A stretch of DNA of 64,000 bases from a virus. Lineage: Duplodnaviria; Caudoviricetes. The position numbers and the translations under genes were made by a program. The stretch lies in the IMG/VR virus record IMGVR_UViG_3300038345_000144, one strand, 5' to 3'. This document shows, in pieces, positions 1-64,000 of the stretch; within the stretch, counting starts at the first letter, position 1, and each line of letters begins with the position of its first letter. The notes below the pieces were generated by a model. It was not told where the DNA came from, searched no databases, and saw only the letters and a program-made list of their open reading frames with translations.

Positions 1-1019
1 AGAGGATTGCCTTCATCGTCGCTGTATGCCTCACCAGTGTTAGGGTCAATAAGATACCAAGTAGTACCTTCGAGTTTTGCGATATTGTTTCTGGTTACAA
101 CTTCGAAAATATCAGTTGCCTTATCAATACCAGTAGCATATCTGAAAATCAACTTACCACCACTACGGTCAATTCCACCGAAACGGCTCTTTGTAATAGC
201 AAATGAAGCAACGAGACCATCAGGAGTGATACCCTTTTCACCCTGAACCTTACCCTCGGTAAGTTCGAGGTCTGTGCCACAAGTAAACTTACGCTGTAAG
301 AACCTAATCTTGAGTGATGGGAAGTAGTTAAGAGCCGTACCACAAGGCTCTGAATACTTAAATGCTCTCGTACCAGGAATTGGCTCTACAATAGAGTGGT
401 TAATCATAATACATACATTCTGCTTGTCCTCCAAAGGTCCAAGCATCATACGACAGAACTTACTCAAGGACTTGGCTACGGTTGCCCTCATACCATTATC
501 CTTGTCAAAGTCGTTCTCATATTCAATTTCTGGAACTAATGCCTTAACAGAGTCAAATACGATAAGTCCAATATCGTCATTATTCTGTAAGTCTAAAATC
601 ATTTTGAAAATCTGCTCTGCGGGGAGACCTACGCAACGCAAACGCATAAAATGTTGTTCGTCTGTCTGTAAGCCAGTCCATCTTGCAAAGGTCTTAATCT
701 GGAACGGAAGGTTGTGTTCTGCATCTACATAAATACAAACCCTATTAGGGAACTTCTTTTGATACTGTGCCATAGCACTTATCGCCGCCAATGTCTTACA
801 ACCACCTGACGGACCTGCAAAGGTAATCATAGTACCAAGCGGAATACCACCGTTGATTGCGAAGTCTGCTGACAATGTACCAATGGAGAACTTCTGAACT
901 TCGGGGATAACATCACCCGCCATCAAAATTTTGTCCCCATACGCCTTGTTGATTGCCAGAGCCGTCGCCAAGACACCTGATACGGGTTTCTTCTCGTCTT
1001 TTGTTACTTTTTTAGCCAT
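1..1019 (-). CDS. recA: RecA/UvsX-like recombinase, runs off the window edge (absent from the ORF track)
   Basis: Manual translation: MAKKVTKD...DFAINGGIPLG..ITFAGPSGGCKT (Walker A)...YVDAEH...LIVFDSV (Walker B)...MINH; frame open to position 1. Confidence 0.9.
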   Translation of the reverse strand, partial: MAKKVTKDEKKPVSGVLATALAINKAYGDKILMAGDVIPEVQKFSIGTLSADFAINGGIPLGTMITFAGPSGGCKTLAAISAMAQYQKKFPNRVCIYVDAEHNLPFQIKTFARWTGLQTDEQHFMRLRCVGLPAEQIFKMILDLQNNDDIGLIVFDSVKALVPEIEYENDFDKDNGMRATVAKSLSKFCRMMLGPLEDKQNVCIMINHSIVEPIPGTRAFKYSEPCGTALNYFPSLKIRFLQRKFTCGTDLELTEGKVQGEKGITPDGLVASFAITKSRFGGIDRSGGKLIFRYATGIDKATDIFEVVTRNNIAKLEGTTWYLIDPNTGEAYSDDEGNP

Positions 1020-1105
1020 AAATATAAAATTCCTTTCAATTTATTTTTTGCTTATGTTAAGTTATATGGACTAAAATATATACTTTATTATAATTAAATA
1101 GCCTT

Positions 1106-1504
1106 TCAGCCCATACAGAAATTGGAGAAACGCCTAAATTCCATAGGCTCTTCACAACTATCCAATTTTATGAACTGTCCATCTTCCCACTTAAAAAGAG
1201 TGTATGCAACTGAAATTGCAGGGACTCCTTCCATAAAGGTCTCAATAATACAATACTTGTACCTATTATAGTCAGCAAAGCACCAGTCATTATCACCTGT
1301 AAAATTCTCCTCAACTATATGTAATGCTTCGTCTTTATTAGTGCAAAATCCAACACGATATAGGTCGCCTATATCTATTATTCCATACTCATCTTTCTTG
1401 GGTAAGTCTTCAATCAATGTTATTGCGTGTATCATCATCACCGTTTGCTCCTTTGAGTTTTGCCTCTGCACTACGGCTGATAAGAATACTATTAAGGACA
1501 CCAA
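1106..1504 (-). CDS. hypothetical protein (true start probably near 1437)
   Basis: ORF track; co-oriented with recA. Confidence 0.6.
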   Translation of the reverse strand: MVSLIVFLSAVVQRQNSKEQTVMMIHAITLIEDLPKKDEYGIIDIGDLYRVGFCTNKDEALHIVEENFTGDNDWCFADYNRYKYCIIETFMEGVPAISVAYTLFKWEDGQFIKLDSCEEPMEFRRFSNFCMG

Positions 1505-1919
1505 TCATTCTGTGAGTTTCTTCTAATTTTGTTTTCATTGTGTTGGCTACGGCATTGTAAAGAATTCTAACTACCTCTTTATCAACTGTGTGGGCAGTAG
1601 CCTTATTCGTTCTATAATTCTGTGTACCCTCTGTGCCATTATAAATCTCGGCTTGTGCTGTTCTTTCAAGAGCAACTGCACATTCCTGTCTTAAAACGGC
1701 TAAATCTTTTGACGGAGCGAAATAGAACTCTTCAACCTGAAGTTCAAGAATTAAATTACGCAACTCCTTATTAGACATAGTTTCAGCAGAGTCTTTTTTG
1801 ATTTTTTTCATAGCCTCGTCAATGTTCTTTGTGTGCTTTGCCACAATATCCTTGACGACGGGAGCAAGATTTGAATAAGTATCTCTTAATTCATTATCTG
1901 CGTTTTTGTAATCTATCAT
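1410..1919 (-). CDS. coiled-coil hypothetical protein, possibly a UvsY-like recombination mediator
   Basis: AAGGAG RBS, helical composition, upstream of recA; function inferred only from position. Confidence 0.55.
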   Translation of the reverse strand: MIDYKNADNELRDTYSNLAPVVKDIVAKHTKNIDEAMKKIKKDSAETMSNKELRNLILELQVEEFYFAPSKDLAVLRQECAVALERTAQAEIYNGTEGTQNYRTNKATAHTVDKEVVRILYNAVANTMKTKLEETHRMIGVLNSILISRSAEAKLKGANGDDDTRNNID

Positions 1920-1957
1920 TTTGATTATCCTACTCCTTTATTTTGTAAGTCTTGCTT

Positions 1958-1987
1958 ATTATAGCATAAAAATTTGGTGCTCGTAAA
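1958..1987 (-). promoter_or_regulatory. sigma-A-like promoter for the recA operon
   Basis: TTTACG-18-TATAAT with extended -10 TG. Confidence 0.55.
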
Positions 1988-2250
1988 GTGTAAAACTGAA
2001 AATAATTATCAACTTCGGACAGGGTGAAATATAGCCGTACTGCCTTATTTTATTGTGTTTGAGGCTTTTTTAGCCGTGCTAACATATTTTTTGCATAGTA
2101 ACAATTTTTATGTTATTAAGCATTTTTTATGTTATTAAGTAAACCTCGGCAAAACATAAAGAATTGCCGAGGAATACTCAAACGATAAAGATAAAGATGT
2201 TTGAAGGCTTCATTATTTATATGATGTCGTTTTGGCTAAAGTGTCAACCT

Positions 2251-2688
2251 TCATATCACCTTATTTGTAACAGGTGTTCTGGTTCCCTTATGCACATATC
2301 TACGACAGAAGAACTGGAAGTTGTGGTCTGTGTCCAACAACTGATAGTCCTTTAACCACTTGTAATACTTCTGATGACCTCTCATCTTCGTGGGTCTCTC
2401 CCACATATAATTGTTCCAGTCCATTATGGTCTTGTAGTCCAAGTTGCCTGCAAAGACTCCCCTGCTAATCAAGTAGTCCAACAGAACTCCTACGAGCAGG
2501 ATTGCCATACAAATACCGCAAGCAATATCTACCTTCGCCCAGTCAGGACAATCTACTATCATACCAATACAAAGTATGCCAATAAAACCAGTTCCGAATA
2601 GAATACTTCTTACTCTCTGAACTATTCTTAATCTTCTTAACTTTCTTGCCATTGTTATTTCCTCCTTGCGTTTGGTTGATGATTGCAT
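2251..2688 (-). CDS. membrane hypothetical protein
   Basis: Two hydrophobic segments; RBS before MARKL. Confidence 0.65.
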   Translation of the reverse strand: MQSSTKRKEEITMARKLRRLRIVQRVRSILFGTGFIGILCIGMIVDCPDWAKVDIACGICMAILLVGVLLDYLISRGVFAGNLDYKTIMDWNNYMWERPTKMRGHQKYYKWLKDYQLLDTDHNFQFFCRRYVHKGTRTPVTNKVI

Positions 2689-2932
2689 TATAGAAAATGA
2701 CTATCCCAGTTGTAAAGTAAAAATGGCTTAAGTAATTGAACTGTACCCTGCTTGTAATCTGTTTGTAACATTGAGTAAAAAAAGTTACATAATTTATGGA
2801 TATGGGTGGGTATAGGTTACTCTAAATAATAGTTATTATAAGAAACTACCATAATAGAGAGACATTGAACTTTTGTCAACTTTTCCGACAGAAGTAGTAT
2901 ATAATAGGTAATTATAAGAAAGGAGAGAGAGT

Positions 2933-3160
2933 ATGCTGGAAAATGCTATGGAAAAAATTTTGCAAAATTTGGGTGAGCGTTGGGACATACTCAAGGTCAA
3001 AGAAGATGATGAGAACTATTATGTGTTTACCACTATCGTCGAACAACAAATGCTCGGTCCGATTTATCAAGTAGTTAAGTCTTCTGGAAATATCAACTTC
3101 CTGCCGATGCCCGACCCCGACAGTTTTGCTTTAATCAATTCAGCAGTGGAAATTACCTGA
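2933..3160 (+). CDS. hypothetical protein
   Basis: AAGGAG RBS. Confidence 0.65.
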   Translation: MLENAMEKILQNLGERWDILKVKEDDENYYVFTTIVEQQMLGPIYQVVKSSGNINFLPMPDPDSFALINSAVEIT

Positions 3161-3455
3161 ACATAAAAATAGAGTGCTACCATTCCCGACTTGGTAGCAC
3201 CCCGAAAAGAAAGGAGAAAACACTATGCTTGATTACAAAAAGCAATTTCAAACACAACTTTATTATACGCCTATTCGCTAATTTTGTAAATGGTGGTACA
3301 AAAAAAGTTCTATATAGTAGGAATAGTTCAGGCTATTCCTATTTTTTGTGCATTGATATACCCATCCGTCCAAAAACATATTGTTTTAGGGTATTTACAA
3401 AAACACAAAGATTTTGGTATAATTGTGTTATCAAATAATAAAGGAGTAAACACTT

Positions 3456-4112
3456 ATGAGTTTTTGGACACATATTAACGGGGTTATCACCCTTGATGTT
3501 GCAGGCAGAACACAGGTAGAAATGGACTATATTATTGGTTCAATTCTTGACCATCTTCCAAAGGTTACTGGTTCAGAGCGTGATATGGAGTTTTATCTTA
3601 CTCCTGTTAAGGGTTCAAATTGTTCTTGTAGTTGTGACGAATATGAACAGGATAGTAACCTTCTTCCATCAAAGTATGGTGGAAGGTTTGGTTGGTTGGA
3701 AACCCAGTCAGTTTATTTATTAACCGTTCACGGCTCTCTCCGTGATAGAATGTTTGAGGAAACATTTAAGGAGTTTCTTAACTTTGCTACCCGTCTTGCT
3801 AAAAGATGTATGGTAACTGATATTCTGGTTAGCGTCACTGGTTATAGTGAGAAAGGTTATGGGTTTAAGAAGACTGTTATATCTGATTACAAGCCTTTTT
3901 CTGATATGTATGAATACCCAAGTTGGTCAATTGGCAACGAGACAGGTGAACCTGCTTGGTGGGAACACTTAATGTGGGATAGATTTGGCAATTCTGCATT
4001 ACCTCTTAATCTCATTGTAAAGTATTACAAGGATGAAAAGGCTGATGCTGAATGGGATAGGCGAATGAACGCTAATAACGGCGAAGATGATACCGAAGAT
4101 ACCAAACAGTAA
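3456..4112 (+). CDS. conserved-looking phage hypothetical protein
   Basis: AAGGAG RBS, 218 aa. Confidence 0.75.
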   Translation: MSFWTHINGVITLDVAGRTQVEMDYIIGSILDHLPKVTGSERDMEFYLTPVKGSNCSCSCDEYEQDSNLLPSKYGGRFGWLETQSVYLLTVHGSLRDRMFEETFKEFLNFATRLAKRCMVTDILVSVTGYSEKGYGFKKTVISDYKPFSDMYEYPSWSIGNETGEPAWWEHLMWDRFGNSALPLNLIVKYYKDEKADAEWDRRMNANNGEDDTEDTKQ

Positions 4113-4124
4113 GGAGAAATCAAA

Positions 4125-4460
4125 ATGAAAACATCGGACTTAATTAAAAAGCATATTTCAGAAATGGACTCAAAGGACCCTATTCTGTTTTACATTGTCA
4201 AAAAGCCACACAGAGAAAATAGTGAGGACTTTCATTTACGCTTTTACTCTGATGACTTTAGATGTCAGTGTGAAGATGACTTTGTAACTGGAAGTGAGTG
4301 TATGTGTCAGCAGATAGCATATCTCACCGAGAAGTACGCAAAGAGAGGAATTCAGGTAGTCTTTGAATTTAGTGAGCAGATGAAGCCAGATTATATTATA
4401 TCTGACAGTCAGTTTGCTCCTATTTATGATTACGAAATAATGGAAGCAAGGACAGTATGA
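4125..4460 (+). CDS. hypothetical protein
   Basis: RBS, tightly packed. Confidence 0.65.
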   Translation: MKTSDLIKKHISEMDSKDPILFYIVKKPHRENSEDFHLRFYSDDFRCQCEDDFVTGSECMCQQIAYLTEKYAKRGIQVVFEFSEQMKPDYIISDSQFAPIYDYEIMEARTV

Positions 4461-4695
4461 ATTTAGAATTAGTTAGTAACATTTTTTTAACCATATCGGC
4501 TTTTGCTTTTTGTTTCTGGATTGGTTTGCGTGTTTGGAGGATGTCCTAATGTATCGAAAAGAACACATACCACCTCTGCTATCGGCGGCAACGATACTGG
4601 GAAGAATTATCCGAGTATTGTTAGATAAACAGTTAATTGACCGTGAGGATGCCCTGTATATACTTGGGGATAGAGATTATAAGGAGGAAGAGTAA

Positions 4696-5151
4696 ATGAC
4701 TGCTCTTGAGATTTTAGAAAAGATTAAAGCCCAGATTGAGAAAACATATTACAGTCAGGGCGAAGGCTTTGACGATTATTCAGATGGATTTATTAGGGCT
4801 AAAAATGAAGACCTGAAAATCCTTGACTGTTTTATTACAAGAGCCAAGTGGAAGGAAAATAAGAAAAGCAACAATGTCCAGACCGTTTGCGGAAACAATC
4901 CAAAATGGTGTGAGAGTTGCGTATCAAAAGGCAAATGTGCAAGTACAGGACCGCAAAGCGAGCGTGAGTTTATAGAAATACTTGCTCAAAATGTACCTGA
5001 TGATATTACTCCTGTTGATTACAGAGGAAAGCCTTATTATTCAATTCACTATAAGGAAAACGGAAAGGATTTTGTTGGCTTTGGTACTTACAAGCCCGAA
5101 GTATTATCCAGTTATTTGAGAGACTATTTTATGAAAGGAGATGCGAAATGA
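4696..5151 (+). CDS. hypothetical protein
   Basis: AGGAGG RBS. Confidence 0.65.
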   Translation: MTALEILEKIKAQIEKTYYSQGEGFDDYSDGFIRAKNEDLKILDCFITRAKWKENKKSNNVQTVCGNNPKWCESCVSKGKCASTGPQSEREFIEILAQNVPDDITPVDYRGKPYYSIHYKENGKDFVGFGTYKPEVLSSYLRDYFMKGDAK

Positions 5152-5231
5152 ATACTACAAAATTCTTATTTTATAAGAGGATGATGGACAAACAAATTAT
5201 GCAATTAAGATATGCGTGAGGTTAATGAAGA

Positions 5232-5447
5232 ATGAAATGCCCTAAATGTGGTACAGAAATGGTTTGGGTGGGTGATGTTCAAATATTGATTAAAGATACA
5301 GACAAATATCTTTATAAATTATCCAAGAAAGCATTTCGTAGTAAAGATATTAAATTGGTAGCAGTTAATTGGAATAAGGGAGATTTGTTTTGTCCTAACT
5401 ATTTACAATGTGGAAATCATCCATTGTTGAAAGGCGGTAAGAAATGA
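5232..5447 (+). CDS. zinc-ribbon small protein
   Basis: CPKC...CPNYLQC. Confidence 0.6.
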   Translation: MKCPKCGTEMVWVGDVQILIKDTDKYLYKLSKKAFRSKDIKLVAVNWNKGDLFCPNYLQCGNHPLLKGGKK

Positions 5448-5740
5448 GACTTGGTGATTTAGATGCTTTGAAAAAGGAGTTTATAAACGAATTCTATACG
5501 GCACTTGGTCAGGGTGAAGATAGTTTTGATGTTATTGGTACTATGGCAAAAGTTATCGACAATGCCCCGACAGTTGAAGAAAGACTAAAAGGCGAGTGGG
5601 TAGTAGAAAAGAACAAGTTTGGTGATATTCTACATTGTTCTATATGCGGTGCAAGACCTCGCAGAAGTGAGTATGGATATGACTTACACGATAAGTTTTG
5701 TAATGAGTGTGGTGCGGATATGAGAAAGGCTGAAGAATGA
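5444..5740 (+). CDS. modular phage protein (RLxDxD..APTV plus GEW..CxxC..CxxCGA zinc ribbon)
   Basis: Motifs in translation; ATGA coupling. Confidence 0.7.
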   Translation: MRLGDLDALKKEFINEFYTALGQGEDSFDVIGTMAKVIDNAPTVEERLKGEWVVEKNKFGDILHCSICGARPRRSEYGYDLHDKFCNECGADMRKAEE

Positions 5741-5928
5741 GTGTTGAAAACGGTAAAGTCTGCTGTAATTGCCGACATTGTAAAAGAATAGCCAAAGAGC
5801 ACGGAAAACATATTGAGTGTCGTTGTGATATAGATAATGCTTATCTGACTTATACGACGGTTTTGAGTTATTGGTGTCGGCATTGGGCAAAAGAAAGCGA
5901 GAAAGGTGGTACGGAAAATGACAGATAA
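5737..5928 (+). CDS. Cys-rich small protein
   Basis: CCNCRHC; ATGA coupling. Confidence 0.55.
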   Translation: MSVENGKVCCNCRHCKRIAKEHGKHIECRCDIDNAYLTYTTVLSYWCRHWAKESEKGGTENDR

Positions 5929-6118
5929 AGAAAAAGCAATAGTTATGGCTTATACGGGAGTTGCTATGCTTACTGGAGACAAGTTCTCTATATTTCATAA
6001 GTACATCGAGGACCTCTTGAACCGACCTGTGTTTACTCACGAATTGGCAAGCGAAGAGGTTTGGAACGAGATTAAGGAAAAATCAAAGGATGACTTTTTG
6101 AAGTTGTGTAGAGATTAA
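5906..6118 (+). CDS. small phage hypothetical protein
   Basis: Coupled ORF. Confidence 0.6.
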   Translation: MVRKMTDKEKAIVMAYTGVAMLTGDKFSIFHKYIEDLLNRPVFTHELASEEVWNEIKEKSKDDFLKLCRD

Positions 6119-6148
6119 ACTATTGCTGTGTAAATATACAGAAAGGCG

Positions 6149-6451
6149 GTGCGGAAAATGACGGATAAAAAGACCGTTTATTGGCTTAAAGAAATCAAAA
6201 AGGAACTGAAAACAAGAAGGTTCCCTGAATACAAAGACGAAGTTTTCGAGGCACTTGATACGGCTATTGCCAAATTCAATGAACCTGAAATCACATACGC
6301 TTGGCAGGATAGTATTCCTAATGTTGATAACGATTATGGTAAATATTCTCACACTTGCCCTAATTGTCATACGGCACAGCGTAACAAGAGTAAGTTCTGT
6401 CCCGACTGTGGAGCCAAAATGAAATTTGATGAGGTAACAAAAAATGAATGA
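6149..6451 (+). CDS. zinc-ribbon protein
   Basis: CPNC...FCPDCGAKM. Confidence 0.65.
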   Translation: MRKMTDKKTVYWLKEIKKELKTRRFPEYKDEVFEALDTAIAKFNEPEITYAWQDSIPNVDNDYGKYSHTCPNCHTAQRNKSKFCPDCGAKMKFDEVTKNE

Positions 6452-6740
6452 CGAAAAGGCATTAGAACAGTTAGAAGAATTTTTGGTGATTGATGATTGG
6501 TCAGCCGTATATATGCCTTACTTACAAGACGCTATTGAATATGTTATCAATCGCATAAATGCAGACAGGTGGGTTCCAGTATCAGAAAGATTGCCAGACA
6601 AAGAGGGCAAATGCTTGGTAACAACCGACTTCGGAGATGTATGTGAGGATAGTTTTGTGGACGGTATGTTTGTTTTATATCTTGGTAATGTTATTGCTTG
6701 GAAATATAAACCTGAACCATACAAGGAGAATAAAGAATGA
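6444..6740 (+). CDS. DUF551-like protein
   Basis: WVPVSERLP...VIAWK motif. Confidence 0.7.
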   Translation: MNDEKALEQLEEFLVIDDWSAVYMPYLQDAIEYVINRINADRWVPVSERLPDKEGKCLVTTDFGDVCEDSFVDGMFVLYLGNVIAWKYKPEPYKENKE

Positions 6741-7135
6741 TAGATAACATTGACGAGGCAATTAAACATTGTCTTGAAAAGGCAGAAGAAAAGAAGAAAG
6801 AGGCAGACTACCTTGATGCACCTTACGGAATGGACACAAGCGAAAGAACAAGTTGCCTTGACTGTGCAAACGACCATTTACAGTTAGCCCAATGGTTAAC
6901 TGAATTAAAAAACTATCAAGACCCTAACAGGAAGTGTTCTAATTGCAAATATAACAGCCAGTGTGGTCCTGATTATGAGCGTTATGCACAAACAACAGAG
7001 GGAACTCTTTATAAACACAAGGTCAGCGGAGTTCTAAAACTTGTTATAAAACACCCAAAATGCAGAAATTGTAGTGCAACCGTTTTAAGACATTTTGAGC
7101 CAAAAGAGGAGACTAAAGATGATAACAAATCTTAA
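6737..7135 (+). CDS. modular hypothetical protein
   Basis: DEAIKH...C..DH.QL..WL.ELK module plus CxxC. Confidence 0.65.
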   Translation: MIDNIDEAIKHCLEKAEEKKKEADYLDAPYGMDTSERTSCLDCANDHLQLAQWLTELKNYQDPNRKCSNCKYNSQCGPDYERYAQTTEGTLYKHKVSGVLKLVIKHPKCRNCSATVLRHFEPKEETKDDNKS

Positions 7136-7430
7136 GGACTTAATTGAGAATTTAAGAGATAGAGCCGAGATTTTAAGATGTGAAGCGAGGTTACTTAATT
7201 CTCATTATGAACTGGAAGCAAAAAGAAAAGAATATTGTATTCACAGGGCTAACGGATTAGAGAAGTTTGCTACTTGGATTGATAATTTAGCGATTGCCGA
7301 CAAGCGAGAGGCACAGGAAATATTTGACGATGACACTCTTGATTGTTCTAATAAGGTTAGAAAATTAAACCAATTGTTTGCTTACATTAAGCGAAGGGAA
7401 GCGGGGTATTACAATGACATATATTCTTGA
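7095..7430 (+). CDS. hypothetical protein
   Basis: Coupled ORF. Confidence 0.55.
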   Translation: MSQKRRLKMITNLKDLIENLRDRAEILRCEARLLNSHYELEAKRKEYCIHRANGLEKFATWIDNLAIADKREAQEIFDDDTLDCSNKVRKLNQLFAYIKRREAGYYNDIYS

Positions 7431-7860
7431 TAATGCTATTAAGCACTATACTGAAAGAACAGAAAACTTAAAGAAAGACTTACAAAGCCTGAAAGAGAAA
7501 AAGGCGTTAATTGAAAGTAATCCAAGAAATCCGATAGGTATTTATGATGAACCTATCGGTACTTGCACTGCACTTGTTCAAGAATACGACCAGTTAGTAA
7601 GATGGCTTACTGAATTAAAGCAAATTCGAGAACAGTCGAATGAAGGCAAGTGGGAAGTAGTACCTATATACTGTTGTCAATATCCTATTGATGATGCTTG
7701 TGCTAAAGGTAAACACTTTGCCAGTGATGAGTGGTGCTTAACCTGTGAGCATTGGAGACAAGATGGTGTTAGGTACAAATGTCGTAAGTGTGGTAAGACT
7801 TATGATGTAAACCATAATTTCTGTCCTAATTGTGGTTCAGATAACAGGAGTGATGACTAA
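7378..7860 (+). CDS. modular zinc-ribbon protein
   Basis: QL..WL.ELK module plus GKW..CxxC..FCPNCG. Confidence 0.65.
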   Translation: MLTLSEGKRGITMTYILDNAIKHYTERTENLKKDLQSLKEKKALIESNPRNPIGIYDEPIGTCTALVQEYDQLVRWLTELKQIREQSNEGKWEVVPIYCCQYPIDDACAKGKHFASDEWCLTCEHWRQDGVRYKCRKCGKTYDVNHNFCPNCGSDNRSDD

Positions 7861-8180
7861 TGGCTACTTGGATTTTGAAAGTTTATATAAGTGAAAATTG
7901 CGGATGTAGTACCGTTGCTTGCTCTGATTGTAAACAGCCTGCTCTTGAGCCTACTTATTATGGAGGATTTGATGATGGAATGACTGATAGAGACCGCTAT
8001 TTTAAGTGGGACCATTCTAAAACAACATCGAACTCTTGCTTATCAAATTTCTGCCCCCACTGTGGAGCACAAATGACAGGTGTAGACTTAAATACCAAAA
8101 TTTATCACAAGGACTATGAAGCAGACCGTAAGGCAATTCAAGAGGCTAAAGAAAAGGGCGAATGGTGGAGATTTATGTAA
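7860..8180 (+). CDS. zinc-ribbon protein
   Basis: CSDC...FCPHCGAQM. Confidence 0.65.
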   Translation: MATWILKVYISENCGCSTVACSDCKQPALEPTYYGGFDDGMTDRDRYFKWDHSKTTSNSCLSNFCPHCGAQMTGVDLNTKIYHKDYEADRKAIQEAKEKGEWWRFM

Positions 8181-8181
8181 T

Positions 8182-8490
8182 ATGGAAGACGAAAAGAAAG
8201 TTAAGTTAGTAATTGAAATACCTGAAGAACAGTATTCAATTATTTTGGAAACTATTACAGGTATTCGTGAGGAAATGAGAAGAAAGGGATATGCCAAGAA
8301 TGATGTTGTGTCTATTGGTTGGACAGCGATTGCTGATGGTAAAGTTTTACCCAGGGGTCACGGAAGGCTGATTGACGCAGATAAACTTAATACCAGACCT
8401 AATTACGGTAATAACTCAACTCGTACAATGTGGTATAACATTGAGGCTATGGTAAATAAAGCACCTACGGTATTAGAGGCTGATGTATGA
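8182..8490 (+). CDS. modular hypothetical protein
   Basis: KVKLVIEI..AIADG.VLP.GHGRLIDAD..APTV; start moved to MEDEK. Confidence 0.6.
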   Translation: MEDEKKVKLVIEIPEEQYSIILETITGIREEMRRKGYAKNDVVSIGWTAIADGKVLPRGHGRLIDADKLNTRPNYGNNSTRTMWYNIEAMVNKAPTVLEADV

Positions 8491-8655
8491 GCGACCATAA
8501 AAAGCGTAAATTGATAATTGAGGTTGATGACGAAACCCTTAACTATTGTGAAAGGTTCCGTTCTGTTGATTATCGCTGGGTAGATAATTTGCACGAATAT
8601 GATATGGCACAGGCAATTCTTAATGGTATTCCTATACCTAACGAGGTGTCAAATA

Positions 8656-8958
8656 ATGAGTGATAGTAAGAAAGTTCAAGTTGTCATTGAGTTAGATGAA
8701 CTTATTTATAAGGTACTCAAGGACTATACACCCGTGCAGTCTTGCTGTACTGAAAATGCACGACTGGTTCTCGCCGTTAAAGAGGGCATACTTCTACCTG
8801 ACGGCGATTTAATAAGCCGTGAATATTTAGAAGACGCATTTGATAATTTGTGTTGCCACAATTGTAAGATGTGTCGAAATTTTAGAATAGAAGATAGTTT
8901 TTACAAGTGTGCTTTAATTGATAACGCCCCGACAATACAAAAGAAAAAGTTAAAATGA
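8656..8958 (+). CDS. modular hypothetical protein
   Basis: KVQVVIEL..G..LP.GDLISR..DNAPT; start moved to MSDSK after GAGG. Confidence 0.6.
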   Translation: MSDSKKVQVVIELDELIYKVLKDYTPVQSCCTENARLVLAVKEGILLPDGDLISREYLEDAFDNLCCHNCKMCRNFRIEDSFYKCALIDNAPTIQKKKLK

Positions 8959-9251
8959 GTAGCGGTAAAGAAGAAAAAGTAAAGTAAATCTCCCTCTTTA
9001 CAAATATATACTAAATTAGGTACAATGTTGTTATCAAATAATAAAAGGAGATAACACATATGATTATGAAGATTAGACAGATGTTCTGCAAGCACGATTA
9101 CGAGTTATGCAGAAAGGTACAGCCCTTTCATAATTTAAGTGGTGAACAACTTTATAAGCGTTGTACGAAGTGCGGTAAGGTTATTAAGGATAGATTTGTC
9201 TCCACTGAAGAGATGTGGACAATGTATCAGTAAATAAAGGAGTATTACAAA

Positions 9252-9416
9252 ATGACTAATAAAGATAAGTTTATGCAGGTATTTGGAGAAGAGCCTGATA
9301 CCGACGTTTGCCCTGTCGGTTGTCGTACCGATTGTCCTTGTTTTTCAAAGTGCAAGGGAAGCGGAAACGGACGAGACTGGTGGAATAGCGAGTACAAGAG
9401 AAAGAGGAAAAACTGA
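9252..9416 (+). CDS. small MTN..F..WWN.EY family protein (absent from the ORF track)
   Basis: Manual translation MTNKDKFMQVFG...DWWNSEYK; AAGGAG RBS. Confidence 0.6.
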   Translation: MTNKDKFMQVFGEEPDTDVCPVGCRTDCPCFSKCKGSGNGRDWWNSEYKRKRKN

Positions 9417-9591
9417 TGACACCTGAAAATGAAAAAATCTGTCCGTTAGTTAACGGTAAATGTATTGGTACTGCGTGTATGGGTTGTAAAGAGGATATAC
9501 GGGGCGATATTAACGGTCTTATTATTCATCGAGAAACGTATTATACCTGCAAATTATTTGATGTAGAGTTAAACATTAAGGGTGCAGAGTA

Positions 9592-9741
9592 ATGACTAAT
9601 GGTGAAAAGTTATTGTCCGTTTTTGAAGGGGCAACAATATATGGAACATATAAAGAGAAAGGCATAATCAAAGTCTGTGTTGATAACTTTTATATCGTTC
9701 CATTTGATTTGGACTGGTGGAACCGAGAATATGATGGATAA
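9592..9741 (+). CDS. small MTNG..F..WWN.EY family protein (absent from the ORF track)
   Basis: MTNGEKLLSVF...DWWNREYDG. Confidence 0.55.
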   Translation: MTNGEKLLSVFEGATIYGTYKEKGIIKVCVDNFYIVPFDLDWWNREYDG

Positions 9742-9946
9742 CGAACCAATACAGATGATATTTAGGGGCTATAACAAGGGACACAAACTTCTGTTTTATG
9801 AGTGTCCTCGATGTGAAGCCCCTTATGATAGTTTTTACTTTAAGACCGCTAAACTTAAACCTAATACAGTTATAACTTGTGATTGTTGTGGCATAGATAT
9901 GATTGTGCCAAAATATAAGAATTTTAGGAGGGCAATTAGAAGATGA
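9677..9946 (+). CDS. zinc-ribbon protein (start probably near 9731)
   Basis: CPRC...CDCC. Confidence 0.55.
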   Translation: MLITFISFHLIWTGGTENMMDNEPIQMIFRGYNKGHKLLFYECPRCEAPYDSFYFKTAKLKPNTVITCDCCGIDMIVPKYKNFRRAIRR

Positions 9947-10206
9947 AATGTGATAACTGTCCCTTATTATATAGGCAGTGCTACTATGAAAGTTACGAAA
10001 TTGACGAATATTGTCAGGCAGGCATTGAAGACGATGATTTGGTTGAATTCAAAGACCTGTCAGTAGGTTGTAGGATGCCCAGAAATAAGATTGATAAGAT
10101 TGCTCGTCAGATAGCACAGTGTCGTAGGTGTAAGCACTGGATGTCAGAAAGCCCTGATAGTGGCTGTATTACCTGTAAAGATAATAAGAATTTTGAGCAA
10201 ATATAA
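9943..10206 (+). CDS. Cys-rich hypothetical protein
   Basis: Coupled ORF. Confidence 0.6.
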   Translation: MKCDNCPLLYRQCYYESYEIDEYCQAGIEDDDLVEFKDLSVGCRMPRNKIDKIARQIAQCRRCKHWMSESPDSGCITCKDNKNFEQI

Positions 10207-18854: not shown

Positions 18855-20768
18855 TTACTTTCTCAAGTTACAACAGTCGTCAGGATTAGGGTTAAACTGG
18901 GTGTTCCAGAACTCGTAAGCCTCGTCTTCATCTTCGCATACGGAGATTTCCTTAAAGCCCTTAATATTCTGGATTAACTCCTTCTTCTTTGCTAATGGAA
19001 GATGGTTATAACCACCGTGCTTAACCGTGTATGGAGTGAAGTCAATATCAAACCACTTCTTAATCCAAGTGTTGACTCTCAAGAACTCAACGATAATCTT
19101 ATCACACTTAATCTTTGCCAACTTATCGTAGTCAACAAATTCAGGAATAAACGGAGAAAGTCTTACCTGAACATCAAAACCACGCTCATAGAGTCTCTCT
19201 ACTGCCCAAATTCTTCTGCTCGGTAACGGTGCTTTCTCGTAGTCCAACTTCTTATAGAGGTCATCATCAAAACAAGTAATAGTTACCTGAATATGTGCAA
19301 GTTCGGGGTCAAGAATATCGAGATACTCGTCCCTACCAATAATATCACCCTTTGTAACAATGAGGTAAGGCTGACGCTTCTCGTTTAGAGCCTTGATTAT
19401 TTCATAAGTAACTCTCTTTTCCAACTCTAACGGCTGGAAGGGGTCGGTCATACCGCCAAGTCTGATAGCGGGCATACCTGCGGGAAGTTTAGCAATCTTT
19501 CGCTTTGCCTGCTCGATATTAGTAATTGCAGGGTCCTTCGGGTTCCACAACTTTCTAAAATCAAGTAATGACTTTGCATAGCAATTATGAGAAATTACAC
19601 CATTAGCCACAAAATTACGAGTTGTTGTAGTTATGTCTACCAAAGGTTGGGTATCTTTTAACTTTTTGATACTAACAATTTTTAAGTCGCCAGCATTAAA
19701 AGTCTTGAGGGCAATATTAGCAATTTCGCCTTCTCGATTACACTTGACACATTTAACGATATTGTTAAATCTGATGCTTTCGGATAAGCCTCCTACTAAT
19801 CTTACCGTTTTGCACACACTATTTTTAGTCTTTGCTTCTTTATCAAAGGTATATGCAAATTCAAATGCAGTTAAAGCGTCCGTATATTCTTTAATTAGTT
19901 TGTCATCCGTATTATAAACTCTACGAATTAAAATATTAGAACTACCTTCGGCATCATATAAGCCCGCCAAAAAACCTCTTCTAAATTCACGGGTCTTTTT
20001 AGTATCTATGAGGTCATTGATTTCATCAAAGTTTTCTTTTGACGAAGTTCTTATTGCCATTACCGTATAGTGTTCTTTAGTGCTACGGTCAATCATCGGG
20101 AATTCAAACCAAGCAGGCTCAACCCCAAACCAAACTAAATAATCAAACACTCTATCCGTAATTGCTTCGTCTTTCAAAGCAAGTCTAAAATGATATTGAT
20201 TATCAGTATGTCTATAAGGTCTTTCTGGATAGTTATATTCCTGTAAGTTAGCGTCACCTAAAATAACACCTCTCAAGTAGCCCTTTTTGTAGTCGTCGGT
20301 CTCTTCAAAGAAAGGAACATCAAATAAAGTAGCAAATCCCATTAACTGATTATTTTCGGTAATATAAGGTCTTCTATTCTCCCCTGTCATTTCACCAGTT
20401 GTGTACTTCCAACCTCTATCAGTAAGCCACTGGTGGTCAGCAGAACAAATAAGTGTATTGCCGTTTGAGAGTTTAATCTTATATGCCTCTTTTGCCACTA
20501 TGTTTTTATTTGTTACAATGGATTTTGTAAACTTTTTATAAGTATTGCCATCGCCTTCAACAATACCATATATTTCATCACCCACCTCTATATCACCAAT
20601 AGTCTTAATAGACCCGTCATACATCAAAATTTGGGTGTCCATTGAAAGACAATAGGAACAATCGTGTTGGCATCCGCAACCGTAACTATCTAATCGTGTA
20701 GGATAATGACACTTACTACCCTCGTTGCCCTTAACTTCCTTGTAAAAACTCTTAAACTCTTTACCCAT
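18855..20768 (-). CDS. radical SAM protein, SplB/Rv2578c-like, containing an intein
   Basis: GCQHDCSY|intein|CYA; GGMTDPFQPLE; IVTKG. Confidence 0.88.
   Translation of the reverse strand: MGKEFKSFYKEVKGNEGSKCHYPTRLDSYGCGCQHDCSYCLSMDTQILMYDGSIKTIGDIEVGDEIYGIVEGDGNTYKKFTKSIVTNKNIVAKEAYKIKLSNGNTLICSADHQWLTDRGWKYTTGEMTGENRRPYITENNQLMGFATLFDVPFFEETDDYKKGYLRGVILGDANLQEYNYPERPYRHTDNQYHFRLALKDEAITDRVFDYLVWFGVEPAWFEFPMIDRSTKEHYTVMAIRTSSKENFDEINDLIDTKKTREFRRGFLAGLYDAEGSSNILIRRVYNTDDKLIKEYTDALTAFEFAYTFDKEAKTKNSVCKTVRLVGGLSESIRFNNIVKCVKCNREGEIANIALKTFNAGDLKIVSIKKLKDTQPLVDITTTTRNFVANGVISHNCYAKSLLDFRKLWNPKDPAITNIEQAKRKIAKLPAGMPAIRLGGMTDPFQPLELEKRVTYEIIKALNEKRQPYLIVTKGDIIGRDEYLDILDPELAHIQVTITCFDDDLYKKLDYEKAPLPSRRIWAVERLYERGFDVQVRLSPFIPEFVDYDKLAKIKCDKIIVEFLRVNTWIKKWFDIDFTPYTVKHGGYNHLPLAKKKELIQNIKGFKEISVCEDEDEAYEFWNTQFNPNPDDCCNLRK
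19584..20651 (-). mobile_element. intein (356 aa) with LAGLIDADG homing endonuclease
   Basis: Starts CLSMDT, block B CSADHQW, GYLRGVILGDAN and GFLAGLYDAEGS, ends NFVANGVISHN before C+1. Confidence 0.92.
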
Positions 20769-20770
20769 AT

Positions 20771-21046
20771 TTACTCCTTTACAATTTTGTTATCAGGATA
20801 TTTTTTATCTAACCACTTAAAGTAGGTCTTGAACATTTCGGCTAATCCCCAAGAAATAGAAATAAGACCTGCGATAATGCTAATTGCCATTAAGCAATAA
20901 ATGGCTACTTCAACCATCTTATCGGCAAAAGACCAGTCATCTACTACGAGTGCGAGCCAACCAGCCAAGAGCGAAAAGCCTGACGCTACAATTACTGTTA
21001 AAATGGTCAATAGTGTTGTAAGAAAAATCTTTAATCCCTTGCTCAT
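20771..21046 (-). CDS. small membrane protein
   Basis: Two hydrophobic helices. Confidence 0.6.
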   Translation of the reverse strand: MSKGLKIFLTTLLTILTVIVASGFSLLAGWLALVVDDWSFADKMVEVAIYCLMAISIIAGLISISWGLAEMFKTYFKWLDKKYPDNKIVKE

Positions 21047-21429
21047 TATGAATTTCCTCCTAACTCGTTTTTGAGCATATCGACAAATCCCTCTTCGGAG
21101 GAATGGTCGGTCATACTAAAGTAGAATTTACCCAGAACCAAACAATCAAGACTTACAGGGCGAGTAGTAAAAGGAAATTGCTCACCGTTAACTGTATATC
21201 TTTCTTTCTGGTCGAGAAATATAAGGTTATAGTTCCACTTGTTATCGTGAACCTTAATATACGGTATCTGTGTGGTATGAATAATCATATCCTGCTTGTC
21301 AACAATCCAATGCTCATACATCACACCTTTGTCTACAACTACTCGATTTGTGTCCTTGTCAGGGTCGTCCAACTCGTTAAGGTAGTAATCACCAATGTTG
21401 TATTCCGTAACTGATTTACCCTTTATCAT
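21046..21429 (-). CDS. hypothetical protein
   Basis: Coupled ORF. Confidence 0.6.
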   Translation of the reverse strand: MIKGKSVTEYNIGDYYLNELDDPDKDTNRVVVDKGVMYEHWIVDKQDMIIHTTQIPYIKVHDNKWNYNLIFLDQKERYTVNGEQFPFTTRPVSLDCLVLGKFYFSMTDHSSEEGFVDMLKNELGGNS

Positions 21430-21662
21430 ATTGTGTCCTCTTTATCGTTGTCCTTTGAACTAAATTCGGTCTTTACATTACAAAGGATAATTACCAGTAA
21501 GGTAATCTGAAATGCCTGTAAGTAGTCCATAGTTTTAGCACCCTCGATAAGGGCAGGCATAACATTATTCCAAACAAACATTGTAGGAAGAGCCAAAATA
21601 ACAGAGTGTATAACACTCAATCCAACCTTTAGTAATGCTGATGATAAAATTTTCTTTCCCAT
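21426..21662 (-). CDS. small membrane protein
   Basis: Hydrophobic; WN..MP motif. Confidence 0.6.
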   Translation of the reverse strand: MGKKILSSALLKVGLSVIHSVILALPTMFVWNNVMPALIEGAKTMDYLQAFQITLLVIILCNVKTEFSSKDNDKEDTI

Positions 21663-21664
21663 AA

Positions 21665-21892
21665 TTAGTCCTCTGCGGGTATTACTTCTTCCGTAGTTGC
21701 TACCAACTCAAAAGTAGTCATCTTTAACTGCTGGTCAGGGCGACACTTATTATGATAAGCAATAACCTTTCTTAACTGGGTAGGGTTTATATAGTATGTA
21801 TTTTTAGTGCTGGACCCCATCATTTCACGGATATTACCCTGTTCATCCGTTGCACAATATACAATCTTTGGCTTTGCTTTATCACTAATCAT
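21665..21892 (-). CDS. hypothetical protein
   Basis: RBS, upstream promoter. Confidence 0.6.
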   Translation of the reverse strand: MISDKAKPKIVYCATDEQGNIREMMGSSTKNTYYINPTQLRKVIAYHNKCRPDQQLKMTTFELVATTEEVIPAED

Positions 21893-22038
21893 ATAGAACC
21901 TCTTTCCTATATATAAATAAAAACACCCTTATTTTAACATATAAGAGTGTTTCTTGTAAATATTAGTCAACTTTTGTAATATGCAATATATTGCGTGTTA
22001 GATGCGTTTTTGGCACTTAACCTGTCATATCTTGCATA

Positions 22039-22371
22039 TTAAAGTAGTTCAACTATCTTCCAAAGTTTGATTGTTTCTGGGTCTAATCGGTAAACCGTAC
22101 AGATGTTTGACAGTCCATAGAACCCGTCATAATAGAGGTGCTGTCTTATCTCGGCATATTTACGGTCATCAATCGCCTCGTTACTTGCATAAATAATACT
22201 ATGCTCGGCATCAACCGTATCAGATACTATCAGCAATAGAACCTTCTTGTTTTTGTCATCAATCATTGACATTCTTCTGATTGACCTGATTTCCAACAAG
22301 CCTACATCGTCCAATTGTACTAAAGGTGTTGTTTTTTGTGGTTTTGCTTGAAATTTAACTTCAACTTTCAT
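22039..22371 (-). CDS. hypothetical protein
   Basis: AAGGAG RBS. Confidence 0.6.
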   Translation of the reverse strand: MKVEVKFQAKPQKTTPLVQLDDVGLLEIRSIRRMSMIDDKNKKVLLLIVSDTVDAEHSIIYASNEAIDDRKYAEIRQHLYYDGFYGLSNICTVYRLDPETIKLWKIVELL

Positions 22372-22433
22372 TTATGTTGTCTCCTTTTTGATAATTAAGC
22401 CCTCTGGCATATAGCCAGAGAGCCTGACATTAC

Positions 22434-23051
22434 TTAATACCATTCGTGATAGTAAATATCCTCGGAACCCTCATCAAAAGAACCGTCGGTATGCCCCCAC
22501 TTTTCTTCATCGTCTCCACGCTCGTCATAATCAAGCATAGCCCTAATCATATCTTCATTACACCAGTGAAATCCACAGTTTTCAATACAGCCGTCATAAG
22601 CGTCATATATCTCATCTTGTAGGTCATAAGCCTTACGCCAGTAACCAACCTCTTCGCCTATCCACATATAGCCGTCATAGGGTTCAGTCATACCATACTT
22701 ATCAAGTTGACTTCTTGGTATTGAAATCTCTCTACGCCCATAACGCCCATTCTTATATTTCCAGTTAAATGCCAAATCAATACTGTCCTTTTTATATCCA
22801 ATCATACCAATAGTAGCATTTTCAGGGATATTATGGGCTTCCATAATTTTCTTCATATCCAAGTCAGATTGGTCAATATAAGAAACCTCGGTTAAGATAC
22901 TCTCAAGGTCCTTAAAACTCGAATAATCTTCCTCAAAGTCTTTCTTTTTAACGAAGAATACTCCGTTACCTGTTCTACCTGTTTCAATCAAATTCTTAAC
23001 TTCGGCTTCAGTTGCCTTTCTACAACGATAAGCGTACATATCTAAACCCAT
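22434..23051 (-). CDS. phage protein of the MGLDMY..YWRK type
   Basis: MGLDMY...EVGYWRKA...YYHEWY. Confidence 0.7.
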   Translation of the reverse strand: MGLDMYAYRCRKATEAEVKNLIETGRTGNGVFFVKKKDFEEDYSSFKDLESILTEVSYIDQSDLDMKKIMEAHNIPENATIGMIGYKKDSIDLAFNWKYKNGRYGRREISIPRSQLDKYGMTEPYDGYMWIGEEVGYWRKAYDLQDEIYDAYDGCIENCGFHWCNEDMIRAMLDYDERGDDEEKWGHTDGSFDEGSEDIYYHEWY

Positions 23052-23493
23052 ACTGCGAGTCCTCCTATAAATTATTTTTCTTTACACCAAAATTTGCACC
23101 AGTCTTCGTAACAATGCGGATATGTAATTTTCTGGTTGGTTTTGGTGCAAGTACACTCCACTACTATCTTACCATCTTTTGATGATATTTGCTTATCTTT
23201 TTTACCACAATTGCAACAACATCTTGCTTCCATATTCATTGTTCTCCTTAAATAACAATAAATAAGCCCAACATAGATGTAGGCGTGGTAAGATTAACTT
23301 TCTGTACTGTAAAGTCCTTTAATTCCTCGTAAACAGCACTGTCAAAGAACTCGGCAATCGTCCCAAAGAATTTCGTATTCTTGTCAGCATCTACAATCTT
23401 AATAGGTGTATTTTCAGCACCATCACCAAGAAAGCAGTTGAGAAATTCTACCAATGAACAAAAGTAAGGTTTCTTCTTTATATTATTACTTCC

Positions 23494-24204
23494 TCAAATT
23501 TCATATTCTTTGATGCCTTCAAAAAGCATTTCATAGTTCCCATTCTGCCAGTCACCGTGGAAATGTCCAAACCACCACTTCTTAAATGAGAGGCGGTCAG
23601 CAATATCCTGCAACCACTTTTCAGTTGACTTATCTACACTCTCTTGGTCAATAAATGATAAAAACAAATGTGTAGGCTCTGTACTAATGGGACAGGTATG
23701 TGAAAGAACCATATCAACTGCCCAGTCATTATCAGCCAACTGTTTTTCAACATAAGCCTTAATCTCTGGAGTCGGTTGTTCGCTTTCCCACCAACCACCG
23801 CCTTGTGCAAGACGATACCATTTATCCACAGAATAAGCCCCTCCGATTACAACGGTCTTATAACCATTCAAATCATAGATTTCACCGTCTTTGGCAAATA
23901 TCTGGTTAGGATATTCTGGGTTAACATAGGTAATGCCCCCGAAATGTTCTTCCTCAACATAACCTTCTACAAGGAAAGGACGCTCTTCGTGATTTCCGTG
24001 TATGCAAAAGAAAGTAAGTGGTATGTCAGCCACTTTCTTTTTCATTTGCTTTGAGTATTTGGTGTCTTTACCGTCGTGGACATAGAAGTTTAACCCTGCA
24101 TCGCCCAAAACAATCATTACATCTTCTTTAGTTGTCTGCATACGCTCGGCAAAGTGGGCTAATCGCTCAAACTTTCCGTGTGTATCTCCTGTTATATAAA
24201 ACAT
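23494..24204 (-). CDS. calcineurin-like metallophosphoesterase
   Basis: GDTH, LGD, GNHE, SHT, GHFH motifs. Confidence 0.9.
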   Translation of the reverse strand: MFYITGDTHGKFERLAHFAERMQTTKEDVMIVLGDAGLNFYVHDGKDTKYSKQMKKKVADIPLTFFCIHGNHEERPFLVEGYVEEEHFGGITYVNPEYPNQIFAKDGEIYDLNGYKTVVIGGAYSVDKWYRLAQGGGWWESEQPTPEIKAYVEKQLADNDWAVDMVLSHTCPISTEPTHLFLSFIDQESVDKSTEKWLQDIADRLSFKKWWFGHFHGDWQNGNYEMLFEGIKEYEI

Positions 24205-24215
24205 TCAGTTACTCC

Positions 24216-24710
24216 TTATCCGTACTGCTTAATGAATTCGCCCACGCCAAGTTTTTTAATCATCTTTTTATTAAAGGCTGTTCTCTTATGATTAAGATAC
24301 AAAGTCTTAATTAACGCAATCAAAGGGATAACAGTAAAACCTAAATAGGTAAACCAAAAACTGGCATCAGTTTGGAGAGGTTCCTGTTTTACAAAAGAAA
24401 CCACAAATACTACGACACAAAATATAGAAAGTGTTAAAAATAGGGCAAGACCTATCGTGTAAATAAGCCCCTCTACCATACCCATCTGGTATTGTTCCGT
24501 CTTATAAATGGTTCCACAATCACATAAAGTCACTTCTTGACCTAAACGGTTACTATTGTGATGAAAATGTCTTGAACAACCACAAACAGGACACTTAAAT
24601 TGTTCTATTTCGCTTATAAGATTTTTATAATATGCCCAAGATTTAGCCTCTTTAAGCATTTGACTATATTCGGCAGTATGATTAGCCTTTGTAATCTTAA
24701 TTTCACTCAT
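24216..24710 (-). CDS. zinc-ribbon membrane protein
   Basis: CPVC..CDC plus two TM segments. Confidence 0.6.
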   Translation of the reverse strand: MSEIKITKANHTAEYSQMLKEAKSWAYYKNLISEIEQFKCPVCGCSRHFHHNSNRLGQEVTLCDCGTIYKTEQYQMGMVEGLIYTIGLALFLTLSIFCVVVFVVSFVKQEPLQTDASFWFTYLGFTVIPLIALIKTLYLNHKRTAFNKKMIKKLGVGEFIKQYG

Positions 24711-25249
24711 TTTTTGCCTCCATACTTTATCTGAAGTGTCTCAAGAATTTGAGACACTCCTTTTACTCTATAAAACTTTTGTAAGTGAAAATCGTCGAAA
24801 TTTAAGGTAACTTCATCGAGATAGCCGTCACACCCCATAGATGGCATACGCACATTTGACCAATCCTTACTCTTCGCCTTTAGCGTTTTCTTGATGTCTT
24901 CCCATTCTTGCTTATCCAACCTATGGGGGTGGCAACTGTTATCTACAAAATATGGCTCATCATCAACGCAATAAACCATATAATTACAAGTAGACCAACC
25001 ATCTTCTCCGTGATACCACAGAGTATAGTTACCTGTCTTTTCTCTATTTAACACTGTAAGTCCAATTTTGTCAATAGTTTTTAAGGTTTCAAAAAATTTT
25101 TCACAAAATTCCCAGTAAGGACAGTCTTGGCATTTCATTCCTAAAACATCGTCAGGACAATTTACCATTCCTGCCTGCCAAACTAATTGCATAGCCTCTG
25201 TGAGAGGTAATAATTCTCGTTTATCAGCCATCAATGTAGTCCGTAGCAA
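24707..25249 (-). CDS. hypothetical protein, paralog of 26953-27477
   Basis: LLP..EAM.LV...NCP...C..CPY..FC...LD.QEWED.K.TL shared. Confidence 0.7.
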   Translation of the reverse strand: MLRTTLMADKRELLPLTEAMQLVWQAGMVNCPDDVLGMKCQDCPYWEFCEKFFETLKTIDKIGLTVLNREKTGNYTLWYHGEDGWSTCNYMVYCVDDEPYFVDNSCHPHRLDKQEWEDIKKTLKAKSKDWSNVRMPSMGCDGYLDEVTLNFDDFHLQKFYRVKGVSQILETLQIKYGGKK

Positions 25250-25517
25250 CTATTTCTACTTTGTCAGCCGTGTAGAAATCTGTTTTAACTTTCTTTGCTT
25301 GTAGTTGTCTAACGCCCTGACCTGACACATAGATAGCCAGTGTAAGACAAACAACTCCAACGGTGATAACCGCATCCTTTAACTCTCTTTGTGAAACAAA
25401 CTTATATCCCAGAACAAAGATGATTATGCTGACCCCCAGCATAATTAAAGAAACAATAATTAAGTTATTCATTGAAGCGACCTTCTTTCTTTCTCTGCTA
25501 AAAGTTCTTGTTCCCAC
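25224..25517 (-). CDS. small membrane protein
   Basis: Two TM segments. Confidence 0.55.
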   Translation of the reverse strand: MGTRTFSRERKKVASMNNLIIVSLIMLGVSIIIFVLGYKFVSQRELKDAVITVGVVCLTLAIYVSGQGVRQLQAKKVKTDFYTADKVEIVATDYIDG

Positions 25518-25867
25518 TGGAGCCAGCCTGGTTTATCACAGGTTTCGCTACCATAATTATCGAACTGTCTCTGTAATCTACAACCGTCTAACAGAACACC
25601 AATATCCTTATCTTCCAACTGTGATAGATGTGGTCTAACAATATCTCTAATAAGACCTGGCATATATGTTTGTCTACCTTCACAATATCTAATAGCACAA
25701 ACCACTAATGCTCCAAATTCCTCACTTGTAAGTGTGATGTGGTCTTCTTCATATCGTCTAATAGTCTCACAGACATCAAACGCCTGAATATAATCCTGCC
25801 CATCACTTGACTCGGCAGTATGTAATTCTGCAATCCTTTTCATTAGGGGACTCATATTTGTAGCCAT
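25469..25867 (-). CDS. hypothetical protein
   Basis: AIRYC.GR.TYMP motif. Confidence 0.65.
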   Translation of the reverse strand: MATNMSPLMKRIAELHTAESSDGQDYIQAFDVCETIRRYEEDHITLTSEEFGALVVCAIRYCEGRQTYMPGLIRDIVRPHLSQLEDKDIGVLLDGCRLQRQFDNYGSETCDKPGWLQWEQELLAEKERRSLQ

Positions 25868-25931
25868 AAAAACACCTCTATTATATATAGTTTGTAATAT
25901 ATTATCATAATAGAGGTTTATTTGTAAAGAT

Positions 25932-26318
25932 TTATATAATCGTAAATCCTTTTCTTACCGCATCTACGACCTTATGAAGTTTTCTAAAGTTCTTAAAACT
26001 GCTTGCAGTTCCGTAGTAAGCCTTTGGTACTCCGTCAAAGTTGACAATTATTTTTAGTGGAGCATCGACCAAATGACTGACCTCCCACGATTTAGTGTAC
26101 TTGGTAATCTTATGAACCACCTTGTCATATTGCCATTGAGATACAGTAGGAATATGATGGTCTCTGCCATTATATGCGATTATCTTATCTCGGATAGCAA
26201 AAAGCATTAGTTCTTCAGTAACTTCATTATTACAACAGCCTACGGTTGTGTAGCAAAAATAGAACAAGAAGTCTTGTTCTTTCAATCTCTGCTGTATTTC
26301 TCCGTAGCCTATTTCCAT
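25932..26318 (-). CDS. hypothetical protein
   Basis: ORF with RBS. Confidence 0.55.
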   Translation of the reverse strand: MEIGYGEIQQRLKEQDFLFYFCYTTVGCCNNEVTEELMLFAIRDKIIAYNGRDHHIPTVSQWQYDKVVHKITKYTKSWEVSHLVDAPLKIIVNFDGVPKAYYGTASSFKNFRKLHKVVDAVRKGFTII

Positions 26319-26594
26319 TCATTATCCTTTGTGTTGGAGAATTGTAAAAATTCTTTAATGCTCCTATTATACACTATTATTGTTTTTCTATGTTATAAAT
26401 TTTGGATATATGTTACATTTACCTACCAAATCGCTCTTTGTTAATTATCATTTCCCTTTCATCGTAGACTTCTTTAAGCATTGGACACTCTTCCATATAC
26501 TTGCATAACCTACAATCAGTAGCCCAGTTACAGTCGTTTTCGCCTTTCTGGTGAGATACAAAACTCATACCTGCTAATATGTCGTCTCTATACA

Positions 26595-26972
26595 TCAGTC
26601 TTTATCCTCCAAATAATCAACAATGTCTATTGCCTGCATCAAGATTTCTTCAAATGATACTCCACCAAACCACTCGGAGCCTTGTACTCTAAAACGAGTA
26701 AACTTGTTTTGTACCCATCTTTCAGCCTTCTTCTGTCGAACTGGGGTACTAACAGCAACTCGGATGAACTCACTGCCCCCCGAATTGCTATGTCCCAAAC
26801 TGTTAATTCTTTGAGCAATATTCTTTGACCTGCCTACCTTAATCATATCGTGAGAGTTCTCAATGATGTAGATATAGTAGGCATTGTCCAGTCTCGGAAG
26901 TTGCTTAATGTCCTCTAAATGAGGCTCAAACCTTTGAGTATAGATAGTAAAATTAGCCATTTTTACCTTCAT
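26595..26972 (-). CDS. GIY-YIG-like (T5orf172/MUG113) domain protein
   Basis: YIYII....IKVGRSKN..QRI....E....F...R...EWF. Confidence 0.8.
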   Translation of the reverse strand: MKVKMANFTIYTQRFEPHLEDIKQLPRLDNAYYIYIIENSHDMIKVGRSKNIAQRINSLGHSNSGGSEFIRVAVSTPVRQKKAERWVQNKFTRFRVQGSEWFGGVSFEEILMQAIDIVDYLEDKD

Positions 26973-27477
26973 AAATTTTAGTCAATAAAGTTTCGACATC
27001 CATACACTGGTAGAATGTCTGTCCGTTAAAATCCCCAAAGTTAAGGGTAACTTTACTTTCAGGAAAATCGCATCCCATAGGTGGAACATACACCTTTGAC
27101 CACTCTTTACTCATCGCTGTTAGGGTTGTCTTGAGGTCCTCCCACTCTTGCATATCTAACTTGTGGGGCTGTGTCATCGCAGGTCTACCGCCCACCAAAT
27201 AAGGCTCTCCGTAATATAGATATATCATAAAAGAGTTACTTGTCCAACCGCTTTCCATTTCATAATACAAAGCATAGTTGTCTGTTGCCGTTCTATTTGA
27301 TGGGGTAAGGGCTATTTCTTGGATAATGTCATACGCCTCCTTCAATTTATTGCAGAATGGCTGATACGGACACTTCTTACAGGGTAAATGTCTTACCTTT
27401 TCAGGGCAGTTTGCTTTTTCAAGTGCCTGTATTACTAACTCCATAGCCTCTGATACAGGCAATAAATTATTATCCAT
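26953..27477 (-). CDS. hypothetical protein, paralog of 24707-25249
   Basis: Shared motifs. Confidence 0.7.
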   Translation of the reverse strand: MDNNLLPVSEAMELVIQALEKANCPEKVRHLPCKKCPYQPFCNKLKEAYDIIQEIALTPSNRTATDNYALYYEMESGWTSNSFMIYLYYGEPYLVGGRPAMTQPHKLDMQEWEDLKTTLTAMSKEWSKVYVPPMGCDFPESKVTLNFGDFNGQTFYQCMDVETLLTKIYEGKNG

Positions 27478-27487
27478 TTATAGTTCC

Positions 27488-27706
27488 TCAATATATCATA
27501 ACTTGGTCACGAAGAGTCAATGGAGTATCTCTATGTGATAAAATCATTCCTGACTTAACTTGCTTTTCAATTGTCAATTTAGTATCAGGCTCGCCACATA
27601 AACCTCTGTATATTACTTCTGCTTCCTTCTTTGAAGAGGCATAGATAAATCGAGTTTTAGTTGTTGTGCCTGTTGGGAGTGTCTTTGAAACGATATAGAT
27701 GTTCAT
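27488..27706 (-). CDS. hypothetical protein
   Basis: RBS. Confidence 0.55.
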   Translation of the reverse strand: MNIYIVSKTLPTGTTTKTRFIYASSKKEAEVIYRGLCGEPDTKLTIEKQVKSGMILSHRDTPLTLRDQVMIY

Positions 27707-27721
27707 ATGTTTCCTTTCTTA

Positions 27722-28234
27722 TTAGGTCATTGGAATATTTCCAACTACCGTTCCCTCATAGAAATGATATTCATTGTCCCAGTTACCTGTATAATCAGAC
27801 TCTAATGTATGAACACCAACAAAACCAAACTCCTTTAAGGCTCCCTCAAGGAACTTTACACCTGCGTCTACCATAGCAACATAGTCATCATTCTCAAACT
27901 GAATATAATCAGGAAAACAGCCACAATTATCAATTTCAATACCGTCGGTCTTAAAGTCAATCACTATTCTTTCTGTATCACATAAATAAGCCGAAACGCT
28001 AACGCTAATCTGGTCAATAGTTTCTAACTCTTTTGTATGATTAAGGTGATTTTCAAGTGCCTTAAATAATTGAGTCTGAAAATCTCTTGAATATACTTTC
28101 TGTTCCATTTTTTCTCTTAAATTATTTAAGAACTGGGACTTTTCCTTATTTTCTTTTGTTATTGCAAACTTCTTATCGTCCCTCTGTTTAACCAAACTGC
28201 TCATTAACTCTTTTGATACTTTTTCTCTAAACAT
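27722..28234 (-). CDS. hypothetical protein
   Basis: AAGGAG RBS. Confidence 0.65.
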   Translation of the reverse strand: MFREKVSKELMSSLVKQRDDKKFAITKENKEKSQFLNNLREKMEQKVYSRDFQTQLFKALENHLNHTKELETIDQISVSVSAYLCDTERIVIDFKTDGIEIDNCGCFPDYIQFENDDYVAMVDAGVKFLEGALKEFGFVGVHTLESDYTGNWDNEYHFYEGTVVGNIPMT

Positions 28235-28399
28235 ATCATACTCCTTTATTCTGTTCTTCAGTATTGACCGTGATGTTAATTAGATTACCGTGAGGATTAA
28301 AATGTTCGTCAATAGCATTTCTGCCGTCCCAAAGTTCATAACCAAAGAAAGTTTTGACCCTATATAAAGGACACGGGTAATCACTAATCTGCTCAACAA

Positions 28400-28963
28400 T
28401 CATTCACTCTTCTCCTTTACAGAACCATATCTAATCTGTTTTGCGGGCTTTTCAAGTATAGCACAAATCGGCAAACTTACAACGATAACGAAAGCATCTG
28501 CTACGAAAGATGTAAAGTTCTTTGCAATTCTTACCGCAATAGGCTGGCTTACGATGAAGTGGTCGATTACAGACTTGACCAGTTCAATACCAATAAATGT
28601 AACAACGATTGCTACGATTGCCGTAAGGATAACCTGCACTGCCTTATTATTGATTTTCTTAATAAAGGGAAGTGTAAGACCAATACCCACACCGATAACA
28701 ATATTACCTACCGCCCAACCAGGCAGACCATTAAAGCCCAACTGTCCGATAAGACCATAAAGCAGTGTGCCTAAAAAGCCGATGATAGCACCATCATACC
28801 ACTTAAAGCACCATACATATACCGTCATAACGACATAGCCCAAGCAGAGATAATAGTTCTCAAATACGGGTACTCGGAGGCACATAGATAATACTACAAA
28901 GAGTGCAATACCTATTGCCAGAAATGTAATAGTTCTGATTGTTTCTTTACGCTTTGTATTCAT
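28400..28963 (-). CDS. ECF transporter S-component
   Basis: ITFLAIGIALFVVL...P....Y..LG; about 5-6 TM helices. Confidence 0.8.
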   Translation of the reverse strand: MNTKRKETIRTITFLAIGIALFVVLSMCLRVPVFENYYLCLGYVVMTVYVWCFKWYDGAIIGFLGTLLYGLIGQLGFNGLPGWAVGNIVIGVGIGLTLPFIKKINNKAVQVILTAIVAIVVTFIGIELVKSVIDHFIVSQPIAVRIAKNFTSFVADAFVIVVSLPICAILEKPAKQIRYGSVKEKSE

Positions 28964-28966
28964 AAG

Positions 28967-29761
28967 TTACTCTCCTACATAAATCAGTTTTTCAAGATAT
29001 TCTCTGTTCTCACCCTTGAGAATAGGCATTTCCTTATCAACAAACCACTTGCCGTTTGCATCCTTAATACAAGCAGTACCTCTCTTCTGTGTAATAGGAA
29101 ATTTATCCCAGTTAATGTTGTAGGTACTCCAGAGCATTTCCTGAATGTCATCACAACTCTTGTTGTTAAGTTCCTTGTGTGAGAAGTATGCCCTACCAAC
29201 CATCTGAATACTGTTTCTTGTAGCGTCCTGCTGTCTCCAGTAAACAAGGTTAGTAACCTCTTCCTTTGGAATGTTAAAGCAACGAGCGTCAAACATAGCA
29301 CCCTTTTCAAGAGCCTTGTAAAGTGAGTTGACATACTTCTTGTCCTCGTCCTCTATGTTCCAAGCCTCATTGATATAATCAATATCCTCTTTTGCCTTAC
29401 TTCTAAATATTCTATTGAATACCATAGTTGCCATAGAAGCAGAAATACTGCACATCTTCTGAACTTCGTAATCAAACCACGCTGAAGTGTCCTTCTTCTG
29501 ATAGTCAATGAGAATAAGAGTAATCTCATCTGACTGTGTGTAACCAAATACACAGCCCTGAATATTCTCACAGAGATACTTCATTGTCTCCTGCATTGAC
29601 TCCATCAGGACCATATCAAAAGGCTTTCTGAACCCTCTTGTAAAAGTGTGGAACGCCTTACCATCAATTCTAATTGCAACAGGCGTTCTTCTCATTAACC
29701 TTGTCTTTGGAATACCCTCATAGTATTCCTTCATTCTTGTACCAAGACTATCCTTTATCAT
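28967..29761 (-). CDS. thg1: Thg1-like tRNA-His guanylyltransferase / 3'-5' polymerase
   Basis: IRIDGKAFH.FT, YTQSDEI, FDAR, WRQQDA.RNSI. Confidence 0.93.
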   Translation of the reverse strand: MIKDSLGTRMKEYYEGIPKTRLMRRTPVAIRIDGKAFHTFTRGFRKPFDMVLMESMQETMKYLCENIQGCVFGYTQSDEITLILIDYQKKDTSAWFDYEVQKMCSISASMATMVFNRIFRSKAKEDIDYINEAWNIEDEDKKYVNSLYKALEKGAMFDARCFNIPKEEVTNLVYWRQQDATRNSIQMVGRAYFSHKELNNKSCDDIQEMLWSTYNINWDKFPITQKRGTACIKDANGKWFVDKEMPILKGENREYLEKLIYVGE

Positions 29762-29772
29762 ATTAAATCTCC

Positions 29773-29997
29773 TTAATTGTTTCCGTTACCACTCTGCATA
29801 ATCCAATATGCCCAAGCAGGAACCTCTGAAATAGGCTTGTCGCCATACTCAATAAAGGCAAATACCTTCAAAATGATTGTACCAACCACCAGTGCAACCA
29901 CCAGAACGATAGCAACAATCAGCAAAATTTCTGTGAAGGTAAAACCTCTCTTATTGTTCTTGTGTATTCTTCTCATCTGTTGTCTCCTTACCAGCAA
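29773..29997 (-). CDS. small protein with a prepilin-type N-terminus
   Basis: KRGFTFTEILLIVAIV. Confidence 0.55.
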   Translation of the reverse strand: MLVRRQQMRRIHKNNKRGFTFTEILLIVAIVLVVALVVGTIILKVFAFIEYGDKPISEVPAWAYWIMQSGNGNN

Positions 29998-30566
29998 CGC
30001 TTTGAGTCTACAAGATACTCATAGCCATCGAACTCAAGAATTTTCCACTTCATATTGTCGGGGATTTTTACAACCTCAAGGTCTGAAACCCTTGTGTTTG
30101 CCTTTTCCCCAAGTTCCTTAACAACCTCAATCAAAATAGGGTCAACTCGAATGTCCTTCTTACCGTTAAGGTGTTCAATTCTCTGCCTTTTAGGTATCTT
30201 CTTGGTGTCAACGACATCGCCAAAGTCCTTCTGTGTGTAGAAAATCTTATTGAACTGTTTGTGAGGCTTATCCAAATCCTGAAGTGTCATTTTTATGCAC
30301 TTACCATAAGTCTCTTCTTCAATAAATGAGAAAGCCTTGTTTGTAGGCTTAAACTGGTGGGAAGTATTCTCCCCATAAATGAAAAGCCCATTACGCTCAA
30401 CACAACGCTTACGCCACTCCTTGTAGGCTTTTGTTGAAATTTCAAAACCGCCGTAGCACTTGTTAATTATGATTTCCATTGTTATCTCTCCTTTTGTATT
30501 AGTTTTTATATTACACAGGACTATCCAACTGAATTTCCTGCTGTCTCTTACTTTCCCACTTATCAC
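29988..30566 (-). CDS. phage hypothetical protein (start probably MEIIINKCYGGF)
   Basis: INKCYGGF...R.DP.L.EVV.ELG. Confidence 0.7.
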   Translation of the reverse strand: MISGKVRDSRKFSWIVLCNIKTNTKGEITMEIIINKCYGGFEISTKAYKEWRKRCVERNGLFIYGENTSHQFKPTNKAFSFIEEETYGKCIKMTLQDLDKPHKQFNKIFYTQKDFGDVVDTKKIPKRQRIEHLNGKKDIRVDPILIEVVKELGEKANTRVSDLEVVKIPDNMKWKILEFDGYEYLVDSKRCW

Positions 30567-30912
30567 GAAGTTTCAGATAATAAGCGTACTCTTCGGCATC
30601 TGCCTTTTCTCTTTTAAGAGCCTCTCTCTTCATTCCTCGTTCCTTTAACCAAGCATCAAAGTCAGCCTTTGTTGCATTAGTAAACAAGAAAGACAAAGGG
30701 ATTGTCTTTTCAAATGTACCTGAATTGGTACGAATTCCGAGAAAATGCAAAAGGTCGATGTCTTCTAACTGTTCAACATCTTCAGTGAGTTCAAAAATTT
30801 TGAACTTTTCTATCTCAATGCCCCAGATATTTCTGATGACATCCTTTGCCTTATTCTGAAGGCGGTCATAGTCCTTAATGGTTTCCTTTGCTTCTTCGAT
30901 GTAATATCGCAT
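30511..30912 (-). CDS. hypothetical protein
   Basis: AAGGAG RBS, promoter upstream. Confidence 0.65.
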   Translation of the reverse strand: MRYYIEEAKETIKDYDRLQNKAKDVIRNIWGIEIEKFKIFELTEDVEQLEDIDLLHFLGIRTNSGTFEKTIPLSFLFTNATKADFDAWLKERGMKREALKREKADAEEYAYYLKLRDKWESKRQQEIQLDSPV

Positions 30913-31435
30913 TTGTATTCTCCTTTTGTGTTGTTTTTAACACAATCATAATAACACAAGAATTACAAACTTGTAAATAGCCTGAATGAAATCACAATAC
31001 AAATAAAGGACCCTCCTGTATATTGCTATACAAGAGGGCATCGTAATGGAAGAAAAAACAATGAAACAATCATAAAATACTTAAAATCGTTAAGTATCAC
31101 GCCTGCTTCGTCGCTGTGTACTATTATTTAACCATACTTCAGGGTCTATTGTAAATGGTGAAAATTAAAAAGAAGCCAATGGTCTCACACTGGCTCCCGT
31201 ATGTTTCTAAAAGGAAAGGAGGGCTGAACCTTTTGGGGATTAGAAACACTATTAGTATATATCATTTTGCTATATTTAGAAAGTACCTTTGCGAAAGTGT
31301 AATCTATTTTTAATTTTGGCGGTTATACTATCATTTGTAATCTAATTGTAATATAAATGACACATAACTCCTTATCATTATATTGACATTTAGAAAATAA
31401 GATGCTATATTATAATCATTAAAAGAAAGGAAGAC

Positions 31436-31774
31436 TTGAAAATGAATACAAAGCGTTATGAAATGGACCGTGGAGCAAGAGCAAAGTTCATCGAAGAACT
31501 CGGTGGTGCAGGACTTACAATCGACATTATCCATAATGTTGATAAGGGACATAGAGACGGTCTTGAAAGACACGAAATCACAGAAAACGGTATCATCAGA
31601 ATATTCAATGAGGCTACTGGTAAGCATATCACAGACCTTATTGCAAGACCCGAACAGATTTTGAGATACTACACACAGCCTGACCTTTATGGAGAGCATA
31701 AGTACCCGAAGGGAATTCAGAAGGTTCTTCGTCTCGCAAAGGAGCATACAGAACTTGGTTTCAACTATAAGTAA
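31436..31774 (+). CDS. hypothetical protein
   Basis: First gene after TTGACA-17-TATATT (31383). Confidence 0.65.
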   Translation: MKMNTKRYEMDRGARAKFIEELGGAGLTIDIIHNVDKGHRDGLERHEITENGIIRIFNEATGKHITDLIARPEQILRYYTQPDLYGEHKYPKGIQKVLRLAKEHTELGFNYK

Positions 31775-32054
31775 TTATTACAATTTGATTACAAAGTTGA
31801 TTTTAAGGTTGGTTTTTAGAGAAAAAGAGCACATAGTAGTAATAGACGCAAGGAGAATAGATAGTATGACAATGAAGAAGTACAGAGAAAAGTTAGAGAT
31901 ACAGGCAAGGGTAAATCCTGGTCATAAGACCAAGTATGAACCCAAGCCCTCAAGGAACTTTGTTATCCTTTCAAATAAGGATAAGCACTGTTCCAGACAG
32001 GCTCGCAAGGCTGAAACCCGCAGACTCGTTGCAGAATGGTAAAGGAGAACCATA

Positions 32055-32408
32055 ATGTATAAGAAGCACGGACAACTGGTAGAGGAAGCCACCGTACAGC
32101 AGATAGCAAATTCGTTTATCTTGTCACATCACGCAAAAGAACGACTGCCTCGTTGGAAAGATGTTCCAAGCCTGAAAGACGCAATTCTGAATAACTCCCT
32201 TGCTTATTATAATACCGATGGTAGCATTAACATTGGAGTTGATGATTACAGATATATGGTAGTCGTAAAGAAAGATGATGGGGCATATCTTATAGTAACA
32301 TTAAAAGAAACTATATATGAGCCTCGCACTTCCATTTATGAAAGACGAGAACTTGCATTGAAGGGAATAGAACGCATCCCTAATAGCAGAAATCTATATA
32401 AACTATAA
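32055..32408 (+). CDS. DUF4258-like (RelE/BrnT-like fold) protein
   Basis: SHHAKERL...YYNTDGSINI...IVT; paralog of 32967-33305. Confidence 0.55.
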   Translation: MYKKHGQLVEEATVQQIANSFILSHHAKERLPRWKDVPSLKDAILNNSLAYYNTDGSINIGVDDYRYMVVVKKDDGAYLIVTLKETIYEPRTSIYERRELALKGIERIPNSRNLYKL

Positions 32409-32422
32409 GGAGAATATTTAGT

Positions 32423-32851
32423 ATGAAGATGATTTATTCCGATGGAGGACGCTCCCAGTATTTCAAGGCTCAAAATGTAGGCGACTGTGTTACAAGAGCC
32501 ATCTGCAACGCTACTGGTATGGATTATAAGCAGGTATATGACGACCTCAAGGAACTTGCCAAGAAGGAAAGAATAACCAAGAGGCATAAGCATAGGTCAA
32601 CGGTAAGGGATGGGGTTAGTCGTACTACCCTCAACAAGTATATCAAGTCATTAGGCTGGATTTGGGTCCCCAAGATGACCATTGGTAGCGGTTGTACCTT
32701 CCACCTTTCTGAATATGACTTCCCTATGGGTACATATATAGTTAGCGTATCAAAGCATTTGACTTGCGTTAAGGATAAGGTGCTTTATGATACCTATGAT
32801 TGCTCCAGAAAGGGCAACAGATGTGTCTACGGGTACTGGTATAAGCCTTAA
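32423..32851 (+). CDS. phage protein with GDC..RA motif (possible papain-like peptidase)
   Basis: GDCVTRAI...H..CV.D...YDT.D. Confidence 0.6.
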   Translation: MKMIYSDGGRSQYFKAQNVGDCVTRAICNATGMDYKQVYDDLKELAKKERITKRHKHRSTVRDGVSRTTLNKYIKSLGWIWVPKMTIGSGCTFHLSEYDFPMGTYIVSVSKHLTCVKDKVLYDTYDCSRKGNRCVYGYWYKP

Positions 32852-32966
32852 CGGGGAAAAACTGCCACTTGAAATGTATAAGAGAAAAAATAAGAGGGGC
32901 AAAAAAGTTTAACTATAAATGATAAAAAATAAAGCCAAAATAACAAATGTAAGGGGGATATAAGAA

Positions 32967-33305
32967 ATGATATTTGAAAAGCACGGAGAGTTAGTACCAG
33001 AGTCAGTTTTAATGGAAATCTCAAGAAATTACCGTATTTCAGCACACGCTTTAGCAAGAATGAAGGAAAGAGGCGTGTTTGCTAATGAGATTAGGCAACT
33101 TTTCCAGAAGCCGTTTATGGCATATTACAACACTGACGGTACTATCAACATAGCCGAAGATGAAACTCACTACTTCGTGATTAGTACAAAGAACGAATAT
33201 GGTAAGTACACGATTATTACCTATAAGGAGCCTTCTCTCTTTGAGAAGTGTGTCTCCTACAAGCGTTATTTAGCCTTACAGGGCATAGAACGCAGGATAG
33301 CCTAA
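32967..33305 (+). CDS. DUF4258-like protein
   Basis: ISAHALARM.ERG...YYNTDGTINI...IIT. Confidence 0.6.
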   Translation: MIFEKHGELVPESVLMEISRNYRISAHALARMKERGVFANEIRQLFQKPFMAYYNTDGTINIAEDETHYFVISTKNEYGKYTIITYKEPSLFEKCVSYKRYLALQGIERRIA

Positions 33306-33410
33306 AGAAAACGGGTAGTCACTATGTAGCGACTACCCTATATACTTAAAACTTGTAAGGGGGTGGTTTTAAGCCCCCTTATTATATATCTTTTTTACGG
33401 TTCAAGCAAC

Positions 33411-34355
33411 TTAATAGTTAATGGCATCAATCTTATTGATGAAGAAGTGAATACCATTTGAACACTCTTTCCAACGGTTAGCATTAAAGTCATCAGGATA
33501 TATCCATTCACCTTTCACATATTCGCAGTTTGTATAGTGATTATTGGTGAGTTTGACAATATCCGTTATCTCATTACCGTCCAAATCATAGAAACCAAGT
33601 ACCTTTGCCTTACTACAACGACACTTCTTTGTAGTGGCAGAACAACGCTGTGCGTCTTCAGGTATTAACAACTTGATAAGTACCTTTCTACCATACCATT
33701 CAGACTTCATATCCTCCCAGTATGTCAACTTCTTCCAGCCAATAAAGGCTCCGTCAGAAGGACAAGCCATCGAGAATTCAAAAGGAGGCAGGTTCCTTGT
33801 TCCGTTCAGAGACGCACCTGCTAAATAGAGAATATTATCTAACATAAGTATGTCCTTGAAATCAGCGTTATCTAAAGTTGCATTTATAAAGATTGTTTTA
33901 TATACATTCGTACCTACAAATGAAGCCATAAAGAAGCCAGCATATGAACAATTTGCAAAACCTAAAAACGCTTCATCAAAAATGCTGTGCATAAAGTCGG
34001 TACTACTCATATTAGCAGATTTTAAGTCCGTTTTTGTAAAAATTGACTTAATAAATTTACTATGAGCCAGACTACAATCCTCCATTTTAGCATTAGAAAA
34101 ACAACATCCGCTACTCTGTACGCAATCAAAAGAAGAACGACATAAAATAGCATTGGAAAAATCAGTATAGTTTAGTTGAGCATAATCGAATATACAGTTG
34201 GTCATTACGCTTCCTGACAGATTATATTCAGTTAGGTCCATACCAGTAAAATCGGCTCCGTCCAACTTTAACTGCATATCTCTCCAGCCTTCACAATCCT
34301 TCTCTAACCAGTGCTGGTGACGGCTGTAAAGTTTTGCAAATTCGATAGCGTCCAT
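33411..34355 (-). CDS. pentapeptide-repeat protein with a DUF5758-like C-terminus
   Basis: A(D/N)F/L pentapeptide repeats; CPSDGAFIGWKK..KCRCSKA..CSNGIHFF. Confidence 0.85.
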   Translation of the reverse strand: MDAIEFAKLYSRHQHWLEKDCEGWRDMQLKLDGADFTGMDLTEYNLSGSVMTNCIFDYAQLNYTDFSNAILCRSSFDCVQSSGCCFSNAKMEDCSLAHSKFIKSIFTKTDLKSANMSSTDFMHSIFDEAFLGFANCSYAGFFMASFVGTNVYKTIFINATLDNADFKDILMLDNILYLAGASLNGTRNLPPFEFSMACPSDGAFIGWKKLTYWEDMKSEWYGRKVLIKLLIPEDAQRCSATTKKCRCSKAKVLGFYDLDGNEITDIVKLTNNHYTNCEYVKGEWIYPDDFNANRWKECSNGIHFFINKIDAINY

Positions 34356-34765
34356 TATAGCAGACCTCCCTCTTCCTTCTTTTCTCTTCTATAACGAGAA
34401 GAGAACTTTTCCAAAATCTCATAAAGAGCAACCTCATTTATCTGATTTTCGCCAATGGGGTCAGCAACATACCAATTCGGTCCTAACAGGTATTCAATCG
34501 CAAACTTTTTGAACTCTGCGTCAGTAATCCCTACACCGTAAATGTTATCCTTATCTTCACGGTTAGCATACTTCTTTCGCATTATTCTTGTAAGTGTGTC
34601 CTGTCTGTGCGTATAGAACTCTTCAATCAACTGCTTCTGTGCCTTTGCCTTTCTTTTAACAACAAAAACCGCAATAGTAACAACAACGGCGATTACTGCT
34701 ACCAAAATTAACAGGAAAATGCAATACAGTCTCCAAACACTCTCATCATAAGTTACGGTAATCAT
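34355..34765 (-). CDS. membrane hypothetical protein
   Basis: N-terminal TM. Confidence 0.6.
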   Translation of the reverse strand: MITVTYDESVWRLYCIFLLILVAVIAVVVTIAVFVVKRKAKAQKQLIEEFYTHRQDTLTRIMRKKYANREDKDNIYGVGITDAEFKKFAIEYLLGPNWYVADPIGENQINEVALYEILEKFSSRYRREKKEEGGLL

Positions 34766-34976
34766 AGATTTTATACCTCTTTCCTGTGCTCATTAACTCA
34801 ATGATAGAAATTTCCTTTACATCAACCTTCTGTCTGCCATAAACTCTATGCAGGGTCTTATAAACACGAATAGCCTCATCCTTGTTCGGGGCATAGATGA
34901 GTTCGGTATCATAAGCATAATACTGGCAGAAACCGTCAAACTTTAATCGGCTTACCCTGTAAAACATACCTTCCAA
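34746..34976 (-). CDS. hypothetical protein
   Basis: RBS. Confidence 0.5.
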   Translation of the reverse strand: MEGMFYRVSRLKFDGFCQYYAYDTELIYAPNKDEAIRVYKTLHRVYGRQKVDVKEISIIELMSTGKRYKIYDYRNL

Positions 34977-35140
34977 TTTGTGTATCTCCTTTGTTATTCT
35001 GATACTGTAATTGTACCAAAATGACTACTAATTTGTAAATATCTATATACAACTCGTTTTCTAACATTAGGTATGTATTGTGTCCAAAAAATAAGGGAGC
35101 GACATAGTGCCACTCCCTGTAAGGTAGTATATTATAATAA

Positions 35141-35767
35141 TTAGTCGGGGTCTTTCTTAAAAATAAAGATACCGTCTTTTGATTTAGCAATTCCGTAGCC
35201 GTCCTGAATAGGAATAAAAACATTATCCATAAACAACCTGTTGATAATATCATCACCTGTGCTAACTGGTCCTAAAATCAAAATCTGTTCCATTCTATCC
35301 AACATAAGGGTTGTAACGGAACCACAGTTTGCTCTCTGGGAGGTCATAATGATTGAAGCACCTGTAATGGTAGCAACTGATGAAATAGAATACAAAGCCG
35401 TCTTAATGCTTTCAACACTCCTGTAATCGTTAGCGTTCATATAGTAGTCAATACTATCAATGATGATAACAGGCGGTTTATAACCCTCAATCTCCGTATA
35501 GGAGTTAAGTTTCTTTTCGCCAATTTCTCTTGCGAGGTCAATCTGCTTGCTTGCTATGTTAGTTAATACATCGGCGGCAGTCTTGGGGTCCATAGAGTCA
35601 AATACAAATTGTGTGTATTCTCCGTATGGATTGATGATAACAATATTCTGCTTTTCATTGAGTAACTCGACTATCCATCTTTTGAGGATATATCCTTTAC
35701 CAGTACCAGGTTTTCCACAGATTAAAGTATTAGTTAACTTCAAATCAAATTTGTTAATGAGTTGCAT
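35141..35767 (-). CDS. FtsK/HerA-like P-loop ATPase (stand-alone domain)
   Basis: LICGKPGTGKG, IIIDSID, MTSQR. Confidence 0.7.
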   Translation of the reverse strand: MQLINKFDLKLTNTLICGKPGTGKGYILKRWIVELLNEKQNIVIINPYGEYTQFVFDSMDPKTAADVLTNIASKQIDLAREIGEKKLNSYTEIEGYKPPVIIIDSIDYYMNANDYRSVESIKTALYSISSVATITGASIIMTSQRANCGSVTTLMLDRMEQILILGPVSTGDDIINRLFMDNVFIPIQDGYGIAKSKDGIFIFKKDPD

Positions 35768-35928
35768 TAAAATTTCCCGTCCTTTCGTGTTTTGATAGAA
35801 AAGCGGTACTTCACCGCCAGGTAAAAGAAGTACCGCCCAGTATCACATTCCGTGATTTTCTCATTTGGAGGATTTTTTTAAGTCCATTTGAGATAATTAA
35901 ATTATATCAGAACACCTATAAATTGCAA

Positions 35929-36408
35929 CTAATTATACAAAAAATCATAGTCCTCAAAGGTATCTCCCATAAGTTTTAACTTACCGTCAACAACCTTGAT
36001 AGAAGTAGGAGCCTCCCACTCTTCATAGTAGAAAAAGCCAGTCACATCCCCATCGTTGTATAAATATTTGGAGAGAAAGTCCAAGAAACAGCCAATCTCG
36101 TCATTATAATTCTTAATTGTAAAATGACAAGTGAAATGCACATAATAATCCCATTCGGTATCAGGGATTTTCTCGTAAGTAAGCGTAGGCTCGGAATACT
36201 CATTGAAGTCAGTCAAACCGCTACGAAGCATCCGAGTCCATCGTTCGGTTGTGAATAACACATCATTTAACTCAATGCCTTCCTGCTCGACCAATTCCCT
36301 TCTTGGGTTCTTGTGTGGTCTGCGGGACATCATAAAGTCTAAAATACTTATCAAGTTCGCATCACTTTGCAAATTAACTTTTAATTTAAGAGTTGAGTAC
36401 ATTCCCAT
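35929..36408 (-). CDS. phage hypothetical protein
   Basis: MGMYS...KNYN.EI..FL.F. Confidence 0.7.
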   Translation of the reverse strand: MGMYSTLKLKVNLQSDANLISILDFMMSRRPHKNPRRELVEQEGIELNDVLFTTERWTRMLRSGLTDFNEYSEPTLTYEKIPDTEWDYYVHFTCHFTIKNYNDEIGCFLDFLSKYLYNDGDVTGFFYYEEWEAPTSIKVVDGKLKLMGDTFEDYDFLYN

Positions 36409-36420
36409 ATTATTTACCTC

Positions 36421-37056
36421 TTATTCGTGCTGTAAATTAGCAAGTTCATCTATTGCATAATGTGTTGTAGGCTTTGAAGCCTTATTATCCTGACTTACAA
36501 CCCCACTAATCTGATTTCCAACCACCACATCGGTCAGCGTTGTTATCATCTGAATGGCTCCGTGATAATGAACACTACCACAATAACGAGCACTGTAAGG
36601 GATATATTCAAATTTTCTCTCATTTGCCAACACAGGCTGACCGTCTTCAATGGTATGTGTTGCCTTGTATCTTTCAACAGCATCAGTTTCATTTAATGCT
36701 AATATGATTTCGGTTTCTTCAGCATATTTAACATCTTCGTTATCTCTGCTGACAAACTTACTTACCCAATATTCTTTCAAAAGTTCCTCTGGGTCAATGT
36801 CAAACTTCTTATTGAGCCACTTATTCTGTTCTGCATAAGACCATTCAGGAACGGTCTCATTACAAGATAAAAACTCATTAACTTCTGCATCGGAAAGCCA
36901 ATGATAATACTCAATCTTCGTGTTGCCCTTTTCCCTGTAAAAACCGCAAATGTGGTGTTTTTTATTCTGGGTAAATCCTTCCATAACAAGGTTCTGTACC
37001 TGATTACGCCATTCCCACGACTGCAACCTAATTAAATGATTAGTGTGTTTTGCCAT
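36421..37056 (-). CDS. hypothetical protein
   Basis: AAGGAG RBS. Confidence 0.7.
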   Translation of the reverse strand: MAKHTNHLIRLQSWEWRNQVQNLVMEGFTQNKKHHICGFYREKGNTKIEYYHWLSDAEVNEFLSCNETVPEWSYAEQNKWLNKKFDIDPEELLKEYWVSKFVSRDNEDVKYAEETEIILALNETDAVERYKATHTIEDGQPVLANERKFEYIPYSARYCGSVHYHGAIQMITTLTDVVVGNQISGVVSQDNKASKPTTHYAIDELANLQHE

Positions 37057-37071
37057 ATAAATTACTCCTTA

Positions 37072-37371
37072 TTAAAAAATCCAAAAGAGGGAGTCGTTGG
37101 TACGGTGAAACTTCGCATCCTCGTCCTCTGTATAATGATATTTTTCTCTACTATGAATATCGTTGTTAAGATAGGCTCTACCAAAAGAATAGCCTAACTC
37201 TCGGAGGTGCTTACGGGGAATTTTCACAATAGTACCCCTGCCATTATCAAGTTTGCCAATGACATACTTGGAATTAGGTCTCAAGCCCTTTCTTCCGAGG
37301 ATGACTTCAGTAATCCATTCGGAAGTTAAAGGACCTTTGACAATCTCATATAAATAGCAAATAGCGTCCAT
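37072..37371 (-). CDS. hypothetical protein
   Basis: Packed ORF. Confidence 0.55.
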   Translation of the reverse strand: MDAICYLYEIVKGPLTSEWITEVILGRKGLRPNSKYVIGKLDNGRGTIVKIPRKHLRELGYSFGRAYLNNDIHSREKYHYTEDEDAKFHRTNDSLFWIF

Positions 37372-37373
37372 AA

Positions 37374-37700
37374 TTAGTCACCTACACAAGTAACTTCATC
37401 ATCATCAAACTCACCTGCATAAAGCAATTTTGCGATGTTATGAGCAGGACGAATTTCTCTGTTTGTATGAGGGCAATCACCCATAGTCAGTTCAAAAGTG
37501 TCACCCTTGAAAGGATGAACGATAAGATGATAACCAAAATCAGTAATCAGCGTAGAGTCAACCATATACAACTGGGTTGTACGGATAACTGGTGTATCAT
37601 CAGCAATAGCCTTATCCACCTCGGCACAAGTATGAAGCGTACCTTCAGGGTATGCACCAAAGTAAATGTGAAATTCCTTATAAAGTTCAAACTCTTTCAT
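37374..37700 (-). CDS. hypothetical protein
   Basis: RBS. Confidence 0.6.
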   Translation of the reverse strand: MKEFELYKEFHIYFGAYPEGTLHTCAEVDKAIADDTPVIRTTQLYMVDSTLITDFGYHLIVHPFKGDTFELTMGDCPHTNREIRPAHNIAKLLYAGEFDDDEVTCVGD

Positions 37701-37702
37701 AA

Positions 37703-37954
37703 TTATTTAATCTCCTCAACAAACTTATTAGAATAGAAACAGGAACACTCTAAACAATAAGACTTATCCCCGTTAAGATAATTCTTAAACTTGGCACAGC
37801 GATAGCAAGCCTGCCTCTTTTCTTCAGCAAGATTGATTGCCTTTTCCATTACTCTCTTTTCTTCCTCCGAAAGATTATGATTTTCTACAATCTTCGGCAA
37901 TTCTTCAACTAACATATCAGGTGTTTTCATTTTTATACCTCTCTTAATGGACAC
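37703..37954 (-). CDS. hypothetical protein
   Basis: Packed ORF. Confidence 0.5.
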   Translation of the reverse strand: MSIKRGIKMKTPDMLVEELPKIVENHNLSEEEKRVMEKAINLAEEKRQACYRCAKFKNYLNGDKSYCLECSCFYSNKFVEEIK

Positions 37955-38290
37955 ATTTCGGGTCTTTCTTCCGAATATACGATTTCGGAATGGTCGAATA
38001 CACAGTTGGTAGTGTTTCTTCCCCAGTATGCGTCATCACCCGTATCACGATATGTAAACGGGCAGTTCTGACAATTCTTTGGCATATTTACATCTACTTT
38101 AATCAATGACTAAATCCTCCTTAACTTCAGAGTCCAGTATCTTCTGGAGCATTTCCTTCTGTCTAAATCGAGGCAGGTTTTCGTATTCGGGATAATCCCT
38201 TGCGATTTCTGCTATTATTCGCATCTTCAAAAGTTCATCTGTGTCCTTCAGTGTTGCTAACAAATCTCTTACCTTCATTACTATATCTCC

Positions 38291-38935
38291 TTAATCTTCA
38301 TCAAAAAATGTTTGTTCTTGCATTTTGTCCGAAACCCAACGGCTTGTTGTCTTAACTTCCTTAATGATTTCGTCCATTTTCTTATATCTTGCACTGGTTA
38401 GCATCAGTTGACCCTGACAATACTGCTGAAAGGCAGTTGCAAAGTTTTCTGTGCCGTTCTTTCTGTCGTGTCCACGCTTACTCTTACTTCTTCCTCTAAT
38501 GTACTGGGGCTGATAACCGAAGTAAACCCAATGTACCCAGTGTCCGATTTCGTGAATTATAGTAGACTGTGCATCCTTTATGCTTTCCTGCTTTCGTAGT
38601 TCTACATATTCATCTTCGGATAATGGTTCAATCTTACCATTAGGTCTACAAATGATATGTACGAAACTCTCTCTTCTATAAAAATCACGGTAAAACTGTT
38701 CATTAAAGTCAAACAGGCTGGGACGGACATAAACTTCTTCTCCGTGGTCGTAATAACCTCTCCAATGCTTGTGCTTCTTAAAATAATCCGTCCAATCAAC
38801 AATTACCTTATTAACATCAAAAAGAATTCCTGTCTTTTCATAAATAATGTTAATTGCTTCCTGTATTACCTGTTCTTGGGTCATAACCGTCTCCTTTAGG
38901 TTGTTTCCTCGGTCTCTTCCTGCCAATCGTCCCAA
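38291..38935 (-). CDS. HExxH zinc metallopeptidase-like protein
   Basis: IIHEIGHWVH...E.FA. Confidence 0.7.
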   Translation of the reverse strand: MGRLAGRDRGNNLKETVMTQEQVIQEAINIIYEKTGILFDVNKVIVDWTDYFKKHKHWRGYYDHGEEVYVRPSLFDFNEQFYRDFYRRESFVHIICRPNGKIEPLSEDEYVELRKQESIKDAQSTIIHEIGHWVHWVYFGYQPQYIRGRSKSKRGHDRKNGTENFATAFQQYCQGQLMLTSARYKKMDEIIKEVKTTSRWVSDKMQEQTFFDED

Positions 38936-39336
38936 AGTTCTTCTTCGGTTTCTTCATAATACTCGGTAATCTGAATTGTATCTGTGGGGTCAGGATATTC
39001 CGTAGCACCAACCTCACTCCAATTAGGCTGATAATCTACTTCAATACGAGTATTGCAGTAATCACATACATACATATATGAAGTAGTATATCTATGACCT
39101 ACTGCCTGAACATAACGATACTTATGACCACAAACAGGGCAATATCCGTCATTCCAAGTGTTTGCCTCGTTGATAAATCCACAACATACCATTAAAACGA
39201 TACCAACAAGAAGAAAACCAAATAAGACCATCTTCAGAATATCGTCTTCGCTCCCGCCTCTCTTGTTAAGTCTCTTATTCTTATAAATGATTGTCATATT
39301 AAAATATCTCCTGTGCTTTCCTTTATGATAATACAA
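38896..39336 (-). CDS. membrane zinc-ribbon protein
   Basis: TM; WNDGYCPVCG..Y.CDYC. Confidence 0.6.
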   Translation of the reverse strand: MYYHKGKHRRYFNMTIIYKNKRLNKRGGSEDDILKMVLFGFLLVGIVLMVCCGFINEANTWNDGYCPVCGHKYRYVQAVGHRYTTSYMYVCDYCNTRIEVDYQPNWSEVGATEYPDPTDTIQITEYYEETEEELWDDWQEETEETT

Positions 39337-39387
39337 TCATAGCACAGGAGATACTAATTTGTAAATAGGTAAAATACGAATGTAATA

Positions 39388-39852
39388 TTACTTTACTGGC
39401 TCAAACCAGTCGAGCATTACTTCAGCCACCTGACCGTCATTTCCGATAACAAAGGCATCGGCTACATCACCAAATCCAACGACCTCGAAAATCTCGTATT
39501 CTTTTCCGATAGATACATTTTTAACCTGTTCGTAATCAGGACTCTTATCAAAGAAATGTCTGATGTACTCCGTGTCCTTAATCCTTCCCTTAATAGGAGG
39601 CATAAACCTTTTGTTACCTGTAAAAGTACGGTGCTGATAATCCTCCAGGTCAGCATTTGTCTCAATTTTAGGTACATAATGGCTGTTCTGAAGAAGATGC
39701 CATAACTTCATCCAACCGTCTGTGAAGCGAATTCGTCCTTCAGGTGTTAACTGCTCACCTTTAAGCATTAGTGAGTCAATGTTATCTCTAAACTGGTCTA
39801 AATCTACTAAAAACATTTTTATCCTTCCTTTCTGTAAGGTGCGTTCCACCAA
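39388..39852 (-). CDS. hypothetical protein
   Basis: Packed ORF. Confidence 0.6.
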   Translation of the reverse strand: MVERTLQKGRIKMFLVDLDQFRDNIDSLMLKGEQLTPEGRIRFTDGWMKLWHLLQNSHYVPKIETNADLEDYQHRTFTGNKRFMPPIKGRIKDTEYIRHFFDKSPDYEQVKNVSIGKEYEIFEVVGFGDVADAFVIGNDGQVAEVMLDWFEPVK

Positions 39853-40154
39853 TAAATATCAAATGTTTGTGTACTTAATGAAGGGTCTGTGGTTACATTA
39901 ACACTTTGAAGGCTCTCTATAATAAACCATTCACAGTTAGGAAAAAGTGCTCTAATCATATCTCCGTTGGTAGGATTTTCTGGGATTGTGAAAACTGTAT
40001 CTGCTTCTCTAATCTTTGCACTCTTTCCGACACACTCCTTATAATTTCTGTTATCTGTCGGATAAATGTAGATGTTCTCGTACTCGATTTTATTTGAGTC
40101 AATCAATCTCTGTTCCATAATCTTCTTCTCCAAATACGGGTGCATTGTCAACAA
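39819..40154 (-). CDS. modular protein, paralog of 40800-41114
   Basis: MEQRLID...PENPTNGDMI.ALFP...WWNAPY. Confidence 0.65.
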   Translation of the reverse strand: MLTMHPYLEKKIMEQRLIDSNKIEYENIYIYPTDNRNYKECVGKSAKIREADTVFTIPENPTNGDMIRALFPNCEWFIIESLQSVNVTTDPSLSTQTFDIYWWNAPYRKEG

Positions 40155-40410
40155 AATCTAAAACTTCACACGCACATTCTGTATAGCCTACATTGTATCT
40201 ATCTTCCTCTGTTCTATCAGCGTAATACTCGGCGTGTTTTCTAACTTCGTCTTTCATAGACTCACGGCTTATCGCATCATCAGTGATTACTGTGCCGTTG
40301 GCGATTGCATTATGTACCGCCTCTGCACTCCAATAATCAAAACAACCATTTTTAAGGTGTTCATATTCACCCTCATCAAGTTCAATCAATACCTTAACTT
40401 TTTTACTCAT
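40099..40410 (-). CDS. modular protein
   Basis: KVKVLIEL..AIANG..D.ISR..DNAP. Confidence 0.65.
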   Translation of the reverse strand: MSKKVKVLIELDEGEYEHLKNGCFDYWSAEAVHNAIANGTVITDDAISRESMKDEVRKHAEYYADRTEEDRYNVGYTECACEVLDFVDNAPVFGEEDYGTEID

Positions 40411-40744
40411 TGATAGCCCTCCTTACACACATTCTATCGCCGTTTTGAACAGGACATAATTTACCATAACAAGGGTTAGTACAGCCCTCACACAATTCGT
40501 CATCTGAAGGATAATCAAATCTGTTTTGAGCACCACACGAAGGGCAAAATTTTTCTCGTACAAAACCCCAACCACAATCAGGACAAAAACAACGCCCATT
40601 GTCAGTTACTATCCAACGCTCTGACTCATCTCTTAATGGTTTGTTTCTCATTACATCACATAGATTTTTCATCTTTATTCTCCTTATGTTTCTTTTCTTC
40701 AAATGGACAAGATATACTTTCAGGGCAAAAGCACTCAAACACAT
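40403..40744 (-). CDS. zinc-ribbon protein
   Basis: CPDCG...FCPSCGA. Confidence 0.55.
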   Translation of the reverse strand: MCLSAFALKVYLVHLKKRNIRRIKMKNLCDVMRNKPLRDESERWIVTDNGRCFCPDCGWGFVREKFCPSCGAQNRFDYPSDDELCEGCTNPCYGKLCPVQNGDRMCVRRAINE

Positions 40745-40799
40745 ACGAACTATTGCTACATCTATGAGGACAATGCCCCTCTTCGTGCCAACAAATCAT

Positions 40800-41114
40800 T
40801 TATTTGTCCTCCTTTTTTACATATGGAGCGTTCCACCACTTGGTATTAAACCGACACTCTGCACCAAAATATGTGCCGTCAGGAAATGAGAAAACCATCT
40901 TGTCGTGAGTTATTGATGGTTCGTGCTTTACTTTACCTTCAGGGAACAAAGCCTTTATCATATCTCCATTCGTAGGGTTTTCAGGAAGCGTCAAAACGGT
41001 ATCGGCTTCAATATAACAATCAACTCCATTATCGGGTGTGTAAGATATGAAAGTTATTGAGTCCTCAAGTGTAACCTCTTTGACTTTATTTATATCAACT
41101 AATCTCTGTTCCAT
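40800..41114 (-). CDS. modular protein, paralog of 39819-40154
   Basis: MEQRLVD...PENPTNGDMI.ALFP...WWNAPY. Confidence 0.65.
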   Translation of the reverse strand: MEQRLVDINKVKEVTLEDSITFISYTPDNGVDCYIEADTVLTLPENPTNGDMIKALFPEGKVKHEPSITHDKMVFSFPDGTYFGAECRFNTKWWNAPYVKKEDK

Positions 41115-41116
41115 CT

Positions 41117-41530
41117 TTATTCTCCTTCATAGGGTACAGGTGTAGGTCTCCAAGCAATAATGTCCTCATTATCAAATTGCTTTTTGAAAATATCACGACC
41201 CGTCCAATAATTTTCTGGTTTGCGATAACCTTCTTCAAAAACGACTCTCCCACCACCATATGCGTGACAGGTGACAAGATACCAGCCAGTCTTATCGGGT
41301 AATCTCTCTGACATAGGAACCCACTCGTCTGCTTCTCTTCTTTCCTTGAGTTCAGTCAACCAACTTACAAGGTCATTAAGTCTATTCAGTTCTGCTTCAC
41401 ATTCGCCATATGCCTTCGCATCTTCAGAATTAGGAAAAATAGAAAATCCCTTATGGATTTCTTCCATTTGGTTTTCTACCTTTTCAATCTGGTCCTGATA
41501 CTCCTGAATTGCATTTTCTAAATCAGTCAT
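41117..41530 (-). CDS. DUF551-like modular protein
   Basis: WLTELK module plus WVPMSERLP..IIAWRP.P.PY. Confidence 0.7.
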   Translation of the reverse strand: MTDLENAIQEYQDQIEKVENQMEEIHKGFSIFPNSEDAKAYGECEAELNRLNDLVSWLTELKERREADEWVPMSERLPDKTGWYLVTCHAYGGGRVVFEEGYRKPENYWTGRDIFKKQFDNEDIIAWRPTPVPYEGE

Positions 41531-41694
41531 ACAGTATCTCCTTTGTTTGTTGAATTATAAACACATTATACCAATTGGATTACAAACTTGTAAATAGTTT
41601 TTTTAATGAAATATCGAACACGACCTATACTTATTTGTTCGAAAAAGAAAAACCCCGAAAACCTTTATAGGAATTCGGGGTCTGGAGTTTTTGT

Positions 41695-42237
41695 TTACTT
41701 TGAAAGTCTGTCTGCGATGCAAGAAGATGCTGATGGGTATGGAGCAGAAGGGTCGTCTTCCTTTGGCTTTACAACCGCATCGAAGCCCTGTGCCTTTACC
41801 CAACCTACCAACTCGGCAATCAATTCGTGTGTCTTACCCTTTTCAGAGTAACCAGCGTCGATATGGATTTCCCAGTGAGTGTTCAAGAACAACTCTTCGT
41901 ACTTTTCATCTGATGTCAAGGCGTTAACCAAGTAATCAGCGATTTCAAGAGAGTCCTGTGTTTCTGTGTGCAACTTCTGTCTTACATCGTTAATCCTATC
42001 TCTTGAAGTAATCTTGTAGAAGAATATACCTCCGTGATGCTCACAAGTGATAGCAATAACATTTACTTCCTTTGTGAATGAGAAGTTCTGTGAGTCTGTA
42101 CCAATAGTAATATTGATATGCTCGTTAAACATCTTCATCCTGTTGTAGTATTCAAGTATCTTTTCTGGAATTTCGCTCAACTCAAGGTTTCCCTTTGATG
42201 GCGACTTCCACTTTGTATTAAATGGCTTCCTTCTCAT
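41695..42237 (-). CDS. RNase H-like YkuK (DUF458) family protein
   Basis: IGTDSQ; GG.FFY; ET..SLEIA; EIHIDAG; KP...AS..AD. Confidence 0.85.
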   Translation of the reverse strand: MRRKPFNTKWKSPSKGNLELSEIPEKILEYYNRMKMFNEHINITIGTDSQNFSFTKEVNVIAITCEHHGGIFFYKITSRDRINDVRQKLHTETQDSLEIADYLVNALTSDEKYEELFLNTHWEIHIDAGYSEKGKTHELIAELVGWVKAQGFDAVVKPKEDDPSAPYPSASSCIADRLSK

Positions 42238-42267
42238 ATATTAAAATTTCATCTCTTTTCTATTTAG

Positions 42268-42492
42268 TTATTTTCTGGTAACAGTAAGTTTGATAGTATG
42301 ACTAACTAACTCTAAATGAGTGATTTTATAATTATCCTTCTTAATGTAGGCGGGTATTCGGTTCGCCTGTCCCTCATAAATATCGGTCTTTACCGTATTA
42401 GGGGTCATCAGGCTCGGTCCTTCATAGTGAATGATAATCCACTGGGAGCCGTCCAAAATATGCTCTGCAAAATAATTAAGATTAAAGTCCAT
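42268..42492 (-). CDS. hypothetical protein
   Basis: AGGAGG RBS. Confidence 0.55.
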   Translation of the reverse strand: MDFNLNYFAEHILDGSQWIIIHYEGPSLMTPNTVKTDIYEGQANRIPAYIKKDNYKITHLELVSHTIKLTVTRK

Positions 42493-42629
42493 AAAATCAC
42501 CCTCCTAAAAACAAATATGTTTTTATTTTATTCTTTTTCATAACAGGTGTCAATGAAAGAACATAAGTTCATTTGAAAATTCAGATGAAAATAATTTCTT
42601 ATCAACTTCTGGCGGTTTATCTTTGTAAA

Positions 42630-43113
42630 CCCTTGTGGTTACTTGGATTAACCATAATTTTCATTTGAAAATTTTACTTATCATCTTTATCTAACAACTG
42701 TTCTTTCGCTTCTTTCAGAATAGCGTCCGTTCGTTGCAGATAAATCTGTTTTTCATTGTCATCCATTTTGTTTTTATCTCGAATATGGCTCATTAAGTAA
42801 TGAATACCGTCAATGATGCGTTCTCTGGCTTCACTATCAATGTCTTTTTCCTTATTTATCATATCTTCCAGTTGAGCCAAGTGACGGTACTGTTGATAAT
42901 ACATTAGTTCTCTTATAAAGCCCTTAATGCACCAAATCAGTGCCAAAGCCCAGCCAAATGCTAAAATAGGATGCTCTGCCATTTTCATTTACCCCCGATG
43001 TTATTTTCATTTCTGGTCCAAATGATTTTCATTTTTGGTCTGACGAAACCTTCAAAATTCTGCTTATCCCTTGTCTCCCAACGGATTTGGGATAATTTTC
43101 ATTTGAAAATTTT
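42630..43113. repeat. 46-bp direct repeat (42630-42675, 43068-43113) containing the palindrome AATTTTCA-TT-TGAAAATT
   Basis: CCCTTGT-17 nt-ATAATTTTCATTTGAAAATTTT in both copies. Confidence 0.75.
42674..42988 (-). CDS. hypothetical membrane-anchored protein
   Basis: N-terminal TM. Confidence 0.6.
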   Translation of the reverse strand: MKMAEHPILAFGWALALIWCIKGFIRELMYYQQYRHLAQLEDMINKEKDIDSEARERIIDGIHYLMSHIRDKNKMDDNEKQIYLQRTDAILKEAKEQLLDKDDK

Positions 43114-43188
43114 GGTGTCCTATGCAAGACTCGAACTCGCAATATCGGTTTAGGAAACCGAAGGTTTATCCTGTTAGCCTAATAGGAC
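43113..43188 (-). tRNA. tRNA-Arg(CCT)
   Basis: Cloverleaf, loop TT-CCT-AA, CCA. Confidence 0.9.
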
Positions 43189-43192
43189 TTGA

Positions 43193-43438
43193 TTGGGGAG
43201 GTGGGAGTCTCACCCACAAGTGAACTGGTTTTCGATGGTTAATTACTCCTCTACTCTCCTTGACGACTTGTTCGTTTGCCCTTATGTAGGGTACGCACCA
43301 TATAACCTTGCTTCACCCCGAAGTCTTCACTGGTTCGTCATTCCCAAAGACTTTTTGAAGAAACTTCGACCAAGAGTATTTCATCTCGTCTCTCTTTGCT
43401 CTTTTGGACGCTTTGAAGTAATCTCCCCGTAACCCCAA
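43193..43438 (-). ncRNA. unassigned ~245-nt RNA ending in a T-arm-like hairpin and CCA
   Basis: 3' GTGGG-TGAGACT-CCCAC-CTCCCCA, complementary GGGGAG near the 5' end. Confidence 0.4.
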
Positions 43439-43461
43439 GTTACAAAGTGGCATTGTTTCTG

Positions 43462-43537
43462 TGGCACTCCCAGCAGGACTCGAACCCGCAACAAAGGGGT
43501 AGAAACCCTCCGTTTTATCCAGTTAGACTATGGGAGC
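43462..43537 (-). tRNA. tRNA-Arg(TCT)
   Basis: Cloverleaf, TT-TCT-AC. Confidence 0.9.
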
Positions 43538-43543
43538 GTATAA

Positions 43544-43700
43544 CTCGCTTGATAGGGTCTCGAACCCTATATGAACCGATGTTCCGTGAACAGTCTTAAA
43601 GGGCTTGTCTATGAGTTACTTAAGTCCTCATAAATTCGCAATAGTTGTACTTCCTAACCAATAAGACCATCCACTGCAATTCCATTCTGCCACAAGCGAG
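43544..43700 (-). ncRNA. giant tRNA-like RNA with an expanded anticodon arm
   Basis: 8-bp acceptor stem, D, variable and T arms; 13-bp stem enclosing ~55 nt in place of the anticodon loop. Confidence 0.65.
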
Positions 43701-43702
43701 GT

Positions 43703-43777
43703 TGGCTGGGGTACAGGGATTTGAACCCCGAATTCTTGAGTCAGAGTCAAGTGTGTTGCCAGTTACACCATACCCCA
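43703..43777 (-). tRNA. tRNA-Gln(CTG)
   Basis: Cloverleaf. Confidence 0.92.
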
Positions 43778-43836
43778 ATATTTATAAAAAAGAGGGATGC
43801 TTGTGACACCCCTCTTTCAAATGAAAATCATTCGGA

Positions 43837-45324
43837 TTATGCGACGATGTTCTTGTACCTTTCGGAGGCAAGAATTTCGTTCATAACATCCATAGGTGTC
43901 TTACCAATGTTGTCCATTACCTGCTTCATAATGTTAGGTGAGTAACCAGAAACAAGTGAAACTGCATCATCGGACATTGATGCGTGGAATGTTGCGTTCT
44001 TGGCGTTTACATTCCAGTAAATAACGTGAGGAAGTCTGTAACCTGCTCTCTCGTATCTCTGCTTCATTACATCTGTGAAAGACATAATGCCGTTTCTTAC
44101 GCTGTAAGAACAACCAGAGTTAATCTGCATATCGGAGATAACACAGATTGCTTCAGGCATATCTTCCTGTGCAATATTGTACTTAATACCCATATCGAGT
44201 ATCTTGTCAAATACTGCCTCAAGGTTAGTAGACATTCCTACATTTCCAGAGTGCAAAATCTGGGAGTACATCTGACCAAGAGTATCACCCTTAATCTCAA
44301 TGAGAGAAGGGTTGTCGGAGAAAGTGAAGAACTTGTCCTTGAACTGTCCGACATTCTGCTGTGCAAAGTAGATACCAAGAGCAGTAGCAACTGTCATAGG
44401 GTAAACACCACCTGCACAACTACTATCCCAAGTCATAGAACCTGAAGTATCAATTACGCAGAGTGCCTTTGAAGCAACCTTTGGTAACTGTGACCACATA
44501 GTATTAACTTCAACAGAGTTATCACCCTTAACTACCTTCTGCATAATATCACAAGGGTTAGCAGTACCCATCTGCATCTTCTTCTCACCAGACTGAACCT
44601 GTGAGATAAACTCGTTGTATCTGTCCTCGTCGTGCTTCAAGAAAGCCTTACGGTTCTGAATGTTGCACTTTGAAGGTACAGTCTCGTAGTTAATCTCGTT
44701 CCATCTACCAGTAGACATCTTTGCCTCTGGAATGTCGATTGCCTTTCTCAAAGCAACCAAAGTCTTTCTGTACTGGGACATAGACTTGAAATCATATCCC
44801 AACTTCTTTGCAGTCAATCTACCCAACTGGGCAGTCTTCTGTGAAGATGCGTTAGGAGTTGCAAGCCACTTTGCCAAGAGTGATACAGGCTTACCCTTCT
44901 CAAGGTTTGCCTTATCCTGCTCGAACTGTTCCTTAACGAACGCCCACATAGCATTTTCAGCAGGAGTGTCCATCAAAGAATACAAGTCGTCTGCTCTACC
45001 GTACTCAAAAACATAAGGAATGTTCTTGATAACGGACTCCTTGTGAGTCTTTGCCAAATGTGCGAAAATCTGGTTAAAAGCGTCACGCTCACCGTAACCA
45101 CCACGAATATCTCTTGCGAAGAAGAGCAACTTCATAGCGGCAGTAGCGTCCTCACGATAAGCCTCATCAAACAAATCCAACTTATCAGAGACAGGTGCAG
45201 TTCTCATAGCACCAATTCTACCGAAAAAGTCCAAGCACTTGTTAGAAGTGGAAGTGTAGCAATCTGCACCGTTCCAAGTCTTACCGTGGTTCATTTCATT
45301 AGTCATAGCGTCAGCAAAATTCAT
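43837..45324 (-). CDS. DUF2828-family TROVE/Ro-like helical domain plus vWA protein
   Basis: CLDFF; RDIRGG.GER; YGR.DDL; AKW; VPS; vWA MIDAS DTSGSM, ISDMQ, YWN. Confidence 0.85.
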   Translation of the reverse strand: MNFADAMTNEMNHGKTWNGADCYTSTSNKCLDFFGRIGAMRTAPVSDKLDLFDEAYREDATAAMKLLFFARDIRGGYGERDAFNQIFAHLAKTHKESVIKNIPYVFEYGRADDLYSLMDTPAENAMWAFVKEQFEQDKANLEKGKPVSLLAKWLATPNASSQKTAQLGRLTAKKLGYDFKSMSQYRKTLVALRKAIDIPEAKMSTGRWNEINYETVPSKCNIQNRKAFLKHDEDRYNEFISQVQSGEKKMQMGTANPCDIMQKVVKGDNSVEVNTMWSQLPKVASKALCVIDTSGSMTWDSSCAGGVYPMTVATALGIYFAQQNVGQFKDKFFTFSDNPSLIEIKGDTLGQMYSQILHSGNVGMSTNLEAVFDKILDMGIKYNIAQEDMPEAICVISDMQINSGCSYSVRNGIMSFTDVMKQRYERAGYRLPHVIYWNVNAKNATFHASMSDDAVSLVSGYSPNIMKQVMDNIGKTPMDVMNEILASERYKNIVA

Positions 45325-45418
45325 AAAAAAATCCTCCTATAAATGTATTTTTCTAACTTACTACCCAAACAAATTCAGGTGTGTTAGAACCATACTTCAT
45401 TAGAAGGAAAGGACTAAA

Positions 45419-45477
45419 CAAGACTCGCTTTTTCACTCTACCCATTAGAATTTTGTAAAAATTGCTGTATGAGTCTT
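45419..45477 (-). ncRNA. ACAGCAA-stem (Y-like) RNA 1
   Basis: AAGACTC-ATACAGCAA...GAGTCTTG; D-loop-like TCT-AATGGGT-AGA inside. Confidence 0.65.
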
Positions 45478-45501
45478 TACCTTTATTCAATTGTGTAGCA
45501 A

Positions 45502-45570
45502 CGAGACACTGTTGTTTTTTTGATGGCAAGAATATCAGTCTTTATAAATATAATTGCTGTGTGTGTCTCA
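45502..45570 (-). ncRNA. ACAGCAA-stem (Y-like) RNA 2 with a GAT anticodon-like loop
   Basis: GAGACAC-ACACAGCAA...AAGA-CTGATAT-TCTT...GTGTCTCG. Confidence 0.7.
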
Positions 45571-45581
45571 ACTATGTATTG

Positions 45582-45610
45582 ATTATATAACTAATCATTT
45601 CGTTTGTAAA
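45582..45610 (-). promoter_or_regulatory. promoter for RNA2-RNA1-DUF2828 unit
   Basis: TTTACA-17-TATAAT. Confidence 0.7.
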
Positions 45611-45657
45611 GTCCTAAATTGAAATTTTTTCAACTTTTTTTCAGAACTTGTCTAAAC

Positions 45658-45731
45658 TGGCAGGGGCAGTAGGAATTGAACCCACATCAAAGGTTTTGGA
45701 GACCCCCGTTCTACCATTAAACTATGCCCCT
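45658..45731 (-). tRNA. tRNA-Trp(CCA)
   Basis: Cloverleaf. Confidence 0.93.
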
Positions 45732-46012
45732 GTGTTTGCCCTATTAGTATAGGGCATTTATTTATATAAAGCAACTACTTTATATCATAGGTGTCATCAT
45801 TGACGGTATGCAAGCCGCACAATCGTCAATAAATTGCTGTTGTCTACGGTAATAATAATCACTATCACCCGTATAAGAACTGCTACTCGTATGTTCCGTA
45901 TAACGATACCTTACAGGCTTTTCGGGCATTTTCCGACCCCTGTTGGCATAATAAGCGTAGCGTTTCTTTGCTTTCTTTCTTGCCGAGCGTTTACCCATAA
46001 ATAAACTCCTTA

Positions 46013-47254
46013 TTACCAATCACTGCCCCAGTCGTAACCACTGTCGTAATCATAACCACTGTCATAACCACCACTGTAATCGCCAGAGTCCCAACCGCCT
46101 CCCCAGTCATAATCACCATAATCGTAGGAGTCATAACCAGAGTCATATCCACCACTATCGTAACCGCCCCAATCGTATGAATAACTATCGTCGTCATCAT
46201 AAGAATTGTTGTTACCACCGTCATAGTAGATAAAGGCGTTATTTCCACCACTACTTCCACCGCCTCCGCTACGGGATGTCCATTCTGTTGAGAAGTCCTC
46301 TGTCGGGAACGGAACATCTGCACCGTCAACGCCTACATAATGAGTCATTGAAATTCCGTCAGGCTTCTGTGTGTAGTCCCACAAATTTGCATTTGTGCTG
46401 TAATAATACCAGAAAGAATTATGGTGATAATATAGGATATTATTATAATTAAAATATCCGTTATCCAGATGCTCGGTAGTTGTGATTTCAGGGAACCAAG
46501 TACCACCGTTTCTCTCAAGGATTTCTGCCTGTTCCTTATTACAACAATGTACGCCTACTGCTACAAAAGCGATAAGTCCAATTACAACAATTATAGGTAA
46601 AAAGACTGTCAAACAACCCTCAAAGAGACCGTCCCAGTCAATACTATTATGCTGTTCTTTCTTAACTCGCTTCTTTGTTTCCTTGTCCATAGGGACTTCT
46701 TCAAAAGTAGAAGTAGGGTGCTTATCGACCAACTTCTTAATCTCATCAGCAGATAAATCACCAGAACCTTTGATTTTGTCTGAAGGCTTATCATACTTTT
46801 GTTCAGGAGGCATTTCCAGACTGGAATACAGGCTATCTACCTTTGCCTTCTTAACATACTGATGATTGGAACTTTTTGGGTTAAGAGTTGCTTCCTTTGC
46901 AGTAAGAACCATATTCTTAATCTTCAGGAATAGTTCATTAACACCGTATTCCTCATCATAACCCTCATATCTGATGGCTCGCTCACCTGTGTCTTTATTC
47001 TTATAAACAATAACACGGGGACCTTCCTTATAAATACCAAAGGCTTTTGCACCCTTATAGTCCTCGCCAAGATGAATGTGCATATTAGCCAGGTCTAAAC
47101 CATTGTCATCGCACCACTTCTGTAACTCCTCGATAGTCTTCGGAGTACCTTCAGCACTTCTGACATAGTTAGTATTTACAGCACCACAAGAGGGACACTT
47201 TTCGTCCGTAGAGTCCATAAAGGCTCCACAGAACCCACAAGTAACTTTCTGCAT
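46013..47254 (-). CDS. zinc-ribbon membrane protein with a G/D/S/Y/W low-complexity tail
   Basis: CGFCG..CPSCG; TM; GGYDSGYD repeats. Confidence 0.75.
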   Translation of the reverse strand: MQKVTCGFCGAFMDSTDEKCPSCGAVNTNYVRSAEGTPKTIEELQKWCDDNGLDLANMHIHLGEDYKGAKAFGIYKEGPRVIVYKNKDTGERAIRYEGYDEEYGVNELFLKIKNMVLTAKEATLNPKSSNHQYVKKAKVDSLYSSLEMPPEQKYDKPSDKIKGSGDLSADEIKKLVDKHPTSTFEEVPMDKETKKRVKKEQHNSIDWDGLFEGCLTVFLPIIVVIGLIAFVAVGVHCCNKEQAEILERNGGTWFPEITTTEHLDNGYFNYNNILYYHHNSFWYYYSTNANLWDYTQKPDGISMTHYVGVDGADVPFPTEDFSTEWTSRSGGGGSSGGNNAFIYYDGGNNNSYDDDDSYSYDWGGYDSGGYDSGYDSYDYGDYDWGGGWDSGDYSGGYDSGYDYDSGYDWGSDW

Positions 47255-47342
47255 ACTTAATTTCCTTTCAATATAAGAACATCAACCGCTACTGGGTTGG
47301 CATAAACATTATATCAAAAGGTGCGGTTTATTGTAAAGCGGG

Positions 47343-47633
47343 TTAATAGAGTTCCCACCAGAAATCAAAGACTTTTCGGTAAAAACTTCTCTTACTTATA
47401 GTCCCATCTTCCTCATAAATCCTCCGACCATATCTACGGTTTCTTTTAGCCGATTGGTTTTTGAGATATGGGGAAGCCTTACCACGATAGAAACGACGAT
47501 AATAGCACTTACCGTCCTTTTCTACTTTAGTGGCTCCTGATGGAAAATATCCTAATTTTTCGGATAAAAATTTAAGTCTGCGTTTAGACCTTCTTAATGC
47601 TCTTCGCCTATATGGGATATTCTTGTGTAACAT
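47343..47633 (-). CDS. basic hypothetical protein
   Basis: AAGGAGG RBS; Arg/Lys-rich. Confidence 0.6.
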   Translation of the reverse strand: MLHKNIPYRRRALRRSKRRLKFLSEKLGYFPSGATKVEKDGKCYYRRFYRGKASPYLKNQSAKRNRRYGRRIYEEDGTISKRSFYRKVFDFWWELY

Positions 47634-47661
47634 AGAAATATCCTCCTTTAGTATTAAAAAA

Positions 47662-47737
47662 TGGTGAGAACAGCAGGACTCGAACCCGCAACACGAAGTT
47701 CGTAGCCTCGTAGTTTATCCAGTTAGCCTATGCTCCC
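47662..47737 (-). tRNA. tRNA-Arg(ACG)
   Basis: Cloverleaf. Confidence 0.9.
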
Positions 47738-47738
47738 A

Positions 47739-48071
47739 TTAGAATTCGTCTTTTTTAATACTCATACCGTCGATTTCACTAATAACGACTTGTGTGGAAT
47801 AGCACTTCTCACCCATATCATTATCATATGTTGAGGTCTGAAGCCTTCCGTGAACAACAACTAAATCTCCCTTATGGAACTTTCGCTGAATATATGTAGC
47901 AACATATTGCCAAGCAATACATCTGATAAAATCAGCAGTTGCCTGTCCGTTACTGTCCTTAAAAGGACGAGAACAAGCCAATGTTATGTTAGCATACTCG
48001 GTCTGATTGCTGGTATGACCATATTCAGGGTCTTTTGTTAATCTTCCCTCGATAGTAACGCTGTTAATCAT
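47739..48071 (-). CDS. ssb: single-stranded DNA-binding protein (short tail)
   Basis: MIN.V...GRLTKDPE; ADFI.C.AW; KG..V.V.GRLQT. Confidence 0.92.
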   Translation of the reverse strand: MINSVTIEGRLTKDPEYGHTSNQTEYANITLACSRPFKDSNGQATADFIRCIAWQYVATYIQRKFHKGDLVVVHGRLQTSTYDNDMGEKCYSTQVVISEIDGMSIKKDEF

Positions 48072-48098
48072 TGTTATAAGTTCCTTTCAACTAATCTA

Positions 48099-48338
48099 TT
48101 ATTTCTGCCACCAGTGTTTCTTCTTTGGCGGTTCAGGGTCAGGTTCAGCGAACTGTGCCTGATATTCCTCAAAATTATCAATAATTTCCTGTAACTCTTC
48201 GCTGGTCAATCCACACGCCTGACGAAGATTAACCCAATTCATTTCACCTGCTTCCAGTTTTGCCTTAATGGTCTCAAACTGGAACCTCGTTATCTTTCTG
48301 CCCATACAAATCTCCCCTTTCAGTTCAGTACCGTACAA
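48099..48338 (-). CDS. hypothetical protein
   Basis: Packed ORF. Confidence 0.5.
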   Translation of the reverse strand: MYGTELKGEICMGRKITRFQFETIKAKLEAGEMNWVNLRQACGLTSEELQEIIDNFEEYQAQFAEPDPEPPKKKHWWQK

Positions 48339-48517
48339 GACTTAAGATGTGATACCTTGAAATCCAGATTGCCTACGGTAAAATAATTTGGCTTGCGATA
48401 ACCATATTTTTCACTAAATTCGGGAGTATATCCTAATACACCTTCATATTCATCATTATCAAATAGCCTTATTTTAACTCTCTTGCCAATAAGGGCTTCT
48501 AACTCTGACTTTTTCAT
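48320..48517 (-). CDS. small Sm/SH3-like protein
   Basis: L..LIGKRVKI.L.D...Y.G.L. Confidence 0.5.
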   Translation of the reverse strand: MKKSELEALIGKRVKIRLFDNDEYEGVLGYTPEFSEKYGYRKPNYFTVGNLDFKVSHLKSCTVLN

Positions 48518-48532
48518 TAAATCTCCTTAAAG

Positions 48533-48784
48533 TTACCAGTTCGGTACAAATTCGTCTCGTTCCATTTTAGGAAAAGGTGGAACACTATGAGTGCTCCTTG
48601 TAAACTGCTCAAACTGAACAATATTACCATCTTGAATATACACCAAATACCAGTCTTTAGGAATAGCGTGAGACTCTTTGATACAATCTCTTAATATTTG
48701 TAAATATCCGTTATAAGCGTCTTCATATTTGTCAAATTCAAAGAAATCCTTTGTTTCGACATTAAATAAGCCATATTTCATCAT
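48533..48784 (-). CDS. hypothetical protein
   Basis: GGAGG RBS. Confidence 0.55.
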   Translation of the reverse strand: MMKYGLFNVETKDFFEFDKYEDAYNGYLQILRDCIKESHAIPKDWYLVYIQDGNIVQFEQFTRSTHSVPPFPKMERDEFVPNW

Positions 48785-48847
48785 TTCCTGCCTCCATATA
48801 TTAAAAAACGCCGACTTTCACGGCTATTTTAAGAAAAATAGTATATT

Positions 48848-48934
48848 TGGTGTCGATGAAGGGACTTGAACCCTTACGCTTTTTAAGGCAACAGATTTTG
48901 AGTCTGCCGTGTCTGCCAATTCCACCACACCGAC
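48848..48934 (-). tRNA. tRNA-Leu(CAA)
   Basis: Cloverleaf, long variable arm. Confidence 0.92.
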
Positions 48935-49294
48935 ATTTATTAAGGGCTTTTCACCCTTCCGAAATGACTTTACAGGCTCATTTTGACCTGATGCTCGGTA
49001 TTACCACGAAGCGTCCCCCTCCCGCAAAGATTTCCCTCTTTGGGAGGATGTATATTACACCACTAATAATACCAATATTTTTTGACTTTGTAAAGATGTA
49101 AATAGGGGAAAAAGAACAATGTAGACGGGGGTTGAACCCGTAGTTCCACAAAACGAAAGGGTGGCGGTCTTGCCATTAGCCTACTACCTGTTCTCTTCTA
49201 TGGTAATAAAGAGGGTCCATCTTCCTTATTACATAGGACTTCGGCTTACTCCTTTGGACATAGGTTAACCACCGAAGAATTTAACTTATTAAAA

Positions 49295-49378
49295 TGGCAG
49301 TTTTTAAGGCGTAATGATAGTTGTGAATATCTCGATTTCGTACTCAAAATATTCGACACAGAACTGCCAAACTATGTC
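49295..49378 (-). ncRNA. UUU/AAA pseudoknot RNA with insertion
   Basis: GACATAG-TTT-GGCAGTT-CTGTGTC...AAA-AACTGCC-A. Confidence 0.55.
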
Positions 49379-49381
49379 TAA

Positions 49382-58489: not shown

Positions 58490-58565
58490 TGGCGACTCTA
58501 ACGAGACTCGAACTCGTATCTTCGGAGCGACAGTCCGACATCGTAAGCCTTTGGACCATAGAGCC
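58490..58565 (-). tRNA. tRNA-Asp(GTC)
   Basis: Loop CT-GTC-GC. Confidence 0.88.
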
Positions 58566-58721
58566 ATCTAAAATTTTATTCTACCTACTAAACTTAAAAC
58601 TCTTGGCACTCGGTAAAGTGTGTTACTATTCGATACTTTTCAATGTGCCTATATTGTGTATCAAACTAACATAGAACTTGCCTCTCTATATAGCACATCA
58701 TAGATTAGCGTAGAGTTTGTA

Positions 58722-58798
58722 TGGTCGGGATGAGGAGACTTGAACTCCTAATTTCTCGCTTATCAGACGAGTGCTCTAACCAATTGAACTACATCCCG
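58722..58798 (-). tRNA. tRNA-Ile(GAT)
   Basis: Cloverleaf. Confidence 0.92.
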
Positions 58799-58848
58799 AT
58801 ATAAAATGCTGTTTTGAAAGAGAACTCCAACAGCGAAGTTTTAATCTC

Positions 58849-58926
58849 TGGTGGGTATGACAGGACTTGAACCCGCAATCCCCCGATTAAGAGTCGGGTG
58901 CATTAAACCAGTTTTGCTACATACCC
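58849..58926 (-). tRNA. tRNA-Lys(CTT)
   Basis: Cloverleaf. Confidence 0.9.
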
Positions 58927-59103
58927 ATAAATCCGTGTTCAGGCTGTAATCACTAACACGGTCATTCCTGTATTTAACCTCTTTCAGAAATCCAGGGAGG
59001 GCTTTTTACGCTTGTCCCGCATTACAGGCGAGAGTACGGTGTGTCGCATCACACGGAGATTGTTCAAGAGTTGCAACGCTCAAGGAAACCTCTTAATCCT
59101 TAT

Positions 59104-59180
59104 TGGTTGGGGATAAGGGACTCGAACCCATAACTTCTTGCTTGTAGGGCAAGCACTCTACTCTGTTGAGTTAATCCCCA
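59104..59180 (-). tRNA. tRNA-Val(TAC), C33
   Basis: Loop CC-TAC-AA. Confidence 0.88.
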
Positions 59181-59184
59181 ATAT

Positions 59185-59259
59185 TGGCTCTTTAGGGAGG
59201 ACTCGAACCTCCATCTTCCCGCTTAACAGGCGTTCGCTTTACCATTAGGCTACTAAAGA
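59185..59259 (-). tRNA. tRNA-Asn(GTT)
   Basis: Cloverleaf, weak anticodon stem. Confidence 0.82.
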
Positions 59260-59346
59260 ATATGGTGATTGTTAAAGTCCAATCTACTACCCATTGGTTT
59301 TTGTTTACATATAGGAAGGACCGCATTTGTTCGGAAACTCCCTCAC

Positions 59347-59422
59347 TGGCTCCTGTGATAGGACTTGAACCTACAACTTCTCGGTTAACAGCCGATTGCT
59401 CTACCGATTGAACTACACAGGA
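59347..59422 (-). tRNA. tRNA-Asn(GTT)
   Basis: Cloverleaf. Confidence 0.92.
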
Positions 59423-59426
59423 ATAT

Positions 59427-59497
59427 CGGGGTAATTTTTGAGAAGAATTACCAAACTCCTTACCGAGCCAAGTTTTGAATAGACCTGACGAAACTAT
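59427..59497 (-). ncRNA. two tandem mini-pseudoknots
   Basis: ATAG-TTT-CGTCAGGT-CTAT..AAA-ACTTGGC and AGGAG-TTT-GGTAATT-CTTCT..AAA-AATTACC. Confidence 0.55.
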
Positions 59498-59510
59498 ATT
59501 AAACTGTAAA

Positions 59511-59637
59511 CAAGACACATTTTTTTGCGTTCCTGCTCTACCAACTGAGCTACCTCCCCATTGGCGGGAAGGGTTGGACTCGAACCAACGACCAGGGGTT
59601 TGACAGACCAAGCGATAAGATTGCTGTGTGTGTCTCA
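59511..59637 (-). ncRNA. ACAGCAA-stem RNA 3 carrying a permuted tRNA-Asp-like domain (YrlA-like)
   Basis: Stem encloses GTC anticodon hairpin, T arm, acceptor stem closed by GCCAAT, D arm. Confidence 0.8.
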
Positions 59638-59645
59638 AACAGCAT

Positions 59646-59679
59646 TGGTGATAAGTTTTTGCAGAACCTAACAAACTGT
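59646..59679 (-). ncRNA. mini-pseudoknot RNA ending in CCA
   Basis: CAG-TTTG-TTAGGTT-CTG-CAAA-AACTTA-TCACCA. Confidence 0.6.
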
Positions 59680-59691
59680 TTTTTTAATTAA

Positions 59692-59761
59692 CAAGACCCG
59701 TTTGTTTCAGAGGTTTTTGATTATCAGTCAAATTCTAAAATAAGATTGCTGTATGGGTCTT
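59692..59761 (-). ncRNA. ACAGCAA-stem RNA 4 with a GAT anticodon stem-loop
   Basis: AAGACCC-ATACAGCAA..TTTGA-CTGATAA-TCAAA..GGGTCTTG. Confidence 0.75.
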
Positions 59762-59766
59762 AAATT

Positions 59767-59876
59767 TGGTTACTGATAACGAGACACGAAATTTTTATGG
59801 AGTCGAACCATATAAGTTTGAGTTGCAGTCAAATTTTTTACCGATAAGTAGATTGCTGTGTATGTCTCAATCAGTC
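59767..59876 (-). ncRNA. ACAGCAA-stem RNA 5 with a GCA anticodon stem-loop, T arm and ACCA end
   Basis: TTTGA-CTGCAAC-TCAAA; TATGG-TTCGACT-CCATA. Confidence 0.75.
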
Positions 59877-59912
59877 TGGTGAATAGTTTTTGGATAGAAC
59901 TAATCAAACTAT
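59877..59912 (-). ncRNA. mini-pseudoknot RNA ending in CCA
   Basis: ATAG-TTTG-ATTAGTT-CTAT-CCAAA-AACTATT-CACCA. Confidence 0.6.
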
Positions 59913-59920
59913 ATAAATTA

Positions 59921-59995
59921 CGAGACACAGTTTTTTAAGGGTGTTTCATTAAAAGTAAAATCCTGAAAAATCAAAGAGTTGCTGTGTGTGTCTCA
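59921..59995 (-). ncRNA. ACAGCAA-stem RNA 6 with a TTT anticodon stem-loop
   Basis: TTTTA-CTTTTAA-TGAAA inside the GAGACAC/GTGTCTC stem. Confidence 0.7.
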
Positions 59996-60000
59996 ATTTG

Positions 60001-60076
60001 TGGAGCCACCGACAGGACTTGAACCTGCAACCTACTGCTTACAAGGCAGTCGCACTACCAATTGTGCTACGGGGGC
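60001..60076 (-). tRNA. tRNA-Thr(TGT)
   Basis: Cloverleaf. Confidence 0.92.
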
Positions 60077-60158
60077 ATACAAAGGGTAACTAATGACGGA
60101 TAATTACCCAACCCGCCATCTTTCGATGGAGTAGTTATATGAACTCTACTAAACATAG

Positions 60159-60235
60159 TGGGGTGACATCCGAGACTTGAACTCGAACTAACAGGGTCAC
60201 AGCCTATCGTGCTAACCAATTACACCAATGCCACC
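60159..60235 (-). tRNA. tRNA-His(GTG) with encoded G-1
   Basis: 8-bp acceptor stem, G-1:C73. Confidence 0.9.
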
Positions 60236-60249
60236 ATATAAAAGATTAA

Positions 60250-60263
60250 GTTGTCAAAGAACA
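60250..60263 (-). promoter_or_regulatory. boxA-like antitermination element
   Basis: TGTTCTTTGACAAC; weaker copy GAACTTTGACAA at 60615-60626. Confidence 0.6.
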
Positions 60264-60354
60264 ATTCTTAATAGTAGTATCAATCTTTTAATACCTATTT
60301 CTTATAACTTCACACAGGATTTACTTAAATCTCCTGACTTGCTATTAAGAAGAA

Positions 60355-60431
60355 TGGTCAGAGTGGTGAGACTTGAACTCACAACCTCCTGTCTCCAAAG
60401 CAGGCAGTCTACCAGTTGACCTTACACCCTG
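60355..60431 (-). tRNA. tRNA-Pro(TGG), A37
   Basis: Loop TT-TGG-AG. Confidence 0.85.
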
Positions 60432-60514
60432 ATACGGTTCCCCATCTTTGTTTCTCTTCAGAACGGGGAAACTGAAGGTTTTTCACAGGAACTCTTTTTA
60501 TAAGAGTGTGTGAC

Positions 60515-60601
60515 TGGTGGGCAGGGAGGGACTTGAACCCCCAGAGTCTCTCGACAACGGATTTACAGTCCGTCCCGCTACCAGTTACGGTTTACCTACC
60601 C
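60515..60601 (-). tRNA. tRNA-Tyr(GTA)
   Basis: Cloverleaf, long variable arm. Confidence 0.9.
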
Positions 60602-60644
60602 ATATTATGTTCTTTTGTCAAAGTTCGTTGTGTAAAAGTCTCCT

Positions 60645-60687
60645 AAAAATAAATAACCCCTACACTTTTTCCGATGTAGAGGTTATT
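60645..60687 (-). terminator. attenuator-type intrinsic terminator ahead of the tRNA array
   Basis: AATAACCTCTACAT/GTGTAGGGGTTATT stem followed by TATTTTT. Confidence 0.7.
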
Positions 60688-60721
60688 CATAGGAGATTTT
60701 AGTATGAACACTTATTTCATC

Positions 60722-60871
60722 TTATGTTTTTATACCCTCTACGAAAGGAGTAATAATATCTTCTGTATTATAATCACTATACGCATAAGCAGACTGAACT
60801 GACGGTTCTACTTTCGTAAATGAACCGAGCACGATATTCTCAAAACGCTTATTCATAATAGAATGTCTCAT
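60722..60871 (-). CDS. 49-aa putative leader peptide (absent from the ORF track)
   Basis: GAAAGGAG RBS; MRHSIMNKRFENIVLGSFTKVEPSVQSAYAYSDYNTEDIITPFVEGIKT*. Confidence 0.7.
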   Translation of the reverse strand: MRHSIMNKRFENIVLGSFTKVEPSVQSAYAYSDYNTEDIITPFVEGIKT

Positions 60872-60902
60872 AAACTAACTCCTTTCGTTAGAATTCACAT
60901 TG

Positions 60903-60931
60903 ATTATAAGCAATCAAAATTGGTTTGTCAA
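60903..60931 (-). promoter_or_regulatory. consensus promoter of the main tRNA operon
   Basis: TTGACA-17-TATAAT. Confidence 0.85.
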
Positions 60932-60962
60932 TGGTCTGATTAAAATTTCCTGAAAAAATTTT

Positions 60963-61739
60963 TTATGCGATGGAAGTTACCTGAACCATTGGGGTTTCAT
61001 AGAAGTACATATATCCCTGAATTGTAATTGACTGTCCCTGCTGTAAGCCCTGAACGGCTGTATATACCGTTGACTCGGCTCCACCAACAAGGTAAGGATT
61101 TACAGCGAAGGTATATGTTACTCCACCCTGCGATGCCTTAAAGAAGATAGCGTCGCCTACTGAACCATTACCATTATATCCATATCTGAATACCGCACCG
61201 TCTTCCCAAGTTTCTACTACGAAACCTGAAAGTTGAATTTTTCTGTTAATATAGTCGCCTGCTGATGAAGCGAAGATTGTAGTAATATCAAGAGGCTGTG
61301 CAATTACAGGACTTGCAGAAAGAACTTCGATTGTTCCGTTTGCAATCTCTACCTCATTACTAAATACCTGCTTCGTTCCAGTAACCTTAACAGGTGTACC
61401 TTCAGTAATTGAGTCATAAACCGCCTGCGTAAGTCTTACATTATAGAGGAAGTACGCATTGTCGGAGGTCTGGTCCTTAATGAACATTGATGTATTACCG
61501 TCACCAGTCTCTTCTGCGATATAACTCATCTTTGCCTGAACATAGCCAGCAACTACTACCTGCTCTCCGAAGTTCGTTGCCAAGAACTCGTTATAAGTCA
61601 AGGTCGTTCCGTCTGTTACCAACATCGGTACTGTTTCGACTGTCGGAGTTGTAGGCTTATTACAACCTGCAAATGACAGACAAAGGGCAAATACCGTAAT
61701 CAGTCCCAAAAGTCTCTTAATGTTTTTTGTCATTATCAT
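60963..61739 (-). CDS. lipoprotein with probable OB-fold repeats
   Basis: Lipobox FAGC; V.V.G.V..G..V.VTG pattern twice. Confidence 0.7.
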   Translation of the reverse strand: MIMTKNIKRLLGLITVFALCLSFAGCNKPTTPTVETVPMLVTDGTTLTYNEFLATNFGEQVVVAGYVQAKMSYIAEETGDGNTSMFIKDQTSDNAYFLYNVRLTQAVYDSITEGTPVKVTGTKQVFSNEVEIANGTIEVLSASPVIAQPLDITTIFASSAGDYINRKIQLSGFVVETWEDGAVFRYGYNGNGSVGDAIFFKASQGGVTYTFAVNPYLVGGAESTVYTAVQGLQQGQSITIQGYMYFYETPMVQVTSIA

Positions 61740-62011
61740 AATTTACTCTCCTTTATTATGGCTATGATTAGTAAAAGTACAGCCATTATAAACAAAATTA
61801 TTGATGCAGTCATCCACACTGCTTGGGTTTCCCATAGTATATACACCTGCTCCATTGTGGTTTCTACAAACCAACACTGGTGAAATGCACCATAGGTTGC
61901 CTTGTTCATAAACATAAGAGATGCAGACAGAGATAACATTGACAATAGAAAGAAAACCAGCGTAGGTTCGGCTTTTAATTTACTTTTACTCTTTCTATTC
62001 TCAAGATACAT
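61736..62011 (-). CDS. small membrane protein
   Basis: Two TM segments. Confidence 0.55.
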   Translation of the reverse strand: MYLENRKSKSKLKAEPTLVFFLLSMLSLSASLMFMNKATYGAFHQCWFVETTMEQVYILWETQAVWMTASIILFIMAVLLLIIAIIKESKL

Positions 62012-62040
62012 TCCTTTCTGCTCCTATGTTTATAGGATTT

Positions 62041-62115
62041 TGGTGTCTCGGACGAGGCTCGAACTCGCAACTCCCTGATTAAAAGTCAGGTACTCTACCA
62101 TTGAGTCACCGAGAC
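62041..62115 (-). tRNA. tRNA-Lys(TTT), second copy
   Basis: Cloverleaf. Confidence 0.92.
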
Positions 62116-62662
62116 ATTTACCTTTGTAGTATAACAAAGGCTAAACATTTTGTAAAGTATTAAGATACTTCGTTTACGGAAACAATATCAAGCCAAAAGG
62201 CTTCATTTTTATGGCGGTTAATGAATTTTTCCTGTGCTTCTTCCTTCGTATCAGCATTGACACACTCTGCTGAAGCAAAATCATCACCATCGAAGATAAA
62301 TTCAATCTTATACTTATTCATAACCTCTTTCTCCTTTGTAAATATTAAACGGCTGTTTACTAAAGGTACAGCCGTAGAAACCTATAATTTTTTACATTTG
62401 ACAGGGTGAGTGACTCACTTTTCCTCCACCACAGAGGCGTTTTAGTGTGGGTGGTTAATCCCAAGATAAACTACCTGTCAAGTTGTGTTTTTGTACCATC
62501 AGGGTCAATGATGTTGGTCTTGGGCAACACAAAACACGAAAATACCCAATGGGTGGTCTTATCGCCAGACTCTTCCGAACACGACTACTTTGGTGTAGCG
62601 TACCGTTATAGCAACCTCTATAACCAGACATCTCTTTTGACCGAGGGTAGATGAAGCCCTAT

Positions 62663-62745
62663 TGGTGGGACTGAAGGGACTCGAACCCTCACGGTTTCCC
62701 GACGGATTTTAAGTCCGTTGCGTCTGCCAGTTTCACCACAGTCCC
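62663..62745 (-). tRNA. tRNA-Leu(TAA)
   Basis: Cloverleaf. Confidence 0.93.
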
Positions 62746-62810
62746 ATATAATTTTCAGAAAATAGGATATACTCTGCAAGTTCTATGAACCGAGTATATC
62801 CTTTTTCTAC

Positions 62811-62889
62811 TGGCTGGGGTAACAGGACTCGAACCCGTACCTCCAGAGTCAAAGTCTGGTGTGCTAACCAATTACACAGTCATACCCCA
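62811..62889 (-). tRNA. tRNA-Gln(TTG) with a 3-nt insertion before the D stem
   Basis: Loop CT-TTG-AC. Confidence 0.85.
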
Positions 62890-62964
62890 GTATTATTCTT
62901 CTGTGAAACTCGACATATTGAGTATAACAAAAGAATAAAGTCTTGTAAAGAGTTTTTTATAAAA

Positions 62965-63396
62965 TTATCTATCTAAAAATGTTCTAATGCTCATAATAGC
63001 CTGTCTATCTTCAGAAGACAACTTGGAGAACTCTCTACAAAGAATTAAAATTGCCCTAAAAGCACCTTCGTCAATGAAATGATGTGTATTTCTACCTTCC
63101 TTTGCATTGGCTTCATCCTGCTTTTTACAATTCTCCTTCTCCTCTTGAAGTGCCTTCTCAATGTCGGCATCGGTTAAATCGGCATAAGCCTCATAACCAT
63201 CCTTCAAAAGGCGTTGGCGAACAGGCAATAATAAAAAGGCAAACCCTTGTTCATAAGTTGTTGCAATATCTCTGGTCTCATCACTGATGTTCAGCCAGTG
63301 ACCCAACGCTTCATTCTGTTTCTTTTCTTCTGCGGATAATCGTCTTCCCATCTTAAATCTCCTCTCTGATTGCTCCTGCGGAGTCTGCGTCGGCAA
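62965..63396 (-). CDS. hypothetical protein (start probably MGRRL)
   Basis: GAGGAG RBS. Confidence 0.6.
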   Translation of the reverse strand: MPTQTPQEQSERRFKMGRRLSAEEKKQNEALGHWLNISDETRDIATTYEQGFAFLLLPVRQRLLKDGYEAYADLTDADIEKALQEEKENCKKQDEANAKEGRNTHHFIDEGAFRAILILCREFSKLSSEDRQAIMSIRTFLDR

Positions 63397-64000
63397 AACT
63401 CATAAGCAGGTCGAACTTTTCCTGACCGAGAAATCTTCTCCACTTGTCAAAGTTCTTCTGTGTACGGTCTTTATCCTTCTTCAAGAGCATATGATAGTTG
63501 ACAAGGAAAATACCTTCCAAATCAATAACTCCATCAATAGGGTGGGTAATAAGGTAGTATGCACCAACATTGGCGTGGTCATAGAAGTGATAACACTTCT
63601 TTTCCTCGTCCCAAGTCTGGGTGTATATCTTACCGATGTCGTGGTAAAACACATACTTTTGCTTATTATTATAATTAAATAGTCTATCAACAGCGACACA
63701 ATGCTCATAGACATTTTCCTTGTGCCATTTTGATGTCTGTTCAGTAGCCTTCATTTGAGCCTGAATTTCAGCCTCGTTAAGAGGGGCATTATCACCAATA
63801 ACCCTAATCTCATTGAAACCTTCCTCTCTAAAAGGCATTTCAAAACGGTGGACGAACTTCCAAATGACTGCCTCACCAACAGTTCTATCCCTCTTGCTAT
63901 CCTGCTCAATCGCCTTTTCAACAGGCACAGCAATAACAACAGCCACAAGGTTATACTTGTACTGCTTACCCATATTTACGGCTCTGGACCTATTCTTAAT
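63353..64000 (-). CDS. polynucleotide-kinase-like (AAA_33) plus HD-domain protein, 5' end outside the window
   Basis: Frame open to the edge; R.R.V.E.VI....FE.P...EGF then H.E.V.EH, YHDIGK, HA.VGAY, HM, AD. Confidence 0.75.
   Translation of the reverse strand: MKNRSRAVNMGKQYKYNLVAVVIAVPVEKAIEQDSKRDRTVGEAVIWKFVHRFEMPFREEGFNEIRVIGDNAPLNEAEIQAQMKATEQTSKWHKENVYEHCVAVDRLFNYNNKQKYVFYHDIGKIYTQTWDEEKKCYHFYDHANVGAYYLITHPIDGVIDLEGIFLVNYHMLLKKDKDRTQKNFDKWRRFLGQEKFDLLMSFADADSAGAIREEI

Follow-up and report, generated by a model that had tools for sequence, protein, structure and literature searches.

A putative ribosome-operated transcription attenuator between a strong promoter and the tRNA genes of a gut megaphage

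The bmrB leader of the bmrBCD operon in B. subtilis contains a 53-codon ORF and alternative stem-loops that mediate ribosome-dependent transcription attenuation; translation of the leader is required, and general inhibition of translation promotes readthrough (PMC4191407). The trp attenuator is described by a model of four segments in which 1:2, 2:3, and 3:4 pairings are alternatives (PMC4615214). A different use of long-range pairing is found in the MS2 maturation gene, where a distant segment sequesters the SD and limits translation to nascent RNA (PMC4615214). Our literature search found no paper on a leader-ORF attenuator located before phage tRNA genes.

Here, we analyze a locus in a 64,000-nt stretch of DNA, designated the window, from the Caudoviricetes record IMGVR_UViG_3300038345_000144; all positions follow the numbering of the whole stretch. 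We propose that the locus encodes a ribosome-operated, four-segment transcription attenuator situated between a strong host-type promoter and a promoter-less run of tRNA genes, a reading to which we assign a probability of about 0.5. Segment 1 would consist of the 5′ end of the transcript together with the SD, segment 2 of the last codons of the leader ORF, and segments 3 and 4 of the arms of a hairpin that resembles an intrinsic terminator (Table 1).

The bmrB leader is the closest known system. Both leaders combine a long ORF, of 53 codons in bmrB and 45-49 in the phage, with alternative stem-loops and a terminator, the latter putative in the phage; both lack a run of regulatory codons, and the host is Gram-positive, which is probable for the phage. 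They differ in that the bmrB terminator lies inside the ORF and a drug exporter is controlled, whereas the putative phage terminator follows the ORF and tRNA genes would be controlled. Moreover, the anti-antiterminator partner in the phage would be the SD/5′ end itself, there is no similarity in sequence, and the phage leader is described from its sequence and computed folds. Like the trpL, hisL, and pheL leaders, the phage leader has four segments, and segment 2 is predicted to be masked by a ribosome that has reached the stop codon; transcription is likewise predicted to terminate if the leader is not translated. Unlike those leaders, it has no tandem codons for one amino acid, its ORF is three times longer, its segment 1 is the SD/5′ UTR and not coding sequence, and its targets would be tRNA genes and not biosynthetic enzymes. 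The likeness to the MS2 maturation gene is that a distant complement would pair with the SD once it is synthesized, leaving a brief period for ribosome loading. The complement lies upstream of the SD in MS2; here it resides in the last codons of the ORF, where it would double as the antiterminator. A search of Rfam, including T-box and other known cis-regulatory leaders, produced no match at the gathering score and only noise at E values up to 10.

All features of the leader lie on the minus strand (read from 61000 to 60480), as does every one of the 45 tRNA genes and the tmRNA gene in the 64-kb window. Beyond the hairpin, the order of tRNAs is Tyr, Pro, His, Thr, Asn, Val, Lys, Ile, Asp, and others. 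An earlier note on this DNA placed a terminator before the first tRNA gene. This is correct insofar as the hairpin precedes tRNA-Tyr, the first gene of the main block, but tRNA-Tyr is not the first tRNA gene of the phage: three others, on the same strand at 62041-62886, are upstream of the leader. Metagenomes of gut samples, bovine ones among them, contain contigs as long as 406 kb that carry an identical leader ORF, and the source is a megaphage (a giant phage of the gut or rumen).

Consensus -35 and -10 hexamers, the strong SD, and the distant homologues of the lipoprotein-like neighboring gene in sugar-transporter operons of Firmicutes suggest that the host is a Firmicute. The product of this 258-aa neighbor has bacterial homologues with 30-38% identity whose genes directly follow that of the solute-binding protein of a sugar ABC transporter (L034 and L035); one homologue is named as coming from an uncultured Gemmiger. 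The neighbor is probably host-derived and provides a hint to a host within the Clostridia. The sugar ABC-transporter operons that encode these bacterial homologues contain no leader of the kind described here. RNA-repair-type genes are located just upstream of the tRNA region (63353-64000, minus strand, in the window; 30-2093 in L012). Relatives encode an AAA_33 (polynucleotide-kinase-like) protein and a T4-type RNA ligase 1 near the tRNA region, a 206-aa ORF of the window (63353-64000 region, minus strand) carries an HD-like YHDIGK motif, and some lineage B copies have an HNH endonuclease gene inserted nearby.

Table 1 Positions of leader features in the window and pairings that vary among the lineages of alignment A3.
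Feature	Positions	Strand	Details
Neighboring gene (258 aa)	60963-61739	-	Upstream of leader; lipoprotein signal LSFAGC
Sigma-70-type promoter	60903-60931	-	TTGACA 60931-60926, 17 nt, TATAAT 60908-60903; 12/12
Segment 1 (transcript 5′ end and SD)	60878-60893	-	UUCUA-A-CGAAAGGAGU; pairs with segment 2
Leader ORF (49 codons)	60722-60871	-	TAA stop 60724-60722; 45-47 codons in other lineages
Weak internal hairpin	60803-60827	-	CGGUUC...GAACCG (GUUC/GAAC core); predicted fold
Segment 2 (last codons of ORF)	60732-60751	-	ACUCCUUUCGUAGAGGGUAU; putative anti-SD (with segment 1) and antiterminator (with segment 3)
Segment 3 (hairpin 5′ arm)	60674-60690	-	AUGAAUAACCUCUACAU; pairs with segment 4 or segment 2
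Segment 4 (hairpin 3′ arm and U-rich tract)	60645-60665	-	GUGUAGGGGUUAUUUAUUUUU; stem 60665-60649
Conserved 25-nt stretch	60602-60626	-	GAACTTTGACAAAAGAACATAATAT; directly 5′ of tRNA-Tyr
tRNA-Tyr (GTA)	60515-60601	-	ARAGORN and Rfam; first gene 3′ of hairpin
1:2 extension, lineage A			UUCUA with UAGAG, one-base bulge
1:2 extension, lineage B			AGACUU with AGGUCU
1:2 extension, lineage C			UGACUUU with GAGGUCG
1:2 extension, lineage D			GAUUUU with GAGGUC
Hairpin stem pair, A3 columns 335-366			A, AU; B, GU; C, GC; D, GC
Hairpin stem pair, A3 columns 338-363			A, UG; B, UA; C, CG; D, UG
Hairpin stem pair, A3 columns 331-370			A, AU; B, AU; C, not paired; D, GC

Strain-level copies of the locus (L001-L011) are 97-100% identical and almost uninformative; they differ by a 3-nt in-frame deletion, one Tyr-to-Cys change, a TAA/TAG variant of the stop codon, and a different upstream flank in one copy. 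Diverged lineages were reached through the neighboring gene, one metagenome pattern scan, and look-ups of the small ORF. Alignment A3 comprises lineages A (the window), B (L012 and L025-L033), C (L013 and L017-L020), and D (L016); L014 and L021-L024 constitute D′, a variant of lineage D. The neighboring gene exhibits 64-70% protein identity between lineages with a pS of about 0.6, which indicates that unconstrained bases are near randomized between them. The earlier note recommended a search for the same layout elsewhere, and we find it kept in these four diverged lineages of metagenomic phages of ~350-400 kb. Searches of GenBank phages by blastn returned tRNA matches only and no relative, and IMG/VR, searched with both proteins and by pattern, likewise contained none. 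Two further pattern matches, one in a high-GC human-gut contig (L015) and one in a Pirellulales MAG (L036), were dismissed as chance. A profile search with all four leader peptides retrieved no additional lineage.

The promoter of the leader was described earlier as perfect; indeed, TTGACA-17-TATAAT scores 12/12. Three such matches occur in the 64 kb compared with 0.09 expected, all on the minus strand and within the tRNA region, and TTGACA-17-TATA(A/C)T is kept in lineages A-D. The transcript segment AACGAAAGGAG carries the SD AAAGGAG (60885-60879) 7 nt 5′ of the ATG at 60871, which bears out the strong ribosome-binding site that had been noted; AACGRAAGGAG is common to all lineages with the ATG 7-12 nt beyond. 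On the minus strand between 60903 and 58048 (~2.8 kb of tRNA genes), no promoter-like site reaches at least 9/12, and the next perfect promoters past the leader are at 54670 and 52042. The tRNAs from Tyr onward would thus depend on polymerases that pass the hairpin.

The ORF that follows has 49 codons, and the earlier counts of 32 distinct codons and 18 amino acids are correct. The breadth of codon usage was offered as the basis of a general tRNA sensor, but it is ordinary. Among random 49-codon windows from the phage's own genes, 13% reach 32 codons and 35% reach 18 amino acids, and on these grounds we rejected breadth as a design feature. The leader was also inspected for a cluster of codons for a single amino acid of the trpL/hisL type, and no codon run was found. 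The leader ORF is the only frame that is open in all four lineages (0 stops vs 1-9 in the other frames), and the chance of its staying open is 0.03-0.056 per lineage. The peptides are only 17-31% identical between lineages, with pN/pS of 0.62-1.11 vs 0.30-0.37 for the neighboring gene, and within lineages ~8 nonsynonymous changes accompany 3 synonymous ones. Positions kept across lineages are M-L-x-S and EPSV. These figures point to a peptide that evolves almost neutrally while its ORF is kept open. Within the ORF, folding predicts a weak hairpin (-4 to -9 kcal/mol) at the equivalent place in the four lineages, and the part of it designated GAACCGTCAGTT is nucleotide-identical in lineages A, C, and D.

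The leader peptide belongs to no known family or fold. The sole matches to the 49-aa peptide in HMMER searches were proteins with SpaA/Cna-B-type repeats (stretches of 25 aa; E = 5e-8 as a sum over 4-5 repeats); the matching motif is not kept in the peptides of the other lineages, and we therefore regard the match as spurious or, at best, as a remnant. Fold-back inhibition of the SD also occurs in hok-type mRNAs. Unlike the products of those mRNAs, the phage peptide is neither hydrophobic nor toxin-like, and a type I toxin mRNA with fold-back inhibition was rejected for this locus, all four peptides being polar or charged and without a membrane-spanning hydrophobic stretch.

The most conserved stretch of the leader is a 16-nt motif at the 3′ end of the ORF, ACYCCTTYYGYAGAGG (ACYCCUUYYGYAGAGG), which is present in all lineages. 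The motif is read in frame 0 in the window (A) and L016 (D), as ACT CCT TTC GTA GAG, and in frame +1 in L012 (B) and L013 (C), as (T)AC TCC TTT TGT AGA GG. Its conservation in two reading frames indicates a constraint on the nucleic acid and not on the protein. Judged from the nucleotide record, an ORF that stays open, a peptide that drifts almost neutrally, and an RNA motif indifferent to frame are the signature of a regulatory leader, not of a protein gene.

The main partner of the motif is absent from the earlier note. Its 5′ part (ACUCCUUUCG) perfectly complements the SD region, and its 3′ part prolongs this helix, designated 1:2, to the predicted 5′ end of the transcript through pairs that differ among lineages (Table 1). 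Helix 1:2 contains 15-18 bp with a duplex energy of -20 to -22 kcal/mol and is part of the MFE structure in all four lineages. In alignment A3, 88% of 1:2 cells are paired, rising to 90% for the structure composed of 1:2 and 3:4, with 41-54% in slid controls. A two-sided AU-to-GC change in lineage D occurs at A3 columns 118-267, and further two-sided changes in 1:2 occur at columns 108-277 and 107-278. The leader as a whole folds with unusual stability (z = -3.9). Segment 2 mimics the 16S anti-SD and so would restrict loading to the pioneer ribosome. Yanofsky's group reportedly observed a comparable shut-off of the ribosome-binding site in the trp leader.

Segment 2 has a second potential partner in the 5′ arm of the hairpin. 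The 10-of-11 pairing reported earlier between the end of the ORF and this arm can be read directly from the sequence, where GTAGAGGGTAT (60742-60732) is complementary to ATAACCTCTAC (60686-60676). For RNA that ends short of the 3′ arm, the minimum-energy fold is the resulting 2:3 pairing (-13.5 kcal/mol), and dinucleotide shuffles pair equally well in 0.5% of cases for the last 66 nt and in ~2% for the whole leader. No other upstream segment pairs as well with the 5′ arm as segment 2 does in any of the four tRNA-linked lineages (7-11 bp, -10.6 to -14.7 kcal/mol); the shuffle fractions range from 0.006 to 0.05, p-values that are not independent owing to shared ancestry. Across the alignment, 88% of 2:3 cells are paired vs 36-69% in slid controls. 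GUAGAGG:CCUCUAC is unchanged in lineages A, B, and D. Lineage C has GCAGAGG:CCCCUGC, which combines a compensatory UA-to-CG change with a new A.C mismatch; the U-to-C change weakens 1:2 and retains 2:3. Lineage-specific extensions of 2:3 pair UAU with AUA in A and CAGU with GCUG in D, and the stop codon lies 7-16 nt past the GAGG core. We regard the support for a 2:3 antiterminator as real and moderate, coming as it does from four related lineages and one clean compensatory event. To the same moderate degree, conservation of the alternative pairings in four lineages favors the earlier proposal that terminator and antiterminator are mutually exclusive. Helix 1:2 is much stronger than 2:3 (-20 to -22 vs -10.6 to -14.7 kcal/mol), and by this margin of predicted energy it could dominate over it.

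The hairpin that contains segments 3 and 4 has a 17-bp stem (60690-60674 with 60665-60649) followed by UUAUUUAUUUUU, and its U tract lies 41 nt before tRNA-Tyr, which starts at 60601. Its predicted energy is -16.6 to -20 kcal/mol, or -26 kcal/mol with a CUCCUA/UAGGAG extension. A terminator-like hairpin after the leader ORF, as claimed earlier, thus appears where it was expected, with a stem and U tract before tRNA-Tyr, and the post-ORF hairpin is kept in all four lineages. Pairs of its stem covary at A3 columns 335-366, 338-363, 331-370, and 341-360. The upper stem, which is common to the 2:3 pairing, is invariant in three lineages; the lower stem has changed by compensation. We infer that the hairpin terminates transcription. 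Lineages A and B have good U tracts; those of C and D (GGGGCUUUUAGAUU and GGGGCUUUCUAAUUGGG) are weak, which makes termination in the latter two doubtful.

Several other features accompany hairpins in this region. Between the leader stop codon and the hairpin there is another anti-SD-like stretch, CUCCU (60691-60696, minus strand), which pairs with UAGGAG just past the U tract (60640-60645, minus strand), extending the stem to -26 kcal/mol. At this stretch, lineages A and D have 18 identical nt in common (ATACTAAAATCTCCTATG), and lineage B has ACUCCUU directly after the leader stop codon. Elsewhere in the array, hairpins with U tracts occur without a leader between ORFs and tRNAs (all minus strand): at 43815-43791 after a 495-aa ORF and before tRNA-Gln, at 54349-54316 before tRNA-Glu, and at 62801-62765 between tRNA-Gln and tRNA-Leu. 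Evidently, the tRNA array tolerates terminator-like hairpins, or polymerase reads through them.

Variant D′ retains the leader ORF and helix 1:2, and it retains the promoter except in L024, where the promoter and 5′ UTR are also replaced. The available downstream DNA (~1.2 kb in the longest locus) contains no tRNA gene, and there is no 2:3 pairing. A different strong hairpin with nine U's occurs right after the leader stop codon (L014 1840-1930, and L021-L024). It is followed by convergent genes of 123, 62, and ~200 aa, one of which matches Methylase_S (type I specificity subunit); the contigs end inside this gene.

An ORF and fold-back maintained without downstream tRNA genes or 2:3 pairing would be expected if the locus were an ordinary small phage gene that evolves fast and has a terminator of its own. 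The fold-back of the SD onto the end of the ORF would then limit translation to nascent RNA and stabilize a short mRNA, the tRNAs would derive from constitutive leak or from upstream transcripts, and the 2:3 complementarity would be inherited chance. The weak U tracts of lineages C and D, variant D′, the leaderless hairpins, and the other perfect promoters make this the main alternative, one that we take seriously while judging it somewhat unlikely. It is also in keeping with the retained peptide positions M-L-x-S and EPSV, with the in-frame nature of the 3-nt deletion among strains, with the leaky hairpins elsewhere in the array, and with the fact that small genes co-transcribed with RNA genes are normal here, as exemplified by a 62-codon ORF before the tmRNA gene. 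Inhibition by SD fold-back has a precedent in the MS2 maturation gene (PMC4615214). However, such a gene would not readily account for a pN/pS near 1 in an ORF whose length and end point are nonetheless kept, or for a C-terminal part that is read in different frames, so that no C-terminal peptide is conserved. Nor would it explain a frozen upper stem beside a drifting lower stem in the hairpin, or the correlated U-to-C and A-to-G changes in lineage C that weaken 1:2 and keep 2:3. The absence of a known family or fold for the peptide also speaks against it.

To return to the attenuator, ribosome positions were modeled by constrained folding of lineages A, B, and C. As long as the SD is free, the nascent RNA adopts 1:2 and not 2:3, and placing a ribosome at codon 22 makes no difference. 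When the SD and start codon are occupied, 2:3 forms (8-11 bp), and a ribosome at the stop codon blocks it. The ground state of the complete RNA is 1:2 together with 3:4. These folds imply that readthrough requires initiation on the leader and a lead ribosome that remains short of the last codons.

From these structures, we propose the following sequence of events, in which translation of the leader ORF and the kinetic order are inferred. If the SD is free of ribosomes, 1:2 would form and shut off further initiation, after which 3:4 would form and stop transcription, leaving a closed transcript of ~250 nt. If ribosomes hold the SD and start codon while the lead ribosome lags behind polymerase, segment 2 would be uncovered and 2:3 would form first, allowing polymerase to read into tRNA-Tyr and the genes beyond. 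If the lead ribosome arrives at the stop codon early enough, it would cover segment 2, 3:4 would form, and transcription would stop. Termination would thus follow from a lack of translation and from prompt translation alike. The idea that a finishing ribosome masks the antiterminator, put forward in the earlier note, agrees with the placement of the stop codon, from which a ribosome would cover segment 2, and with the predicted block of 2:3. The signal would probably be the overall speed of decoding or initiation on the leader, and not one amino acid. Transcription and translation are uncoupled in B. subtilis; with such a Firmicute host, pacing by ribosomes may not work as it does in E. coli.

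The earlier note went further and proposed that stalling anywhere in the ORF, through loss of almost any tRNA, frees the antiterminator, making the leader a general sensor of tRNA depletion. The geometry of stop codon, antiterminator, and terminator fits this proposal, as do the RNA-repair genes nearby (AAA_33 kinase-like protein and T4-type RNA ligase in relatives). The folds do not: in lineages A, B, and C, helix 1:2 persists in RNA with a free SD despite a ribosome at codon 22, and no 2:3 is formed. Stalling in mid-ORF would free the antiterminator only if the SD were held as well, for example by a queue of ribosomes or rapid re-initiation. Considering also that the breadth of codons and amino acids is ordinary and that peptide and codons differ freely between lineages, we view a sensor of any tRNA as unlikely.

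A further reading dispenses with translation. The locus could specify a structured RNA, either a stable leader RNA of ~250 nt that acts in trans or a processing module (e.g., a site for a double-strand-specific RNase) that separates the leader from pre-tRNA. In its favor, the entire ORF is enclosed by a helix that begins at the predicted +1, the leader fold is unusually stable (z = -3.9), and trans-acting RNAs derived from attenuators are known, such as rnTrpL (PMC6614838). Against this reading, an ORF with a consensus SD and ATG is open in four lineages at odds of 0.03-0.056 each, and Rfam contains no match. Moreover, classical RNase III sites are longer than a bulged helix of 15-18 bp, and the present helix is short for such a site. 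We consider a structured RNA that functions independently of translation quite improbable.

Additional elements were observed in the tRNA region. The 25-nt stretch before tRNA-Tyr (GAACTTTGACAAAAGAAYAYRATAT) is kept in lineages A, B (L012 6124-6147), and D (L016) and is absent in C. A promoter in the conserved TTGACAAAAGAA stretch at this place was considered and rejected; it has TTGACA and no -10 hexamer at valid spacing. The 25-nt stretch may serve as a signal for processing, as a pause site, or as a binding site. The gap between tRNA-Thr and tRNA-Asn, which belongs to the promoter-less stretch downstream of the leader, contains five copies of a 24-nt element (plus-strand ATAAGATTGCTGTGTGTGTCTCAA) at a spacing of 107-126 nt (coordinates 59615-59996 and 45548-45571), as well as tRNA-like T-arm sequences (59561-59593) that ARAGORN did not call. 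ARAGORN did call a tRNA with a four-base anticodon (ggaa) and an enlarged loop at 55465-55536 (minus strand) between tRNA-Ala and tRNA-Glu. Its Rfam tRNA score is 43.7 bits, and it could be a frameshift-suppressor-like or decoy tRNA. Of the two other perfect promoters (TTGACA-N17/18-TATAAT), the one at 54642-54670 (minus strand) is ~20 nt before tRNA-Trp (54622). The one at 52013-52042 (minus strand) drives the tmRNA together with a GGAGG SD and a helical-looking ORF of ~62 codons (ATG 51980); 5 nt separate the end of this ORF from the tmRNA gene (51786). We considered this ORF as a second leader and rejected it as an ordinary small gene; its fold is no better than that of shuffles (z = 0.17).

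A conserved leader whose peptide evolves almost neutrally provides a concrete, testable handle on the control of tRNA arrays in large phages. Even if the locus proves to be a small gene with its own terminator, it would still be a clean natural case of SD fold-back control in a small phage gene. If the attenuator is real, its ribosome-binding site would act as the anti-antiterminator, an addition to the known attenuator designs. It is tempting to speculate, as a long shot at present, that megaphages gauge host translation through a pioneer-ribosome leader in which the SD is an arm of the switch. The ~20-30 tRNA genes and Y-like RNAs beyond it would then be opened only when initiation occurs and decoding is slow, as an on-demand counter to depletion or cleavage of host tRNAs. 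Such a mechanism would link the tRNA supply of the phage to the translation state of its host and would bear on defenses that target tRNA.
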